Shown here one piece after another: positions 1 through 64,000 of a stretch of 64,000 nucleotides of DNA (its first letter is position 1; the number at the start of each line of letters is the position of its first letter). The stretch is from Ostreococcus lucimarinus (taxonomy: Eukaryota), in NCBI GenBank assembly GCA_000092065.1, contig CP000583.1, one strand, 5' to 3'. The position numbers and the translations under genes were made by a program. Below the pieces are notes generated by a model. The model saw only the letters and a list, made by a program, of their open reading frames with translations. It had not been told where the DNA came from and searched no databases.

Positions 1-1014
1 GTGAACTTAGACTTGATTAAGGTTGAAGGCAAGGTGGGCGGCAAGCTAGAAGATACCATGTTGGTGAACGGTATCGTGTTGGACAAGGACATCAGCCACC
101 CGCAGATGGCGAAGGAGATTAAGGACGCAAAGATCGCCATCTTGACTTGCCCTTTTGAGCCGCCAAAGCCGAAGACGAAGCACAAGATTGAAATCGACAC
201 GGCGGAAAAGTACGAGGAGCTCCGTCAGCAAGAAGAAAAGTACTTTAACGACATGGTGAAGCAATGCAAGGACTGTGGCGCGACGCTCGTCATTTGCCAG
301 TGGGGTTTTGATGACGAGGCAAATTCGATGCTCATGCAGCAAAAGCTTCCCGCCATTCGCTGGGTCGGTGGTGTCGAGCTTGAGCTTTTGGCTATCGCCA
401 CTGGCGGTCGTATCGTACCGCGATTCACGGAGTTAACGCCAGAGAAACTCGGTTCAGCGGGCATGGTGAAGGAGGTTTCGTTTGGAACGACTAAGGAACG
501 CATGGTAATCATTGAAGACTGCGCCGCGAGCAAAGCGGTCACAGTCTTCGTGCGCGGCGGCAACAAAATGATGGTTGATGAAACGAAGCGTTCTCTGCAT
601 GACGCGATCTGTGTTGCTCGCAACTTGGTTCGATCGAACAACATTGTGTACGGCGGCGGTTCTGCTGAAGTTGCGTGCGCAATCGCCGTCGAGGAGGAAG
701 CCGACAAGATTCCAAGCGTCGAGCAATACGCCATGCGCGCCTTCGCGGACGCTCTTGACGCTGTTCCGAACGCTTTGGCCGAAAACAGCGGCCTTCCTCC
801 GATCGAGAGCGTGGCCACGATCAAGGCGCAGCAATTGAAGGACAAGAATCCGTTCCTCGGCGTCGACTGCAAAGAAATTGGCACCAACGACATGAAGTCT
901 CAGGGCGTGTTCGAGACTCTCATCGGCAAGCAGCAACAAATTTTGCTCGCCACGCAAGTCGTCAAGCTCATTCTCAAGATTGACGACGTAATCTTAGCGG
1001 GAGAAGGGCAGTAG
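1..1014 (+). CDS. CCT5: T-complex protein 1 subunit epsilon (CCT5), C-terminal 337 aa; the 5' part lies upstream of the window
   Basis: Near-collinear match to the CCT epsilon equatorial and C-terminal region ([45 protein letters not shown]). The frame is open from base 1 and ends in a TAG stop. Confidence 0.9.
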
Positions 1015-1039
1015 TCGCCTTCTCTTCATTCAACACTTT

Positions 1040-1807
1040 ATGAATAGACAGCCAACCGACGCGCGTCACTCCCCGCACTCCCACTCCCTTCACGATCGAA
1101 GTCCTCCACCTCGCGCGCGCGCGCGGACGAGGATGCTCATCATCGACATCATCGACCACGTCGCCGCGCGGCGTCTCTTCCCCGAGCTCCGCGCCGCGCA
1201 CGTCGAATGTTTTCCGAACGATGTCCCGAACGACGAGTGCGTCCCGAACGATGGCGAGACCGAGGACGCCTTCTTCGATCGCGTCACCTGGCTCCACGAA
1301 GAGCGCGAAACAACGTGGTTCGTCCTGCGCGAGCTCGATGCGCGCGGACGTCGCGGTGCGATCGTCGGTTTTGCGTGTGGGTGCGCGTACGCGGATAGCT
1401 GGTACGGCGCGCACCTGGGCGTCGTCCCGAGACGGCGAGGCGAAGGGCTTGGATCGTATCTCATGTACGTTTCGCAGGCGCACGCGGGGAAATTAGGTAT
1501 CACTCGGTTGCAGGCGAGCGTGGAGGTGGATGGGAAGATCGGGCGAGGACGGTTGCTGAAGTATTACGAAAGGCACGGTGCTCGCGCGGTGGAGACGGGC
1601 TTTGGGAGCACAGGGTCGGTGGCGGCGAGCGTGATTCGGATAGAGAGAGCGTTTACGTTAGAGGTGGCGTTGAGGGAACTAGAAGATTCAGAGCGACGAG
1701 TGCGTGGATCAGCGCACTCGAGGAGTCGAAGCAATCGGTGGTTTGTCGCGGCGGCGATGACGGTTGTTTGCGTCGTCCTTCAAAAGCTGAGGTCTAGAAG
1801 GAAATAG
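1040..1807 (+). CDS. GNAT-family N-acetyltransferase-like protein
   Basis: An acetyl-CoA binding-like motif (VVPRRRGEGLGSYLM) follows beta strands. The start could be the ATG at 1040 or the one at 1132. GC3 is high. Confidence 0.45.
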   Translation: MNRQPTDARHSPHSHSLHDRSPPPRARARTRMLIIDIIDHVAARRLFPELRAAHVECFPNDVPNDECVPNDGETEDAFFDRVTWLHEERETTWFVLRELDARGRRGAIVGFACGCAYADSWYGAHLGVVPRRRGEGLGSYLMYVSQAHAGKLGITRLQASVEVDGKIGRGRLLKYYERHGARAVETGFGSTGSVAASVIRIERAFTLEVALRELEDSERRVRGSAHSRSRSNRWFVAAAMTVVCVVLQKLRSRRK

Positions 1808-1876
1808 AGTAGCATTAGTTGGTCTTCGTTGTATTTTACAAGGTACAAATGTAGGAAATAACTAATGTCAGCTAAT

Positions 1877-3472
1877 TCAGAGCTCTGTGACTTTCCAATT
1901 CGTTGGGATCGCGGGCTCGGCGTCGTCATTCTCTCTCCGCGCCGCGACGTCCTCGATGGGCATCTGTTCTCGCCTCACCACTCTCGGTCTTCCAGTTTCT
2001 CTATTCAGTTCGACGCCGAGACTTCTAGAGAGAAGCTCTTCACTTTCTTCTACGGCTTGAGGTTGAAGCTCGGCGATTTTACTGCGCGCCAGCTCACTAC
2101 TTTGCGTTAAGTTTCGCACTGCCCAAAGCGCCCACTCTCGGAGGTACGCCTCGCCTTCTTCGCCTCTCGTATGATTTAACACTATGGGTAATCCTCCCAA
2201 ATTCGCGACATCGTCACAGACACGCGCGCGATTGAACGCTGCGTTTCCAATAATCGCGATCAGGTCGACTCTGTAACCAGACCACGGGACTCGAGACGGA
2301 TACGTGACGTCGCTCTTCAACTCTTCCGGCACGCTTTGCTTGAGCTTCGGAGCGGCGGCGGGTCCCGTTGCCTTACTCGTCTGTCCTATACCTTCTGGTG
2401 CAGGTAACGCCGCGAGAAGCGATAGGGTAAGCCTGACGAGACCCATTGCCGCTAAACACGCGACGGTGTCGCCAGCATGAGGCTTCACCTCGCGCTCACT
2501 CATCGCGCGCAAAATACTCACGCACTCCATGAGTATCGACAGCGCAACTTTTCGCTCATCATCATCTACCGCGGCTTCGAACCGTGCGGCGACGACAGAG
2601 GTGGTATCTAATAGAAACGCTAAAACGCCTTCTGGCATTAAAAGTGGTGGTTGCTCGCCCTCGCGTATCTCGGAGTGAGGAATGTCGACGTACGACGTCG
2701 CATCTTTGTCGTTCAACAATGCAGCAATGAAATGCAGCAAAGTCGCCTGTTCGGACGTAAACACCATCTGAGGTAGATTCGTTTTGTGCGTACTTTCCAT
2801 GACCTCATTCACCCGAGAATCATCTTCGGCGAGCTCGACAAGACGCGCGCGAAGCATGGCCTCATTGAGAGCAGAAATTTCAGCACCGTTCGGCGATAAC
2901 GCGCGGAAAAGTTTTGGTAAACCGCCTCCTTTGCAACATATCGTACGAATCAGCGTCATCAAATGCGTACCACCGCCGACATTCTCGGGTTCTTCAACTT
3001 CTGTTGACGCACGCAATAGCGAGAGCCAAAAACTCTGCGCCATATCCACGACTTTCTCCGCGCGAGCGCCGTCGTGCTTCACGCACGCGTCCACGAATAC
3101 GCACGCCAATCCGTGCGTCTTCGCCCCTCCAATCCCGCGCAGTGAAGTCACGGCTTTGAGTGCATCTTCCATCGCCTCGCACTCCCACGCCTCGGTCAAA
3201 CACTCGCCATCGTCCATCCCCGCGTTGACGACGGTTTGCAACGCGAACATCGCGCACTTCGCCCGCGCCTCCTCCTCCCTCCCACCGCGTGCCTCCATCG
3301 TCCCCATCTCGCGCACGATCTCCATCAACATTCTACATCCCTCGTTTTCCCTCAACCGAGTCGTCTCCGCCGCGTTCCCCGCGCACGCGTTCCGTCCCTC
3401 TCTCGCTTCCTTCGACGCGCCCTCCGCGTCTCGTCCCCGCGCGCGCCTCGCGCACTCAACAACGCTCTCCAT
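1877..3472 (-). CDS. ATXN10: Ataxin-10 homolog (armadillo-type, Atx10homo_assoc-like C-terminus)
   Basis: 531-aa ORF with an ATG at 3472. The C-terminal block YRVDLIAIIGN...GGLPIVLNHT...REWALWAVRNLTQ resembles the conserved ataxin-10 domain. It lies tail-to-tail with the GNAT gene across a 69 bp gap. Confidence 0.5.
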   Translation of the reverse strand: MESVVECARRARGRDAEGASKEAREGRNACAGNAAETTRLRENEGCRMLMEIVREMGTMEARGGREEEARAKCAMFALQTVVNAGMDDGECLTEAWECEAMEDALKAVTSLRGIGGAKTHGLACVFVDACVKHDGARAEKVVDMAQSFWLSLLRASTEVEEPENVGGGTHLMTLIRTICCKGGGLPKLFRALSPNGAEISALNEAMLRARLVELAEDDSRVNEVMESTHKTNLPQMVFTSEQATLLHFIAALLNDKDATSYVDIPHSEIREGEQPPLLMPEGVLAFLLDTTSVVAARFEAAVDDDERKVALSILMECVSILRAMSEREVKPHAGDTVACLAAMGLVRLTLSLLAALPAPEGIGQTSKATGPAAAPKLKQSVPEELKSDVTYPSRVPWSGYRVDLIAIIGNAAFNRARVCDDVANLGGLPIVLNHTRGEEGEAYLREWALWAVRNLTQSSELARSKIAELQPQAVEESEELLSRSLGVELNRETGRPRVVRREQMPIEDVAARRENDDAEPAIPTNWKVTEL

Positions 3473-3843
3473 CTCCCCTCGCCTTCCCTCGGCTCGGTCC
3501 TTGACAGCACAGCAGCAACGTCCACCCTCGCGCCAGGGCGAAGACGCCCGCTTCGCAGTGATTCCTTTCGCGCGCCGCTTTCGTCCCCGCGTGTCGCGGT
3601 TTCACCGGCGCGAATTCCGCGTCGTCCGCCGCGCTCGCGAACGCGCTCGCCGACGCGCTCTCGCTCAGCGCGCTCGCGGACTCGCTCGCGCTCAGCGCCG
3701 GTCCCGTCGTCCCGTCCCGCGCGCTCGATCGAGCGTCGCGCGCGTCGCGCATCGACGACGCGGCGCCGAGTGCCGCCGAGCGACCGCAATCCGCGACGCG
3801 CGGTCGATCGACGCGTCGAGCGCGACGCGCGATGAGCGGGACG

Positions 3844-6194
3844 ATGCGCGTGGCGAACTGCCCGAGTCAGGTGCGCGCGCGCGCGGCGCGCGAGGGCGAG
3901 ACGAGCGCGAGCGAGCGCGATTCGAGATTGCGAATCGAATCGCGCGTCGAATCGTGAAACGATGAAACGACGAAGACTGACGGAGACGCGACGCGCGCGG
4001 GACGCAGGAACTGGCGCTGACGAACTGCGCGTTCGTGAACGATGCCGACGTCGAGGCGTGCGCGCCGTACGTGGAGATTGGCGATTGCGTGTTTTTGACG
4101 CGCGCGAGCGCGGAGGTGGCGCCGGGGGCGGTGGGACTCAACGGCGTGCAGCGAAAACAGCTGCGAGTGAGCACCGGAGACGCGGTGAAGTGGCGAAAGT
4201 ACGAACCGCCGAGCCGAGAGTTCGATTGCGCGGGAATGACGATCGAGTTGGAGTTCACGCGACCGGCGTTAGCGGCGAGTTTGATCGCGAAGAACGCGCA
4301 CGAGGGCGTGGACGCGAATTCGATGACGACGATTTTGCGTAGGACATTTAGCTCGCAGGTGTTCACCGTGGGACAAAAGGCGGCGGTTGAGTACTGTGGG
4401 AATAATTATTTGCTTAGTGTGAATCACGTCGTCGTGGAGGGGGCGAGGGAAGGCGTGACATCGCTGCGAGGGATGTTTACGCCGTCGACGGCCGTCGTGT
4501 ACGAGGCGTCGTCCAATAGCGGTATAAAAATTTTAGGTCAAAAAGCGGCGGTGATGAACACAGGGTTGTTCAAGAGTAAAGATTTTAGTTTTTCCAAGCT
4601 CGGAATCGGGGGTCTGGATCAACAATTCGAGGACATCTTTCGACGAGCGTTTTCGTCGAGAATTTTCCCGCAGAGCGTAGTGCAACGCCTCGGGATCCAA
4701 CACGTCAAAGGTATGCTCCTTCACGGTCCCCCGGGTACGGGCAAAACTCTGATCGCGAGGCAAATCGGGAAAATGTTGAACGGCAAAGAGCCGAAAATCG
4801 TGAACGGGCCGGAGGTAATGTCCAAGTACGTCGGACAATCGGAAGAAAACGTTCGTAAGTTGTTTGAAGACGCCGAAGCCGAGTACAAAGCGCGCGGAGA
4901 CGATAGTGATTTGCACATCATAATCTTCGACGAGATCGATGCGGTGTGTAAATCTCGTGGAAGTGTTTCGAGTGGCACAGGCGTGCACGACTCCATAGTC
5001 AACCAGTTGCTTACGAAGATTGACGGCGTCGACGCGTTGAACAACATCTTGCTCATCGGTATGACGAATAGAAAGGATATGTTGGACGAGGCAATCTTGC
5101 GCCCCGGTCGCTTAGAGGTGCACATCGAAATCGGTTTGCCCGATGAGAACGGACGGATACAGATCTTGAACATTCACTCGAATAAGATGAGTGAAAATGA
5201 GTTTCTCGGCGGCGACGTCGACTTGGCGGAATTGGCCAAGCGCACGGGCAACTTTAGCGGAGCTGAGATTGAAGGCTTGGTGAAATCCGCGGTGTCGTTC
5301 GCGCTGACGAGGCAAGTGGATATGAATGATATCGGTGCACCGATTGACGAAGATAATATCAAAGTCACGATGGCAGATTTCGAGCTCGCGCTGCTCGAGG
5401 TCAAACCAGCGTTTGGGGCGTCGACGGATCTATTCGAACGGTGCATGTTGAATGGAATGATTTCGTACGGAGAAAAGTACGAAAAGCTCGTCTCGACCAT
5501 GGAGTCACTCATCGAGCAAGTCAGGGTGTCGGAGAAGACTCCCATGCTGACGTGCTTGCTCGAAGGTGGCGCCGGGAGTGGAAAAACGGCGCTCGCAGCC
5601 GCGCTCGCGATCAAGTCGCAGTTCCCGTTCACCAAGCTCTTGACCTCAGACGGTTTCGTCGGTGCCTCCGAAGCGGCGAAGTGTCAAGCTCTCGCAAAAT
5701 TGTTCGATGATGCCTACAAGTCGCCGGTCTCGTTGATCGTATTGGACGATATCGAGCGCTTGCTCGAGTACGTCGCCATCGGCCCGCGCTTTAGCAACGT
5801 CGTCTTGCAGGCGCTCTTGGTGTTGCTCAAACGTCAACCCCCACCCGGACGAAAGCTGTTGGTGATCGGTACGACGTCGTTACCACTCGTTTTCGAGGAC
5901 ATGGGTCTCAACGCCGCCTTCAACGTCTCCTTACACGTTCCCGAGTTGAGCCCTAGCGAAACCTCCGCCGTGCTCGCCGAGCTCGGCGCCTTTGACGCCG
6001 TCGATCTTCCGCGGGCGTGTCAAGCGCTCCAAGCCCTCACGGGCGACCGCGTGCCGATTAAGCGATTATTCATGCTTCTCGAGATGGCGCGTCACGGCAA
6101 AGACGATCTCGGCGATTCCATGGACGTCGGCGACGGCCGTCGCGTCGTCGCCCTCGACCGCTGGGTCGCCTGTCTTCGCGATCTCGCGCAGTGA
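3844..6194 (+). CDS. NSF: Vesicle-fusing ATPase NSF. Two exons: 3844..3870 and 4008..6194, with intron 3871..4007
   Basis: The large exon carries the N-domain plus D1 and D2 AAA domains ([26 protein letters not shown], second P-loop GGAGSGKT). The large ORF has no in-frame ATG. A 9-codon micro-exon (MRVANCPSQ) joins to ELALTNCAFVND through a GTGCGC...CTGAC...CAG intron. This reproduces the conserved NSF N-terminus (M..ARCPTDELSLTNCAVVNE). Confidence 0.85.
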
Positions 6195-6585
6195 GCGCGT
6201 CGCGCTCGCGCGCGCCGCGCGTCGCGCGCGTCGTCGCCGCGTCGCGCGCGTCTTAGATCTACTACTTCGTATATATCACAATCAAATCTCGCTCTTCGTC
6301 ACCGCGCGCGTCGCCTCTCGCCTCGCCGCTCGATCACCCATCAATCGCCCCGTCCTCCGCGCTCGCTCACTTCTTCGCCGACGACCGCCCGAACAGCCCG
6401 GTGAATCCGTTGACGACGATCCCGTACGTCAATCCCGCGGTCACCGCGCCGACGCGCAGGAACGCGGCGAGCGAGCTCGTCCCCGAGTACGGCCCACCCA
6501 TCGCGCGCGTCGCAGTGCCGGCACCCAGGCAGGCAGTCGACCGGCGACCAGTGGCCGAATGCTGAACACTTAATACTTTTAATTC

Positions 6586-6690
6586 TCGTCGAGTTTTCTG
6601 CGCATTTACCGTGATTTAGAGCTATGCGTTCAAAACTCGCGAATGCGTTTTGTCCAGCCTGCGCAACGCCGATTTCTTAAACCCTTTTCA
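6586..6690. repeat. Copy A of a duplicated ~80-bp element plus an 18-bp motif (TTCTTAAACCCTTTTCAT)
   Basis: It is near-identical (2 mismatches in ~80 bp) to 7762..7842. The 18-mer recurs at 7726..7743. Both copies sit just 3' of plus-strand genes. Confidence 0.8.
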
Positions 6691-6947
6691 TAAGGAATTT
6701 ACCGTACTGTAATTTACCCCCGGGATCTCGCGGGATGATAGGTATAAATCAATTAATATATGTGGTCATACGGCCAAATAGTGAGGCTCCATATGTCCGA
6801 CCGACCATGTCGACACCCGCGACACCCGTGTCAACACCCGCGAGTATGGGTCCATGTTTGATTTGATTCTCGCGCGGGGTTGGCAGGCAATTCACTCACT
6901 CCTCCACGCGTCCGCGTCAGCAATTCACTCCTCGACGCGTCGCGGCG

Positions 6948-7676
6948 ATGAACGCGTACGACTCCATCGAACGCGGCGCTGCCGACGAGTGCGAACCTTT
7001 AACAGGACGACGACCACGGACGTTTACTCTCACGCAACTGCTCGTCGCGTGCGGCGCCGTGTGCGTCTGTGCGATCGGGGCGACGATGTTCGTGAACACT
7101 CACGCTCAACTGGCCGACGCTGGTTATGGTGGCGACTCGATCCAATCCTCTGGTTGTCCAATTCAAGACTGGGTTGATGATTCTTTGTGCGCGGCGAGTC
7201 CGCCCGGCCTATCCGAGTCTAAAAGCCGAGGTCGCGCGCTGCTTGGCTCGCGAAACACATCAAGTGAAACATCAATTGACACATCAAGTGACACATCAAG
7301 TGAAACATCAATTGACAACACATCAAGTGACACATCAAGTGACACATCATCAGACACATCAAGTTCCAATCAAGTGTCCATTCCGTCGTGCGCAAAAATA
7401 CCGCCGCGTCCGAAATCAAGTGATTCGGTAAGCTGCAACGGCCACGGTTGGTGTCATGAAGGCACAACGGCAAGTGGCAACAAGCCACACTGCGATTGCA
7501 ACGCTGGTTATGGTGGATCTCATTGCGAAACGAAGATTCTGAACCTGGAAGACCTCAGTATCAAAGTCGCCGACATCGAGGAGGAGATGGAGAAAATGGC
7601 TGAATCCGCAGTCGAGACCATCAAACTCGAGGAGCAACCGCTGCTGCACGAGCACGGGCACGAGCATGGGGAATGA
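6948..7676 (+). CDS. Type-II membrane protein with a Ser/Thr-rich tandem-repeat (mucin-like) stalk and an EGF-like Cys domain
   Basis: An N-terminal signal-anchor (LLVACGAVCVCAIGA) is followed by (TSS[DE]TSID)n repeats and a C..C.GHGWC..C.C..GYGG.HC EGF pattern. The C-terminus is acidic with an HEHGHEHGE tail. Confidence 0.55.
   Translation: MNAYDSIERGAADECEPLTGRRPRTFTLTQLLVACGAVCVCAIGATMFVNTHAQLADAGYGGDSIQSSGCPIQDWVDDSLCAASPPGLSESKSRGRALLGSRNTSSETSIDTSSDTSSETSIDNTSSDTSSDTSSDTSSSNQVSIPSCAKIPPRPKSSDSVSCNGHGWCHEGTTASGNKPHCDCNAGYGGSHCETKILNLEDLSIKVADIEEEMEKMAESAVETIKLEEQPLLHEHGHEHGE
7255..7368 (+). repeat. Coding tandem repeat (ACATCAAGTGA[AC]-like 9-12 nt units) encoding the Ser/Thr-rich stalk
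   Basis: Directly visible periodicity within CDS 6948..7676. Confidence 0.8.
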
Positions 7677-7725
7677 CACTACTGAGCGACCCACAATTTC
7701 AAGCAAATTCAAGAATAATTTTCAA

Positions 7726-7842
7726 TTTCTTAAACCCTTTTCATATATATCTTATATATATTTCTTGTCGAGTTTTCTGCGCATTTACCGTGATTTAGAG
7801 CTATGCGTTCGAAACTCGCGAATGCGTTTTGTCCAGCCCGCG
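7726..7842. repeat. Copy B of the duplicated element; here the 18-bp motif is followed by the ~80-bp unit
   Basis: See copy A. The order of motif and unit is swapped relative to copy A, and both copies are in direct orientation. Confidence 0.8.
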
Positions 7843-7912
7843 CACGCCCGCGACTGAAATTTGAAACGTTCGCGACGACGCGCGACGCTGGCGCGAGAGC
7901 GAGACGCGCGAC

Positions 7913-8123
7913 ATGCTGCGCGCGACGCGCGGAGGGATGGCGTGCGCGTCGATGGCGCGCGCGCGGGCCGCGCGGGCCGCGACCCCGACGCCGCGATGCG
8001 TCGCGGCGGCGGCGTTCGGACGCGGACGCGCGGGCGCGGGGAAGGCGATGACGGTGCGCTTCGGCGTCGGGGCGACGCGCCGAGGCGCGGCGCGAGGGAA
8101 GTCCGCGAGCGTGGGCGGTGGGA

Positions 8124-8165
<42 letters not shown>

Positions 8166-8770
8166 GCGACGGCGGTGGCGACGGCGCGGCGGGCGGCGTT
8201 CAAACGTTGTGGGCGGCGTATCTCAACGCGCTCGAAAAGAATCCGTTGGCGACGAAGTGCGCGACGAGTGGGGTGCTGAATGCGTTGGGTGATTTGTTTG
8301 CGCAGTTTTCGTTCGATGACGCCGCGAAGAAGGGGATCGATTGGCGTCGGGCGGGCGTGTTTACGTTTCTCGGCGGCGCGTTGGTTGGACCCGCGCTGCA
8401 CTTTTGGTACGGCACGCTCGGGAAGATTGTCACCGCGCAAGGCAGCGCCAAGGCGTTCATCAGCTTGGTTTTAGATCAAGGTTTGTTCGCGCCGGCGTTT
8501 TTGTGCGTGTTTTTGAGCTCGCTGTTCACGATCGAAGGCAAGGCGAGCGAAATCGTTCCCAAGCTCAAGCAAGATTTTGCGCCGACGGTGATGGCGAACT
8601 GGAACATCTGGATCCCTTTCCAGTTCTTGAATTTCCGTTTCGTTCCGCTGAACTTGCAAGTCGCTGCCGCTAACGTCGTGGCGCTGTTATGGAACACGTA
8701 CCTCTCGTGGGCGTCGCACAAGGAAGTCGTCGTCGAGACGGCGAGCAAAGGAAAGAAGAGTAAGAAGTAG
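7913..8770 (+). CDS. MPV17: Mpv17/PMP22-family membrane protein with an N-terminal presequence and a poly-Gly tract
   Basis: Mpv17/PMP22 signature from LWAAYLNALEKNPL through NWNIWIPFQFLNFRFVP. A (GGC)n microsatellite at 8123..8190 encodes G16. Confidence 0.8.
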
Positions 8771-8831
8771 TTCTGGTGGAGGTTAGTTGTTTTTAATACG
8801 ATATACACTACAAGCAAGCGAACAGATGAAA

Positions 8832-10037
8832 TCAAATCGTCGCCCCCGAACACGAAGACCCCGAGCCCGCGGTGCAGCCGAAACAATGGTTGTCCGCGAC
8901 GATGCGCGAGCCGACCAAGTCGTCGCACGAGTCGAGATCGAAAATTGTCTTCTTCTCATCGCGCACCGGCATGTCGAGTTGTTGGTTGAAGTCGCAGTCG
9001 TACAGCGTTCCATCCCAAGACACGCTGATCAGATCACGGCACATTACCCCCACCGAAGCCGCAACGTTGAAATTTTCGACGAGTAAACTCATGTACTCGC
9101 TCGTCTTGCCCTCGCGATGCAAATAATCGGCAAAGCGCTTGATGGGCATGTTCGTCAACGTGAACAATCGCGAGAATTCCACGCCCCAAGTATCTCTCAA
9201 CTCGCTGCGGTACGCCACCTCTAGGTTTTCTTGCGCCGGTGGCAAGAATGCTCCTCCAGGATTATACATGAGATCGAGCTCGAGCCCCGAGCCTTCGACC
9301 CCGTATCCGACGGCGTTCAAGTCGCGCAACGCCGCGATGGATCTTTCGAACACCCCTTTTCCTCGCTGCGCGTCCGTGTTCGCCTCGCTGTAACATGGTA
9401 ACGAAGCGACTACTTTGACCTTATTTTCTGCCAAAAACTGTGGCAAATCCTCCTGCCCCTCCTCGTACAGCACCGTCAAGTTGCACCTGTCGATGACGTC
9501 GACGCCGAGCGCCCTCGCCTCGCGAACGAGAAATCTAAACTGCTCGTGCAACTCGGGCGCCCCCCCAGTGAGATCCAACGTCTTCACGTTCGAAGAATTT
9601 TTCAGCACGCGCACCACGGCTTGCGCCGTCGCCGCATCCATCACCTCCGTCGTGCGCAACGGCGACGATTCCACGTGACAGTGCGCGCACGCCTGGTTAC
9701 AATACAACCCAATGTTTACTTGTAAAATCGTCGTCGGCTCGCGAATCAGCGCCTTCCCCCCTCGCGTCTCGAGATACGACTCGAACGACGGCACCCCGAT
9801 CGTGTCCAGCGCCCGTCGTCGTCGCGCGCGCTCTTCCTTCGTCAGCGCTTTTTGTCCGAGCGTTTCCAGCCGCGTCTTGGCTGTCTGAAACTCGTCATCC
9901 GTCGCCATTTCTGCGAGCGTTTCGTCGATGATGCTGTCGAAACGGCGCGCGACGCGCGCGGAAGTCGTCGAGAACGTCTGTTTGCGCGTCTTCGCGCGGA
10001 GCGTCGACGGCGCGACCGGCGACGCACGGGCGAGCAT
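8832..10037 (-). CDS. Radical SAM/Cys-rich domain protein (ArsS-like, TIGR04167-type)
   Basis: A CNQACAHC radical-SAM cluster motif, a TIM-barrel region and a C-terminal Cys-rich tail HCFGCTAGSGSSCSGA. There is an ATG at 10037 and the N-terminus resembles a presequence. Confidence 0.6.
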   Translation of the reverse strand: MLARASPVAPSTLRAKTRKQTFSTTSARVARRFDSIIDETLAEMATDDEFQTAKTRLETLGQKALTKEERARRRRALDTIGVPSFESYLETRGGKALIREPTTILQVNIGLYCNQACAHCHVESSPLRTTEVMDAATAQAVVRVLKNSSNVKTLDLTGGAPELHEQFRFLVREARALGVDVIDRCNLTVLYEEGQEDLPQFLAENKVKVVASLPCYSEANTDAQRGKGVFERSIAALRDLNAVGYGVEGSGLELDLMYNPGGAFLPPAQENLEVAYRSELRDTWGVEFSRLFTLTNMPIKRFADYLHREGKTSEYMSLLVENFNVAASVGVMCRDLISVSWDGTLYDCDFNQQLDMPVRDEKKTIFDLDSCDDLVGSRIVADNHCFGCTAGSGSSCSGATI

Positions 10038-10080
10038 GGTGCGGAGTTGTGACGTCGAGTGACTTTTTTGAGATTACAGC

Positions 10081-12033
10081 CTACGGCGTCGAGTCGGCGA
10101 CGCGGTCGTCGTCGTACACGTCTCTAGGAGCAGTGGACACGCGCGGACCGTTTTCGAGATTGAATTTTGTCTCGAGCGAGGTCTTGACCGGGGTTTGACG
10201 GCGCTTAATGAGAGCGATTTCGGATTTGATCTCGTCGAGGCGCTGCTGCGCCGACGACGGCGTCGCCTTGCTCGCGAACGCGGCGCCAGAGCCGAGATCG
10301 GTGACGCGAGACCAACTTGCGCGGGTTTGCGTCGTCGGTGTCGACGTTGGACTACCACGAAGCGTTCGATGGAAGTCAATCGTGGCGCCGAGTTGGGTGC
10401 GCCAGGCCTCGTCGGCGCTCGAAGGCGAGGGCGTCGCCGCGAGACGACCTCGCAAGTCGTGCTTTTCTATTCTCAGACGCTGCACCTCCACGTTGGCTTC
10501 GCGCTGGGCTTGAATCGAGCGCAGCACCGAGGCTTCGGCATCGGCGGTAAAATCGGCGATGGTTTGTTTTGCCGCTTCGATTTGCGCGATTTGACGCTCG
10601 AGATCGATGCGTCGACGCCGTTCCTCGTGAAGCTCGAACTCGAGCTCTTGCTTCGCCATCAAAGCAGAATTCGCGATCGTCGCTTGTTTTTGCGCCTCAA
10701 CCGCGGCATCGCGCGCAGACGCAGTGTGTTTTGACACTTGCATCGCGTGATCTTGTACTTGTTCGGCGCACTCGAAGCGAATCTCTTCTTTTTCACGCGC
10801 CGCCGCTCGTTCGGCATCGCCAATTTTTGCCACCAAGCGCTCAACTTCACCGCTCAACCGCTTGACATCTTTTTCGAAGATTTTCGCCCGATTGATCGCA
10901 TCTGTGCGCTCTTGAAGTGCGATGGCGAGCTCTTTCGAGCTCGTGTGTTCCCGCAAGGTGACGCCATCGATCATTTGCTCCAGTTCAGCGTTACGCGCCT
11001 CCTTTGCAAAGCTCTCTTCCGTTTTCTTCAAAAGCGTCTCCGTCAACCGCACGTTTTCGTCCCTCGCCGCGCGCAAGTGCGCCAGCGTCAACCTTAAATG
11101 TTCATCTGCGGTAGATTTCGCGGAATTTATCACCGCAATCTCACGTCTGAGCTCGAGGTTTTCTTGTACTAACGCCGACTCGGACACCTCGCCGCTTCCC
11201 AACGCGGAGACTTCATTCTTAGCGTGTGCCGCCATGATCTCCGAAGTCTCGGCTCTTCGCATCGCCTTATCACGTTCTTCGCTTGCAATTTGTAAATCTT
11301 TGCGCAGAGCTTCGTTTTCTCGACCCATGACTTCCTCGAGCGAACGATAGCGTTCGAGCTTGAGTCTCTGCTCATCGTAATCGGACCGAAGCTGCGCCGC
11401 GCGTTCTTGCTGAAACTCCAAATTCTTCGTCAGATTCCGCACCTTGATCTCGTAAGACACCGTTGAGTTATCGAAATATCCCTCCTCTGTTGTTCGGCCG
11501 CTTTTTGCCGCCCCCTCGCGCGCTCTCGCCGCCTCTAATTCCGCCTCCGCCTCGCGCAACGCGTCCGAAAGCAACAGATTCTCCTCACGAAGATCCCTGA
11601 CCAACGCGCTCGACGACCCCGACGTCGACGCCGTCGGCGTCATCCTGGCATCACGATCCAATCGTGCGCGCAGACCTTCCCCCCCCCGCGCGCACATCGC
11701 CTCCACGAGCGCCTCCGCCTCGCGCGCGTCTCTCGCCCGCAACCGCATCGCCTTCGTCTCCCCCACCACCACCACCCCGAGCTCCACGTCCGCGCCTCGC
11801 GTCCGCGCGCGCGCGACGCTCGACAGCGGAAACTTCCCCAGCATCGCTCGTCGCGTTCGCGCGCCCGCGCGTCCGCGCGCGCCGTCGTCGTCGTCGATTA
11901 ATCGATCGATGCGCAACCCGCGCGCGGAGACGTCGACCCGCGCGACGACGCCGTCGCCGCGCGCGCCGTCGCCCAGGACGCGCACGTCGAACGTCGCGCT
12001 GTCGTCCTCGCCGCGCGTCGCCGCGGCGGGCAT
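10081..12033 (-). CDS. Long coiled-coil protein (myosin-tail or trichohyalin-like, E/R/A/L-rich heptads). The start is uncertain (ATG at 12033 or 11844)
   Basis: The track ORF extends to 13110, but its first ~360 codons are a low-complexity S/A/R translation. That stretch overlaps a better plus-strand gene. Coiled-coil content begins after the ATG at 11844. Confidence 0.45.
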   Translation of the reverse strand: MPAAATRGEDDSATFDVRVLGDGARGDGVVARVDVSARGLRIDRLIDDDDGARGRAGARTRRAMLGKFPLSSVARARTRGADVELGVVVVGETKAMRLRARDAREAEALVEAMCARGGEGLRARLDRDARMTPTASTSGSSSALVRDLREENLLLSDALREAEAELEAARAREGAAKSGRTTEEGYFDNSTVSYEIKVRNLTKNLEFQQERAAQLRSDYDEQRLKLERYRSLEEVMGRENEALRKDLQIASEERDKAMRRAETSEIMAAHAKNEVSALGSGEVSESALVQENLELRREIAVINSAKSTADEHLRLTLAHLRAARDENVRLTETLLKKTEESFAKEARNAELEQMIDGVTLREHTSSKELAIALQERTDAINRAKIFEKDVKRLSGEVERLVAKIGDAERAAAREKEEIRFECAEQVQDHAMQVSKHTASARDAAVEAQKQATIANSALMAKQELEFELHEERRRRIDLERQIAQIEAAKQTIADFTADAEASVLRSIQAQREANVEVQRLRIEKHDLRGRLAATPSPSSADEAWRTQLGATIDFHRTLRGSPTSTPTTQTRASWSRVTDLGSGAAFASKATPSSAQQRLDEIKSEIALIKRRQTPVKTSLETKFNLENGPRVSTAPRDVYDDDRVADSTP

Positions 12034-12520
12034 CGCGCGCGAGTCGCGACGCCGGCCGCGGTCGCGATGTGACGCGACCGGCACTGCACGCCGCGCGACG
12101 CCGCGCGCGCGTCGACGCCGCGACTCGCGCGGACGCGCGAGCGGTGCGCGGCGAGAGAGGGCGCGGTGCGTCGCGACCGCGCGTCTCGCGAGGGCGTCGG
12201 CGCGCGCGAGCGCGAGCGCGAGCGCGATGACGATCGGAAGCAGAGCCGTTACGGCGCGCGCGGCGAACGCGTCGGTGAATCGCGCGTCCACGTCGCGCGC
12301 GCGATGCGACGGCGCGATGGGACGGTTGAGCGCACTCGCGAACGATCGACGCGGACGCGCGAGGACGGGGCGACGGACGCGAGGGAGAGGGACGCGAGCG
12401 AGGGACGGGGACGGGGACGGGGACGACGACGAGCCGGGCGGCGACGGGTACTCCGATCGAGACCGCGCGAGCGGGCGGCGAAGCGCGAGAGAGCGGGCGA
12501 AGAGTCGGGCGGAACGCGCG

Positions 12521-13324
12521 ATGGACGAGGACGACGCGGCGATGCGAGATGCGTTCTTGGACGGGGCGGAAATATTCGCGTTGACGGCGGCGGTGGGCGT
12601 GAAGGCGCGCGCGGCGTACGTGGAACATAAGACGGCTAAAGTGGCGCAGGCGGCGGGATACGTCGAGCATTTACCCCCGAGAGCGGTGACGAGCGTTTGG
12701 GGTGACTTGCCACTGTACGTGGCCGTGGTGGCGGGGACGATTTTGCGAAGGTTGAGTCGAGCGCGGGAGGAGTCAACGGAGGGACGGCTGCAGGGCGTGC
12801 CCAGCTCGGTGAAGGCGAGGCTGGCGTTTTTGGAACAGGCGAACGACAGCGTCATGGAAGTCTCGAGGCGCACGGCGCGAGATGTTTCGCGTTTGGGCAC
12901 GCGCGTGCGGTTGACGAGACGGGAGCTGTCGCCACCACTACGAAAAGTGCAAGCCGAGTCCAAGGAAAACGCGCAAATCTTAGCCGCCGTGGCGCAACGC
13001 ATCGAACTCCTCGAGGGCGAGCTCGCGGAGGGACAATCCACCATGAGTGGACTCCACACCGTGAGCTCCAAGCAGTTCGACGTCTTGTCCAAGGCCATCG
13101 CCGATCTCAAGGCTTCTCAGATCGAGCTTCAGGCCGCGCTCGCCGAGCTCCCGGAGCGCGAGCCGCGCGTCGAGCCCGCGTCGCTCGAATCCGTGGAGTA
13201 CGAGACCGTCTCCGCGTCGCGCGACGAAGACGACGCCAGCGTCAACCACGCTCCCGCGCGCGCTGCGCTTCCTCAGCCGCGCGAGTCCGAGGCCCCGAAA
13301 CCGTCGTCGATGGACTACTTGTAA
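12521..13324 (+). CDS. Hypothetical protein with a hydrophobic segment and a C-terminal coiled coil
   Basis: First in-frame ATG of ORF 11909..13324. The upstream part of that ORF is an Arg-rich GC artefact. The protein reads DAFLDGAEIFALTAAVGV..LPLYVAVVAGTILRRL. Confidence 0.35.
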   Translation: MDEDDAAMRDAFLDGAEIFALTAAVGVKARAAYVEHKTAKVAQAAGYVEHLPPRAVTSVWGDLPLYVAVVAGTILRRLSRAREESTEGRLQGVPSSVKARLAFLEQANDSVMEVSRRTARDVSRLGTRVRLTRRELSPPLRKVQAESKENAQILAAVAQRIELLEGELAEGQSTMSGLHTVSSKQFDVLSKAIADLKASQIELQAALAELPEREPRVEPASLESVEYETVSASRDEDDASVNHAPARAALPQPRESEAPKPSSMDYL

Positions 13325-13714
13325 GACACGTTTCCAGGCGCCTCGTCAGCGACAAACCCAGTGCCCTCCACACACGTCCACGCAATTCTCTAATGATCGC
13401 CACCACGAACACCATCGCGCGCCCGTGCGTCGCGCAGAGGTGCGTCGCGATGAAACAAAACGCGCGCTCGAACGCGGCTCGTCGCGCGGCGTCGCGCGAT
13501 GGACGACGCGGGCGGGACGCGCGCGGGACGACGACGACGCGGACGACGTCACCGTCGAGCCGCGCGCGCGCGCGCGCGACGCAGAGGACGCGCGCGAACG
13601 CGCGCGAACGCGCGAGCGACGAAGAAGATCGCGCGGTCGCGCCGTCGCCGCGCGTGGACGTTCGAACGGCGCGCGGGAGGCGATGGAGACGCGAGAGGGG
13701 CGACTGACGCGGAT

Positions 13715-14065
13715 ATGGTTTGTTTCGCTCGCAGGACGACGGTTCGCAAGACGCGCGCGGTTCGCGTGCACGCGGGCAAGGGACCGAACGTCGATCGCAC
13801 GACTGGTTATATTGAGAGCGATAACACGGGTAGTGGTAACATCTTTGCGATTGAGCCGCGCCAGTTGTACACGGAATCGCCGACGAGCGACAAGTACGCC
13901 AAGCAAGGTTTGGGCGGTATCGGCGGCGTCATCGTCGCGGTCGGTGTGCTCGGAGCGGTGGCGTTCGCGACGAAGGGTTTGGCCGGCTTCGAAGAAGCGA
14001 ACAATGAGTTCGCAAACTACAACGGACCGAGTGTTTCCGCGCTCGAGCAACAGTTTGAGCGTTGA
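13715..14065 (+). CDS. Small single-pass membrane protein with a basic N-terminal presequence (possible organellar protein)
   Basis: MVCFARRTTVRKTRAV... is followed by a Gly-rich TM helix GLGGIGGVIVAVGVLGAVAFA. The similarity to PsbR-like proteins is weak and the protein is not called as PsbR. Confidence 0.35.
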   Translation: MVCFARRTTVRKTRAVRVHAGKGPNVDRTTGYIESDNTGSGNIFAIEPRQLYTESPTSDKYAKQGLGGIGGVIVAVGVLGAVAFATKGLAGFEEANNEFANYNGPSVSALEQQFER

Positions 14066-14329
14066 GCGACTCGAATCCTCCGCGCCGAGCGGTGGCGCGA
14101 TTCCAAAATCAACGCCGCTCGCGCGCTTCTCTCAAATAGCCCGCGCTCGTCGATGCGATCGCCGTAAATGATTGTTTGTGATCGATGTATATGTTTTGCC
14201 ACATCAGTCGTCGCCTCGGCGCGACCATCGTCTCGCGTCTGCGTCCGCGTCCGCGTTCCGCGCGAGCGCGAGCGCCGAGTCGAGTTCGGCGCGCGCGCCG
14301 CCGCCGCCACACTGCGCGCCGCATCGCGG

Positions 14330-14911
14330 ATGCTCGCGAGATCGCTCGCGGCGCGAAACGCCGTCGTCGTCGCGCGCCTTCACCGCGCCAGCGCGCGTCG
14401 AATCGTCGCCGCGACGACGCGAAGCGACATGTCCTCCGACGCCCGCGCCCACGGCGACGGCGTCTCCTTCGGCCCGATCGCGATCCCCGGCGCGCAGGTC
14501 TTCTACGAAACCTCTCAGACGTTCGCGCTGGTGAACCTGAAGCCCGTCGTTCCCGGGCACGTCCTCGTGTGCCCGCGGCGCTCGACGCCAAAGTTTACCG
14601 ACCTGAGCGACGAAGAGATATCGGACCTGTGGCGAACCGTCGCGGTGATTCAGCGCGCGCTCGAGCGCGAACACGACACCTCGAGCTCTACTTTAGCGAT
14701 TCAAGACGGCCCGTTGGCTGGACAAACGGTGCCACACGTGCACGTGCACGTGCTTCCGCGTCGCGTCGGCGACTTTGCCAGAAACGACGACGTGTACGAC
14801 GATTTGGAGCGATGGAACGCGGACGGGAGCAAGGCTTTGGACGACGACCGTCCACCGAGGAGCGCGGAAGAGATGCGCGCGGAGGCGGACGCGCTCAGGG
14901 CGCTGTTTTAG
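14330..14911 (+). CDS. FHIT: FHIT-like bis(5'-adenosyl)-triphosphatase (HIT family) with an N-terminal presequence
   Basis: The HVHVHVLPRR HIT motif and near-collinear similarity to FHIT (FALVNLKPVVPGHVLVCP, DGPLAGQTVPHVH). Alternative start at ATG 14429. Confidence 0.8.
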   Translation: MLARSLAARNAVVVARLHRASARRIVAATTRSDMSSDARAHGDGVSFGPIAIPGAQVFYETSQTFALVNLKPVVPGHVLVCPRRSTPKFTDLSDEEISDLWRTVAVIQRALEREHDTSSSTLAIQDGPLAGQTVPHVHVHVLPRRVGDFARNDDVYDDLERWNADGSKALDDDRPPRSAEEMRAEADALRALF

Positions 14912-15054
14912 ACGCGAAGTGGTTCGCGTTGTAAAATATTAGTCAACCACCACCTGGCTGGTTTCATCCAGAGTCGCGCCGCACTTCGAGTCGCTCGTCG
15001 CCGATCGCCCTTCGCCCGTCATCGTCGCGAACGCCGCGCGCGCGCCGAGCGACC

Positions 15055-16098
15055 ATGCACGGCGTGTTCGACGCGCTCAAGGACGTCTTGCGCGTCGGGT
15101 ACGACGCGTCAAAGACGAAAACGGCCCTGCGATTGGCGCTCGGGCGCTTGAAACTGCTTCGTAATAAACGCGAGAGCGCGCGACGCGCGATCGAGACCGA
15201 GGTGGGAGAGATGCTGAAACAGAGTCGAGGGTTCGGGTACGACGCGGCGCGCATCCGATGCGAGACGGTGTGCCGAGAGGATGCGACGCTGAAGGGATAT
15301 GAGATTCTGGAATTGACGCTGGAGACGCTGCTCGCGCGTCTGCCGGCGGTGAGCGCGTCGAAAGCGGTGCCGGAAGAACTGCGCGAAGCGATCGCGACGG
15401 TTATTTACGCCGCAAAACGCGCGGGGACGGAGGTTCCGGAGTTGGAGACACTAAAGAAGCAGTTTGGACGCAAGTACGGACGTGAATACGTCGCGGCGTG
15501 CGAAGGCGAAGGCACGGCGAGTGCGTGCGGAGCGAATGCGACGGTGCTGGAGAGCCTGAAGGTGAAGACCGTGGACGATAATACGGTGCAGAGGCGATTA
15601 GAGGCGATTGCGGCGAAAAATGACGTCGTGATGGAGACGCCGATCGCGATCGGGGAAGAGGTAGCGATGCCCGCTTCGGAATCGAACGCGGCGTACGCGA
15701 GCGCGGCGCGGGCGGCAGCGGCGGCTGAAGCGGCGGCGCAACGCGCAGAAGCGGCGGCAGCGATAGTAGCGAGCGCATCACTGCATGCGCCGAGCGATGA
15801 TGCGACGAAAGAATTGAGCGACGCCGACGTCGAAGCCGTCATCGACGAAGTGCTCGCGATGCCAGACTTGACGGTTGAAGACGCCACTGCGAAGCCCAGC
15901 GCGCCCTCAGGCCCACCTCCGGGCGTGGGTCAACCGATCAGTGACAAGAAAGTTGAGCTCGAATCGAGCGACGCGAGCGACCCGGCCAAGCCCAAGGCTT
16001 ACCCAAAACCTTCCGCTCCCGAAGAGCAGCGCGGACCGCCAACCGCTGACGCGGACGACCTCGCCGGGCGATTCGCCGCGTTAAAAAAAGGCCCGTGA
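15055..16098 (+). CDS. IST1: IST1 homolog (ESCRT-III-like, Vps4 regulator) with a C-terminal MIM-like motif
   Basis: The N-terminal DUF292/IST1 core (LRLALGRLKLLRNKRE..ILELTLETLLARL) and a C-terminal DDLAGRFAALKKGP (MIM1-like). Confidence 0.75.
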   Translation: MHGVFDALKDVLRVGYDASKTKTALRLALGRLKLLRNKRESARRAIETEVGEMLKQSRGFGYDAARIRCETVCREDATLKGYEILELTLETLLARLPAVSASKAVPEELREAIATVIYAAKRAGTEVPELETLKKQFGRKYGREYVAACEGEGTASACGANATVLESLKVKTVDDNTVQRRLEAIAAKNDVVMETPIAIGEEVAMPASESNAAYASAARAAAAAEAAAQRAEAAAAIVASASLHAPSDDATKELSDADVEAVIDEVLAMPDLTVEDATAKPSAPSGPPPGVGQPISDKKVELESSDASDPAKPKAYPKPSAPEEQRGPPTADADDLAGRFAALKKGP

Positions 16099-16286
16099 CC
16101 AGAGACAGTACCGTGTAAAACGATTAGAGCATTATTTCCACTTCCGAAAATCGCGTACCATCGCGGCAGCGCGGCATTTGCCGCACTTCTGAAGCTGCAA
16201 AGTTTAATCGATTCTCTCGCCAACGCTTTAAAAACAGCCGTGTGACGTCACACATCGGACCCGACTCGGCCTCAGACCACGCCTCG

Positions 16287-18095
16287 ATGTCGTTCCGTCG
16301 CGCCGTGCGAACGGCTACTGGTCTTACCGCCACGGCCACGGCCACGGCGCTCGCTGTTCACGGCTTTGTGAGCTCAAACGACGGCCAACTTCCGAAAGAT
16401 CCTTGGAGCGAGTCGAGCACGCCGTTACCGTCACGAAGCGCCACTGTGCGCGCGCTGAAGCGAGCGCAAGAGCCGTGTGACGTGCTCGTCATTGGTGGTG
16501 GTGCCACGGGCGCGGGATGCGCGGTAGATGCGGCGACGAGAGGGCTGAGCGTGACGCTGGTCGAGGGCGAGGACTTTGGCGCCGGGACGAGCGGCCGAAG
16601 CACGAAGCTGGTGCACGGCGGCGTGCGATACCTCGAGAAGGCGGTGTTTCAGCTCGATCCAGGACAGTTGAAGCTTGTTTTTGAGGCGTTGCAAGAGAGG
16701 AAAACGTTGTTAAATAACGCGCCGCACTTGACGCGAGCGTTGCCCATAGCAACGCCGTGTTACGAGTGGTGGGAGGTGCCGTATTACTGGGCGGGAATGA
16801 AGGCGTACGATTTAGTCGCCGGATCGCAAGGTTTGACGATGTCGATTTTCGCGAGAGCAGGGTCCATGAAGTCCCAGTTCCCACAATTGACGCAAATGCG
16901 CACAGATATCGGAGAAAAGTCGATGAAAGGGGCGATTGTGTACTATGACGGGCAGTTTGACGACGCTAGATTAAACGTCGCTTTAGCGTGTACGGCAGCG
17001 CATGCAGGCGCTGCCGTCGTGAATTACACGAGAGTTGTGAAGTTTCACAAGGATGGCGATCGAATCTCCGGCGTGCGAGCTCGCGATATGCTGACTGGGA
17101 GTGAATACGACATTTACGCCAAGACGGTGATCAACGCAAGCGGACCTTTCACGGACGAGCTTCGTAAACTGTCAGACGACAAAGCAGAAGAAATCATGAT
17201 GCCTGCCGCTGGTGCGCACTTGACGCTTCCAGCGTACTACTGCCCGAGCGACCTCGGTCTCATCATTCCAAAGACAAAAGACGGACGTGTCGTCTTCGTA
17301 CTCCCGTGGCTGGGTGCGTGCATTGCAGGTACCACAGATACCAAGTGCGACGTAACGATGACGCCATCGGCCACGAAGGACGAAGTTGATTTCATTTTAG
17401 AGTCAATCGCACCTTATCTGAAAGTTGAGACGCGTCGTTCCGATATTTTGAGCGCGTGGAGTGGTATTCGTCCACTCGCGGCAGATCCGGGGGCAAAGAA
17501 TACAGAAAACATGTCCAGAGATCACGTGATTGCCGTCGAGAAGGATGGAATGGTGACCGTCACTGGAGGTAAATGGACGACTTACAGACGAATGGCTGAA
17601 GAAGCAGTCGATAAGGCCATCGAAACCGGAGGGTTATCGGGAGAAGCTGGCAAGTGCCGAACTCATGCTCTGGGCGTCGTCGGCGCGCATGGTTACACAA
17701 ACGACTTGTTTGTCCAAGTCGCTCAGAGGGGTGGTAGCAGCTTTGGAGGTACGCCAGATGAATCCGTCGCCAAGCATCTCGCTCATTCATATGGCGACAG
17801 AGCTCTCGTTGTAGCGGATCTCGCGGCTTATTCGCACCTGTCAAAGCGTCTCGTGCCAAACCATCCCGTCATTGAAGCGGAAGTCGTGTATGCTGCTCGA
17901 GCGGAATATTGTCAAACTGCGATTGATTTCCTCGCTCGTCGCACACGTCTTGCGTTTTTAGATGTTGATGCTGCCGAAAAAGCTTTACCACGCGTGGTGG
18001 CTCTCCTCGGCGCCGAACTCAACTGGAGTTATATTCGGCGTCGACGAGAGTTGGCTGCCGGTCGAACGTTTCTCTCCACTTTTAAGACGGCATAG
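16287..18095 (+). CDS. GPD2: Mitochondrial FAD-dependent glycerol-3-phosphate dehydrogenase
   Basis: FAD-binding DVLVIGGGATGAGCAVDAATRG, with GPD2/GUT2-like sequence throughout. The track start at 16242 is GTG; the first ATG is at 16287 (MSFRRAVRT presequence). Confidence 0.9.
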   Translation: MSFRRAVRTATGLTATATATALAVHGFVSSNDGQLPKDPWSESSTPLPSRSATVRALKRAQEPCDVLVIGGGATGAGCAVDAATRGLSVTLVEGEDFGAGTSGRSTKLVHGGVRYLEKAVFQLDPGQLKLVFEALQERKTLLNNAPHLTRALPIATPCYEWWEVPYYWAGMKAYDLVAGSQGLTMSIFARAGSMKSQFPQLTQMRTDIGEKSMKGAIVYYDGQFDDARLNVALACTAAHAGAAVVNYTRVVKFHKDGDRISGVRARDMLTGSEYDIYAKTVINASGPFTDELRKLSDDKAEEIMMPAAGAHLTLPAYYCPSDLGLIIPKTKDGRVVFVLPWLGACIAGTTDTKCDVTMTPSATKDEVDFILESIAPYLKVETRRSDILSAWSGIRPLAADPGAKNTENMSRDHVIAVEKDGMVTVTGGKWTTYRRMAEEAVDKAIETGGLSGEAGKCRTHALGVVGAHGYTNDLFVQVAQRGGSSFGGTPDESVAKHLAHSYGDRALVVADLAAYSHLSKRLVPNHPVIEAEVVYAARAEYCQTAIDFLARRTRLAFLDVDAAEKALPRVVALLGAELNWSYIRRRRELAAGRTFLSTFKTA

Positions 18096-18131
18096 CGTGT
18101 ACAGTAGAATAAATTACATACTAGAATAACT

Positions 18132-19607
18132 TCAGCCAAAGATATCTTGCGTTATGCGACGCGCCTGGAGCTTGAGTACCTCGGAGTTGCTCTTCATGAT
18201 GACATCATACAATTTCATCGAGAGATTCGCATACTGGTCAATCTCCATCTTCAAGAGCTCTGCGGACGCGTGCTTGATATTTTGTTCCATCGGACTTGGT
18301 GCTGCTTGCGACGAAATCTGAAGCGTTGATAATAATGCAACTCCCTCGGCCGCATCCGGGTTCCCACTTTCAAGGCTGGCGTGAAACGCGTCGAGCGCGT
18401 CGTCCAAGTCTCCGTTTACGATTTCCGCATACCCTAACGCGGTGAACGCGCTCATGACTCCACCTCTCACGGCTTGCTCATAGTAATTCCTCGCCTCGTT
18501 GAAACTGGCCGGCACACCGACGCCCTCTTCGTAGCACACAGCGAGGTTGTTCATGGCCGCAGCGTTTCCCTTCGCCGCGGCTACTTTGAAGTATTCAGCC
18601 GCATTTTCTCTATCCGCCCCGATCCCTAGCTCCAAGTACTCGAGCGATCCTAGATTATTATTGCATATCGGACACCCTTCTTTCACACCCTCTTTGTACC
18701 ATCCACGAGCTTGATCATAATCACATTTCACACCGATACCGAGCTCGTAAATCTTGCCAATGCTCGAATACGCGGGAACGTATCGATCCTTCGCAGCTAA
18801 AACGTAGCACTTTAGCGCCTCTTTCGCCTTCTCATCACTCGTTTCTTCGTCAACATCTACGTCGTAAGATTCCGCCTCCAAAGCTTTCCCTCGAAGAAAC
18901 AATGCGTGCGCTTCGCTCATCGGCCCAAGCGGTACCTCGGGCAAAACGATTTCCTTTCGCTTCCCCTCTGATTGCTGTTTGTCCGCCAACATCGCCACCA
19001 CGGGCGTGCGCGTCGAAGCGATGTCGAAATTTCCGTCGCTATATCTTACCGCTCGCAAAATACACCCCACGTCAACGTCTTGACACACATATCGTTCGCC
19101 TCGAGCGTTTTCGATCAACTCCACGCCGCCCTGCGGCCCGACGCGTTGCCACCGCAGCGTCGTCAATCCTCCCATCTTCCGCCGCGTGATCGCCTCCACG
19201 CACTCCCCCGCGCGAACCATACCAGCCAATCGCATGTAATCCTCGGCCCCATCACCCTCACCACGACTCAGTGCGTCGCCGTAATCCAACGCTCTCGTCA
19301 GCGCTCGCTCGCGCGCGTCCCGCTCGTCCTCGTCGCTCGCCGTCTCGCTCGGCGGCACGTACCCATCGTCGTCCACCACCGCTTGATCCTCCAAGTATTG
19401 CATCGTGAGTGCGTGTTTATGATCGTCGCGCTCGCGCGTCACCGTTCCGGGCGGCGCGTGCCGTTCGCCGGGCGTCATCACCGAGGCCTCGCGCGGGACG
19501 CCGTCGTCGCCCGCGGGGACAATCACGCGCGGCGTGGGCGATTGCGGCACGTGCGTCGGTCGAGACGCGCGCTCTGGAGTAGTGGGTGGACTTTTTTCAC
19601 GCACCAT
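18132..19607 (-). CDS. Sel1-like (TPR-type) repeat protein
   Basis: Multiple Sel1 repeats (AA..Y..AA..GNA.AMNNLA.CYE.G.GV). First ATG at 19607; the 3' end is only 36 bp from the G3PDH stop. Confidence 0.55.
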   Translation of the reverse strand: MVREKSPPTTPERASRPTHVPQSPTPRVIVPAGDDGVPREASVMTPGERHAPPGTVTRERDDHKHALTMQYLEDQAVVDDDGYVPPSETASDEDERDARERALTRALDYGDALSRGEGDGAEDYMRLAGMVRAGECVEAITRRKMGGLTTLRWQRVGPQGGVELIENARGERYVCQDVDVGCILRAVRYSDGNFDIASTRTPVVAMLADKQQSEGKRKEIVLPEVPLGPMSEAHALFLRGKALEAESYDVDVDEETSDEKAKEALKCYVLAAKDRYVPAYSSIGKIYELGIGVKCDYDQARGWYKEGVKEGCPICNNNLGSLEYLELGIGADRENAAEYFKVAAAKGNAAAMNNLAVCYEEGVGVPASFNEARNYYEQAVRGGVMSAFTALGYAEIVNGDLDDALDAFHASLESGNPDAAEGVALLSTLQISSQAAPSPMEQNIKHASAELLKMEIDQYANLSMKLYDVIMKSNSEVLKLQARRITQDIFG

Positions 19608-19871
19608 CGCGCGCGATCGCGCGGGAGACGCGAGCGAGACGCGCAGTGCGGGACGGCGCGCGAGCGGGCGAGCCGAACGCGAGCGAGCGGGACCGACGCG
19701 CGAGACGCGCGAGAGTAACACGACGCGCGGGCGCTCGGATCGAGCGAAGATGATTTTACGAACGTGTATTCGTTATTACACATAAGAATCCCACTAGCTG
19801 GGCCACCAAATTCCAAATCTCTCCTCTCTCTCCTCCTCAACTTGCAAAAGCTCCGATGCGACGCATCGCTT

Positions 19872-20866
19872 TTAGTTCATGCGGCGGATGAGCGCGTTGA
19901 TCTTATCTTCGCGGTTACCAGCCATGCCACCTTCGATGAAGTGTTGCTTCTTCACAGTCATCCCGCCGTTCGGGGCGGAGAGCTTGAACGGCCACAAAAA
20001 GTTGGCGCACTCCTTGAAGTGCGGACCGACGGTGTAAATTTCGTGAATCAAGTCTTCGACGCAAATGATCCCCTTGTCGCCGAGGGCTTGCTCAACCACG
20101 GCGTTATCCGTGAGCGGAATGCGCTGCTTGTTCACCTTACCGTAACCACGCTTGTAGATGAGCTCTCTAACCGTCTTCAAGTTCGGGTAACCAAACATGA
20201 TGTACGGCTCCACCTTGCGAAGCTGGTTGAGCGTCGCCTTGTTCACCTTCATGAAAATCCCGTTGTGGATTTGACGCAAGCGAAGGAGCTGGAGAATCTT
20301 CTTCGTCTTCGGGTGAATGTCATTCAAACCGCGCAAGCGCATGACAAACATGAGCTTTTCCTCGGGTTCGACGTAGAAACCACCCTTGGCGCGCGCCTCG
20401 CGCTTGAGACGCACGAGGTCGGCTTCCTGCGCGCGCGAACAGACGCATCGTCGTCGTCGTTAGTCATCGCGTCCAATCGAGCGTTCGCGAGCGCAACGCG
20501 ACGCATCGTAATGTCGCCTCCGCCTATCAATCGCAAGCGCGCATCCAACACGCGTCGCGCTCATCCCAAGGCCGCCGCGCGACGCGCGCGACGTCCCGCG
20601 ACGTCCCGACGAACCCTAAAACAATCCCATCGCGCCCAGTCACATCGCTCGCTCACATCACGCACCTGGTCGCGGTACTCCTTGACATACTTCTCCGCGC
20701 GCTTGAAAATTTCCTCGCGCTTCTTCTCGCCCGCCTTCTTCGCTTCGGCCGCGGCCGCCGCCTTTTGCGACGCCCACTGCTCGTCGCGTTTGCGCTTCTT
20801 CAGCACGGATTCGGGAACGGTGGAAGGCTGCACGTCGCGCGCGCGAAAGCGTCCTCCGTCAGTCAT
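19872..20866 (-). CDS. RPL7: 60S ribosomal protein L7 (uL30). Two exons: 20666..20866 and 19872..20426, with intron 20427..20665
   Basis: Exon 1 (MTDGG...[15 protein letters not shown]...KEYRDQ) joins exon 2 ([19 protein letters not shown]...[14 protein letters not shown]). Together they reproduce full-length L7 (~251 aa). The donor is GTGCGT, the branch CTAAC, the acceptor CAG. Confidence 0.85.
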
Positions 20867-21423
20867 CGTTCGTCGCAAACATATCCATCCACCGATCGCC
20901 CTCGATCTCCCTCCCTCTCGCGCCGCGACCGCGCCGACATCGCCCTCCCATCGACGCATCGACGCGCCGCGCGTTAGGGTCACGCATCGCGCGAATCGCG
21001 TGCACCGTCGCGCGCACCGCGCGCGCATCGCCGATCGACGACGCGCGCGCGCGGTGACGAGTGCGAATGCGCGCGTCACGCGCGGTCGCTTCGCGTTCGC
21101 CGCGCACCATGCTCGCGTTCGCGCGTCGAGGTTAGAGGCCGACGAGGTCGCGATCGACGCGCGACGCGCCCGTCCGCCGGCGCGTCGAGGGTCGTGTGTC
21201 GTCGAGTCTTGTCATGTCCGAATGTCCGAATCTCTGCGGACGGTCGATCTCACATCGGCGCGCGCATCGGATCGTACGGTATTCTCGACCGACGAAGATT
21301 CGCGATAAATCGTTTCGCACTGAATGCCCAGGCGATGCACGAACGACGACGCGCCCGCGGCGCGCGAATGCCGAGCGGATCCGAGGCGCCAGATCGACGC
21401 GCGCGCGACGATTCGCGCGAGCG

Positions 21424-22233
21424 ATGTCGATCTCGAACAGCGTGCGAAAGCTGGAGACGGACGCGTACGGCGCGATCCTGAAAGCGATGGCGGTGACGGG
21501 GCTGACGTGGGAGCGCGAGGAGTTTTTAGGACGGCTCAGGGTGGAATTAAACGTCTCGAGCGAGGAGCACTTGAAGATGAGGGACCAGGTCGAAACGGAC
21601 GAACGCGTCGCTAAATTGCGACAAGGGCTGACGGATCATAAGGATACGCAGGAGGCGAAGCGACAGCGAACGGAGGCGGCGGCGATGGCGGCGGCGATGG
21701 CGCCGGCGGCGCCGCCGAGGGCGCACGCGGCGCCGAGGCGAAAGCCGCAGCACTCGGCGACGAGAGCGCCGAAGATCACGCCCGCGCAGTTGGAAGCGAT
21801 GGGGGTGAATGAGCTCATCTGTAAGAAGGTGAAGAGATTCTGGCCGAGCGAGGGGGGGTGGTTTGATTGCATCATCACGGATTATAACACCGAGACGAAG
21901 CAGCATTGCTTGACGTACGAAATCAATACCCCGAACGAGTCGTACGAATGGGCGGACATCTCGACGTTTTCCCCGCATGAGTTCAAGATTGAAGAGGGCA
22001 GGGTGGATATTCGTGAATTGCAGGCGTTCACGCAAGGACCAGGGGCGGCAGCGGCGCAAGCGCAGGCCAACACGTCGGTGGTGGGCGCTCCCGCGGACCA
22101 CATCGTTGCGGCGGCGACCAAGGCGCGTGATCCGGCCAAATTCGAGGCGGTGAAGACCTCTTTGACGGCCGAAGAGGAGGCGCTACGAAAGCAACTCGCA
22201 GAATTGGAAGACAGCGAAGATGAAGACGATTAA
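21424..22233 (+). CDS. ENT (EMSY N-terminal) domain plus Agenet/Tudor-like domain protein (EML-like chromatin reader)
   Basis: The ENT block AYGAILKAMAVTGLTWEREEFLGRLRVELNVSSEEH, an Agenet-like block KKVKRFWPSEGGWFDCIITDYN, and an acidic C-terminus. Confidence 0.5.
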   Translation: MSISNSVRKLETDAYGAILKAMAVTGLTWEREEFLGRLRVELNVSSEEHLKMRDQVETDERVAKLRQGLTDHKDTQEAKRQRTEAAAMAAAMAPAAPPRAHAAPRRKPQHSATRAPKITPAQLEAMGVNELICKKVKRFWPSEGGWFDCIITDYNTETKQHCLTYEINTPNESYEWADISTFSPHEFKIEEGRVDIRELQAFTQGPGAAAAQAQANTSVVGAPADHIVAAATKARDPAKFEAVKTSLTAEEEALRKQLAELEDSEDEDD

Positions 22234-22306
22234 CACTGATGTCGAAGGGAAATAATCTAGAAAAAAATTTACAGCCCCGATGATGTAACGATTTCGTCGT
22301 CTTTGT

Positions 22307-23119
22307 TTACGTTTTCTTGTACCATTCCGCGAGCTTTTCCATGGGCACGCCGATGTGATAACCTAATATAATTACTTGATTCATCAGAGTCACTTTACTG
22401 AATCCTCGCTCGTCCCATCGCCTGCCGCTCGTCGTCACGGGGGCGCTAAATAGCGCCGGCGCGCCGCGTCGCCGCAACTTTCGCGCCATGATGTAGTCCT
22501 CCATAAACGGTAGCTCATCGAACCCTCCGACGCTGTCAAACGTTTCTCGTCGCATAACCAAAGCCTGATCACCGTAAGGCATTCTAAACAGTCTACACCG
22601 CGCATTCGTCCCGAATTCGATTGCGCGCCGAGTGCACGTTCGAGCGAACCCTTCGTCCTCTCGCTCGCCGCCCATCTTAAATTCGAACGCCCCCCACTCG
22701 CGCGATCGTCCAGTCACGCGTTTCGCCAACGCGCGCGTTATTAACTCCCCGTACCCAGTCGGTAGCGTGCTATCGGCGTGCAGAAACACCAACACATCGC
22801 TCGCGTCTCGCGTCCCCGTCGCCGCCGCCGCCGCCGCCCCCGCGTTCATCTGTCTCCCTCGTCCTCGCTCGCTCCTCACCACGCTCGCCCCGTGCTTCCG
22901 CGCCACGCGCACGGTGGCATCGGTGCTTCCGCCGTCAACGACGATCACGCGCGCGCTCGCGTTCGCGCGCGCGCTCGCGATGGCTTCGCGCACGCGCGTC
23001 TCTTCGTTTAGCGCTGGGATCACCACGGTGAACGACGCCTTCGACGACGGCGCCCTCGACGACGACGCGCGACGCCCATCGCGCGCGTCGCCGTCGCGTC
23101 CCGCGCGATCGAACCGCAT
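22307..23119 (-). CDS. Family-2 glycosyltransferase (GT-A fold)
   Basis: FTVVIPALNEE...VIVVDGGSTDAT...VLVFLHADSTLP is the typical GT2 N-terminal architecture. First ATG at 23119. Confidence 0.55.
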   Translation of the reverse strand: MRFDRAGRDGDARDGRRASSSRAPSSKASFTVVIPALNEETRVREAIASARANASARVIVVDGGSTDATVRVARKHGASVVRSERGRGRQMNAGAAAAAATGTRDASDVLVFLHADSTLPTGYGELITRALAKRVTGRSREWGAFEFKMGGEREDEGFARTCTRRAIEFGTNARCRLFRMPYGDQALVMRRETFDSVGGFDELPFMEDYIMARKLRRRGAPALFSAPVTTSGRRWDERGFSKVTLMNQVIILGYHIGVPMEKLAEWYKKT

Positions 23120-23202
23120 CGCGCGCCGCGTCGACCGCACCGCGCGCGCGGTCAACGAGTGACGATTTGTATTCGTTTCGACTTCAGAACGACGCGCGAC
23201 GC

Positions 23203-25173
23203 ATGCGACGCGCGGTCGTCAACGTCGCCCTCGGCGCGCTGACGATCGTCGATGTTGTTTCGCGCGCGAGCGCGAGCGCGGTGACGATGCGCGCGCGCGC
23301 GATGCGGGCGTACGTCGCCGATGCGATGACGTGCGGCGTCGAAGGACGGTTGCGCGACGAAGCGTCGTCGAGCGATCGGGACGGCGGTGGCGCGCGCGTC
23401 GTCGCGGCGATCGGTGACGGCGGTGATGGATGCGCTGTCGATGCGCGAGGACTGGCGCTGGGCGAGGCCGCGGGACGGGTTGAAGCGATGGAACGCTCGA
23501 GCGCGGCGGACGCCGAGGCGCTGGCGCGCGCGATGATAAACGCGACGACGACAGAGTTGTGGTTGAGGAACGATTTTCGAGCGGTCGAGGAGCTGCTAAT
23601 CCCGATATTCAGCGTTCGCGACGACGACGATGGCTGGCGATGGATGACGCTGTGGGTCAACGCGAATGGAGACGCGCGAATGGGCGGCGACGATTTCTTT
23701 ACGCCGAAGTCGTTCTCTCTCGAGGCGGATGAGGAGAATCAGACGCACGTCGTCGTAATCGTCGACGATGCCGCGGTGAAAACATATGTAAACGCCGCGT
23801 TAAAGTTACAAATGCCTCGGGGGGATGTATGGAGGCTGTCGCGTCCATATGCGCGAGCGCGCATCGTCCTCGGAGGAAGGGCGACCAACGCCGATATTGC
23901 GTGGTCGGGCACGATATACGCTGTCGCGCTCTACCCGTTTGCGCTCACCGCGAGTGACATCGAAAACATTTATGCAGCCGGTTTACCTCACGCTACGCTC
24001 GAGACGTCGGGCGAAATTATCGATATTGACGTGAATCGAGGCGAGGCTATTTCAGCTACGTTTGACGTCGAGACACAAATTGAATTCGATAGCGATCGCC
24101 TCGACGCGCTGTGTGATGAGAATGAGAGTTCTTGCGATTTGTACGTTGATTCTGAATTGATCATCCTAGAGTGGCCACTTTACGGGACGGTTTACTCGTG
24201 TGGATATCCGCGATCTCAGGGCAATGTACGGCGCCTGCCCGCGGACGAGCTGTGCTACCTTGCGACGAATGCTCCGAGCGGTGTAGACGAACATTCGATG
24301 GTGTACCGCGATGCATTTAGATTTGAAATCGCCGGTATCTCTCAGTCACCACGGTTCAAGATTGCGGTTGACGTCCACAAGGGCGTGCTTGCGTGTGACG
24401 TCAACATCCATATGGACGAAGGAGGCGTCGCTGTCACGACGCTTCAGATCATGAACACTGGACACGAATCCGAAGACACGGGCTTCATAGTGAACACATT
24501 TATGGAGCATGGGGTATTTTTTTTTGAGAATGGAACGACCGTACCGATTTATGAGCGCATCGTAGGACACGCGTGCGGGGCTCAGCCCGCATGCAAATAT
24601 TATTCAGTCGATCAGCAAATGCGTCGATGGTGCTTAAACGTCGTTATCGTGCCGTTGCCGGAGTATTTCAATGCGCAAGATACGTTCTTGGGTCCAGAAT
24701 ATCCACCTTGGGAGATGAAGCCGACGAAGATCTCATATTCGGGCTTTGTCGGCGAACACCTATCAAAGCCGGCAACGTTGAACATCACCGTGAGTGCCGT
24801 ATCGAACGAACCGCGGCTTCGAGTGAACCGCAGTGTTTTTACAGCAAAATACCTCGATCGGGTGAGTATCGGAACTTTTCGAATAGACGCGGGTGATTAC
24901 GACTCAAGAGCGTCGCGCGTCGCTATTCGCTCCGCAAAAGCAAATTTGTTATCAGTCTCCAACCTGAGCGCCGTGGCGCTTTGTGAGAATCCGTTCGTCG
25001 CAGGTGATGGAACCGGCAATGATGAGATTGTCTTTGATGCCGTACCGAGCGTCATCGCCTCCGTGCTGAACAGTTTGGTTTACGTTCACATCAAACGCGG
25101 CGCCACACAAGACGAGGTGCGAATAGAAGTCGGCGCAAAAAAGATCGTCTTGATAGCGCTGCTGGGCGCGTAG
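23203..25173 (+). CDS. Secreted protein with a concanavalin A/LamG-like lectin-type domain
   Basis: A signal peptide (MRRAVVNVALGALTIVDVVSRASASA) and a LamG_3-like block (DIAWSGTIYAVALYPFALTASDIENIY). Confidence 0.4.
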   Translation: MRRAVVNVALGALTIVDVVSRASASAVTMRARAMRAYVADAMTCGVEGRLRDEASSSDRDGGGARVVAAIGDGGDGCAVDARGLALGEAAGRVEAMERSSAADAEALARAMINATTTELWLRNDFRAVEELLIPIFSVRDDDDGWRWMTLWVNANGDARMGGDDFFTPKSFSLEADEENQTHVVVIVDDAAVKTYVNAALKLQMPRGDVWRLSRPYARARIVLGGRATNADIAWSGTIYAVALYPFALTASDIENIYAAGLPHATLETSGEIIDIDVNRGEAISATFDVETQIEFDSDRLDALCDENESSCDLYVDSELIILEWPLYGTVYSCGYPRSQGNVRRLPADELCYLATNAPSGVDEHSMVYRDAFRFEIAGISQSPRFKIAVDVHKGVLACDVNIHMDEGGVAVTTLQIMNTGHESEDTGFIVNTFMEHGVFFFENGTTVPIYERIVGHACGAQPACKYYSVDQQMRRWCLNVVIVPLPEYFNAQDTFLGPEYPPWEMKPTKISYSGFVGEHLSKPATLNITVSAVSNEPRLRVNRSVFTAKYLDRVSIGTFRIDAGDYDSRASRVAIRSAKANLLSVSNLSAVALCENPFVAGDGTGNDEIVFDAVPSVIASVLNSLVYVHIKRGATQDEVRIEVGAKKIVLIALLGA

Positions 25174-25313
25174 AGCTGTGCAATGCGTACAATGAATTTT
25201 TGCAGCTGATTATCGTCGAATTTACCCGCACTAGCTCGATCAACTGCGCGCCGCGCCTCACTTCTCCGCGGTGACTACCTCGCAGTGGTCACAATCGCAC
25301 TCGTGCGGACGCC

Positions 25314-25685
25314 ATGCCCGGTAAACCGCCGCGAAACGAGCGCTCGCTGGTGTGTTTCATCCAAGCTCTAGTCGGGACCACGGTCGTGATCGAATGCCGC
25401 GATGACGTCGCGCTCAGGGGTCACCTCGAGCAGTGCGATGAGGGCATGCACTGCACGCTCACGAATGCAATCCGCGTCACGCCCGAGGGGCACAAGACTA
25501 AGCTCGAGCGCGTGTTCGTGCGCGCGCGCATGATACGTTACGTACACTTCGCGCCGACGATCGATCCGTTAGAGCTGATCGAACAGAAGAGGCTCGAGTG
25601 GTTCAATGCGTCGAGGCACTACGCGGGCAAGGCGGCGTTTGGTCCCAAGAACGCGCCCAAGGTACGGGATGCGGAGGCTAGGTAG
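25314..25685 (+). CDS. LSM10: Sm-like protein, LSm10-like (U7 snRNP) or SmD1-related
   Basis: An Sm fold with LVCFIQALVGTTVVIECRDDVALRG (Sm1) and RMIRYVHFAPTIDPLELIEQ (Sm2). It has no RG tail, which fits LSm10 better than SmD1. Confidence 0.55.
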   Translation: MPGKPPRNERSLVCFIQALVGTTVVIECRDDVALRGHLEQCDEGMHCTLTNAIRVTPEGHKTKLERVFVRARMIRYVHFAPTIDPLELIEQKRLEWFNASRHYAGKAAFGPKNAPKVRDAEAR

Positions 25686-25754
25686 AAAAGCGTACAGTAG
25701 ATAAATAGAATGAATAGCATGCTTTGTGTAATATTACAGTGTATCATCAAATCA

Positions 25755-27926
25755 TCAAATTTGTTCCGCGTTCATCTCTTCGGCTTCAGCCAAGACACCT
25801 TCCAAACGTTCCCACTCTGCGTAATAAAGCTCTTGCTTGGCCACCTTGGCGTCTTTTTTCTTTTGGATTTCCAAAGCTTTGGAGACGTCTGCACCAGCAT
25901 TGAAGAGCTCGGAATCAAAGGTAGTGATCTCCTTGTCCAAGACTTCGAGCGCTTTCTCAATCTTCGCTATGAGGCCAGGCGCATTGTGCGCTTCACGCAA
26001 TAGCTCGCGCTTGCGCTTCTCTTCCTCTTTCGCGGCTTCTTTATCCTCTTCGCTCGCAAATTCGATAGTCTTAACTTTTTTGCCGATCTTTTTGTCCTCG
26101 GCGTCTTGTTCCTGCTTCTTCACATAGTCGCGCAGTTCGGAGTAGGATCCAGACCAGTCAGAAATCCCACCTTCGCCATCAAAGACGAAGATGTGATCTG
26201 CCAAGTTGTTCACGAATTGTCTATCGTGACTCACTATGAGGACACAGCCATCAAAATTCGAGAGCATATCCTCGAGTGCTTCGATAGTGTCCAAGTCTAA
26301 ATCATTCGTCGGCTCATCGAGGATCAGAAAGTTTGGACAGAGGGCCAAGACAGTGAGCATCTGAAGCCTTCTCTGCTCACCACCGCTCAAAGCTCCGATT
26401 TGTACTGCTTGTTTACCATCTGTGAAGTTGAATCGCTCGAGCAAGGTGTAAACACTCAATCTTTGTCCGGCAAAACCACCAATCAGGTCCTTTGCCTCAC
26501 CCTCAATTTCCTTCACGTAGTCGACAACGCGTTGCGTCGGGTCACGAAAGTTCACGACTTGGCTGTAATAGCCGAAAGACACCGTCTCGCCGACTGAAAC
26601 CCAACCCGCATCGAGGGGGACTTGCCCTAAGATGGTTTTGATGAGCGTCGTCTTGCCAGCACCGTTGGGCCCGACGAGGCCGATTTTCTCACCCTTATTG
26701 AATGCATAGCTGAAACCATTCAATATCGTCTTATTGCCGAATGAAAGACGCGCCTCGTCGAATTCCACGATAACATCGCCCATTCTAGAAGATGACACCT
26801 CTCCAAGCTCGATTGTTTTCGTTTTCGTGCCTTTGTAGTTGACTTTGTTTGTCAAGTCAGAGAAGCGTTCAATACGAGCCTTCTCTTTGGTCGATCGAGC
26901 CTTCGGTTGTCGACGCATCCATTCTTGTTCTCTTCTGAAAGTGTTCTTCGCCGCTTGTAACTGTTGCGCTTCCGTCGACCAACGCTCTGCACGCTGCTCG
27001 AGAAACGTCGCGTAGCCGCCGCGGTGTCTGTATGACCCTCCCCTTCCGTCGAGCTCGATAATGTCTGGACAAACGTTATCGATGAACATTCTGTCGTGAC
27101 TCACCAACAGTACCGTGAGTTTGGGATCTTGAAGTTGACCTTCCAACCATTCCACGCCCTCGACGGATAAATGATTCGTAGGCTCGTCTAAAATTAACAG
27201 ATCCGGCGTCTCCACGAGCGCCGCCGCCAACGCCACGCGCTTTCGCTGCCCTCCCGAAAGTTCGCCCATTTTATTCTCGATGAACGAATCGCACCCGAGC
27301 TTTTTCAACGCAACTTGCGTCTTTTCTTCTAAATCCCAAGCCCCCAGCGCGTCCATATCCGCGATCGCGGCCGACATCAACCCTTCGTCGAGCGTTCCTC
27401 GAGCGGCAGCCGCCATCACCGCGTCGTATTTTCTCAACGCTCGCATCACCGGCGTATCGCTCGCGTACACCGCATCAATCACCGTGAGTTCGGCATCAAA
27501 GTCCGGTTCTTGATCGACAAAGCACACTCGCAGCCCTTTCCTGCGCCACACCTCCCCATCCTCCAGCCCGACTTTTCGGCCTCCCAAAACCTGCAGCAAG
27601 GTTGACTTCCCACTCCCGTTCGGTCCGACGATCGCCACCTTTTGCCCTTCGCTCAGTCCGACGTCGACGTTTAAGAATTGATACCGCTCACCATCGTACG
27701 TTTGTCGGAGATTTTGCGCCGAGAGCACGCTCTCGCGATCGCGCGCGTCGTACGTTTGCTGTCGGCCATCCTTGTAGACGTCGCCGCCGCGTTTGCCCGC
27801 GCCCACGCGCGCGAGTCTTCGCCTCGCGGGCGTTTCGCTCGCGCGCGCGCGACGTGCGCTCGGTGTTTGAGCGTCGCCAGCGCGACTCGCGCGGTGCGGC
27901 GAAGCGAAGCGCGCGGGCGACGCCAT
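25755..27926 (-). CDS. ABC-F family ATPase (two ABC domains, no TMD)
   Basis: Two Walker A motifs (GPNGSGKST and GPNGAGKTT), two LSGGQ/LSGGE signatures and a C-terminal coiled-coil tail. First ATG at 27926, with a presequence-like N-terminus. Confidence 0.85.
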   Translation of the reverse strand: MASPARFASPHRASRAGDAQTPSARRARASETPARRRLARVGAGKRGGDVYKDGRQQTYDARDRESVLSAQNLRQTYDGERYQFLNVDVGLSEGQKVAIVGPNGSGKSTLLQVLGGRKVGLEDGEVWRRKGLRVCFVDQEPDFDAELTVIDAVYASDTPVMRALRKYDAVMAAAARGTLDEGLMSAAIADMDALGAWDLEEKTQVALKKLGCDSFIENKMGELSGGQRKRVALAAALVETPDLLILDEPTNHLSVEGVEWLEGQLQDPKLTVLLVSHDRMFIDNVCPDIIELDGRGGSYRHRGGYATFLEQRAERWSTEAQQLQAAKNTFRREQEWMRRQPKARSTKEKARIERFSDLTNKVNYKGTKTKTIELGEVSSSRMGDVIVEFDEARLSFGNKTILNGFSYAFNKGEKIGLVGPNGAGKTTLIKTILGQVPLDAGWVSVGETVSFGYYSQVVNFRDPTQRVVDYVKEIEGEAKDLIGGFAGQRLSVYTLLERFNFTDGKQAVQIGALSGGEQRRLQMLTVLALCPNFLILDEPTNDLDLDTIEALEDMLSNFDGCVLIVSHDRQFVNNLADHIFVFDGEGGISDWSGSYSELRDYVKKQEQDAEDKKIGKKVKTIEFASEEDKEAAKEEEKRKRELLREAHNAPGLIAKIEKALEVLDKEITTFDSELFNAGADVSKALEIQKKKDAKVAKQELYYAEWERLEGVLAEAEEMNAEQI

Positions 27927-27992
27927 CGCGACGCGCGCGATGATGCCGACACATCGCGACGCGCGTCGCGACCGAGCGAAGAACCGACGCAG

Positions 27993-28682
27993 ATGCGCGC
28001 GAACTCGCGCGCGCGCGCGACGGCGACGATGCTGGTGCACGCTCGGTGCGCGCGCGCGTCGCGCTCGGCGCGCGCGCGGAGAAGGGCGTGCGCGCGAGCG
28101 AGGCGACGCGTCGGTGCGAGCGGTGACGATGACGAAGGACGCGGTGTTGGACGACGCGAGGACGACGCGAAGAGGGGGGAGTACGACGTGCCGTACGATG
28201 TGGTGAACGCAAAAAGCGATGATCCGTACGAGCTGAGGGTGTACGGGGCGTATTACGTCGCGGCGACCACGTACGAGAATCGCGAGCGAGGGCTGACTAC
28301 GCTGCTAGAGTACTTGGAGGGCGGGAACGTCGAGGGAGCGATGTATCCACCGACGCAGCCTTTGACGACGAGATACTTTGAGGGTGGAAAAACAATGGAA
28401 CTCGCGTTGCTCGGTCGACGAGCCAAGGAAAGTATCGCGGCGCCGTATGAAGATAGCGACGTGAAAGTGGTGGCGGGCGGCGGCGAGTTGTTGGCCGCGA
28501 TGACTTTTGAAGGCAACGCAACGCCCGATGTGGCCGAGTTTTATCGATCTAAACTCGTTTCTGCGTTACAGGCGAATGGTTTGAAGTGTGTGGACGATCA
28601 AGCGTTCCGAATAAACACGTTCGGGCCGTTATATAGTTTGAAGACGCGGCGCAACGAGCTTTTGATGCAAGTGGCAATGTGA
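27993..28682 (+). CDS. SOUL/HBP heme-binding family protein with a presequence
   Basis: A SOUL domain from YDVPYDVV...YELRVY through FGPLY. Its ATG is only ~66 bp from the divergent ABCF ATG. Confidence 0.6.
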   Translation: MRANSRARATATMLVHARCARASRSARARRRACARARRRVGASGDDDEGRGVGRREDDAKRGEYDVPYDVVNAKSDDPYELRVYGAYYVAATTYENRERGLTTLLEYLEGGNVEGAMYPPTQPLTTRYFEGGKTMELALLGRRAKESIAAPYEDSDVKVVAGGGELLAAMTFEGNATPDVAEFYRSKLVSALQANGLKCVDDQAFRINTFGPLYSLKTRRNELLMQVAM

Positions 28683-28937
28683 TTCGCGCGCTTCGGGACG
28701 GCGCAAGCGGGCTCTTAGATGTACAGTTTGCGTTTCGTTCTACAATTCTCTAGAAAGCTATAGTAATATACTCTGTTAACGATCGGTATCGCCAACCTGC
28801 TCGGATGACGTGTTGTAAAAGAGAAAACCATCACGCGGTGCAAATTCGAAATTTTTCGAAAATGTCGCCAGCCCCACCGCGCGTAGCTCTCAGAGTCAAC
28901 GGTAACTCTCAATGTGAGTAAAACCAGTAAAATTATG

Positions 28938-29519
28938 TCAGTGCGTAGCGTGTCCTTTACGCTGTCCGGCCAGCAACCTCGCCGCCTCGACGGCCTCCTT
29001 CGCCAGTCTCTGGTGTTTGCGACGCGCGATTTTCGCATCCGCCGCGGCGCGCTTCTGTGCCGGCGTCAGCGCGTCTCGTCGCCTCTGCGACCGCAGCCGT
29101 TCCTTCTCTCGATGCTCGGGGGTCTGAACCAACCGACGCCGTATGCTTCGCATTCTCTTGCGATCGGATTCCGTCGCGTCGGCCGCGTCGGCCTCGTACT
29201 CCGGCACGATGACTATCGCCACCTTGGTCTCGCCCGCCCCCCCCCCCGTCGCCTCCCTCTCGCCGCTCGCGCCCGTCTCCTCGCCCTCTTCTTCCCCACG
29301 ACCGACCTCGTTCTTTTTTTCTTCCCGCGCGTCGCGGTCGTCCGCGTCCGCGCCGTCGCGCGCCGCTCGCGCGTCCTCCTCCTCGCCGTCGATGAATCGC
29401 AATCGCGGCAGCGCCGCGTCCCGCGCGCGCGCGCGTCTTCCGCCCCTACCCGTCGCCGCCGTCGTCGTCGCCGCCATCGGACGCGCGATCGGGCGACGCG
29501 ATCGACGATCGTCGTCCAT
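28938..29519 (-). CDS. Hypothetical basic/acidic low-complexity protein
   Basis: An ORF with its first ATG at 29519, a KR-rich C-terminus and high GC3. No recognisable domain. Confidence 0.25.
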   Translation of the reverse strand: MDDDRRSRRPIARPMAATTTAATGRGGRRARARDAALPRLRFIDGEEEDARAARDGADADDRDAREEKKNEVGRGEEEGEETGASGEREATGGGAGETKVAIVIVPEYEADAADATESDRKRMRSIRRRLVQTPEHREKERLRSQRRRDALTPAQKRAAADAKIARRKHQRLAKEAVEAARLLAGQRKGHATH

Positions 29520-29738
29520 CGCGCGCCTCGATCGCGCCGATCGCGCGCGTTCGCGCCGCGCGTCCGACACTCGCGCGACCGCGCGACCGCGCGATCGCGC
29601 GGACGCGCCAGCGGACGCGCCTCGCGGATACGCAGTTACGCTTTGCGCAGTGACGCGGATATCGCGCGCGTCGCGATCGACGTCGATCGATCATCGCGAT
29701 CGACGACGATCGACGCGTCGAGGTTCGATCGATCGTTC

Positions 29739-29855
29739 GGGTCCGCTTTAAGTAGTTTGGGTCCGCTTTAGTGGTATTTGGATCCGTCATGCTATCTTGG
29801 GTCCGCCCTCAGTGGTCGTCCGGCGTCGCGGGTCCGCCCTCGGTGGTATTTTTCG
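29739..29855. repeat. Five tandem ~20-25 bp units (GGGTCCGC[TTTA/CCTC]GTGGT..TTT) in the divergent promoter upstream of PRP19
   Basis: Seen directly in the sequence. An adjacent (CGAT)n tract lies at 29871..29950. Confidence 0.7.
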
Positions 29856-29870
29856 GCGATCGATCGCGAC

Positions 29871-29950
29871 GTCGATCGATCGATCGATCGATCGATCGAT
29901 CGACGCATCGACGCATCGAGGCGTCGATCGCGACGCGCGATCGATCGATC
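29871..29950. repeat. (CGAT)n / (TCGA)n microsatellite
   Basis: A perfect CGATCGAT... run, self-complementary. Confidence 0.9.
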
Positions 29951-30023
29951 GCGTCGCGCGTCCGTCCGCGCGCGCGTCCGTCCGCGCGCGCCGCCGGCGC
30001 GCGGGAGTGCGCGACGCCGGGGC

Positions 30024-31593
30024 ATGTTTTGCGCGATCAGTGGGGCGGCGCCGGCGCGCCCGGTGGTGACGCCGAGAGGCGTGCTGTACGAGAGATCGTT
30101 GATCGTGAAGGCGATCGAGGTGCGCGCGCGAACCGAGGGCGAGGGGAGGGCGATGGGAGGACGCGCGCGGGCGATCGCGGCGAACGGGGCGCGGATGCGA
30201 CGTGAATTGTGACGCGCGAATGCTGACCGGAACGCGCGATTTACGACGATAGGAACGAGGCGAGTGCCCGGTGACGAAAGAATCGCTGAGCGTGGACGAT
30301 TTGATCGAACTCAAGGCGCAGAAATGGGTGAACCCGCGACCGGAGGCGACGATGTCGGTGCCAGGGTTGTTGAGCGCGTTTCACAACGAGTGGGACGCGT
30401 TGATGCTAGAAACGCACACGCTGCGGAAGGAATTACAAACGACCAGGCAAGAGTTGAGTCATGCGTTGTACCAACACGATGCCGCGTGTCGAGTGATCGC
30501 ACGGTTGATGAAGGAGAGAGATGATGCCAGAGACGCGCTCGCGAACGCGAAGGGGTCGGCGAAGCGAAGCGCCGCGGGGGACGCCGAACCGGAATCGAAA
30601 AAGGTCAAGGCGGGACTTCCGGCGGCTGTCGTGGCGAAAATGAATGACGTGCAGAAGGAACTTTCGAGTGGACGCAAGAAGCGCGAAATTTCGAGCGAAT
30701 TGGCGACGATGGGGGATATCTCGGCGTACGAAGCCAAGGTGACGCAAGCTGTGCACAAGACGTCGCCTGCAGGCATCAACGCCGTGGCGATCAAAGCGGG
30801 CGACGATAACGTCATCGCCACGGCGGGTAACGATCATACTGTGGCAATCTTTGACAAAGTAAGCTCGCAGCGCGTTCAGCAGCTCAGCGGACATTCCAAG
30901 AAGGTTCTCGACGTCAAGTTTGTCGGCGACAACGTGTTGTCGTGTGGCGCGGACAAAGTCGTCAAGCTTTGGGGTGCCGATGGCTCTGAGATTGCAACGT
31001 TCGGTGATCACACTGGTGATGTAACCAGCGTCAGCGTGCATCCCTCGAACAGCTATTTTGTGTCCACTTCAACGGACAAGACTTGGGGATTTCACGACCT
31101 TACCACGAGCTCGTGCATCACCTTGGTGAACGACGACACCGATTCTGCCATCACGTGCGCAAATTTCCACCCCGATGGTGTGATTTTGGGAGCGGGCACG
31201 AAGGATTCGGTAGTTAAGCTTTGGGATGCTAAAGATGCGCGCAAGTTGCTTCAATTAGACGGCCATGCGAGCGAGATTACCGGTTTGTCTTTCTCGGAAA
31301 ATGGCTACTATCTCGCCTCTGCGGCTAAGGACGGTGTGAAGATTTGGGACCTTCGAAAGTCCAAGCTCGTTCACGAGATCGAATGTGCTGGCGCACAGGG
31401 CGTTGCTTTCGACCACAGCGGGTCTTACATCGCCACTGGCGGTCACAATGCGTCCGTTTACCAGGTGAAAGGCAAGTGGGAATTGGTCAAGGAGTTTGAG
31501 GTGAAGAAGGCTGTCAAGGCTGTCGCCTTCGGCGGCGACGCGCGGTCGCTCGTCGTCGCTAGTGCCGACCATAACTTGCGTATCTTCGCTTAG
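30024..31593 (+). CDS. PRP19: Pre-mRNA-processing factor 19 (U-box E3 plus WD40). Two exons: 30024..30119 and 30253..31593
   Basis: Exon 1 (MFCAISGAAPARPVVTPRGVLYERSLIVKAIE) is the U-box start. Exon 2 continues ERGECPVTKESLSVDDLIELK, then the SHALYQHDAACRVIARL coiled coil and 7 WD repeats. The 133-bp intron is GTGCGC...CTGAC...TAG. Confidence 0.85.
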
Positions 31594-31765
31594 ATCTAGG
31601 ATTCGATTAATTTACACACTTCTAAAGTGAGCTAAACCTCTCGCAGTCTCGCGCACAAAGCGCCAGCGCGTCGGCAAATTCGCTAAAACTCGCGCATCAC
31701 CGACCATCGCGAGACGACACGACAGGCGCGAGGTCTACGGCTAAAGCTCGTTACACGATCGACAC

Positions 31766-31981
31766 TCACGATTTCTTCTGCGCCGAGTTTGCGGCTTCGT
31801 CGACCTTAGGGACGTCGTAGCCGCCCATAAACCACTTCTTCAAGTCGAAGTCGTCCGGCGCTGGTTCTAGGTCGTAGTAACGCGCGGCGCCGTACGCAAC
31901 GGCCGCACTGGTGCACAAGAGTATGGTAAACTTGTCGTACGAGCGCATGAAGCGTTTAGCCGCCTCAGATTGCGGCGCCAT
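31766..31981 (-). CDS. Small hypothetical single-TM protein (71 aa)
   Basis: ATG start and high GC3. It has one central hydrophobic helix and a conserved-looking KKWFMGGYD motif. Confidence 0.3.
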   Translation of the reverse strand: MAPQSEAAKRFMRSYDKFTILLCTSAAVAYGAARYYDLEPAPDDFDLKKWFMGGYDVPKVDEAANSAQKKS

Positions 31982-32044
31982 GACGATGCGTGTTCGAGAA
32001 TGAAGTCTAGGTGCCTGGCAGCGGTTGGTTCTACATGAATTTTA

Positions 32045-35000
32045 CTAGGTCACGTCTACATCAGAGTCTCTACGAGCTTTTTTCCATGCCGGAGACGGAT
32101 CGACGGCGTTCAATAATTCTGAATGCGCCGGTTGCTGTGACGAACGACGCTGCGACATTCGCGGAAGTTCGTTGACGTAAACGTCCAAATCTTCTTCGAT
32201 TTCATCTTCTTCACGGTTGTCGTCTTCGACATAAGGATTCGGAATACCTTTTTCCATGCACTCCACCGCTTGTTTGATGACGGCGAGAACTTCAGCGTTA
32301 TTCTTTTTGATCGCAGTTCTCTCGTTCGCTTTATCGACGCCGCTTTCGATGAACTTTTTCATATCATCAGCAGTGCGCGGTCTTACTTTTTGGAGTAACT
32401 GCAAGAGATTCGGAGGGAATGCGACATCGAGGCTGACTGGTTTGCCCGTCTTCAGCTCTCGCGCATGAGCCATGCGCTTACGCCAAGAGGTCAAAGCTGC
32501 GAACACAGCATTGCGCATGTCTTGCTCCTTCTGGTTGTCCTCGAGCGCATTCGGATTGAGCATGTCAGCCAGGAAGCCATCGACATCGGATTGCGTACCG
32601 GGTTGCGTACTAGGTTGCGTGCCAATAATGACAGTTGTAGTGACCGGAACTTTCTTTCCAGCAGATGCTCGCCTCTTGGTAAACGCCATAGAAAATCTTT
32701 CTCTACCCTGTTGAATCGGTTCGCAGCGGTGTCGTTCGTAGTGAATGGTTGTCACAGTCGTCGCAAATGGTCCAGCTCCTTCACTACGAACGGTTTTCTC
32801 GCTCAAAAAGCCACGCAAAACCATCGCGCGCGCGATTCTTTCCGATTCGGACTTGTCCAAACCTTTGCCTGACCCATAACCAGGTAAGCGGTTGTATTGC
32901 TTCTGAGTCACCGTCTTTGCGCTTGAACCTCTGAATACGTCTACGAGGAGTCCGATACCAATACCCTCTGGAGTAGATTTCACGATGCTGATAATTCCTC
33001 TAGCGTACTCGGTGATGTCTGTTTGCTCGAATTTGACCCCATTGGCTATAGCGTGACACGAGTCACACATGCCTCGACAATGCGAGCGCTCGAACCGTTC
33101 ATCGAAGTGAGCCATCAATTGTGTCCGCCGACAATCCGCCAAATTTTCACAATAAGAGACCATAGTGTTGAGGGACTCTAGATTGTTTTGAAGGACCGCC
33201 GGTTGGGCACGCTCTCTGCGAGCACTATCGATCAACATACTCCTCGCTTTCGACGCGTCGCCCCAAGAGTAAAAGAGAATACACAAACCATGATCACCGT
33301 CGCGTCCAGCACGACCGCTCTCTTGATGATATGCCTCCAGAGATTTAGGCATGCTATGATGAAACACGAATCTAACGTTTGGTTTGTTGATACCCATCCC
33401 AAACGCCACCGTAGCGCAAATAATGTTCACTTCATCTCTTTGCCACATTTCCTGATGCTTCTTCCGCACGTTGTCTGCCAAGCCTGCGTGATAAGGCACG
33501 GCCCGTAGTCGTTTAGGGAATCTCTCGCGGTCTCCCACTGATCGATCAATCTTGTTTAATTCCGTTGCAATTTTTTCGCAGTCGGCTTGACTGAAGCAAT
33601 AAATGATACCGCATTGCACACGATTGTTTCTCATCAGTTTGCGACTCACGATAAGATTTTTTATCTCGTTGACCATTTGCTTACCTTTAAGTTTCGGATG
33701 AACTTCGTACGTCAAATTGGTTCGATTGAATGTATCGAAAAATCGCAAGCACTTTGGTAAGTTTAACTGGCGAACTATGTCATCTTGAACTCTTCGAGTT
33801 GCCGTCGCCGTCAGGCACATGATTGGCGTCGTCGGGAATAAATGTTTCAAACCTCTCAGTTCGGTGTAATCCTTTCTAAAGTCATGTCCCCAAGCACTGA
33901 TACAGTGCGCTTCGTCCAACACAAAGCGATTCAGCATACCTCTCTCATATAATCTCTGCAGAGCAGTCTTTAATTTGCCACTTCGCACTACTTTTTCTGG
34001 AGTGACATATAAGAGTCGAAGCTCGGGCGTAGGTGAGCGAAGATCGTCGTATATCGTATTATCACTGTCCTTTGCAGCAGAAAGCACTGTTGCTGGAATA
34101 CCCATTTCACTCAAGTGGTGCAGCTGATCCTGTATCAATGAAATAAGCGGTGAGATGACCACCGTGATACCGGGCTTGACGACAGCCGGGAGCTGGTAGC
34201 ACAACGATTTGCCTCCGCCAGTGGGCATCAACACGAGGCAGTCTCTCGCGGCCATGGTGGCATTCACCGCGAGCAGTTGTAAACTTCGAAACGACTTCGC
34301 GTTAAACGTGTTGCGAAGAGTCTGTTCGCAGAGTTTGCTCCACTGGAAGTTGGTGTGACCCCAGTCTTTGGCGTCTCCGCCTTTCATCTGACAGTCATTC
34401 ACCACAACATTCGACCCGACATTTACGGCACCAATCCCGTTCATGGGAATCACGACGTCATCACCGATCGGTAAATCGTCGTTCCATCCTGGGAAATCGT
34501 TGGGATCGTCACCCGCGGGAGGTGCCGTCCACGCGCTCGTCGACGGCGCTCCGTACTGGGGCGGCACTTGATGCCGCGGCGCCTCAATCATTCTCGACCC
34601 GTCTACCGGCATCGAATGACTCATCATCGGCGCTGAAGGATGAAAGCTATTTCGACTTCCATCTTCACACACTCGAATGATCGTTTCCGCTTCCATTCTT
34701 TGATAAACCAGAACCTTTCTGTCACTATTCTTCAACGCCACGTCGTCGTCTTCCAATTGGAAAACAATGTTTGCTAACACAGGTCGCAGTTGCTCGATGT
34801 GTGATGCGCGGTGCGAACAAGCATGTAAAGGCACCCCATGCTCGCATCTCCAATCCGCTCCTGAACCATTCAACGGCGGCGCCTGGCATGAGATAGACGG
34901 ACCCGATGGCGGCGCGCGAGACTGTTCCAAAACGCGCGCGCGTGGCGCGCTCATCGGTGCCGGCGTCATCGCTTGCCGCGCGGGAATCGGCGCCATCTGC

Positions 35001-35512
35001 AAGCTCACCGTTACGCTAGAATTCACCGCGTTCAACGAACCCGAGCGTTTGTGCATCATCACCTGTTCCACGTCAATATCCGCCATGATATCGTCGTCGT
35101 CGTCGTCAAACATCAACTCGTCCGCCGTCGAGTTTGCCACGGAAATCGGCGCCGATTTCTCCCCCACATTCCCCTTCCCCGTCTCAACGTTCGCTCGAGC
35201 TGGAACAAGTACACGTTCTCGAATCGTCTCGTTCCCGGATTTCCCATCTCGAACGCTCGATCGACGCGTTCCCGGATCTGGAAGGTTCAAACGCGCGTAC
35301 GGCGTTTTCAAAAAATCAATCACGCTCTGCAATCCTCGATCGTTCAGCGTCGCCGGCGCGAACGCCCCGTCGTCCACGCGCATCCACACTCGCGCATCGC
35401 TCGACGTCGTGTCGTTCAGAGGCGCGGCGAGCGGGTTTTGTCCATCGAGCGAGTACGCGAATCCCTCGCGCGTCGTCGACGCCTCGGCCGTTCGACCGGC
35501 GTCGACGCGCAT
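32045..35512 (-). CDS. RecQ-family DNA helicase (BLM/Sgs1-like) with RQC and HRDC regions
   Basis: Helicase motifs (LVLMPTGGGKSLCYQLPA, DEAHCISAWGHDFR, DEAD-box-like core), an RQC zinc region and a C-terminal HRDC-like stretch. ATG at 35512. Confidence 0.9.
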   Translation of the reverse strand: MRVDAGRTAEASTTREGFAYSLDGQNPLAAPLNDTTSSDARVWMRVDDGAFAPATLNDRGLQSVIDFLKTPYARLNLPDPGTRRSSVRDGKSGNETIRERVLVPARANVETGKGNVGEKSAPISVANSTADELMFDDDDDDIMADIDVEQVMMHKRSGSLNAVNSSVTVSLQMAPIPARQAMTPAPMSAPRARVLEQSRAPPSGPSISCQAPPLNGSGADWRCEHGVPLHACSHRASHIEQLRPVLANIVFQLEDDDVALKNSDRKVLVYQRMEAETIIRVCEDGSRNSFHPSAPMMSHSMPVDGSRMIEAPRHQVPPQYGAPSTSAWTAPPAGDDPNDFPGWNDDLPIGDDVVIPMNGIGAVNVGSNVVVNDCQMKGGDAKDWGHTNFQWSKLCEQTLRNTFNAKSFRSLQLLAVNATMAARDCLVLMPTGGGKSLCYQLPAVVKPGITVVISPLISLIQDQLHHLSEMGIPATVLSAAKDSDNTIYDDLRSPTPELRLLYVTPEKVVRSGKLKTALQRLYERGMLNRFVLDEAHCISAWGHDFRKDYTELRGLKHLFPTTPIMCLTATATRRVQDDIVRQLNLPKCLRFFDTFNRTNLTYEVHPKLKGKQMVNEIKNLIVSRKLMRNNRVQCGIIYCFSQADCEKIATELNKIDRSVGDRERFPKRLRAVPYHAGLADNVRKKHQEMWQRDEVNIICATVAFGMGINKPNVRFVFHHSMPKSLEAYHQESGRAGRDGDHGLCILFYSWGDASKARSMLIDSARRERAQPAVLQNNLESLNTMVSYCENLADCRRTQLMAHFDERFERSHCRGMCDSCHAIANGVKFEQTDITEYARGIISIVKSTPEGIGIGLLVDVFRGSSAKTVTQKQYNRLPGYGSGKGLDKSESERIARAMVLRGFLSEKTVRSEGAGPFATTVTTIHYERHRCEPIQQGRERFSMAFTKRRASAGKKVPVTTTVIIGTQPSTQPGTQSDVDGFLADMLNPNALEDNQKEQDMRNAVFAALTSWRKRMAHARELKTGKPVSLDVAFPPNLLQLLQKVRPRTADDMKKFIESGVDKANERTAIKKNNAEVLAVIKQAVECMEKGIPNPYVEDDNREEDEIEEDLDVYVNELPRMSQRRSSQQPAHSELLNAVDPSPAWKKARRDSDVDVT

Positions 35513-35780
35513 GGCGTTTCGTCCCGCGCTCGCGCGGCGACGCGCGACCGCGCGCGCGGACGATGGAAAGCTTTCGCGCTCACTCGCGCTTCATCGCCGA
35601 TCGATCGCGCGCGCGATCGGTGGTGCGACGCACTGTGACGTCTCGGCGCGGGGTGCCTCGATTGTTTTCGCGTCCGCTTTTGTGTGAACTACAAGTCTGC
35701 GAGAGTCTACGCCTCGCGCGATGTCGAGGAACGAGGATTGAAAAAAGTGGATCGTGAACCGCGGGACGGAGTCGTCGTCG

Positions 35781-36083
35781 TTAGCCTCGGTCGACGGACC
35801 CGACGACGAGATTTTCGGGGCGCTCTTTCTTCACTCTCGGGTGCGCGGACGCCACGAGGTCGCACTCGCCGCGCTGCGTGTGAATGTCGATGGTGCACCA
35901 GCCTTTACCGGCGACGCCGTACATCTTGAAGGCTGAACCGAGACCATTCGGGGGATTGGCCAACATCTTTTCGGTATTTTTCGCCTTCTCCTCGGGCGAC
36001 CACGATGTCGGATCGCCCTTGAGAATGCAGTTGTGAGCGCACGATCCAAAGACGTAGTCGATGTAACCGGGTTCTTTCGTCAA
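35781..36083 (-). CDS. Hypothetical small Cys-containing protein. The ORF has coding-like composition but no in-frame ATG
   Basis: High GC3 and a non-repetitive sequence (GYIDYVFGSCAHNC...GWCTIDIHTQRGEC). An upstream ATG at 36120 is in the +1 frame across a T8 homopolymer. The COPE stop is only 4 nt upstream. Confidence 0.25.
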   Translation of the reverse strand: MTKEPGYIDYVFGSCAHNCILKGDPTSWSPEEKAKNTEKMLANPPNGLGSAFKMYGVAGKGWCTIDIHTQRGECDLVASAHPRVKKERPENLVVGSVDRG

Positions 36084-36124
36084 ACAAAAAAAAGGGTGTC
36101 GCCTGGTCGTCCGAGTTCATTCAG

Positions 36125-37143
36125 TTACAATACGACGGCGGCGGCGGCGCGGTCAAAGTCTCGCTCCAAAGACGCGATTTTCGTCAAAGCTTCGTTCGCC
36201 ACTCCGGCCTGCTTCATGGCGTTCACGAACCTGGCCGAGGACTTGCCGAGGTGCAGCGCGCACGCGGCTAAATTCGCGAGCGTCTCGCCATCCTTCGGAT
36301 CGATGGCCACGGCTTCTAGTAAATCACGCTCGGCGTCTTCGTAACTATTCATCATCATCGAACACACCGCTGAACCATTATACAGCTTCGGCGTCCACTT
36401 GTACTTATCGCCGAGCTCTTGGTAAATGTACGAGGCGTCTTGAATCTTCTTCCCGCCGCTCGCGCAGTTCGCCCACGCGCACGCGAGCTGCGCGATGGTC
36501 GAATCGTCATCGATCTGTTGCATCATCTTCGCTTGCTTTTCCGCCAACTCCGCGCGATCCATCTTACACAGCAAGTTCACCATCATCGCGTTCAACTCCA
36601 GCGACGATCCTCCGTGACACAGCCTCATCGCCTCGACGTAATTCCCCTCTCGCGCGAGCAGCGTCGCCCCGACGAGTCGCGTCGTCGCGTCCCCAGACGC
36701 GTGTTCGTCCGCCAGCATCTCACCGATCGCCTCCATCGCGCTCTGTCTCGCCTTTTCGTCCTCGTTCGTCTCGTACAGCGCCAGCAATTTCACCGCTCGC
36801 AGCGCCGCCGGCGCGTCCTCCGCCGTCTCGCGCGCGACGATCTGTTCGTTCACCCATCGGGCGCCGTCTCGTCAGTCCTTCGTCGTCCCGGGCGCTCGCG
36901 CGCGCGATCGGCGCTCGATCGGCGCGTTCGTTTCTCCGTCCGGTCCCTTCGCGGCGTTTCGCGCGCGTCGCGTCGTCGTCGCACCTCGCCCTCGCCCATG
37001 GCGACGCGCGATCGCGCGACGAACGCGTCGCGCCTGACGGCGTCGACGCCGTCCGCGTCCGCGCACGCCCTCGCGGCGTCGACGCACTCGGCGTAGGCGC
37101 CGATGTGGAAGTAGTTCTCGCAGTGAAACAGCGCCTCGGACAT
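36125..37143 (-). CDS. COPE: Coatomer subunit epsilon. Two exons: 36985..37143 and 36125..36841, with intron 36842..36984
   Basis: Exon 1 (MSEALFHCENYFHIGAYAEC...VAMGEGE) matches the COPE N-terminus. Exon 2 (IVARETAED...ERDFDRAAAAVVL) matches the rest. The intron is GTGCGA...CTGAC...CAG. Confidence 0.8.
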
Positions 37144-37227
37144 GGCGCGGGCGCGCGCGCGGCGAAGTGCGCGGCGACCGAGGTGGCGAGGGCGTCGCAG
37201 CGCGACGCGCGCGCGAATCGCGTCGCG

Positions 37228-38175
37228 ATGCGCGCGCGCGCGCGCGACGCGAGCGACGCGAGCGACGAGGACGACGCGTCGACGTCGGACGCGCCGCGCG
37301 CGCGCGCGAGCGGACGCCGCGCGCTGGATTACGTGCGATTCGACGACGGGAACGCGCACGGAAGGGCGTTCGAGCGGTCGGCGCTGCGACGAACGATGGC
37401 GCGCGATCCGGCGTTCGATTCCATGGCGAGGCACCGGAAGGTGAAGAAGGAAATCACGGAGGCGCACGGGGCGCTCGCGCAGGTGCGGCGCGCGCTTCGG
37501 GCGGGGGGCGGGGGGGGGGAAGACGGCGGCGGCGACGGCGACGGCTTGGTTTTGGTCGAGCTGTGCTCGGGACGGGGATTCGTGTCGCTCGTGCTCGCGG
37601 ATGCGTTTCCGAAGGCGCGAATATACATGATAGATCGCGATACGACCATGGATGTGAGTCACGTCGAGACGTACGGGGGGGCGCGCATGTCGTTTCACGC
37701 GCTCGATTTACACTCGACGGCGTGCGAGGAGTTCGTCCGAGGCGTCGCGGACGACGCCGAGACGCGCGGACAGACCGTGGTTTTGGTCGGCGTGCATTTG
37801 TGTGGCACGTTATCGCATCGCGCGATCGAGCTATACGAGCGAATAGAACGCGCGGTGGCGATCGTGGTCGCCCCGTGCTGCTTGCCGCAGCGGCGACGGC
37901 ACGACGTGTTCGGTTTTCACTGCAAGGACATCGCTCGATCGATCGGTAACGGCGTCACCCCGTTCCAGTGTTGGTGCACGCAGCTTTATTTTCGATTACC
38001 GTTGACTTCGAAGCGAAACATGACCATCGATCACGACGTGCTTTCGACGCAGAACACGTTTCTCGTCGCGCGGCGTCCCCTCGATTCGGCGCTCGACGCG
38101 CTGTCCATCTCGACGCCTTTGTCGCCCTCCATCGTCCCCGGTCGTTCGTGCGCCAAATGGCGATTAGTAAAGTAA
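37228..38175 (+). CDS. SAM-dependent methyltransferase (Methyltransf_32 / TRM13-like fold)
   Basis: LVELCSGRGFVSLVL...IDRD...VLVGVHLCGTLS matches the SAM-binding and HxCG signatures. The track start at 37105 is GTG and overlaps COPE exon 1 on the other strand. First ATG at 37228. Confidence 0.45.
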   Translation: MRARARDASDASDEDDASTSDAPRARASGRRALDYVRFDDGNAHGRAFERSALRRTMARDPAFDSMARHRKVKKEITEAHGALAQVRRALRAGGGGGEDGGGDGDGLVLVELCSGRGFVSLVLADAFPKARIYMIDRDTTMDVSHVETYGGARMSFHALDLHSTACEEFVRGVADDAETRGQTVVLVGVHLCGTLSHRAIELYERIERAVAIVVAPCCLPQRRRHDVFGFHCKDIARSIGNGVTPFQCWCTQLYFRLPLTSKRNMTIDHDVLSTQNTFLVARRPLDSALDALSISTPLSPSIVPGRSCAKWRLVK

Positions 38176-38429
38176 ATCGTAGGCTTAGCAAACTTAGCTC
38201 ACGCGTTGAAATCGACGACGCGCATTGCGTTGAAAGTCGTTCGCGCCGATCGCCAGCCCCGAACCGCCGCGATGACTCAGCCTCGCGCCGCGGAGCGCGA
38301 GACCCCCGACGGGCGACTGCATATCGCGACGCGAGCGAGCGTCGAGCGTGGACAGAAGACGGACGTAACCGTCGCGCTCGCACTTCTTTCGCGTCGACGC
38401 GAGGAGCGAGTTCACGCGCTCGATCGAAA

Positions 38430-39858
38430 ATGTTCGCCGTAACGAACGGCGCCTCCGCGCGCGTCGCCCTCGGCGCTCGGACCAATCGCGCGGTCGAACG
38501 CCGCGTGAGAGCGGTCGCCGCGCCCGCGCGATGCGGCGCGATTGAAAACACAGCTTCGTTCACTTGTGCGCGCCGCCGTGAGGTGCGTGAAGCGCTCGAG
38601 CGATGGAAACGAAGGCGAAACGCGATCGCTGGACGTTGGGGATCGTTTGAAAACTCTGTCGACGAGGGAGGGGCGAGAGCGACGCGTGTCGGCGGTGGGG
38701 AGGACCGAGAGATGTACTGACGCGTAGAGATGATTTTTTGCAACGATACAGGAAGTCGTGCGATCGCGAAGATGCGTCGTGGAGGCGAGACCGGCGGCCC
38801 GCGGGAGCGTCGTGGCGAAGGCGTCGTTGTCCGACATGGACGTGAAGACGAAGACGGCGGTGTACTTTTTTCTTTGGTACTTCTTCAACATCGTGTTCAA
38901 CGTGTATAACAAGTCGACGTTGAACGTGTTTCCGTACCCGTGGCTGATCTCGACCTTGCAACTCGCGGCGACGAGTCTTTGGATGTTAACCGTGTGGGCG
39001 ACAAAGGTGCAACCGAAGCCAGTCGTGTCGAAAGTGTTCCTTTTGGCCGTCGCTCCGGTGGCTTTGTTCCACACCATCGGGCACGTTTCTGCTTGTGTGA
39101 GTTTCAGTAAGATGGCGGTATCTTTTACGCACGTCATCAAGGCTGCTGAGCCGGTTTTCTCCGTCATACTCTCTGGCCCGCTCCTCGGCCAAACGTTCGC
39201 CCCGGCGGTGTGGTACTCTTTGATCCCCATCGTCGCCGGTTGCTCGATGGCAGCCATGAAAGAGGTTAGTTTCAATATTGTTGGCTTTCAAGGCGCCATG
39301 ATCAGCAATCTCGCGATGGTTTTGCGTAACATCACGTCAAAGAAATCGTTGAACGATTTCAAGCACATCGACGGCATCAACTTGTACGGCATTCTGGGCA
39401 TCATCGGTCTCTTCTATCTCGCTCCCGCGGCGTATGTGATGGAAGGTGCTCAGTGGTCTGCTGGGTACGCCGCCGCCGTTGCCAAGGTTGGCGAGCAAAA
39501 GCTTTGGCAAATGCTCTTCTTGTCTGGCATCTTCTATCACTTGTACAACCAAGTGAGTTACCAAGCTCTCACGAACATCACCCCCGTGACTTTCAGTGTA
39601 GGCAATGCCCTCAAGCGCGTGGCCGTGATCGTTGCTTCTGTTATTTACTTCAGAAATCCGGTCTCACCTTTGAACGCGGCGGGTTCTGCATTGGCCCTGC
39701 TCGGTGCGTACTTGTACACAAAGGCTTCCGAGTCGAAGAAATCCGCAGCGGCCCCCACCGCCATGACGAAGGCAGATCGATCTTACTCTGCCTACAACGA
39801 GCAATTCATCCAGACGACTGGTTTAACTGGTTTGACGCTCGAAGAATTCGATGTGTAA
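38430..39858 (+). CDS. Plastidic phosphate translocator family (TPT/PPT/GPT-like). Two exons: 38430..38582 and 38752..39858
   Basis: The TPT core (FFLWYFFNIVFNVYNK...HVSACVSFSKMAVSFTHVIKAAEPVFSV...LSGIFYHLYNQVSY). The large ORF lacks an upstream ATG. A 51-codon Ser/Ala/Arg-rich exon joins through a 169-bp GTGCGT...CTGAC...CAG intron. This gives a ~90-aa transit-peptide-like extension. Confidence 0.75.
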
Positions 39859-39916
39859 TCCCTGACATCAATACGCCTACGCTCTTCTAATAACACAACA
39901 AGTCTAGCACCTAGTT

Positions 39917-41083
39917 CTAAATGTCTAAGCACGTGGCCGTATCATGAAACCTGAGGAGCTCCTCTTTTCGTGCAGTGTCAGGCAAGTACGTTGCGAGACC
40001 CAAGAGGATCTCCATTTCTCCATCACACAACTCATACGCCCGCGCGTAGAAAGATTTTATCGGGATATGACCCTCTTGAAAGTCCCTCGCCGCGGTACGA
40101 AGCTCCATGTAAGCCGTTTCGCCAATGCGGTGCATCGCCTCTAATGCCAGCTTTGCGCTCGTCTCCGGAGCTTTACCTCGCGTCGGCTGTGAATCACGCT
40201 TTGCACTCCCTCGCTGATTCGACTCTATTGTCGCTTGCTTTTCGAAGAACTGCCGTATGAGTTGAGAGACTTCACCGTTTCCGGTCACGAGTTCGTTATG
40301 AGGCTTCGTGATCTCGCACGACTTCTCAGACGTAGTTTCAGCATTTTCAGCATCATTTGTAGCCTCTCGTGTCGTTTCGGTGACTTTTCCACCGCCGTTG
40401 CGACTATTTATGCTTCGCCGACGCCCCCAGGCGATGATGGAAAATCGCGGGTCGTTGTTTGATTTTGCCTTTGGCACGCCGTGTTTGAACCTTTTATTCA
40501 CCTCAGACGTGAAGGCAAACACGTCACCGTTGTTCTGAGGAAACGTAAACGTATTTCCACTCGGTTCGTGCAAGAAAATCAATTCTCGCGATCCACCGAA
40601 CGAGGCTCCCATCGTGAAATCTTCGCGTTGCGCTCGACCGCCGTACGCGTGCGAGTCGTGATGAAACGGTTTCCAGTCCGTCCCGTCTCGATAAAAATTC
40701 ATTCTCGTCGCGTACACTTCGACGTCGAAATAATCCGCCATCGCATCGACGACTCTCTGAAACGTTTCCGAAAAATCTGGGTTCTCGTGTTTCAGATGCT
40801 TCGACCAGTTCACCATGCCGCCGAGCTCCGCCGCGCGCTCCATCTCCCGCGCCAAATTCGCCAGCACGGAATAGTCGCGCGCCGAGGCGTGAAAATTCTG
40901 CAAGTAAATCGCGTTCCCGCTCAGCACGGACTCGAAATCGGCGAGCAGCCGCCCGTCCACCATCGCCGCTTCGCTTCGCAGCGCGCCTCGCGCGAACCGA
41001 AGCGCGTCGTTCTTCGCCCTCGTCCCCTCCCCGTCCTCGCCCTCGCGCTTCTTCACGAACCTCGGCGCGGACGCGGACGCCAT
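39917..41083 (-). CDS. AlkB-like Fe(II)/2-oxoglutarate dioxygenase (2OG-FeII_Oxy_2)
   Basis: NFYRDGTDWKPFHHDSH (HxD) and a distal RFKHGVP His, with a jelly-roll-type spacing. First ATG at 41083. Confidence 0.5.
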   Translation of the reverse strand: MASASAPRFVKKREGEDGEGTRAKNDALRFARGALRSEAAMVDGRLLADFESVLSGNAIYLQNFHASARDYSVLANLAREMERAAELGGMVNWSKHLKHENPDFSETFQRVVDAMADYFDVEVYATRMNFYRDGTDWKPFHHDSHAYGGRAQREDFTMGASFGGSRELIFLHEPSGNTFTFPQNNGDVFAFTSEVNKRFKHGVPKAKSNNDPRFSIIAWGRRRSINSRNGGGKVTETTREATNDAENAETTSEKSCEITKPHNELVTGNGEVSQLIRQFFEKQATIESNQRGSAKRDSQPTRGKAPETSAKLALEAMHRIGETAYMELRTAARDFQEGHIPIKSFYARAYELCDGEMEILLGLATYLPDTARKEELLRFHDTATCLDI

Positions 41084-41200
41084 GTTCGCGCCTTCGACCG
41101 CGTCCCGCGCGCGCCGTCGCCGCGTCGCGCTGCGCGGCGTCGCGCCCCGTCGCCGCGCGCGTCCCCGCCCGCGCCGAGCGCGCGACATCGCGCCGCGTAC

Positions 41201-41308
41201 TTCATGTGAAAAAGGTCCATCAACAGCGTCACGTAGTTCATATGAAAAAGGTCCATCGACAGCGTCACGTAGTTCATATGAAAAAGGTCGATCAACCGCA
41301 ACACGCAG
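41201..41308. repeat. Three tandem copies of a 36-bp unit (TTCATATGAAAAAGGTCCATCGACAGCGTCACGTAG)
   Basis: The copies are near-perfect, AT-richer than their surroundings and contain an ACGT core (GTCACGTAG). They end 8 bp before the ATG of gene 41316. Confidence 0.85.
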
Positions 41309-41315
41309 TTAATAA

Positions 41316-42443
41316 ATGAGGGTTTTCGCGCGGCGCCGGCCGACGGTGAAACTCGCGCCCCGCGCCCCCGTTTCGCCGGGCGCGTTCGAGCGATGGACGG
41401 CGACGCGCGGTGCCCCGCAGGCGCGGACGCGCGCGGCGCCGCGCGTCATGACGCTCGAGGACGCGATCGCGAGGTACGAAGCGACGAAAGCCGCGGCGAT
41501 CGCGACGGCGCGGGACGCCGCCGTCAGGGTGCGCGAGGAGGCGACGCGCGCGCAGCGGGTCGTGATGAACGCGCCGGCGCCCGCGCTGGCGGCGCGCTTC
41601 GCGCGAGCGGATGGGTTCGTCGATCGCGGCGCGTATCCGGTGTTCGTCGAACGCATCGCCGTCGGGTCGGTGATCTTCTCCCAGAGCTACGCCAGAGACG
41701 CGTGGTTGCACGTGAAGAACAATCACCTGCTCGTGGCGCTGTTCATGGCGCACCCGAAGCACCCGTTTTCGCGAACGGAGCGCGCGGTTTGTTTGTTTTG
41801 CTCGCTCATCATGGGATTCGGGTTGACGTGCGCGTTTGGTTTGATCGCGGACGAACCGGATAAAACGGTGGTGAGCGTGATCGTGGGAGGGTTCATTCAG
41901 GGGGTGTACGACGCGTTGTTGAGAATGTTCGCCGAATGCATCTGCATTCAGTCGTGCCCGCGTTGCGTGGTCAACTGTTTCGAGACGTGCGGGCGGATCG
42001 GGATGGTGCTGCAGTTCCTGCTCGGAATCTTGGTGCTCTGTATCGGTTTCTTAGCGTTCGTCACGTCGGAGAGCCTGAGAGCGCTGGGAGGGGTGACTTG
42101 GCGTTTCGCGATGTCGAAAGCGTCGTCGTGGGTCGTGGCGTCGATGATCTTTGTGCTCCTGGGACATCACCTAGCGCGAAGAAATCAGATGCGGCCGGCG
42201 GCGTCGAGGCACACATTCAGCGAAAAAGAGGCGCACGAGCGCTGGAACACGCCTCAAGAGCCGTGGTGCTGCTCGTGCTGTCTTCCGTCTCGCGCTCCGT
42301 CTTACTTTTGGAATTATTACATCGGCGAAGACGTCTCGTTTGAAGACTTGCCCATGAAACCGCCAAAGTACGCCGTCAAAAATTTTGGTTGCGTGTGCGG
42401 CCAAGACGAAGACGACGAGGACGGCGTCCCCGCACAGCTTTAG
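41316..42443 (+). CDS. Hypothetical multi-pass membrane protein, Cys-rich (CxxC clusters)
   Basis: Four or more hydrophobic helices (FCSLIMGFGLTCAFGLIA, VLQFLLGILVLCIGFLAFV, VVASMIFVLLGHH) and CPRCVVNCFETC, CCSCC and CVCG motifs. Confidence 0.4.
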   Translation: MRVFARRRPTVKLAPRAPVSPGAFERWTATRGAPQARTRAAPRVMTLEDAIARYEATKAAAIATARDAAVRVREEATRAQRVVMNAPAPALAARFARADGFVDRGAYPVFVERIAVGSVIFSQSYARDAWLHVKNNHLLVALFMAHPKHPFSRTERAVCLFCSLIMGFGLTCAFGLIADEPDKTVVSVIVGGFIQGVYDALLRMFAECICIQSCPRCVVNCFETCGRIGMVLQFLLGILVLCIGFLAFVTSESLRALGGVTWRFAMSKASSWVVASMIFVLLGHHLARRNQMRPAASRHTFSEKEAHERWNTPQEPWCCSCCLPSRAPSYFWNYYIGEDVSFEDLPMKPPKYAVKNFGCVCGQDEDDEDGVPAQL

Positions 42444-42570
42444 CCTAGTTCACTTATCTCTTCTTGCTATCAACATATTCTTGTAGCGCCGGCGACGCGT
42501 CTCGAAATTTTTAAACGCTGTCAATCTTGTCTGACTCCGCACTCTTCGTCCGTTCATCGAGATCGCGTGC

Positions 42571-43626
42571 ATGGCGTCCATCGACGTCGGCGTCGCCGCG
42601 TTCTCGTGTCGTCCGTCCGCGCGCGCGCGCGAGCGACGCGCGTGCGAACCGTCGTCGTCGACATCGCGTCCGCGCGCGCGCGCCCTCGTCAGCCAACACC
42701 GACGCGCGTCGCTCGTACGCACGCGCGCCGCCGATGGGGCGTCCGCGCTGACATACGTCGCCGACAGCGTCATTGGTGGTGCGCTAGTGTTCGCGCTCGC
42801 GAGGTCAGGGTCGAGGTACACGTCGAGGAGAGATTCGGGCTGGTTGGCGACGGAGGACGACGACGAGGCGGAGGTCGACGACGCGGGCATCCGATGGACG
42901 GTCGCGAGCGTGGTCGGGTGCGTACCGCTGTTAGCTTGGCTCGCGTGGGTGCTACCTGTGATCTCGGTCGGGGAATGGGACGACGATCAACGTCCGGGGA
43001 CGATAGCAAAGCCGGAGGCGTTTGCGCTCGCGGCGGCGTACCTACTCGCGTACGCGGCGCACGGATTCAACTTATCCGACGGTTTCACGTGGGCCATAAC
43101 GGTGTTGTGTGCGGGACATGTGCAGCTAGAAAGGACAAACGCACTTCTAGCCCCGAGCTCGGACGATGCTCTCGAGATCGCCTCGCCGCCGAAGCGCACT
43201 GAGAAGGAAAACGACATTGTTCGTGCGTTGCTGAATCCCCGACCGGCGACGACTATGGAGGAGTGGACCCGCGACGAAACCACTGGCTCGATCACTCAAG
43301 CTCCGCAAAATTCAGTCGAAGGCGCGGTCAAACTCGGACGATCACTCGGCAAAGCCGGGGTCGTTGCGAGACAACTCAGCGAAAGCATAGCCGAAGGAAA
43401 GTTGCAAGCGGAAATCGAACAAGAGACGCTCCGTACGGAAGAAGCGGTGCGGCGCCAGAACGAGTTACTTTCAGGAGAGCTCGAAGAGTGGGACGGCCGA
43501 TTCCGATTACGAACGATGACGCGAACAGAGCTATTAGAGCTCGCGCGTCAACGGGGAATGACCAGGTATTCAAAATTGAACAAACCGGAGCTCGTCGAGC
43601 GCTTAGAAGCCGAGATCTATGAATAG
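42571..43626 (+). CDS. Membrane protein with a C-terminal Rho-N (Rho termination factor N-terminal-like) domain
   Basis: A presequence-like N-terminus and TM helices. The final 40 aa (TRTELLELARQRGMTRYSKLNKPELVERLEAEIYE) matches the Rho_N/SAP-like motif found in plastid RNA-binding proteins. Confidence 0.45.
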   Translation: MASIDVGVAAFSCRPSARARERRACEPSSSTSRPRARALVSQHRRASLVRTRAADGASALTYVADSVIGGALVFALARSGSRYTSRRDSGWLATEDDDEAEVDDAGIRWTVASVVGCVPLLAWLAWVLPVISVGEWDDDQRPGTIAKPEAFALAAAYLLAYAAHGFNLSDGFTWAITVLCAGHVQLERTNALLAPSSDDALEIASPPKRTEKENDIVRALLNPRPATTMEEWTRDETTGSITQAPQNSVEGAVKLGRSLGKAGVVARQLSESIAEGKLQAEIEQETLRTEEAVRRQNELLSGELEEWDGRFRLRTMTRTELLELARQRGMTRYSKLNKPELVERLEAEIYE

Positions 43627-43681
43627 TAGTAGAACATGTACACGCTAGTATTACTGTATCACAACAAAGAAAAGATGTAGA

Positions 43682-44215
43682 TTATCTATTTTCCCATCCA
43701 TTCCACGACGAGATATCCGACTTAACGCACGCGTCGTCCGCGCCTTCGCGAAGCATCGACGCGTTGCACGAAGATTCGCTCGACATGCCCACAATTCTTC
43801 TCGGGCGTCTCAATCTCCCAGCCTTCACCTCTTCGTTCACCATTTTCAGCACCGCCAGCCCCGTGAACGGTGGCATGTAATAATCGAGCAACAACACATC
43901 GGGTTCGAACTCCTTGATCACCTCCAAGCAATTCTCGCTCGTCCATCTCTGCGAGAAGACTGTGGTGCCCTCCACCTCGACGTCGCCGTCCCGCAACATG
44001 TCTCGAATATCGTACGAGTCCTCGAACGCTAAAATCTTCAAAGTCGGCGTCACCGCGGGCGTGGTACTTTTACCTCCCCCCACCGTCGCCTCGGACTCCC
44101 TCTCGAGCGACGACAAGGACGAGGACGACGACGATTTCCCGACGCCGCGTTTCAACTGTAACCTCCGCACCAAGAGCGACGTCGCCGGTCTGTGCGCGCG
44201 CATCGCCCGCGTCAT
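43682..44215 (-). CDS. Stand-alone response-regulator receiver (REC) domain protein with a presequence
   Basis: REC signature residues: an acidic pocket (ILAFEDSYD), the phospho-acceptor Asp (LLLDYYMP), a conserved Ser (GMSSE) and Lys (ACVKSD). First ATG at 44215. Confidence 0.55.
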   Translation of the reverse strand: MTRAMRAHRPATSLLVRRLQLKRGVGKSSSSSSLSSLERESEATVGGGKSTTPAVTPTLKILAFEDSYDIRDMLRDGDVEVEGTTVFSQRWTSENCLEVIKEFEPDVLLLDYYMPPFTGLAVLKMVNEEVKAGRLRRPRRIVGMSSESSCNASMLREGADDACVKSDISSWNGWENR

Positions 44216-44521
44216 CTCGCGCGCGCGAACGCTCACCGACGCGCGCGCGAACGCTCCCGCGCGATCCTCTCACGAAAACCGCGTCGCGTCGAAGCGCGAT
44301 CGTTTTTGACGCGCAAGATGACGACGGCGCGGAAAAGCGTATCGCGCTTTTCGCGCGCCTCCAGATTCGCGCGGGAAAAACCGTCGGTCGGTCTGTCCGA
44401 TTGTCCGATCGATCCCACATCGCGATTCCGCGCGTAAAACACTCGTGGAATTCGCGATTCGCGCGTTTTCGCTCGAAAATTCGCGCCGCGCGTCGACGCG
44501 CGACGTCCGCGGCGCGACGCG

Positions 44522-44586
44522 GTCGATCGATCGATCGATCGATCGGTCGATCGATCGATCGGTCGGTCGATCGGTCGGTCGGTCGA
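44522..44586. repeat. (CGAT)n/(CGGT)n microsatellite in the divergent promoter
   Basis: cgatcgatcgatcgatcggtcgatcg... read directly from the sequence. Confidence 0.9.
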
Positions 44587-44625
44587 ACGCATTTTTCGCG
44601 CGACGCGGCCCGCAGTCGCGCGCGC

Positions 44626-46272
44626 ATGTCCCGGTCGCGGCCGTCGACGCCGCGGGGTGCGTTGCACGCGTCGCCGGGCGCGATGGGGGCGTCGCCGAGC
44701 GAACGCCGGCATCGACACGCGCTGGCGGCGAAAGCGGCGCGACAGCGCAGGCGAAGGGCGCTTCGCCGATGCGCGCTCGTCGCGGTCGTCGCGGTCGTCG
44801 TCTTCTTGAAGACGTTTTATCCGGGCGACCAGACGGTGCGGAACGCGAGCGAGAGCTGGGCGCGGTTGATGTTTAGTAGGGATGGGTTCTCGTTCGGTCG
44901 AATGTACGAGCAGCGATTCGAGACGCAGGTGCGAATCGACGCGAAAGACGGCGCGATCGAGGAGACCAAGGAGGGGTACACGGTGCAAGGGAAGATTCCC
45001 GACAGGCCAAAGTTTACGACCAAGTTGAAGACCAGTGATATGCTCAAGGATGAATACAATCGCGCGGGCCGACAGAAGAAGTGCTATTTCTACGTCGAGC
45101 TCGAGGAACCGGTGTTGGTGTTGCACGACGATGGAGATGAGTTGCGGCATCACTTGGAGCTCGACGCGCACGACTTGGAATTTGAGCAGTTCAAGTGCAC
45201 GTACTTTCACGGCGTGCAGAGGCCCGTCAACGGAGGTTCGATCGAGAGTGGAAAGTGGGAAATCAAAGACGAGCGCGAATCTGGGGGGAAGGTCGCCATC
45301 ATGAGCTCGGCGACGACGTTAACGATGCTATCAGCGTACCATCGAACGCTCGTAAATCATCAAGCGTTCGCGAAACATCATGGATACGCTTCGATTCTCG
45401 CGCTGGTTTCTCGCGACACATTAGCGGGTAGATCTGGGAAATTCGCCAAACACATGGCGATGGGAGTGCAAACGTTGAAGAAAGATCACGACATGACGTG
45501 TCACGTCGACCTCGACGCCTGGTTCGCGAGTTGGGATCCGCTCAGCTATTACTCAAAGAACTGGCCTGGGGACAAAAACTTGTTCTTCGGCGACACCGGA
45601 CAAGTGTGGTTGAACTCGGGATTGATGTGCGCTCGATCGGTCGACTGGACGGTAGACTTTTTCGAGCGAGTGCTGAACGCGGTGCACGAAAAGGGAATGG
45701 ACGAGAATTCAAATCCCGTCAAGTTTGGTTTCAAGCGAGACCAACCGGCGATGTGGCATGTTCTCGCAACAGAGTGGGCCCAAAAGGACAACATCCCTTA
45801 TCTCGGCACCAAGTGTCCTCGATGGGACTCGTGTAATCCAGACTCGAATCCTATAGAGTGCTGGCATTGGTGTTTCTGGGACGCATTCCAGAGAAGACCT
45901 AAGGGATGGGACGGCTTGCACGACTTGAACAAGCTCTCAAACGTGTATCTCGACCCGCAAGAGAACGAGCCGAAGATGCATCGCATGTGTTTAGCGAGCT
46001 GTCAAAGCGTCTTGAGTCGAGCGAATATGGCGCTGTGCTCTACTATTACCGGCAGTGCAGGATGTTTGCCCAAGGATGTGGACAAGATGTCGCTTTGTGA
46101 CGGAAGGGGTTGCCTGCAGCAGCTCACGTCGAAAGGAGGCGCGTGGCTTAAGCACACTGGACATCAGCACTGGCGAGACGTTCTCCCGAGGTGTATCCCA
46201 CGCAACTCACAAGAGTCGGAGCGCGAAAAACGCTCGTATTTAAGCTTGTGCGATACTAAACGAACGGTGTAG
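44626..46272 (+). CDS. Type-II membrane glycosyltransferase-like protein (putative DxD, GT-A fold)
   Basis: A signal anchor (LVAVVAVVVFL) and a luminal domain with HVDLDAWF (DxD-like) and WLNSGLM motifs, reminiscent of GT8/GT34/GT77. Confidence 0.4.
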   Translation: MSRSRPSTPRGALHASPGAMGASPSERRHRHALAAKAARQRRRRALRRCALVAVVAVVVFLKTFYPGDQTVRNASESWARLMFSRDGFSFGRMYEQRFETQVRIDAKDGAIEETKEGYTVQGKIPDRPKFTTKLKTSDMLKDEYNRAGRQKKCYFYVELEEPVLVLHDDGDELRHHLELDAHDLEFEQFKCTYFHGVQRPVNGGSIESGKWEIKDERESGGKVAIMSSATTLTMLSAYHRTLVNHQAFAKHHGYASILALVSRDTLAGRSGKFAKHMAMGVQTLKKDHDMTCHVDLDAWFASWDPLSYYSKNWPGDKNLFFGDTGQVWLNSGLMCARSVDWTVDFFERVLNAVHEKGMDENSNPVKFGFKRDQPAMWHVLATEWAQKDNIPYLGTKCPRWDSCNPDSNPIECWHWCFWDAFQRRPKGWDGLHDLNKLSNVYLDPQENEPKMHRMCLASCQSVLSRANMALCSTITGSAGCLPKDVDKMSLCDGRGCLQQLTSKGGAWLKHTGHQHWRDVLPRCIPRNSQESEREKRSYLSLCDTKRTV

Positions 46273-46361
46273 TACTTAGAGTTTAGACATTTAGTTACTG
46301 GGGTGTTTACGAGACGGCGTCGAGAATTGCCAAATTTCTTTCACTCGGTCACTACAGCAAA

Positions 46362-47378
46362 CTAAACTACAGAGCGAGTCGAACGCCTCGTGGGTCCTTC
46401 GTTCGCGCTCATGGCCAGACCGACTTCTTCATCCTCCCCTTCCTCTATCCTCGATCCAAACACATCCAGCTCCGTGTCGTCGTCGTCGTCGTCTGAGCCC
46501 GTCGACGGATCCCAATGCGTTCCAACTTTTGATCGCATCGCCTCTTGCGCGATGACGGCAATCCTATAACTAACGAACAGAGTCACCAGCAGACCGAGGA
46601 CGTAGAAAACGATCTCCATCAACGTCGCACCATCCGATCCACTCGCTCTTCTTCCGGTATCTCCCATGTACACGTACACGAAGCTCGACGGAAGCAACCC
46701 GACGGCGGTCGCCGTGCAAAACGAAACGAACGGCACCGACGTCAATCCTAGCATGTAACTCGCCACGGTAAACGGTGAAAACGGCGAAAGTCTGACTAAT
46801 ATGACGATCTGTGATCCATCTTTCGATACCGCGTCGTCCAACGCCTTAAGCCTCCCCCCATCGCGCACGAACGCCTTCTCCACCCACGGTCGCGCGACGT
46901 ATCTCGACAGCGTAAAGCTCACGACGGCGCCGACGCTCGCGCTCGTCACGCACAGCGCCATCCCCCCCAGCGTCCCGAATACTATCCCCGCCGTCACGCA
47001 CGACGCGCTCGCCGCCCCCGGAATCACCCCAAACGACGCCACCGCGACGTTCAACAAGAAAAACTTGACTGGATTCTTCACGTGCGGCACGACGTCTTCG
47101 TACAGGTCGATTTCCAATCGCGTCGACGCGTACACCACCCCCCCGATCACCGCGACCACGCACAGCAGCACCGCGATCGCGCGGCACACCGTTCCGATCG
47201 TCGCCGTCGCCGTTCCTCCTCCCTCGCTTCCCGTCGCTCGCGCGCGTCGTCCCGCGCCCGGCGACGCGTCGTCGTCGTCCGCGCCCAGCAGCACGCCGTT
47301 CGCGCCCGGCGACGCGTCGACCGCCGCGCTCGCGCGCGCGCGCGCCGCGCTCGTCGCGCTCGTCGCGCTCGTCCGCAT
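46362..47378 (-). CDS. TVP38/TMEM64/DedA-family membrane protein
   Basis: The DedA/SNARE-associated signature (FGVIPGAASASCVTAGIVFG...RLSPFSPFTVASYMLGLT). The ORF-track start at 47432 is a TTG placeholder; the first ATG at 47378 begins a non-hydrophobic Asp/Ser/Gly-rich N-terminus. Asp-rich C-terminus. Confidence 0.65.
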   Translation of the reverse strand: MRTSATSATSAARARASAAVDASPGANGVLLGADDDDASPGAGRRARATGSEGGGTATATIGTVCRAIAVLLCVVAVIGGVVYASTRLEIDLYEDVVPHVKNPVKFFLLNVAVASFGVIPGAASASCVTAGIVFGTLGGMALCVTSASVGAVVSFTLSRYVARPWVEKAFVRDGGRLKALDDAVSKDGSQIVILVRLSPFSPFTVASYMLGLTSVPFVSFCTATAVGLLPSSFVYVYMGDTGRRASGSDGATLMEIVFYVLGLLVTLFVSYRIAVIAQEAMRSKVGTHWDPSTGSDDDDDDTELDVFGSRIEEGEDEEVGLAMSANEGPTRRSTRSVV

Positions 47379-47571
47379 CGATCGCGTCTTCGTGTGGCCG
47401 TCGTCGTCGTCGTCGCGTCGCAATCGCCCCAATCATCGCGCGCGCGCGGCGCGCCGCTCGATACGCGCCACACACGGACCCGCGAACACCCGGAAGTAAG
47501 CGGGTCGTTTGAACGACGCGCGCGACGGTCGACGCCGGCGCGGACGCGCGCGCCGCACACGTCGGCCGTCG

Positions 47572-49839
47572 ATGCGCGCGACGCCGGCGACGTCGAGCGC
47601 GACGAGATCGTCGACGACGACGCGCGCGCGGGCGACGAGGACGACGCGAGCGAACGCGCGGGCGCGGGGCGCGCGAGACATGGGACGCGCGCGCGCGGTG
47701 ATGCGGGGACTGGGACGGGCGCGCGCGGTGATGCGGGGCGCGGTGGGCGCGGGAGGAGGCGCGCGGACGGCGACGATCGATGGGACGCGCGCGAACGGGC
47801 GAGGATGGCGCGAGACGGCGGCGAGCGCGAGCGCGAACGCGGTCGCGGGGATGCGGCGGGACGCGAGAGCGCGAGCGGCGAGCGCGTCGACGGCGGCGTC
47901 GGGACGCGAAAGCGGGGACTACGACGCGGGATCGATTCAGGTGTTACAGGGGTTAGAGCCCGTTCGCAAGCGGCCGGGAATGTACATCGGGAGCACGTCT
48001 ACGAAAGGTTTGCACCACTTGGTGTGGGAGGTGTTGGATAACTCCGTGGACGAAGTCCAAGCCGGGCACGCGAGTCACGTCCGAGTGGTCGTGGAAGAAA
48101 ATGGATTCGTCAGCGTCGTGGACGACGGGCGTGGGATTCCCACGGACGTGCACCCGGTCACGGGGAAGAGCTCGTTGGAGACGGTGCTGACGATTTTGCA
48201 CGCCGGTGGTAAGTTTGGCGGCGACAGTAGTGGTTACCACGTATCCGGCGGTCTTCACGGGGTGGGTATTTCCGTCGTGAACGCACTCTCCGAACTCGTC
48301 GAGGTCACGGTTTGGCGTAATGGTAACGAGTACATACAGTCGTTCTCCAGGGGAATCGCTCTCGGACCGATGCAAGAGAAGAAGCAAGACGGCTCCGGGC
48401 AAAAGAAAGGGACGATGATTCGTTTCAAGCCCGACGATCAGATCTTTGACAAAGTGAAGTTTGATCCGACCATCATTCGAACGAGAATGAAGGAATTGGC
48501 CTTCTTGAACAGCGGAACTGAGTTACATTTGCGGACGTTTGACAAGAAGACGAAGGAGTACGAAGACGAAAAGCTCCTCTTCGCAGAGGGATTGAAGGAT
48601 TACGTGTTAGACCTTACATCGGATGCGACGCGTTTGCATGAACCGATCACGTTCAGTGGTACCATGGACGGCGTTCGCGTCGAAGGAGCTCTTTGCTGGA
48701 CTGCAGATTCGTACTCTGACACGCTTTTGGGTTACGCGAATAGTATCCGAACGACCGATGGCGGTACGCACCTCGACGGCTTGAAGTATTCCCTCACGAA
48801 AACGCTCAATGTCGTGAGTCGCAAAGCGAAACTTTTGAAAGACTCCGATCCTAATCTCGGTGGTGATCACATTCGCGAAGGTTTATCCGGTGTCATCGCA
48901 GTTTGGGTGCCCGAGCCTGAATTTGAAGGTCAGACGAAAACACGTTTGGGTAACAGTGAGGTTCGCAGGATCGTTGAAAATATCGCCAACGATGCCGTGG
49001 CCGGTCATATGGAGTTTAATCCGAGTGTTTTGAAGTCTATTTTCGCAAAGGCTCAGTCAGCCTTCAAGGCTGCCGAAGCCGCGAAGCGTGCGCGAGAGAT
49101 GGTTCGCCGAAAGACGGTGCTGACGTCCAACCGCCTACCGGGGAAGCTGTCCGATTGTTCTTCGTCCGACGCTGATCAAACCGAAATCTTCTTAGTCGAA
49201 GGTGACTCAGCTGGTGGAAGCTGTAAGCAAGGTCGGGATCGCGGCTTCCAGGCCGTCTTGCCTCTACGAGGGAAGATTATGAACGTTGAGCGCAAACTTG
49301 ACGCCGCCGCGCTGTACAAGAATACCGAAATCACTAATATGATTTCAGCCCTGGGCTTGGGAGGTATGGGAGAAGATCTGGACACGACCGCTCTTCGGTA
49401 CTCCAAGATCATCATCCTCACCGATGCCGACGTCGACGGTGCGCACATCCGAACGTTGCTGCTTACGTTCTTGTACCGCTATCAGCGAGATTTGTTTGAG
49501 AAAGGATACGTGTACGCCGCCGTCCCACCTCTGTATAAAGTCGTGGTGGGTAAGAAAGAAACGTACTGCTATGATGAAGATGATCTTCAAGAAGTTCTCG
49601 TTTCTTTACCCGAGGGTGGGGCGAAGCACATCCAGCGCTTTAAAGGTCTCGGAGAAATGATGCCAGAGCAACTCTGGTCGACGACTTTAAACCCGAAGAC
49701 TCGCGTTTTGAAGCGTTTAACCGTAGACGACGCGTCCGCGGCAAATCATATGTTTTCTACGCTCATGTCTAAGGATGTCGAGCCGAGAAGAAAACTCATC
49801 ACAGACGAAGGTTCGACGCTAGCGTCGATCGACATATAA
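47572..49839 (+). CDS. gyrB: DNA gyrase subunit B, nuclear-encoded organellar form with a ~130-aa transit-peptide-like extension
   Basis: GHKL ATPase (LHHLVWEVLDNSVDE, GGLHGVG), transducer, TOPRIM (EIFLVEGDSAGGS, ILTDADVDGAHI) and GyrB C-terminal regions. The track start at 47509 is TTG; first ATG at 47572. Confidence 0.9.
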   Translation: MRATPATSSATRSSTTTRARATRTTRANARARGARDMGRARAVMRGLGRARAVMRGAVGAGGGARTATIDGTRANGRGWRETAASASANAVAGMRRDARARAASASTAASGRESGDYDAGSIQVLQGLEPVRKRPGMYIGSTSTKGLHHLVWEVLDNSVDEVQAGHASHVRVVVEENGFVSVVDDGRGIPTDVHPVTGKSSLETVLTILHAGGKFGGDSSGYHVSGGLHGVGISVVNALSELVEVTVWRNGNEYIQSFSRGIALGPMQEKKQDGSGQKKGTMIRFKPDDQIFDKVKFDPTIIRTRMKELAFLNSGTELHLRTFDKKTKEYEDEKLLFAEGLKDYVLDLTSDATRLHEPITFSGTMDGVRVEGALCWTADSYSDTLLGYANSIRTTDGGTHLDGLKYSLTKTLNVVSRKAKLLKDSDPNLGGDHIREGLSGVIAVWVPEPEFEGQTKTRLGNSEVRRIVENIANDAVAGHMEFNPSVLKSIFAKAQSAFKAAEAAKRAREMVRRKTVLTSNRLPGKLSDCSSSDADQTEIFLVEGDSAGGSCKQGRDRGFQAVLPLRGKIMNVERKLDAAALYKNTEITNMISALGLGGMGEDLDTTALRYSKIIILTDADVDGAHIRTLLLTFLYRYQRDLFEKGYVYAAVPPLYKVVVGKKETYCYDEDDLQEVLVSLPEGGAKHIQRFKGLGEMMPEQLWSTTLNPKTRVLKRLTVDDASAANHMFSTLMSKDVEPRRKLITDEGSTLASIDI

Positions 49840-49938
49840 TTCACGTAGGCGCTTGCTTGCTCAGTCGTAGTGTACTTTTAGTCTTGAAAGAGAGAGACGA
49901 GCTCGGTGTGATGATGAAAGAAAATTTAGTACTACAAA

Positions 49939-50337
49939 TCATTCGTCGCCACTCAACGTCGCGCCCTCTAGAAGCGCACTCACGTGTCGTGCGATGTTTG
50001 CAGTCTGTCGGAGACGTGACGGTCTTCGAGGCGATGCCTTGTCCGTTACGACGTTTGTAAAGGGATGATGAGACTCCAGTGCTCGCTTTCCCGCATGGAT
50101 CCCCAAAACAGAAGCTTCTAGAGTTTTAATATCCATTCGTAGCGAGTTTAACTCTTCACGGATGGCGTGGAGCGCGTGTGTGAATGCGTCGAGTTCCTTC
50201 GACAGCGTTACCTTGGGCTTCGGCTCGAACTTAGCTCGAATCGTAGCGAGCGCATCCGCACTACGAATCACCTCGTCTTTCGCCGTCTTCCCATCGTCAC
50301 TCGTCGCAGTAGTAGTTTGCGAGGACATCAGAGCCAT
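49939..50337 (-). CDS. Hypothetical small coiled-coil protein (132 aa)
   Basis: ATG start and a coiled-coil core (LDAFTHALHAIREELNSLRMDIKTLE). Confidence 0.3.
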   Translation of the reverse strand: MALMSSQTTTATSDDGKTAKDEVIRSADALATIRAKFEPKPKVTLSKELDAFTHALHAIREELNSLRMDIKTLEASVLGIHAGKRALESHHPFTNVVTDKASPRRPSRLRQTANIARHVSALLEGATLSGDE

Positions 50338-50480
50338 GACGCGTGATATTGTGACGTTCCATGTGATATAAAAACACTAAACTCTACTAACGTTTGTATT
50401 TCCGAGGCTTCGAGTCGACGTTAACGTGCCAAAGAGTCGCTTCAAACAGCTTCAACACCGACACTAACACCTCACTACCC

Positions 50481-50825
50481 CTACTGGTTAAATTCTGACG
50501 CATCCAGCTCAAGTTTAAGTCGCATCGCCTCGTCTTTTAATCGCTCGAGCTGCTGTCTTTGTTCGGGAGTAAGTTGCTCGATGACGTCTTCCGTCAAGTC
50601 GCCAGAGACAACTTTGCCGGCGTCTCCTCGAAGTGACTCTACATAACTCTGCCAAGACTCCACAAACGTGCGCCATTGCTTTTCTTGTATTTTCTCCGAA
50701 CGAAGATGCGTCCTAAACTCCTCTCGCGCGTAAGTACCGCCGAGTTCCTTCATCGGACCCGGCAAGTTGCGATGCGCTCGCAAGATCGACCGGTACAGTG
50801 AAAAAATTCGCCCCACGCCGCTCAT
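50481..50825 (-). CDS. SDHAF3: Succinate dehydrogenase assembly factor 3 (ACN9/LYR family)
   Basis: LYRSILRAHRNLPGPMKELGGTYAREEFRTH...WQSY matches the ACN9/SDHAF3 LYR pattern. Confidence 0.65.
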   Translation of the reverse strand: MSGVGRIFSLYRSILRAHRNLPGPMKELGGTYAREEFRTHLRSEKIQEKQWRTFVESWQSYVESLRGDAGKVVSGDLTEDVIEQLTPEQRQQLERLKDEAMRLKLELDASEFNQ

Positions 50826-50952
50826 GATATCCGATAGCTACTATAGGCCGTGTGCTCTGCTCTAAAATTTCCGCCTTCTACGTTCTGTCTTCACCTCTGT
50901 AAACCGCTCGAAACCTTTCGCGTCTCGCTCGCGTACCCTTGCCGCGCGCCGC

Positions 50953-51207
50953 CTACTCCGCCTGAAGCCCCGTGGGTTGATTGAGCACCCCGAGCTGCTC
51001 CTTTTCCAACTCGATCAGCTGTTCTTCCCTGTGCAACTGCACGATGAGTGGCACGATGAGCACTAAGAACGACGTCCCGAACGTCCACGCCGCCTTCCCT
51101 GTGTGCACCGCCAACTTCCTCGTCAAACGCGACGCGTCCGCCCACCCCAATCGCACCGGCTTCGCGCTCTTCGCCTCCTCCGCGCCGTAGTCGGGCGTGA
51201 TCTCCAT
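50953..51207 (-). CDS. TOM22: Mitochondrial outer-membrane import receptor TOM22 (short Tom9-type)
   Basis: AAWTFGTSFLVLIVPLIVQLHREEQLIELEKEQ...QPTGL aligns with the TOM22 TM and IMS region. Confidence 0.6.
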   Translation of the reverse strand: MEITPDYGAEEAKSAKPVRLGWADASRLTRKLAVHTGKAAWTFGTSFLVLIVPLIVQLHREEQLIELEKEQLGVLNQPTGLQAE

Positions 51208-51632
51208 CAATAGCGTGCGAAAACCTGTGCCGTCTTCTTTTCCCCCTCGTCACGTCTCGTCGAGCGCGTCGTCGAGCGCACGCTTATGCCGTCTTCGCTC
51301 GACGCGCGCGATCGGCGGTTCGCGGTTCGCGCGCGCGCGCCGACGATCGCCCCGCGATTTAGGGTTGTGCGCGTGCGATTTATCAATCTAGTGTGTTCTC
51401 TACATGGGCGATCGAAGACGTTGAATGCGCAATTGCCCCCCGCCTCGTCGCGCGACCGGCTCGAGCGATCGATGGTCGTCATCCTCGCGCGCTAACCGCT
51501 TCGCCCGTCGCGGGCTCGCACGCGGATTGGTCGCGGCGTGACAGCGACGCGCTCGCGTCAGCTTGGTCGACATCGGCACGAGGCGGCGCTCGAGGAGTAA
51601 TCCTTGGCGCATCTCGGTGCCGCGCACTCGCC

Positions 51633-52783
51633 ATGGCGATGTCGGCGAACCCGTTCATGGCGCTCGACGAAGACGCCCCGCGCGCGCCCGCGCCGAGCGC
51701 GAAAGCGGCGAGCGCGCCCGCGAGTAAGCCGGCGACGAAAGGTGCGCGCGCCGCGCGCGACGCGAGCGCCGGGGTGGGGCGGAGACGATCGCACGGCGGC
51801 GAATGGGAATTTAACCGAGCGTTCACGCGGTCGGGACGACGATGCGCGCGCGCGAACCCGCGGACGCGCGCGACGCGACGGGAAAAGCAATGCGCGGATG
51901 AGGGTAAACCCCAATCGAGGGCTGACGATGACTGACGCTTTGATTTTTTATCTCTCACGCAGTCGCTGCGCCCGCGCGAAGCAACGGTGGCAGCAAAGCT
52001 AAGCCTGCGAAGGCGACTCGTGAATTCGAGGGCGAAGTTATCGGTGCCGAAGGCAGCAAGGGGTTCCACGCCAAGGGCGGACGAGGCGATCATAAAGGTC
52101 ACTCCCGCTCGGCTCGTCGCGGCGGACGCGGCGAAGGCGGCGAAGGCCGCCAACGCTCTCGACGCGACTTTGATCGTCGTGACGCCTCGGGTCGAGGCCA
52201 CGATGGCCACCGTGGCGGTGCCGGTAAGGGCAACTGGGGCAAAGCCGGCGACGAACTCGCCGAGCTCGGCGCCAACACCGTCGATGAAAGCGAAACCGAA
52301 CCTGAGGTCGTGGATAACTCCAGCGAGCTCACGTTCGCGCAAGCCGAAGCGCTCAAGGCCGAAAAGCGAGCGGCCCTGGCCGCTCAATGGAAGAGGCCTG
52401 AAGCTAAGGTACTCGATGGCTCTGCTCTCGAAGGCCTCAAGCTCATGTCTGGCGACGCCGACGACGCCGACTTGGACTTTGGCGGCGTCGGCGTGAAGAG
52501 CAAGCGTGACCGCACGAAGAACACCACTTCCAAGCAAAAGGTTGACGTTGGCTTCCGCATTGCTTCGACGCAACCGGCGGATGACCGTGATGACCGCGAC
52601 GACCGTCGCGGCGGTCGCGGCGGTCGCGGCGGTCGCGACTCTGGCCGTGGCGGTCGCGGTGGCCGCGACTCCGGCCGAGGTGGCCGTGGAGAAAGCTCTC
52701 GCGGTGGCCGTGGCGGTGGTGGACGTGGAGCCAACATCAAAATTGAAGACACCTCCGCCTTCCCGACGCTCGGTGGCAAGTAA
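51633..52783 (+). CDS. Stm1/SERBP1/HABP4-family RGG-box mRNA-binding protein. Exon 1 runs 51633..51723 (or ..51741); exon 2 runs 51963..52783
   Basis: Exon 1 (MAMSANPFMALDED, the Stm1_N motif). Exon 2 carries GNWGKAGDELAE (the HABP4 core), RGG repeats and a terminal AFPTLGGK (plant RGGA ends QFPSLGGK). The intron has two in-phase candidate donors (GTAAGC at 51724, GTGCGC at 51742), a CTGAC..CTGAC branch region and a polypyrimidine CAG acceptor at 51962. Confidence 0.65.
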
Positions 52784-53061
52784 TCGAGCCACTTGCCCCA
52801 CGCCAAGCACAACGCGCGCAACACGCGCAGGTTGTCAAGTTGGCGCAACGGCGTAGGATCTGAGACGAGCGTATGCAACGGCGCGCGAAGATACTACAGC
52901 GCAATACTCGTGTACACTTCATTTCTAATATTCACGTAGACGCTATAAAGTATTTCGCTCGTGACACGCGTCTCGTCCCGCACATACTCCGACGCTTCAC
53001 TTACTAGCGCGCAGTATTGACTAAATCATCAATAGTTGCCTCTCGCGCCGTGTTAAACTCG

Positions 53062-54108
53062 ATGACGTACGAAATACTGGAGTACTCGACCACTTCAGTC
53101 GACTTCACGCCGCACGATAGCCGGTGGATTCCGCACAGCGCGCGCTTTGTTGTCCTCGGAGAAACTGCAAAGTCAACAGGAAGACTAGGTGTCTTCAAGT
53201 TGAGCGATAGCGGCGTCACCTCAGTGTGTGAGACTGAACGAGACAGTGGTCTCAAATGCTGTACATTTGGCAGTCACACGCTTCCAGAGCGATTCATCGC
53301 TACAGGAAGTCTGAGTGGTGAGCTCGAAACGTGGGACCTCGAACATGCGTCGGAACCGCGGTCGAGCTTCAAAGCGCACCGCGGCGCAGTCAACGCTATT
53401 GACGGCATTGGGGGGGGGACACATGGAATTGGTGCGCTAGAAATTGTTACAGGTGGTCGAGATGGGACAGTGAAAGTCTGGGATACGAGGCAAGACAGTG
53501 CAGTGGCAATATTTAAATCAGTCTCCGCATCAACGTGCGAATGTTGGTGCGTCGCATTTGGAAACTCTTTCGACGAGAATGAGCGCTGCGTGTTAGCTGG
53601 TTATGAGAATGGAGACGTGAAGATGTTTGATCTTCGAGTGGGCACCGTGAGATACGAGACGAACATCGCAAATGGGGTATGCAGCGTCGAATTTGATCGA
53701 AAAGATATTACAATGAACAAATTTGTTGCGACATGCCTCGAAAGTCAATTCGTGGTGTTTGATGCGCGAACGCAACACCCGGACGATGGGTTTGCTTCAG
53801 TGACACAGAATTCATCGGTCAAAACGACAATCTGGGGTGTTCGACATCTTCCTCAGGATCGGGAGGTGTTCGCCACGCTGCTCGGTGATGGTTCAGTGGC
53901 GTTGTACAGGTATGAGTACCCGGTGAAGAGACAAAGATTGTGCCCCGCTGGCAAACCTCAAGGAGTAGCAGGAAGTGCAAAACGTATTAGTTCGACGAGT
54001 CTCGCGTCGCAGCCGATCAATAGCTGGGATTGGCACGCAGAAAAGACGGGACTTGCGGTATGTAGTGGGTTTGACCAGCACGTGCGTGTTGTTGTCATGA
54101 CTAATTGA
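53062..54108 (+). CDS. WDR92: WD repeat protein 92 (Monad), a dynein-arm assembly factor
   Basis: Collinear with human WDR92 across the whole length (AINAIDGIGG, IVTGGRDGTVKVWD, NGVCS.EFDRKDI.MNK.VAT.LE). Confidence 0.85.
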   Translation: MTYEILEYSTTSVDFTPHDSRWIPHSARFVVLGETAKSTGRLGVFKLSDSGVTSVCETERDSGLKCCTFGSHTLPERFIATGSLSGELETWDLEHASEPRSSFKAHRGAVNAIDGIGGGTHGIGALEIVTGGRDGTVKVWDTRQDSAVAIFKSVSASTCECWCVAFGNSFDENERCVLAGYENGDVKMFDLRVGTVRYETNIANGVCSVEFDRKDITMNKFVATCLESQFVVFDARTQHPDDGFASVTQNSSVKTTIWGVRHLPQDREVFATLLGDGSVALYRYEYPVKRQRLCPAGKPQGVAGSAKRISSTSLASQPINSWDWHAEKTGLAVCSGFDQHVRVVVMTN

Positions 54109-54130
54109 TTTTTATTCACATCCAAAAGAA

Positions 54131-55357
54131 TTAATCTAACGCGTCGGACTCGTCGTTATTCTGCGATGCCATAGCTTTCATCAACTGCGCGAGCATCTCC
54201 TGCATTTCGTTGTTGACGCGATCTCCATTGCGAACGTCTCGCGCCGCTCGTCTGCGGAAATCCGTCTGCTGGTAGAGTGACGCAGCTTCCGTCGACGGCG
54301 GACTGGTGTCCAAGACTTCTTTAAAATCTGAATACGCAATTGCGCGTGGCCCAACAGACGTATCCTGTCCGAATTCTCCGAATTGCGCTTGCTTCCTTTC
54401 TGCTTGAAGGAAATCTCTCACGGGGCCGTATGCCGCTTGTTTGCACAAGTCGCGCAAGTCACTCCCACTAAAGCCCTCCGTCTGTGCTGCGATCTTCCAC
54501 AGCGGGCAGTCTTGACTCGGTGATATGAAACCAGCTTCCAGATTTTCTCCCTTGAGTGTCACAGCCAGCACCTGCGCACGCTGCTCCGTGTTAGGGAGAC
54601 CAACCTCAAACGCTCTCGGAAGACGTCGCAAGATTGCTTCGTCCACATCCCATGGCCTGTTCGTCGCCCCGAGCACCATCACCTGCGCGTTGTCATCCGT
54701 GTTGAACCCATCCCAAAGCGTCATGAATTCGGTCTTCATCGTCGAAGTCGCTTCGTGCTCTCCAGACTTTCTAGTACCTAAGAACGAGTCAATCTCATCA
54801 ATGAAAATGATTGAAGGCTGAAGCTTCCAGGCCAGCGTGAAAACTGCAGATACGAGCTTCTGAGCGTCACCGAACCACTTGCTTTGCAAGGTTGACGACC
54901 GAACATTGATAAAGCAGGCACGCGATTCCTTCGCTAACGCTTTTGCCAACAAAGTTTTCCCTGTGCCCGGAGGCCCATAGAGCAAGACCCCTTTCGCCGG
55001 CTGCAAGAGTTTACCTCGCGCGAAAAGCTCGGGGCGCATGAGAGGCAAAATGACCAATTCATATAATGACTGTTTCGTATCTTCCAACCCACCGATGGAA
55101 TCAAATCGCACGTCAATGTGGTCTGGGTTGGCGACGTCGGCCGCAATCACATCCTCGTACACGTTCGTGTCTAAATTAGGTCGTCCTAAACGGCTCGCCA
55201 GCTCCTTTTTCCTCTCGATTGCCGCCTTACTCGTCTGACGGTTCGGATCTAACCTCTTGAGTCCGAAGTTCAACACGATCATAGACAGCAAGGCGCTACA
55301 ACCGATGAGGAGGAGCTCCTGCAAGACCGAAGGTTGTCCACTCTGAGCGCGACTCAT
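54131..55357 (-). CDS. ATAD1: Msp1/ATAD1-type membrane-anchored AAA ATPase
   Basis: An N-terminal TM ([15 protein letters not shown]) and an AAA module near-identical in order to ATAD1 ([34 protein letters not shown]). Its 3' end is only 22 bp from the WDR92 stop. Confidence 0.85.
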
Positions 55358-55571
55358 CGTGCTTTCTTTCGCGCGTGCAAGCGGGTTGAGCTCGACGACA
55401 CTCGCGGCCGTGTGCGCAAAGATATCGTTACGTCCCAGACCGTCGTCTGCGTGCGCAAACTGATTTCACGCGCGCGTCAAAGTGAGGAGACGTATCGGAT
55501 CTCGTCCACTCTCGGGCGGTTTTTCTGTTCTGCTGGGCACAATTCTTGACAACTATACTACTCAAATAATT

Positions 55572-56438
55572 CTATTCCTGGTTCGGGGGCGCTTGTAAGC
55601 TCTTGGCGTTGAACGTAGCTTCGCGTTTGGCTCTCTCGACCCAGTTCATGGCCGCGATCGAGCCCTCTCGCGATTCCAATAATTTCTTGAGTTGGTCGTA
55701 CAGAGGTCTTTCGTCGAACTCTCCGAGAGCCTCGGCGACAATTTTGTTGTTCTCATTCGGCGCTAACGCAAACACTTGCCACTTGTTCGGGTATACTTTT
55801 AACGTACGCACGATCTCTCCTTGAATGCGCTGCTCCTTCAAGTAATACGTCTGCTCAAACTTCCCCACAAACTCTTCTGCCCGTCGCTTCCACGGCCCAA
55901 AGCCGAAGTCGCCAATGATGGCGCCCTTGGTGTTCCATTGCGGGTTAGCGATGATCTTTAGACGGAAATCGTTTTTGTTTTCGATCGCCCGCAAATCATC
56001 CAAGACCTCGGCCGTCGGAAACGAGACAACGACGTCGGAACCAAGCGTCAGAGCCGCCACTGCATCGGCGTCGTCGATGACGCGTTGTTGGCACGTCCCC
56101 TCGGCGCCGGCGTTGATTAGTCGCAGCACCTCGCTCACCATGGGCGCTAGAGCGCCGTATTGTTGACGGATCCCGCCCGGCCAATCATCAAGATCGGTAG
56201 CACCGATCAAAGGAAGGTTCAACTCGATCGCTTGCGTCGTTTTTCCGTCCCTCAACGCCGCTTCGATCGCCCCAGCGGCTTGCTCTATCTGCTCCTTCGT
56301 GTTCAACGGAAGCGATGGGAGGGCGCTGACGACGGTTCGCGCGGCTCGCGCGGCTCGCGTGCGCGTTTTATTCATCGAGCGTCGCGCGAGCGACGGCGAC
56401 ACGCGCGCATTGGTCGAACACGATGACGACGACAGCAT
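55572..56438 (-). CDS. DUF1995-like protein with a Ser/Thr/Arg-rich plastid-type transit peptide
   Basis: ELNLPLIGATDLDDWPGG..QYGALAPMV resembles the DUF1995 core. The N-terminus is MLSSSSCSTNARVSPSLARRS... Confidence 0.45.
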   Translation of the reverse strand: MLSSSSCSTNARVSPSLARRSMNKTRTRAARAARTVVSALPSLPLNTKEQIEQAAGAIEAALRDGKTTQAIELNLPLIGATDLDDWPGGIRQQYGALAPMVSEVLRLINAGAEGTCQQRVIDDADAVAALTLGSDVVVSFPTAEVLDDLRAIENKNDFRLKIIANPQWNTKGAIIGDFGFGPWKRRAEEFVGKFEQTYYLKEQRIQGEIVRTLKVYPNKWQVFALAPNENNKIVAEALGEFDERPLYDQLKKLLESREGSIAAMNWVERAKREATFNAKSLQAPPNQE

Positions 56439-56562
56439 CGTCCGTTCTCGAGGCGACGTGTGCGGGTGCGACCTCCAGCCAAGCCCGCCAGACGTCCACG
56501 TGTGACGTGCGGCGACGAGGCGGGCGATGAATCGAGCCGCGACGGTGACGATAGAAACGTAA

Positions 56563-57600
56563 ATGGCAGCCCCGGATGGTGCGCGCGAGTTTTACACCGG
56601 GAAGAACGTGTGCGCGCCCATGGTGCGCATCAGCACCCTGGCGACGAGGCTCTTGGCGCACGAATACGGCGCAGACTTGGTGTACGGGGAGGAACTCGTG
56701 GACAAGCGTTTCATGCACTGCAGGCGGATATTAAATAAAGAGCTCGGAAGCGTTGATTTTATCGACGCCAAGGGCACGCTGACATTCCGCACGGTGCCAG
56801 AGGAGCGCGAGCGCGTGGTGTTTCAGGTTGGAACTTCTTCGGCGGCTTCGGCTCTGAAGAGCGCGGAACTCGTCGCCAGGGACGTAGCGGCGATTGACGT
56901 TAATATGGGGTGTCCCAAGCATTTCAGCACGTCCGGTGGGATGGGTGCGAGACTGTTGAGCCAGCCTGAATTGGTAAGAGACATATTGACCACGTTGAGG
57001 AGGAATCTGCCATCGACGACACACGTGACTTGCAAGATACGGCTGCTTGAGAGCGAGAGAGAGACAGCAGAGTTGGCGAAAATGATAGAATCTTGCGGAG
57101 TCTCTGCATTCGCAGTGCACGGCCGTTATATTCCACAGCGTCCACGCGAGCCAGCGCACTGGAATCTTATAAAGAACGTCGTTGAAGCGGTCGACTGTCC
57201 CGTCATTGCAAATGGCGATGTGGAATGTTACGAAGATTTTGCGAGAATTAGAGCCCAAACAGGCGCGGCTAGTGCCATGTGCGCAAGGGGAGCACAGTGG
57301 AACCTTTCGATATTTCGTCCAGAAGGCATGCTACCGATTGATGTGGTAAAAAAGCACTTTGTTCAAAGAGCAATCGAGTATGACAATCCGTGGAACTTTA
57401 CAAAGTTTCAGTTGCGAGAGATTTTAGTTCACAACAAGCGCATGGCTTCTGATGAGGGACAATGTCTCAATAAGTGCAAAACATGGGATGAACTCGCGGA
57501 GCTTTACTCGTTAGAAGACGTGCTGAAGGAGAGCCGAGAGAAGCGTCGGCGAGCCGCACTTCGAGACGACGACGAATACACTGACACCGTTCATCCATAG
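56563..57600 (+). CDS. tRNA-dihydrouridine synthase (Dus family, Dus2-like)
   Basis: A TIM-barrel FMN-binding core (APMVRIS..LVYGEELVD..IDVNMGCPK..AVHGRY..ANGDV). Confidence 0.8.
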   Translation: MAAPDGAREFYTGKNVCAPMVRISTLATRLLAHEYGADLVYGEELVDKRFMHCRRILNKELGSVDFIDAKGTLTFRTVPEERERVVFQVGTSSAASALKSAELVARDVAAIDVNMGCPKHFSTSGGMGARLLSQPELVRDILTTLRRNLPSTTHVTCKIRLLESERETAELAKMIESCGVSAFAVHGRYIPQRPREPAHWNLIKNVVEAVDCPVIANGDVECYEDFARIRAQTGAASAMCARGAQWNLSIFRPEGMLPIDVVKKHFVQRAIEYDNPWNFTKFQLREILVHNKRMASDEGQCLNKCKTWDELAELYSLEDVLKESREKRRRAALRDDDEYTDTVHP

Positions 57601-57653
57601 ACGTAGCTCTTAGCGTAATTCATTTCTATAGATATCTACTACATTTCATCCAT

Positions 57654-60566
57654 CTACCTCAAATACTGCGCAACACGATGTGCACGCTCGAATATAGGAT
57701 CCAAGAATGCATTGCTTGAGCGGTGGATTTCGCTTATGAAGTGTTGCATGGCGGCCTCATCATCGAGCTCTAACGCGAACTTTGACTCAAATCTAAGCAA
57801 AGCTTTTTCGTAGTCTTGATTTATGTTGATGTCAGGGATATTCGCGTCTGCCATCAGGCTGAAAAGATTCAACAGCAACACCACCGACTCACTCTTTCGT
57901 AAGATGTTGTATGCTTCGCAACAGTAAGTCTTAAACTCACTGAAGTACTCGCCCATCGCTTCGACCATCTCTTTGCAGAGCTTCATCGATGGGGGAGAAA
58001 TCTTTGGATCACGTCCCATGATGAATCCAAAGTCAATGTGAAACAACCTTCCATCTGAGGCCAGCATCAAGTTGTCCAAGTGTCGGTCCCCCACGCCCAG
58101 CAGATACGTAATCACCGAGTACCCAGCACAACTCTTGACGAAGTTCATCATCGATGTCATCGTACATCCGTTCGGGCCGTGCGGGTCGGGATTGTGTAAA
58201 GCTATGTATGTCGTCAGCTTCTCGTGTTCCTTGAGGATGTCAGCAAGCCCTTGGGACTTGACAAACTCAATGAGTCCTGTATCATTTCCAGTGGCGAGTA
58301 CACGGTACGAAGTCAATTTCAAATCAAGATTTTCTCGCTTCAAAAGCTTGTCCATCAATGAAATCATCTGCACGCAGAGTTGATCTTGCCGTAAGTCATC
58401 GCCCTTCTTGAAGATCATCGTTGCGCTGTCCCCGGTGCTGTTGGCGAAATATAATTAATAAAAAAAATAAAGTCGAATGTGAAATAATTACTCACAGCGT
58501 CTGGAACGCGAGCTTCAATGGGCTCAGCGCAGATTTGAAAACATTACTTTCACTGAAACATGAATGATTTAACCACTCGTCGAAAACGTGCAGAAATTGA
58601 GATTTACCTCGCAAGTATGCCAGTCGTCAATACCTGAGCGAAAATTAAATAATTAGACCGTGAGAAGACAAACGAAAGCTCGCAATTCTGAACGTACCGT
58701 CGGATTCAACGGGTTGGGAATGGCCTGAGGGAACGATGTTAACACAGCACCAAGCGTATTGTCACTAGAGAGAATGGCCTGCGAAGTTAATCGCGTCAGC
58801 TCCCGAATATTTAATTAATTCAGAAATAATAATTGAACGTACCCTCAGACGCTCGACTTTACGCGCCCCACGAAGCGTGTTAACTTCTTGAGTAATGATC
58901 TACCCACGTAACGTCAGAAACGAATTAATTCGACGTAATTGATCGAAAACCGTACCGTAATCTTTTCCATCAGTTCCCGCTGGAATTTCAGTGTCTCCCA
59001 AACACTACGTCCTCGTGTATCCTTCGCCCTACTAGCTCGCTCGAACATGCGGAATGCGCTCATGCTACGTTCCGCTGCTAATCCCTCCCATCCAACTTGC
59101 AAGTACCTGCGACAAAACGCGTCAGAACCAATCTTGATACATTTAATTTAATTTAATTAATTCCACGAGGTGGAGTTCTTTGCACTAATACGTACCAGTA
59201 CAAATAGTTCCCGACGACTTCGTTCGCGACTGCGCGTTCGACTAAAAATTTCGCGAGTTCGTTGTCGTCGGCTGTTTCGTAGCGTAACGCCTGTTTGCAT
59301 TTGCGAAGAAAATTTGTTAGTGAACCCATTTAATTTAACACATCGAGCACAGAGCGCACTGAGACATAGAGTATCGACAACATGTGCGCAAACGATCCAT
59401 ACCTGAACTAACTGCAGCAAATATAGCAATAGATCTTCATTCTCAGCTTGTCTCAGGATGGAAACCGCGTAACGACGTACTTCGCTGTTCGAGAAGGTTG
59501 GTGTCAGAAGTTCCAACGCTGCGGCTGGGCCGATGGGCGCCCACTCGCGCATCAGTTGCACTGAGGCCTGCGTTTCAGCCGGATCTGACCAGTCGACACA
59601 CTTAAGGAACTTTGTTAACGCCCTTGGATCGTGACTTATGGCGAATCTAAACTTCCACAGCAAATTTTGCGATTCCATGTCCAGCGGTCGCGTGGGTGGG
59701 AGTTGGATAATTGCCGACAGCCTGCGCTTCTCGGCTCCATCTGGCTTCAACTCCATATCAATAACGCCACGACCGACACTACGCGAAAGCTTTTGATGCT
59801 TACGCTCAGCCGGGTTTTCTAACATCAAATTAACCTCGTCGTCGACGAGCCAAGTCAAGCGCTGCCAACTGTGAATCTCCAGCGGCTCCACGTCTTCTCG
59901 ACGCTCGCGAAAAATCACTGGGCGCACGTACACGGGCAGCTCTACCAAGAGTTGGAAGAAGTCATCAGTCGCCTGGGCTATACGCAACTGCATACTTCGA
60001 GCATCTCGTATGCGAGAAAACACCAAATTATCCAACCAGTTCACCGAAGGCAAAGTTCCTTGCTCATACTGCACCAAGAAACTCTCGAGCTGCTGGAGCT
60101 CCGCCTGTTGCTCCATGAACTTGGCGCCAAGTTGATCGTACTCTTTCTTCGACTCACGAGCCGTCGAGAGCGCTAAACAACGCAAACCTTGTAATAATCG
60201 ATCATCGTCCCCAAAAATATCCACTCGAGAGTATCCCAACACGGTGTTCGGCAACTTTCTCGCCGAAAGTATTCTAAATTCGAGAGACGTCTCACGAGGA
60301 AGATCTCTCACTTTGATGGGAAATCTCAGCTTTTCCTTCCACTCAGCCATTCCATCGGCGTGAACAACCATCGTTGTAGAAACTTCATTCGTAAGAGGTT
60401 CCTCGTTCGACAGCAAACGAGCGCTCACAAGAATTTCACTCTCCACGGTTCCCACTCGCGAGCGAGGCAGTTTGCCGTACAGCGCCTTGACGTGCACGTT
60501 GAAGTCTAACGAGACATCTCTGCTTGAAAAGACCTTCAAGTTCTCATCTTGAACCACGTCGGTCAT
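57654..60566 (-). CDS. VPS34: Phosphatidylinositol 3-kinase class III (Vps34). Eight exons: 59403..60566, 59196..59290, 58956..59106, 58843..58899, 58698..58778, 58608..58633, 58496..58552, 57654..58437
   Basis: Exon 1 carries the C2 and helical (PIK) domains and ends LLLYLLQLVQ. Small exons encode [84 protein letters not shown] and SESNVFKSALSPLKLAFQTL. These are collinear with the human linker ([65 protein letters not shown]). The last exon is the kinase domain (GDDLRQDQL...DRH..DFG). All splice phases are consistent. Donors are GTATGG, GTACGT (x3), GTACGG, GTAAAT and GTGAGT. Confidence 0.75.
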
Positions 60567-60922
60567 CTCGAACGACCTTTTCGCCCCCCAATCGGTTCGC
60601 ACGTGCGCTAATCCACCGACTCGACCGATAACCGAATGTCGTCGGCTTTTGAATCTTCACTCGCGTCCGTCAATCCTGCGTTGCCCGCCGAGTCCGCGTG
60701 GCACACGCTTGAATAACCCACAACGCACTGGTTGCCGTCTCGCTCGCCCGCGCGCGCTCGTGCGGTTGCGCGCAGTCTGCGGTGCGCCAACGCGAACGCG
60801 ACGGGAGGAAAAAAAGCTCAGCGCGTGTGGCGCCAAAATTCCCCAGACGAGAACAGGTCGAGCAGACGCCGCCACACGAGTACGTTCAGACGGCATTCGA
60901 CGGCGTCCGCGACGCTGAGACG

Positions 60923-61972
60923 ATGCTGGCGTGTAACGCATGCTGGTGTGACCTAGACTCTGGATCGGCGTACATCGCGGCGTGCGATCACGTCTTCTGT
61001 GCGTGCGAAAGACGCGTGTGCTCTCGACCTCGACCGTTTAGGTTGCGGTTTTATTCGAATACTTCCCTCGCTCGAAGCGCGCGCATGGCGCGAGTTCGTA
61101 GAATCTGACGACAGTTGATCGACACAGGTGAAAAGGATGTGCACCTCGGCCTCGAGCAGCGACAGTGCGCGGTGTGTGCGACGAAGATGGAAGAGCGAAC
61201 TATTCGAGTCTCGGAAGTTCAACCCGACCTCGGCGAGCTTCAACGCAAGCTGACTGGCCTCAACCCGAACGACATGCTCACCGCCGTTGCGTACGGATTA
61301 AAATTTTGGGACGATCAACTCGAGCTTCGATACAGAACTGAGCTTGAAAAGTCGTTCACGAGCGCGCAAAGAAGCGCTGAGATGTACAAGAGGAAACTTC
61401 AGGTGTGTCGTCGCCTCTTGAAACGCCACATGCCATGCAAACTAACCTGATCGCACCTCCAGGACGTGCACAACGCTTATAAGAGAGCCAAGACGAAACA
61501 AGATGAACTTGCCGCTCAGTTAAAGGAACGAGAGAATGATATTGAAGAGTTACAGCATCGCTACGAAGAGAAGAGCAGAGAGAAGCGTCGTTTGGAAGAT
61601 TCAGCTGGAAGAGGCAGACCGAGCCTGGGACCACAGTTTCAGGCACGCACGGCACCTATGATGCCAGAGACTGCGGGTCGAATCGATACTCGAGGTCGTA
61701 CCGAACCTGATGGTTGGCTGCAACAACAACGGGTCTCGTCTAGCGAACTCCGCAGTCATCGTAGCTCCGAGCAACTTCACAGGAATTTACCGCAGCGTCG
61801 CACCAGTCTCACGCGCAGTTTCGACAGCGGATTGACACCTCCATCAAATTCACGCGACTCACACGAGCGCACATTTCGAGCTCTTTCTCCGTACACGCGT
61901 CAGGCAGTCGAACCACCTTCTCGGCCCGGACGTGATTCCGTCGGACTGTTCTCGAAACGACGCATATTCTGA
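60923..61972 (+). CDS. HEI10: HEI10/CCNB1IP1-like RING E3 ligase (meiotic crossover factor family). Three exons: 60923..60998, 61128..61402, 61463..61972
   Basis: The N-terminal MLACNACWCDLDSGSAYIAACDHVFC matches HEI10 (LLCNYRKCRIKLSGYAWVTACSHIFC). The second Cys pair QCAVCAT and a coiled-coil middle region are also present. Introns are 129 bp (GTGCGT..CTGAC..CAG) and 60 bp (GTGTGT..CTAAC..CAG). The spliced product is ~287 aa against 277 aa for human HEI10. Confidence 0.55.
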
Positions 61973-62129
61973 CGCCGATTGACAATTGAATGAACGAGTG
62001 AAACGAGTGATGACGACATGCATAATAACGATTATCTTTTATTCTCTACTAGATGGCTAAAAGAGATATGTGGTAACACGCTACGTAGGAATGTAAAGGT
62101 TTGAATGAAATGACTCGACCGTTGCCTTT

Positions 62130-62843
62130 TTATCGCCCGATGATACTCTGCGCCGCCACGTTGAGGCCCGAAAGTAGGGCGCCACCAGCACCATACACCG
62201 CTACAGCGCGAGGACCACTCATACTTTTGTAAAGTGCCCCTGCACCTCCGCCTGCGAATATGGAGCACAGGGAATCGTGCCGATTTTCCAAGTACGCCAT
62301 CGAGGCGCTTTCGAGAGCGGCGTAATACAAGCCGAGGCAACCCAAGGTGTTCCCCATCGATCGTCCTCTTTGACTTACGGCGTTGAGCATTCTATTCAAT
62401 CGCAACTTGGACGTGTCCAAAGCCGGTTCCGGTGCGGCTTTCATGCTCCCGTATAACCCCCACCCTCCGCCGGCGATGCTTCCACCGAGGTATCCAACCC
62501 CGGTCAGGTACGTCAGGTTTTCACTCCAGCTTCGCGTCTTCACCGTGCGCTCTTCATCGAATAAGAACTCAGGTGTATCCGATAACGCATAAATCGCCTT
62601 ATTCATCGACGGATCGAAAGGCCCACCCAATCCGCTATACGGATTGTACGCCCCGCTCGCCCCGCTCGGCAGCGCCAGGCTCTCCGCCGGCGCCCCGAAG
62701 TTTGGCTGCTCTATGTTCTCGTTCAGCGCGCTCGTCGTCACCGCGCCTCCGTTGGGTTCATCCAACGTCTTTGCCCCGCTCGATGACGCTTCGTTCTTGT
62801 TCTTTTCACCCCTTCGCACGCTCAACAAGTCTCGAAGACCCAT
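62130..62843 (-). CDS. TIM23: Mitochondrial inner-membrane translocase subunit TIM23 (Tim17/22/23 family)
   Basis: An N-terminal IMS region and the Tim17-family core (GVGYLGGSIAGGGWGLYGS...MGNTLGCLGLYYAALES...GAGGALLSG). ATG at 62843. Confidence 0.7.
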   Translation of the reverse strand: MGLRDLLSVRRGEKNKNEASSSGAKTLDEPNGGAVTTSALNENIEQPNFGAPAESLALPSGASGAYNPYSGLGGPFDPSMNKAIYALSDTPEFLFDEERTVKTRSWSENLTYLTGVGYLGGSIAGGGWGLYGSMKAAPEPALDTSKLRLNRMLNAVSQRGRSMGNTLGCLGLYYAALESASMAYLENRHDSLCSIFAGGGAGALYKSMSGPRAVAVYGAGGALLSGLNVAAQSIIGR

Positions 62844-62942
62844 GATTCCACGCCAGACTCGCGATCGGCGCCGACGCGCGTCCGTCCTTTAATCGGTTTC
62901 CGTCGCGCGCGTCGGTCGCGTCGCGCGCGTCGGTCGCCGTTC

Positions 62943-63006
62943 GTCGCGTCGCGCGCGCGTTCGAGTCGCGCCTCGTCGCGTCGCGCGCGCGTTCGAGTCG
63001 CGCCTC
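62943..63006. repeat. Tandem duplication of a 32-bp GC-rich unit (CGTCGCGTCGCGCGCGCGTTCGAGTCGCGCCT x2)
   Basis: Seen directly in the sequence, inside a CpG-rich spacer upstream of TIM23. Confidence 0.8.
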
Positions 63007-63361
63007 GTCGCGGCTCGGCGCGCGTCGTCTTCAGACGACGAAAGATGTCGACGATGATTTTCCGCGCCCACCGCGAGGGTCTGGCGCTCGCGCGGGTTCG
63101 GTCCGCCCGGGCGCGACCTTTTCGGGACGGCGGCCCGCGTCGACTTTTACCGCGCGCAGAGGGCGACGCGGCGACGCGACCGCGACCGCGCGTCGACCGA
63201 GGGACGCCCGACCGCGGTCGGCGATGCGCGCGGTGGCGCCCGCGCCGAACGCGCGCGCGCGACGCGAGGCGACGACGCGGCGCGCGGGCGGTCGCCGCGC
63301 GCGATGGGGCGACGAGCGACGACCGCGCGCGAGTGCCGCGAGCGCGCGAACGGCGTGGACG

Positions 63362-64000
63362 ATGGGGATGAGTGAAAAGACATCGACGACGCGCGCGCGG
63401 CGATCGCGAGGAGACGGCGCGACGGAGACGCGAGCGCGGTGGACGTCGGCGCGCGCGGCGAACAAAGGGTGGGTGCTCTCCGAACGGGACTACCCCGAGG
63501 GAGAAGTGATCTTGGGGATCGAGATTCGATCGCATTCCATAAAAGCCGCACCAGTGGATACCGCGAACGCCGAGTTTCAGCGACCGGGGGTGTCGGTGCC
63601 GATCGAAGAATTCAACGAAGAAAGCTTGCGAGAGGCGCTCGAGAAGGTTAACAAACACTTTGGCTGGAGAGGGCCGGTGGGTGTAAGCTACACTCGTTTA
63701 GCCGTGCGCGCGCTCGGAGGCGTGCAAAAGGGAGAACAGCTGATGTCTAGGATGATTCCCGATTGGCAAGGACGAATCGCCATGATGATTCACACCGAGG
63801 CGGCGGCGTATGCGGAGATGTATTTCGGCCCAGGTCGCGAGAGCTCGGGCGTGGTGCTTGTGTGTACGCTCGGCAAAGGATTCGGTGCGGTGCTGTACAA
63901 ACGAGGTCAAAAAGTTCGAAACGCTGACTTCAAGCACATGACGTGGACGTACGAAAGGGAGCTCCAGAAATTACAAAAGACGTGGGGCTGGAGCGGCGTG
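63362..64000 (+). CDS. ROK/BadF-type sugar kinase-like protein (glucokinase-like), 5' part; continues past the window end
   Basis: Hand translation gives an open frame from ATG 63362 to base 64000. It has an Arg-rich presequence followed by VILGIEIRSHSIKAAPVD (like an ATP-binding phosphate-1 loop) and GVVLVCTLGKGFGAVLYKRG (like phosphate-2/adenosine). It is absent from the ORF track because no stop lies inside the window. Confidence 0.35.
   Translation, partial: MGMSEKTSTTRARRSRGDGATETRARWTSARAANKGWVLSERDYPEGEVILGIEIRSHSIKAAPVDTANAEFQRPGVSVPIEEFNEESLREALEKVNKHFGWRGPVGVSYTRLAVRALGGVQKGEQLMSRMIPDWQGRIAMMIHTEAAAYAEMYFGPGRESSGVVLVCTLGKGFGAVLYKRGQKVRNADFKHMTWTYERELQKLQKTWGWSGV

Follow-up and report, generated by a model that had tools for sequence, protein, structure and literature searches.

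A three-exon gene model restores the RING domain to the very probable HEI10/CCNB1IP1 orthologue of Ostreococcus lucimarinus

The closest described systems for the locus studied here are the HEI10 (CCNB1IP1) proteins of human and of Arabidopsis, the latter a ZMM protein that class I crossovers require, in a green-lineage host, as is Ostreococcus. The core of human HEI10 is a 29-nm rod-like tetramer, built of a pair of parallel coiled-coil dimers that abut head to head via L86 and L93. P82 serves as helix cap and lies packed on W96, the RING is kept against the coil by F95 and Y98, and opposing chains are interlocked through a linker helix (residues 70-75) (PMC13174674, a 2026 preprint). The tail drives higher-order assembly together with a basic tip conserved at the C-terminus, the tip being needed for fibre assembly, and higher-order assembly is in turn required for K63-linked ubiquitin chains to form (PMC13174674). 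The Arabidopsis core is likewise a 29-nm tetramer, and mammals also have RNF212 and RNF212B, which are placed upstream of HEI10 (PMC13174674). For plants at large, a survey of meiotic genes concluded that the ZMM pathway, including HEI10, is conserved in all major lineages (PMC9957857). That survey lists XP_001416621.1 as the HEI10 of O. lucimarinus (Thangavel et al. 2023; PMC9957857, supplementary file 2) and XP_022838471.1 as that of O. tauri (PMC9957857). In O. lucimarinus it also records ASY1, DMC1, HOP2, MER3, MLH1, MLH3 and MND1, together with MSH5, PCH2, REC8, SHOC1, SPO11-2 and ZIP4, as present, and marks MSH4, ZYP1 and SPO11-1 as not detected (PMC9957857). Since MSH4 and ZYP1 were detected in neither Ostreococcus species, the pathway context is incomplete; in chlorophytes HEIP1, which partners HEI10 in plants, went undetected (PMC9957857). 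Earlier still, a 2006 report described meiosis-specific genes from the O. tauri genome (as cited in PMC2488364), and population-genetic evidence of recombination is credited to Grimsley et al. 2010 (as cited in PMC11603280 and PMC6731263). Our full-text literature search found no paper joining HEI10 with Ostreococcus, the earlier identification sitting in a supplementary table.

In this study, we examined a HEI10-like gene in a 64,000-nucleotide stretch of O. lucimarinus DNA, hereafter the window. A first-pass annotation, made from the sequence alone, had assigned the gene to what looked like a unicellular alga, and the host is indeed O. lucimarinus. It had also suggested that such a gene would be evidence for a meiotic toolkit. 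The HEI10 gene itself stands, yet the weight given to it was overstated, the locus having been tabulated in 2023 and meiotic genes having been known since 2006; with both locus and toolkit already on record, the finding is correct yet not new. What is new is the correction of the 5' exon, by which a locus already known as HEI10 regains its RING.

Splicing three exons at two GT..AG introns yields an 861-nt coding sequence for a protein of 286 amino acids (table 1), on the plus strand at 60923-61972. The ATG at 60923 is the earliest in-frame ATG past an upstream stop, and the TGA occupies 61970-61972; left unspliced, the frame opened by this ATG runs into a stop at 61108, inside intron 1. Exon 2 carries the remaining half of the RING (C26, D29/H31, C39 and C42), the linker helix and the beginning of the coiled coil. 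The RING motifs quoted in the first-pass annotation are all found in the product (C4-N-A-C7, AYIAAC21-D-H23-VF-C26 and C39-AV-C42), and the coordinates it gave are exact. Its assembly of the gene from three exons likewise held, with canonical splice sites, an intact frame and both introns kept across four lineages.

Table 1. Coordinates of the gene, of its encoded protein features and of the neighbouring features, as positions of the window
Feature	Position	Strand	Pfam	Remarks
Exon 1	60923..60998	+		Met1-Phe25 and first base of the Cys26 codon; C4, C7, C21, H23
Intron 1	60999..61127	+		129 nt, phase 1, GTGCGT...CTGAC...CAG; splits the Cys26 codon
Exon 2	61128..61402	+		Remainder of Cys26 through Gln117
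Intron 2	61403..61462	+		60 nt, phase 0, GTGTGT...CTAAC...CAG; between Q117 and D118
Exon 3	61463..61972	+		Asp118-Phe286 and TGA; remaining coiled coil and disordered tail
Met46 codon	61187..61189	+		Start in RefSeq XP_001416621.1
RING domain	60932..61177	+	zf-RING_5	Residues 4-42, intron 1 inside; pLDDT 93-98
Linker helix	61229..61252	+		Residues 60-67, AF2; counterpart of human HEI10 linker helix 70-75
Pro-capped coiled-coil helix	61265..61606	+		Residues 72-165, intron 2 inside; single AF2 helix, pLDDT >90
Disordered C-terminal tail	61607..61969	+		Residues 166-286; pLDDT 45-59
Basic C-terminal tip GLFSKRRIF	61943..61969	+		Conserved in orthologues
Intergenic region	60603..60922			Shared with the divergent PI3-kinase gene (ORF start 60602, minus strand)
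Vps34-type PI3-kinase	59157-60602 and 57654-58418	-		Divergent from the HEI10 gene
Tim23	62130-62843	-		UniRef entry, Ostreococcus sp. 'lucimarinus'
Dus-family ORF	56563-57600			XP_001416620.1, O. lucimarinus CCE9901

The splice model was compared across the window and three related Ostreococcus-like metagenomic loci, L001, L005 (O. tauri-like) and L007. Against these three loci, exon 1 aligns without gaps at 74-76% nucleotide identity and exon 2, also gapless, at 72-81%; intron 1 sits at the same position with 26-53% identity and many indels, as does intron 2 with 38-41%. Donor GT, acceptor AG and a branch-point-like CTGAC/CTAAC/CTGAT stay at the same positions within the diverged introns. 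Just 5' of the ATG, identity to the orthologous loci falls to as low as 30-44%, with many gaps. Under the three-exon model all four loci give intact products of 286-289 amino acids. The differences from the window in exons 1 and 2 gather at codon position 3 (58, 41 and 50 in the three loci), with 24/16, 18/11 and 18/10 at positions 1/2 in the same loci, a pattern on which we read the gene as being under purifying selection across Ostreococcus lineages. In further metagenomic lineages the ORFs retain MLACN.CWC...CDHV[FY]C and begin to diverge exactly at the intron 1 donor, and the RING of a more remote metagenomic homologue (P0078) lies entire within a single unbroken ORF that is collinear with the spliced product. 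We looked among database proteins for a copy of the 286-amino-acid product that stems from a spliced transcript and found none, and the exact product is not present in a collection of 15 billion proteins; Tim23 and Dus, encoded nearby, do appear in MMETSP transcriptome sets. One protein (P0003) was considered as an intron-less transcript copy and rejected: it belongs to a Tara Oceans marine metagenome record (PRJEB4352), taken as DNA, and has an in-frame deletion instead. Short of cDNA, we regard the three-exon model as established by these sequence comparisons.

The deposited models depart from this structure. RefSeq XP_001416621.1 (241 amino acids, 'predicted protein') matches residues 46-286 of the three-exon product exactly and has the same intron 2; it lacks exon 1 and starts at Met46, and therefore the whole RING is missing from it. 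The ORF of exon 3 bears the JGI/IMG name 'E3 ubiquitin-protein ligase CCNP1IP1'. The O. tauri orthologue OUS43796.1, named 'putative bZIP protein', shares 64% identity over its full length. Its difference from the spliced product of L005, a locus with the synteny and intron positions of the window, amounts to five substitutions plus in-frame insertions of 20 and 9 amino acids in OUS43796.1. These insertions fall exactly at both intron positions, and are probably partly retained introns.

The product has the layout of a HEI10 protein. An AlphaFold2 monomer model reaches pLDDT >90 over residues 1-165. The Pfam zf-RING_5 match has E=2.8e-6 and, at 27.6 bits vs a cutoff of 27.9, lies 0.3 bits under that cutoff; the other Pfam matches are coiled-coil noise. 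In a 25-sequence family alignment that includes the window protein, C4, N5, C7, C21, H23, C26, C39, C42, G69, F85 and Q89 do not vary and at least 90% of the sequences conserve P72, which gives a family signature of CNxCW...CxHxFC...CPxC...GLxP...FWxxQ. The coiled coil of the window protein opens with G69-L-x-P72...L76...L83-x-F85-W86-x-x-Q89. As the sixth zinc ligand there is D29 or H31 and no conserved Cys, likewise in plant and human HEI10. The tail is rich in R (17%), S (14%) and P (10%) over residues 166-286, and ends in a basic tip that reads [L/M]F[A]SKRR[I/V/A]F in orthologues and FRASK[R/K]RIF in Chloropicon-type homologues. The RING ligands and their spacing, the linker helix followed by a Pro-capped coiled coil, and the disordered tail with its basic tip are all HEI10 features.

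Membership of the HEI10/CCNB1IP1 family, which the first-pass annotation had proposed from the RING, is borne out by sequence, profile and fold, each of which puts human HEI10 first. Searched with phmmer against all PDB chains, the protein has human CCNB1IP1 (9ges) as its sole significant RING match (E=1.3e-7, residues 1-162), the next RING match having E>=4.7. A family profile built from the 25-sequence alignment (A1) retrieves 9ges from the PDB at 1.2e-39 (140.6 bits), and RNF4 comes second at 2e-12, over the RING only. Foldseek, run with the AF2 model against the PDB, places both 9ges chains at the top (E=3.6e-6, probability 1.00, target-normalised TM 0.59-0.60), with the runner-up at E=0.016. 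By BLASTP, Arabidopsis HEI10 (F4HRI2, its sequence as printed in PMC9957857) matches residues 2-163 at 2e-20 (167 residues, 23% identical). An exhaustive phmmer/HMMER search of 1.84 billion representative proteins gave 146 matches at E<=1e-3, many of them proteins of about 300 amino acids aligned across the first ~165 residues. The distant matches named by source come from Viridiplantae (ferns, a lycophyte, Mesostigma, Spirogloea, Chloropicon, Edaphochlamys, Haematococcus and Neomeris) and from Amoebozoa, among them a Balamuthia protein named 'cyclin B1 interacting protein 1, E3 ubiquitin protein ligase'. A word-indexed profile search with the same family alignment returned 7 proteins only and added nothing. 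Total length and the coiled-coil middle agree with the proposal as well: the protein has 286 amino acids vs 304 in Arabidopsis, and helix 72-165 is predicted. Human CCNB1IP1 is 277 amino acids long. We take it as almost certain that the locus is a HEI10-family orthologue.

Residue by residue, the human core contacts are kept in part. P82, L86, L93, F95 and W96 of human HEI10 (9ges) equal P72, L76, L83, F85 and W86 of the algal protein, but human Y72, V76 and Y98 are not kept and are E62, K66 and D88 in the alga. The first ligand pair is C-x4-C in human and C-x2-C in the alga, as it is in most family members. Both proteins have a basic C-terminal tip, and the helices predicted for the algal protein lie in the same places as the human ones. 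Arabidopsis HEI10 (At1g53490, F4HRI2) has the same M-x-C-N-A-C-W start, the same RING spacing and an Asp at the sixth-ligand position; it also has in common GxxP...F[WY]xxQ where the coiled coil begins, EKSR[QE]KRxL where it ends, and a disordered tail. The tails themselves are unrelated, with ...LRNLILSPIKR... in plants vs ...LFSKRRIF in Ostreococcus, the latter being nearer to the human and Chloropicon-type tips.

By analogy with human and Arabidopsis HEI10, a mode of action can be proposed. A rod-like tetramer with four RINGs at its centre would arise from two parallel coiled-coil dimers meeting head to head, and the conserved core residues hint, suggestively, at such a tetramer with clustered RINGs in the alga. 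The tail would then drive higher-order self-assembly into foci, and the assembled protein would form ubiquitin chains at recombination sites, an E3 activity coupled to assembly. ZMM intermediates might thereby be stabilised, and class I crossovers designated, in a cryptic meiosis. Taking together assignment and pathway, we consider that O. lucimarinus very probably has in this gene its orthologue of HEI10/CCNB1IP1, which is the RING E3 ligase of the class I crossover (ZMM) pathway; a role as meiotic pro-crossover ligase seems likely.

The surroundings of the gene are conserved. The gene order Vps34 - HEI10 - Tim23/Tim17-family is kept in L001, L005, L007 and the window, and the intergenic region shared with the divergent PI3-kinase gene is the presumed site of a bidirectional promoter and of the 5' UTR. 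Genes are packed very densely in the window, which has ~58% G+C and consists mainly of long uninterrupted ORFs, and an Rfam search of it gave no match. A 1155-amino-acid ORF on the minus strand (32045-35512) was considered as the SHOC1 of the survey, on a guess from RefSeq numbering, and was set aside, its Pfam assignment being RecQ helicase.

Other readings of the locus concern either the gene model or the function of its product. That XP_001416621.1 is the deposited model speaks for a protein starting at Met46 without a RING, 'exon 1' being non-coding. Yet exon 1 together with the opening 59 nt of exon 2 is gapless and differs mainly at third positions through four lineages, conservation collapses 5' of the ATG and within the intron, the 45 added residues bring exactly the seven Cys and His residues invariant in the family, and intron-less homologues encode the RING region contiguously; a RING-less protein is very improbable in the face of this. 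The gene could also be pictured as a remnant, now decaying, of a sexual cycle that has been lost, a picture to which the lack of observed sex and the poor reference annotations (a truncated model in O. lucimarinus, a 'putative bZIP protein' in O. tauri) lend some colour; it deserves hardly any credence, however, with intact ORFs, conserved splice sites and a third-position substitution bias over four diverged lineages. On the comparative evidence from the four lineages we rejected both the RING-less RefSeq model and the pseudogene reading.

Granted an intact gene, its product might be a Zip3/RNF212-type SUMO ligase and not HEI10. The meiotic RING (SUMO) ligases RNF212, Zip3 and ZHP-3 are alike in RING, coiled coil and Ser-rich tail; the RING - coiled coil - tail layout and the Pfam zf-RING_5 match are common to the HEI10 and RNF212/Zip3 groups, and the two groups detect each other reciprocally at weak E-values (PMC3405992). 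Two profiles were used to separate them, a HEI10-like one from which the window protein was left out and an RNF212 one built from retrieved mammalian RNF212 proteins. The HEI10-like profile, gathered from matches of the window protein yet validated by independent HEI10 proteins, gives 148.9 bits to the window protein, 234 to Arabidopsis HEI10 and 14-15 to the RNF212 proteins. The RNF212 profile, which represents mammals only, with yeast Zip3 and nematode ZHP proteins outside the comparison, gives 5.4 bits to the window protein, -3.7 to Arabidopsis HEI10 and 436-497 to the RNF212 proteins. Similarity to mammalian RNF212 is therefore marginal in both directions (5.4 and ~15 bits), the RING does not cluster with this other RING family, and the signature CNxCW...GLxP...FWxxQ is of HEI10 type; a SUMO ligase of the Zip3/RNF212 kind is most improbable. 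The main rival is a different one, in which a true HEI10 orthologue works outside meiosis, in cyclin B/cell-cycle control or in general DNA repair; if so, the presence of the gene would say little about sex. The name CCNB1IP1 comes from a reported cyclin B1 interaction, a role first proposed for the human protein. Meiosis, to our knowledge, has never been observed in Ostreococcus. Also on the side of a non-meiotic role, MSH4 and ZYP1 went undetected in the survey (PMC9957857). On the other side, the loss-of-function phenotype of HEI10 is meiotic in plants, mammals and Sordaria (in part from PMC3405992, otherwise general knowledge of the field), most other ZMM/meiotic genes were found in O. lucimarinus (PMC9957857) and, as a weak point, the 286-amino-acid product does not occur in vegetative-culture transcript sets that hold its neighbours. 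A non-meiotic role is, on balance, unlikely, and we favour a meiotic pro-crossover ligase. A further reading would have Ostreococcus designate crossovers through HEI10 without the canonical MutS-gamma heterodimer or a synaptonemal complex: a complete, selectively maintained HEI10, with RING, tetramer core and basic tip, may point that way while MSH4 and ZYP1 are undetected (PMC9957857). Failed searches for fast-evolving proteins are the more likely cause of these non-detections, and such a stripped-down pathway is rather improbable.

The practical consequence lies in the sequences now in use. The RING is the catalytic domain of a RING E3 and XP_001416621.1 is without it, and phylogeny, structure prediction or expression constructs drawn from XP_001416621.1 or OUS43796.1 would use a defective sequence. 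With the meiotic toolkit of Ostreococcus already known, the importance of the correction is small beyond annotation hygiene. Overall, the corrected 286-amino-acid model indicates that the smallest free-living eukaryotes retain the full HEI10 architecture.

The deposited models of the HEI10 gene are apparently defective in both O. lucimarinus and O. tauri. In O. lucimarinus, the first residue of the 241-aa RefSeq entry XP_001416621.1, named "predicted protein", is Met46 (window 61187) as opposed to Met1 at 60923, and the RING domain is wholly missing from it. The HEI10 assignment for this species in a published survey of meiotic genes was based on this truncated model (PMC9957857). The O. tauri orthologue, OUS43796.1 (P0068), carries the database name "putative bZIP protein"; when compared with the O. 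tauri-like metagenomic locus L005 (1612-3225), it displays in-frame insertions of 20 and 9 aa exactly at both intron positions, which probably stem from introns partly retained in the gene model.

A further relative is found in L009:1-817, which belongs to ERR868389 (PRJEB4352), carries the label "marine metagenome" and is assumed to be DNA from Tara Oceans. In this related lineage, intron 1 is kept at its 3' end, intron 2 and approximately 21 coiled-coil codons are absent with the reading frame kept, and the variable sixth RING-ligand position is occupied by Cys (EKCVV) rather than Asp (EKDVH). This variant could represent a true deletion or else an assembly artefact. Regarding occurrence in transcripts, the protein clusters of the neighbours Tim23 and Dus include members from MMETSP and Tara transcript-derived sets; for the HEI10 product, no transcript-derived copy was seen among 40 of 59 cluster members, which fits low or no vegetative expression.

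Other features of the window are collected in the table. Both ORFs of the Vps34-type PI3-kinase are separated by a gap of approximately 740 nt, which points to one or more introns or to a middle exon that has escaped recognition; the related loci show this split as well. Overlapping the GC-rich repeats, a 278-aa ORF without match to any Pfam family is probably not a gene. The DNA gyrase B ORF presumably encodes a nuclear-encoded subunit of an organellar gyrase. The RecQ family includes the anti-crossover helicases BLM/Sgs1/RECQ4, and the member observed here lies approximately 26 kb from the HEI10 gene.

Features of the window outside the HEI10 gene
Feature	Window position	Strand	Content
RecQ-family helicase ORF, 1155 aa	32045-35512	-	DEAD, Helicase_C, RecQ_Zn_bind, RQC domains
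DNA gyrase B, complete ORF	47509-49839	+	HATPase_c, DNA_gyraseB, Toprim, C-terminal domains
Vps34-type PI3-kinase, two long ORFs	57654-58418 and 59157-60602	-	C2 + accessory domains; kinase domain
278-aa ORF	62822-63658	-	
Imperfect tandem repeats, GC-rich, upstream of Tim23 gene	62906-63029 and 63221-63434		CGCG-rich units, 9-64 nt

The normal working form of MutS-gamma is the MSH4-MSH5 heterodimer. MSH5 is present in O. tauri and O. lucimarinus alike, with MSH4 and ZYP1 not detected in either (PMC9957857, supplementary file 2). Thus, given this heterodimeric form, the non-detection of MSH4, and of ZYP1 with it, beside MSH5 means either that the survey missed them or that the ZMM set of these two species is unusual.
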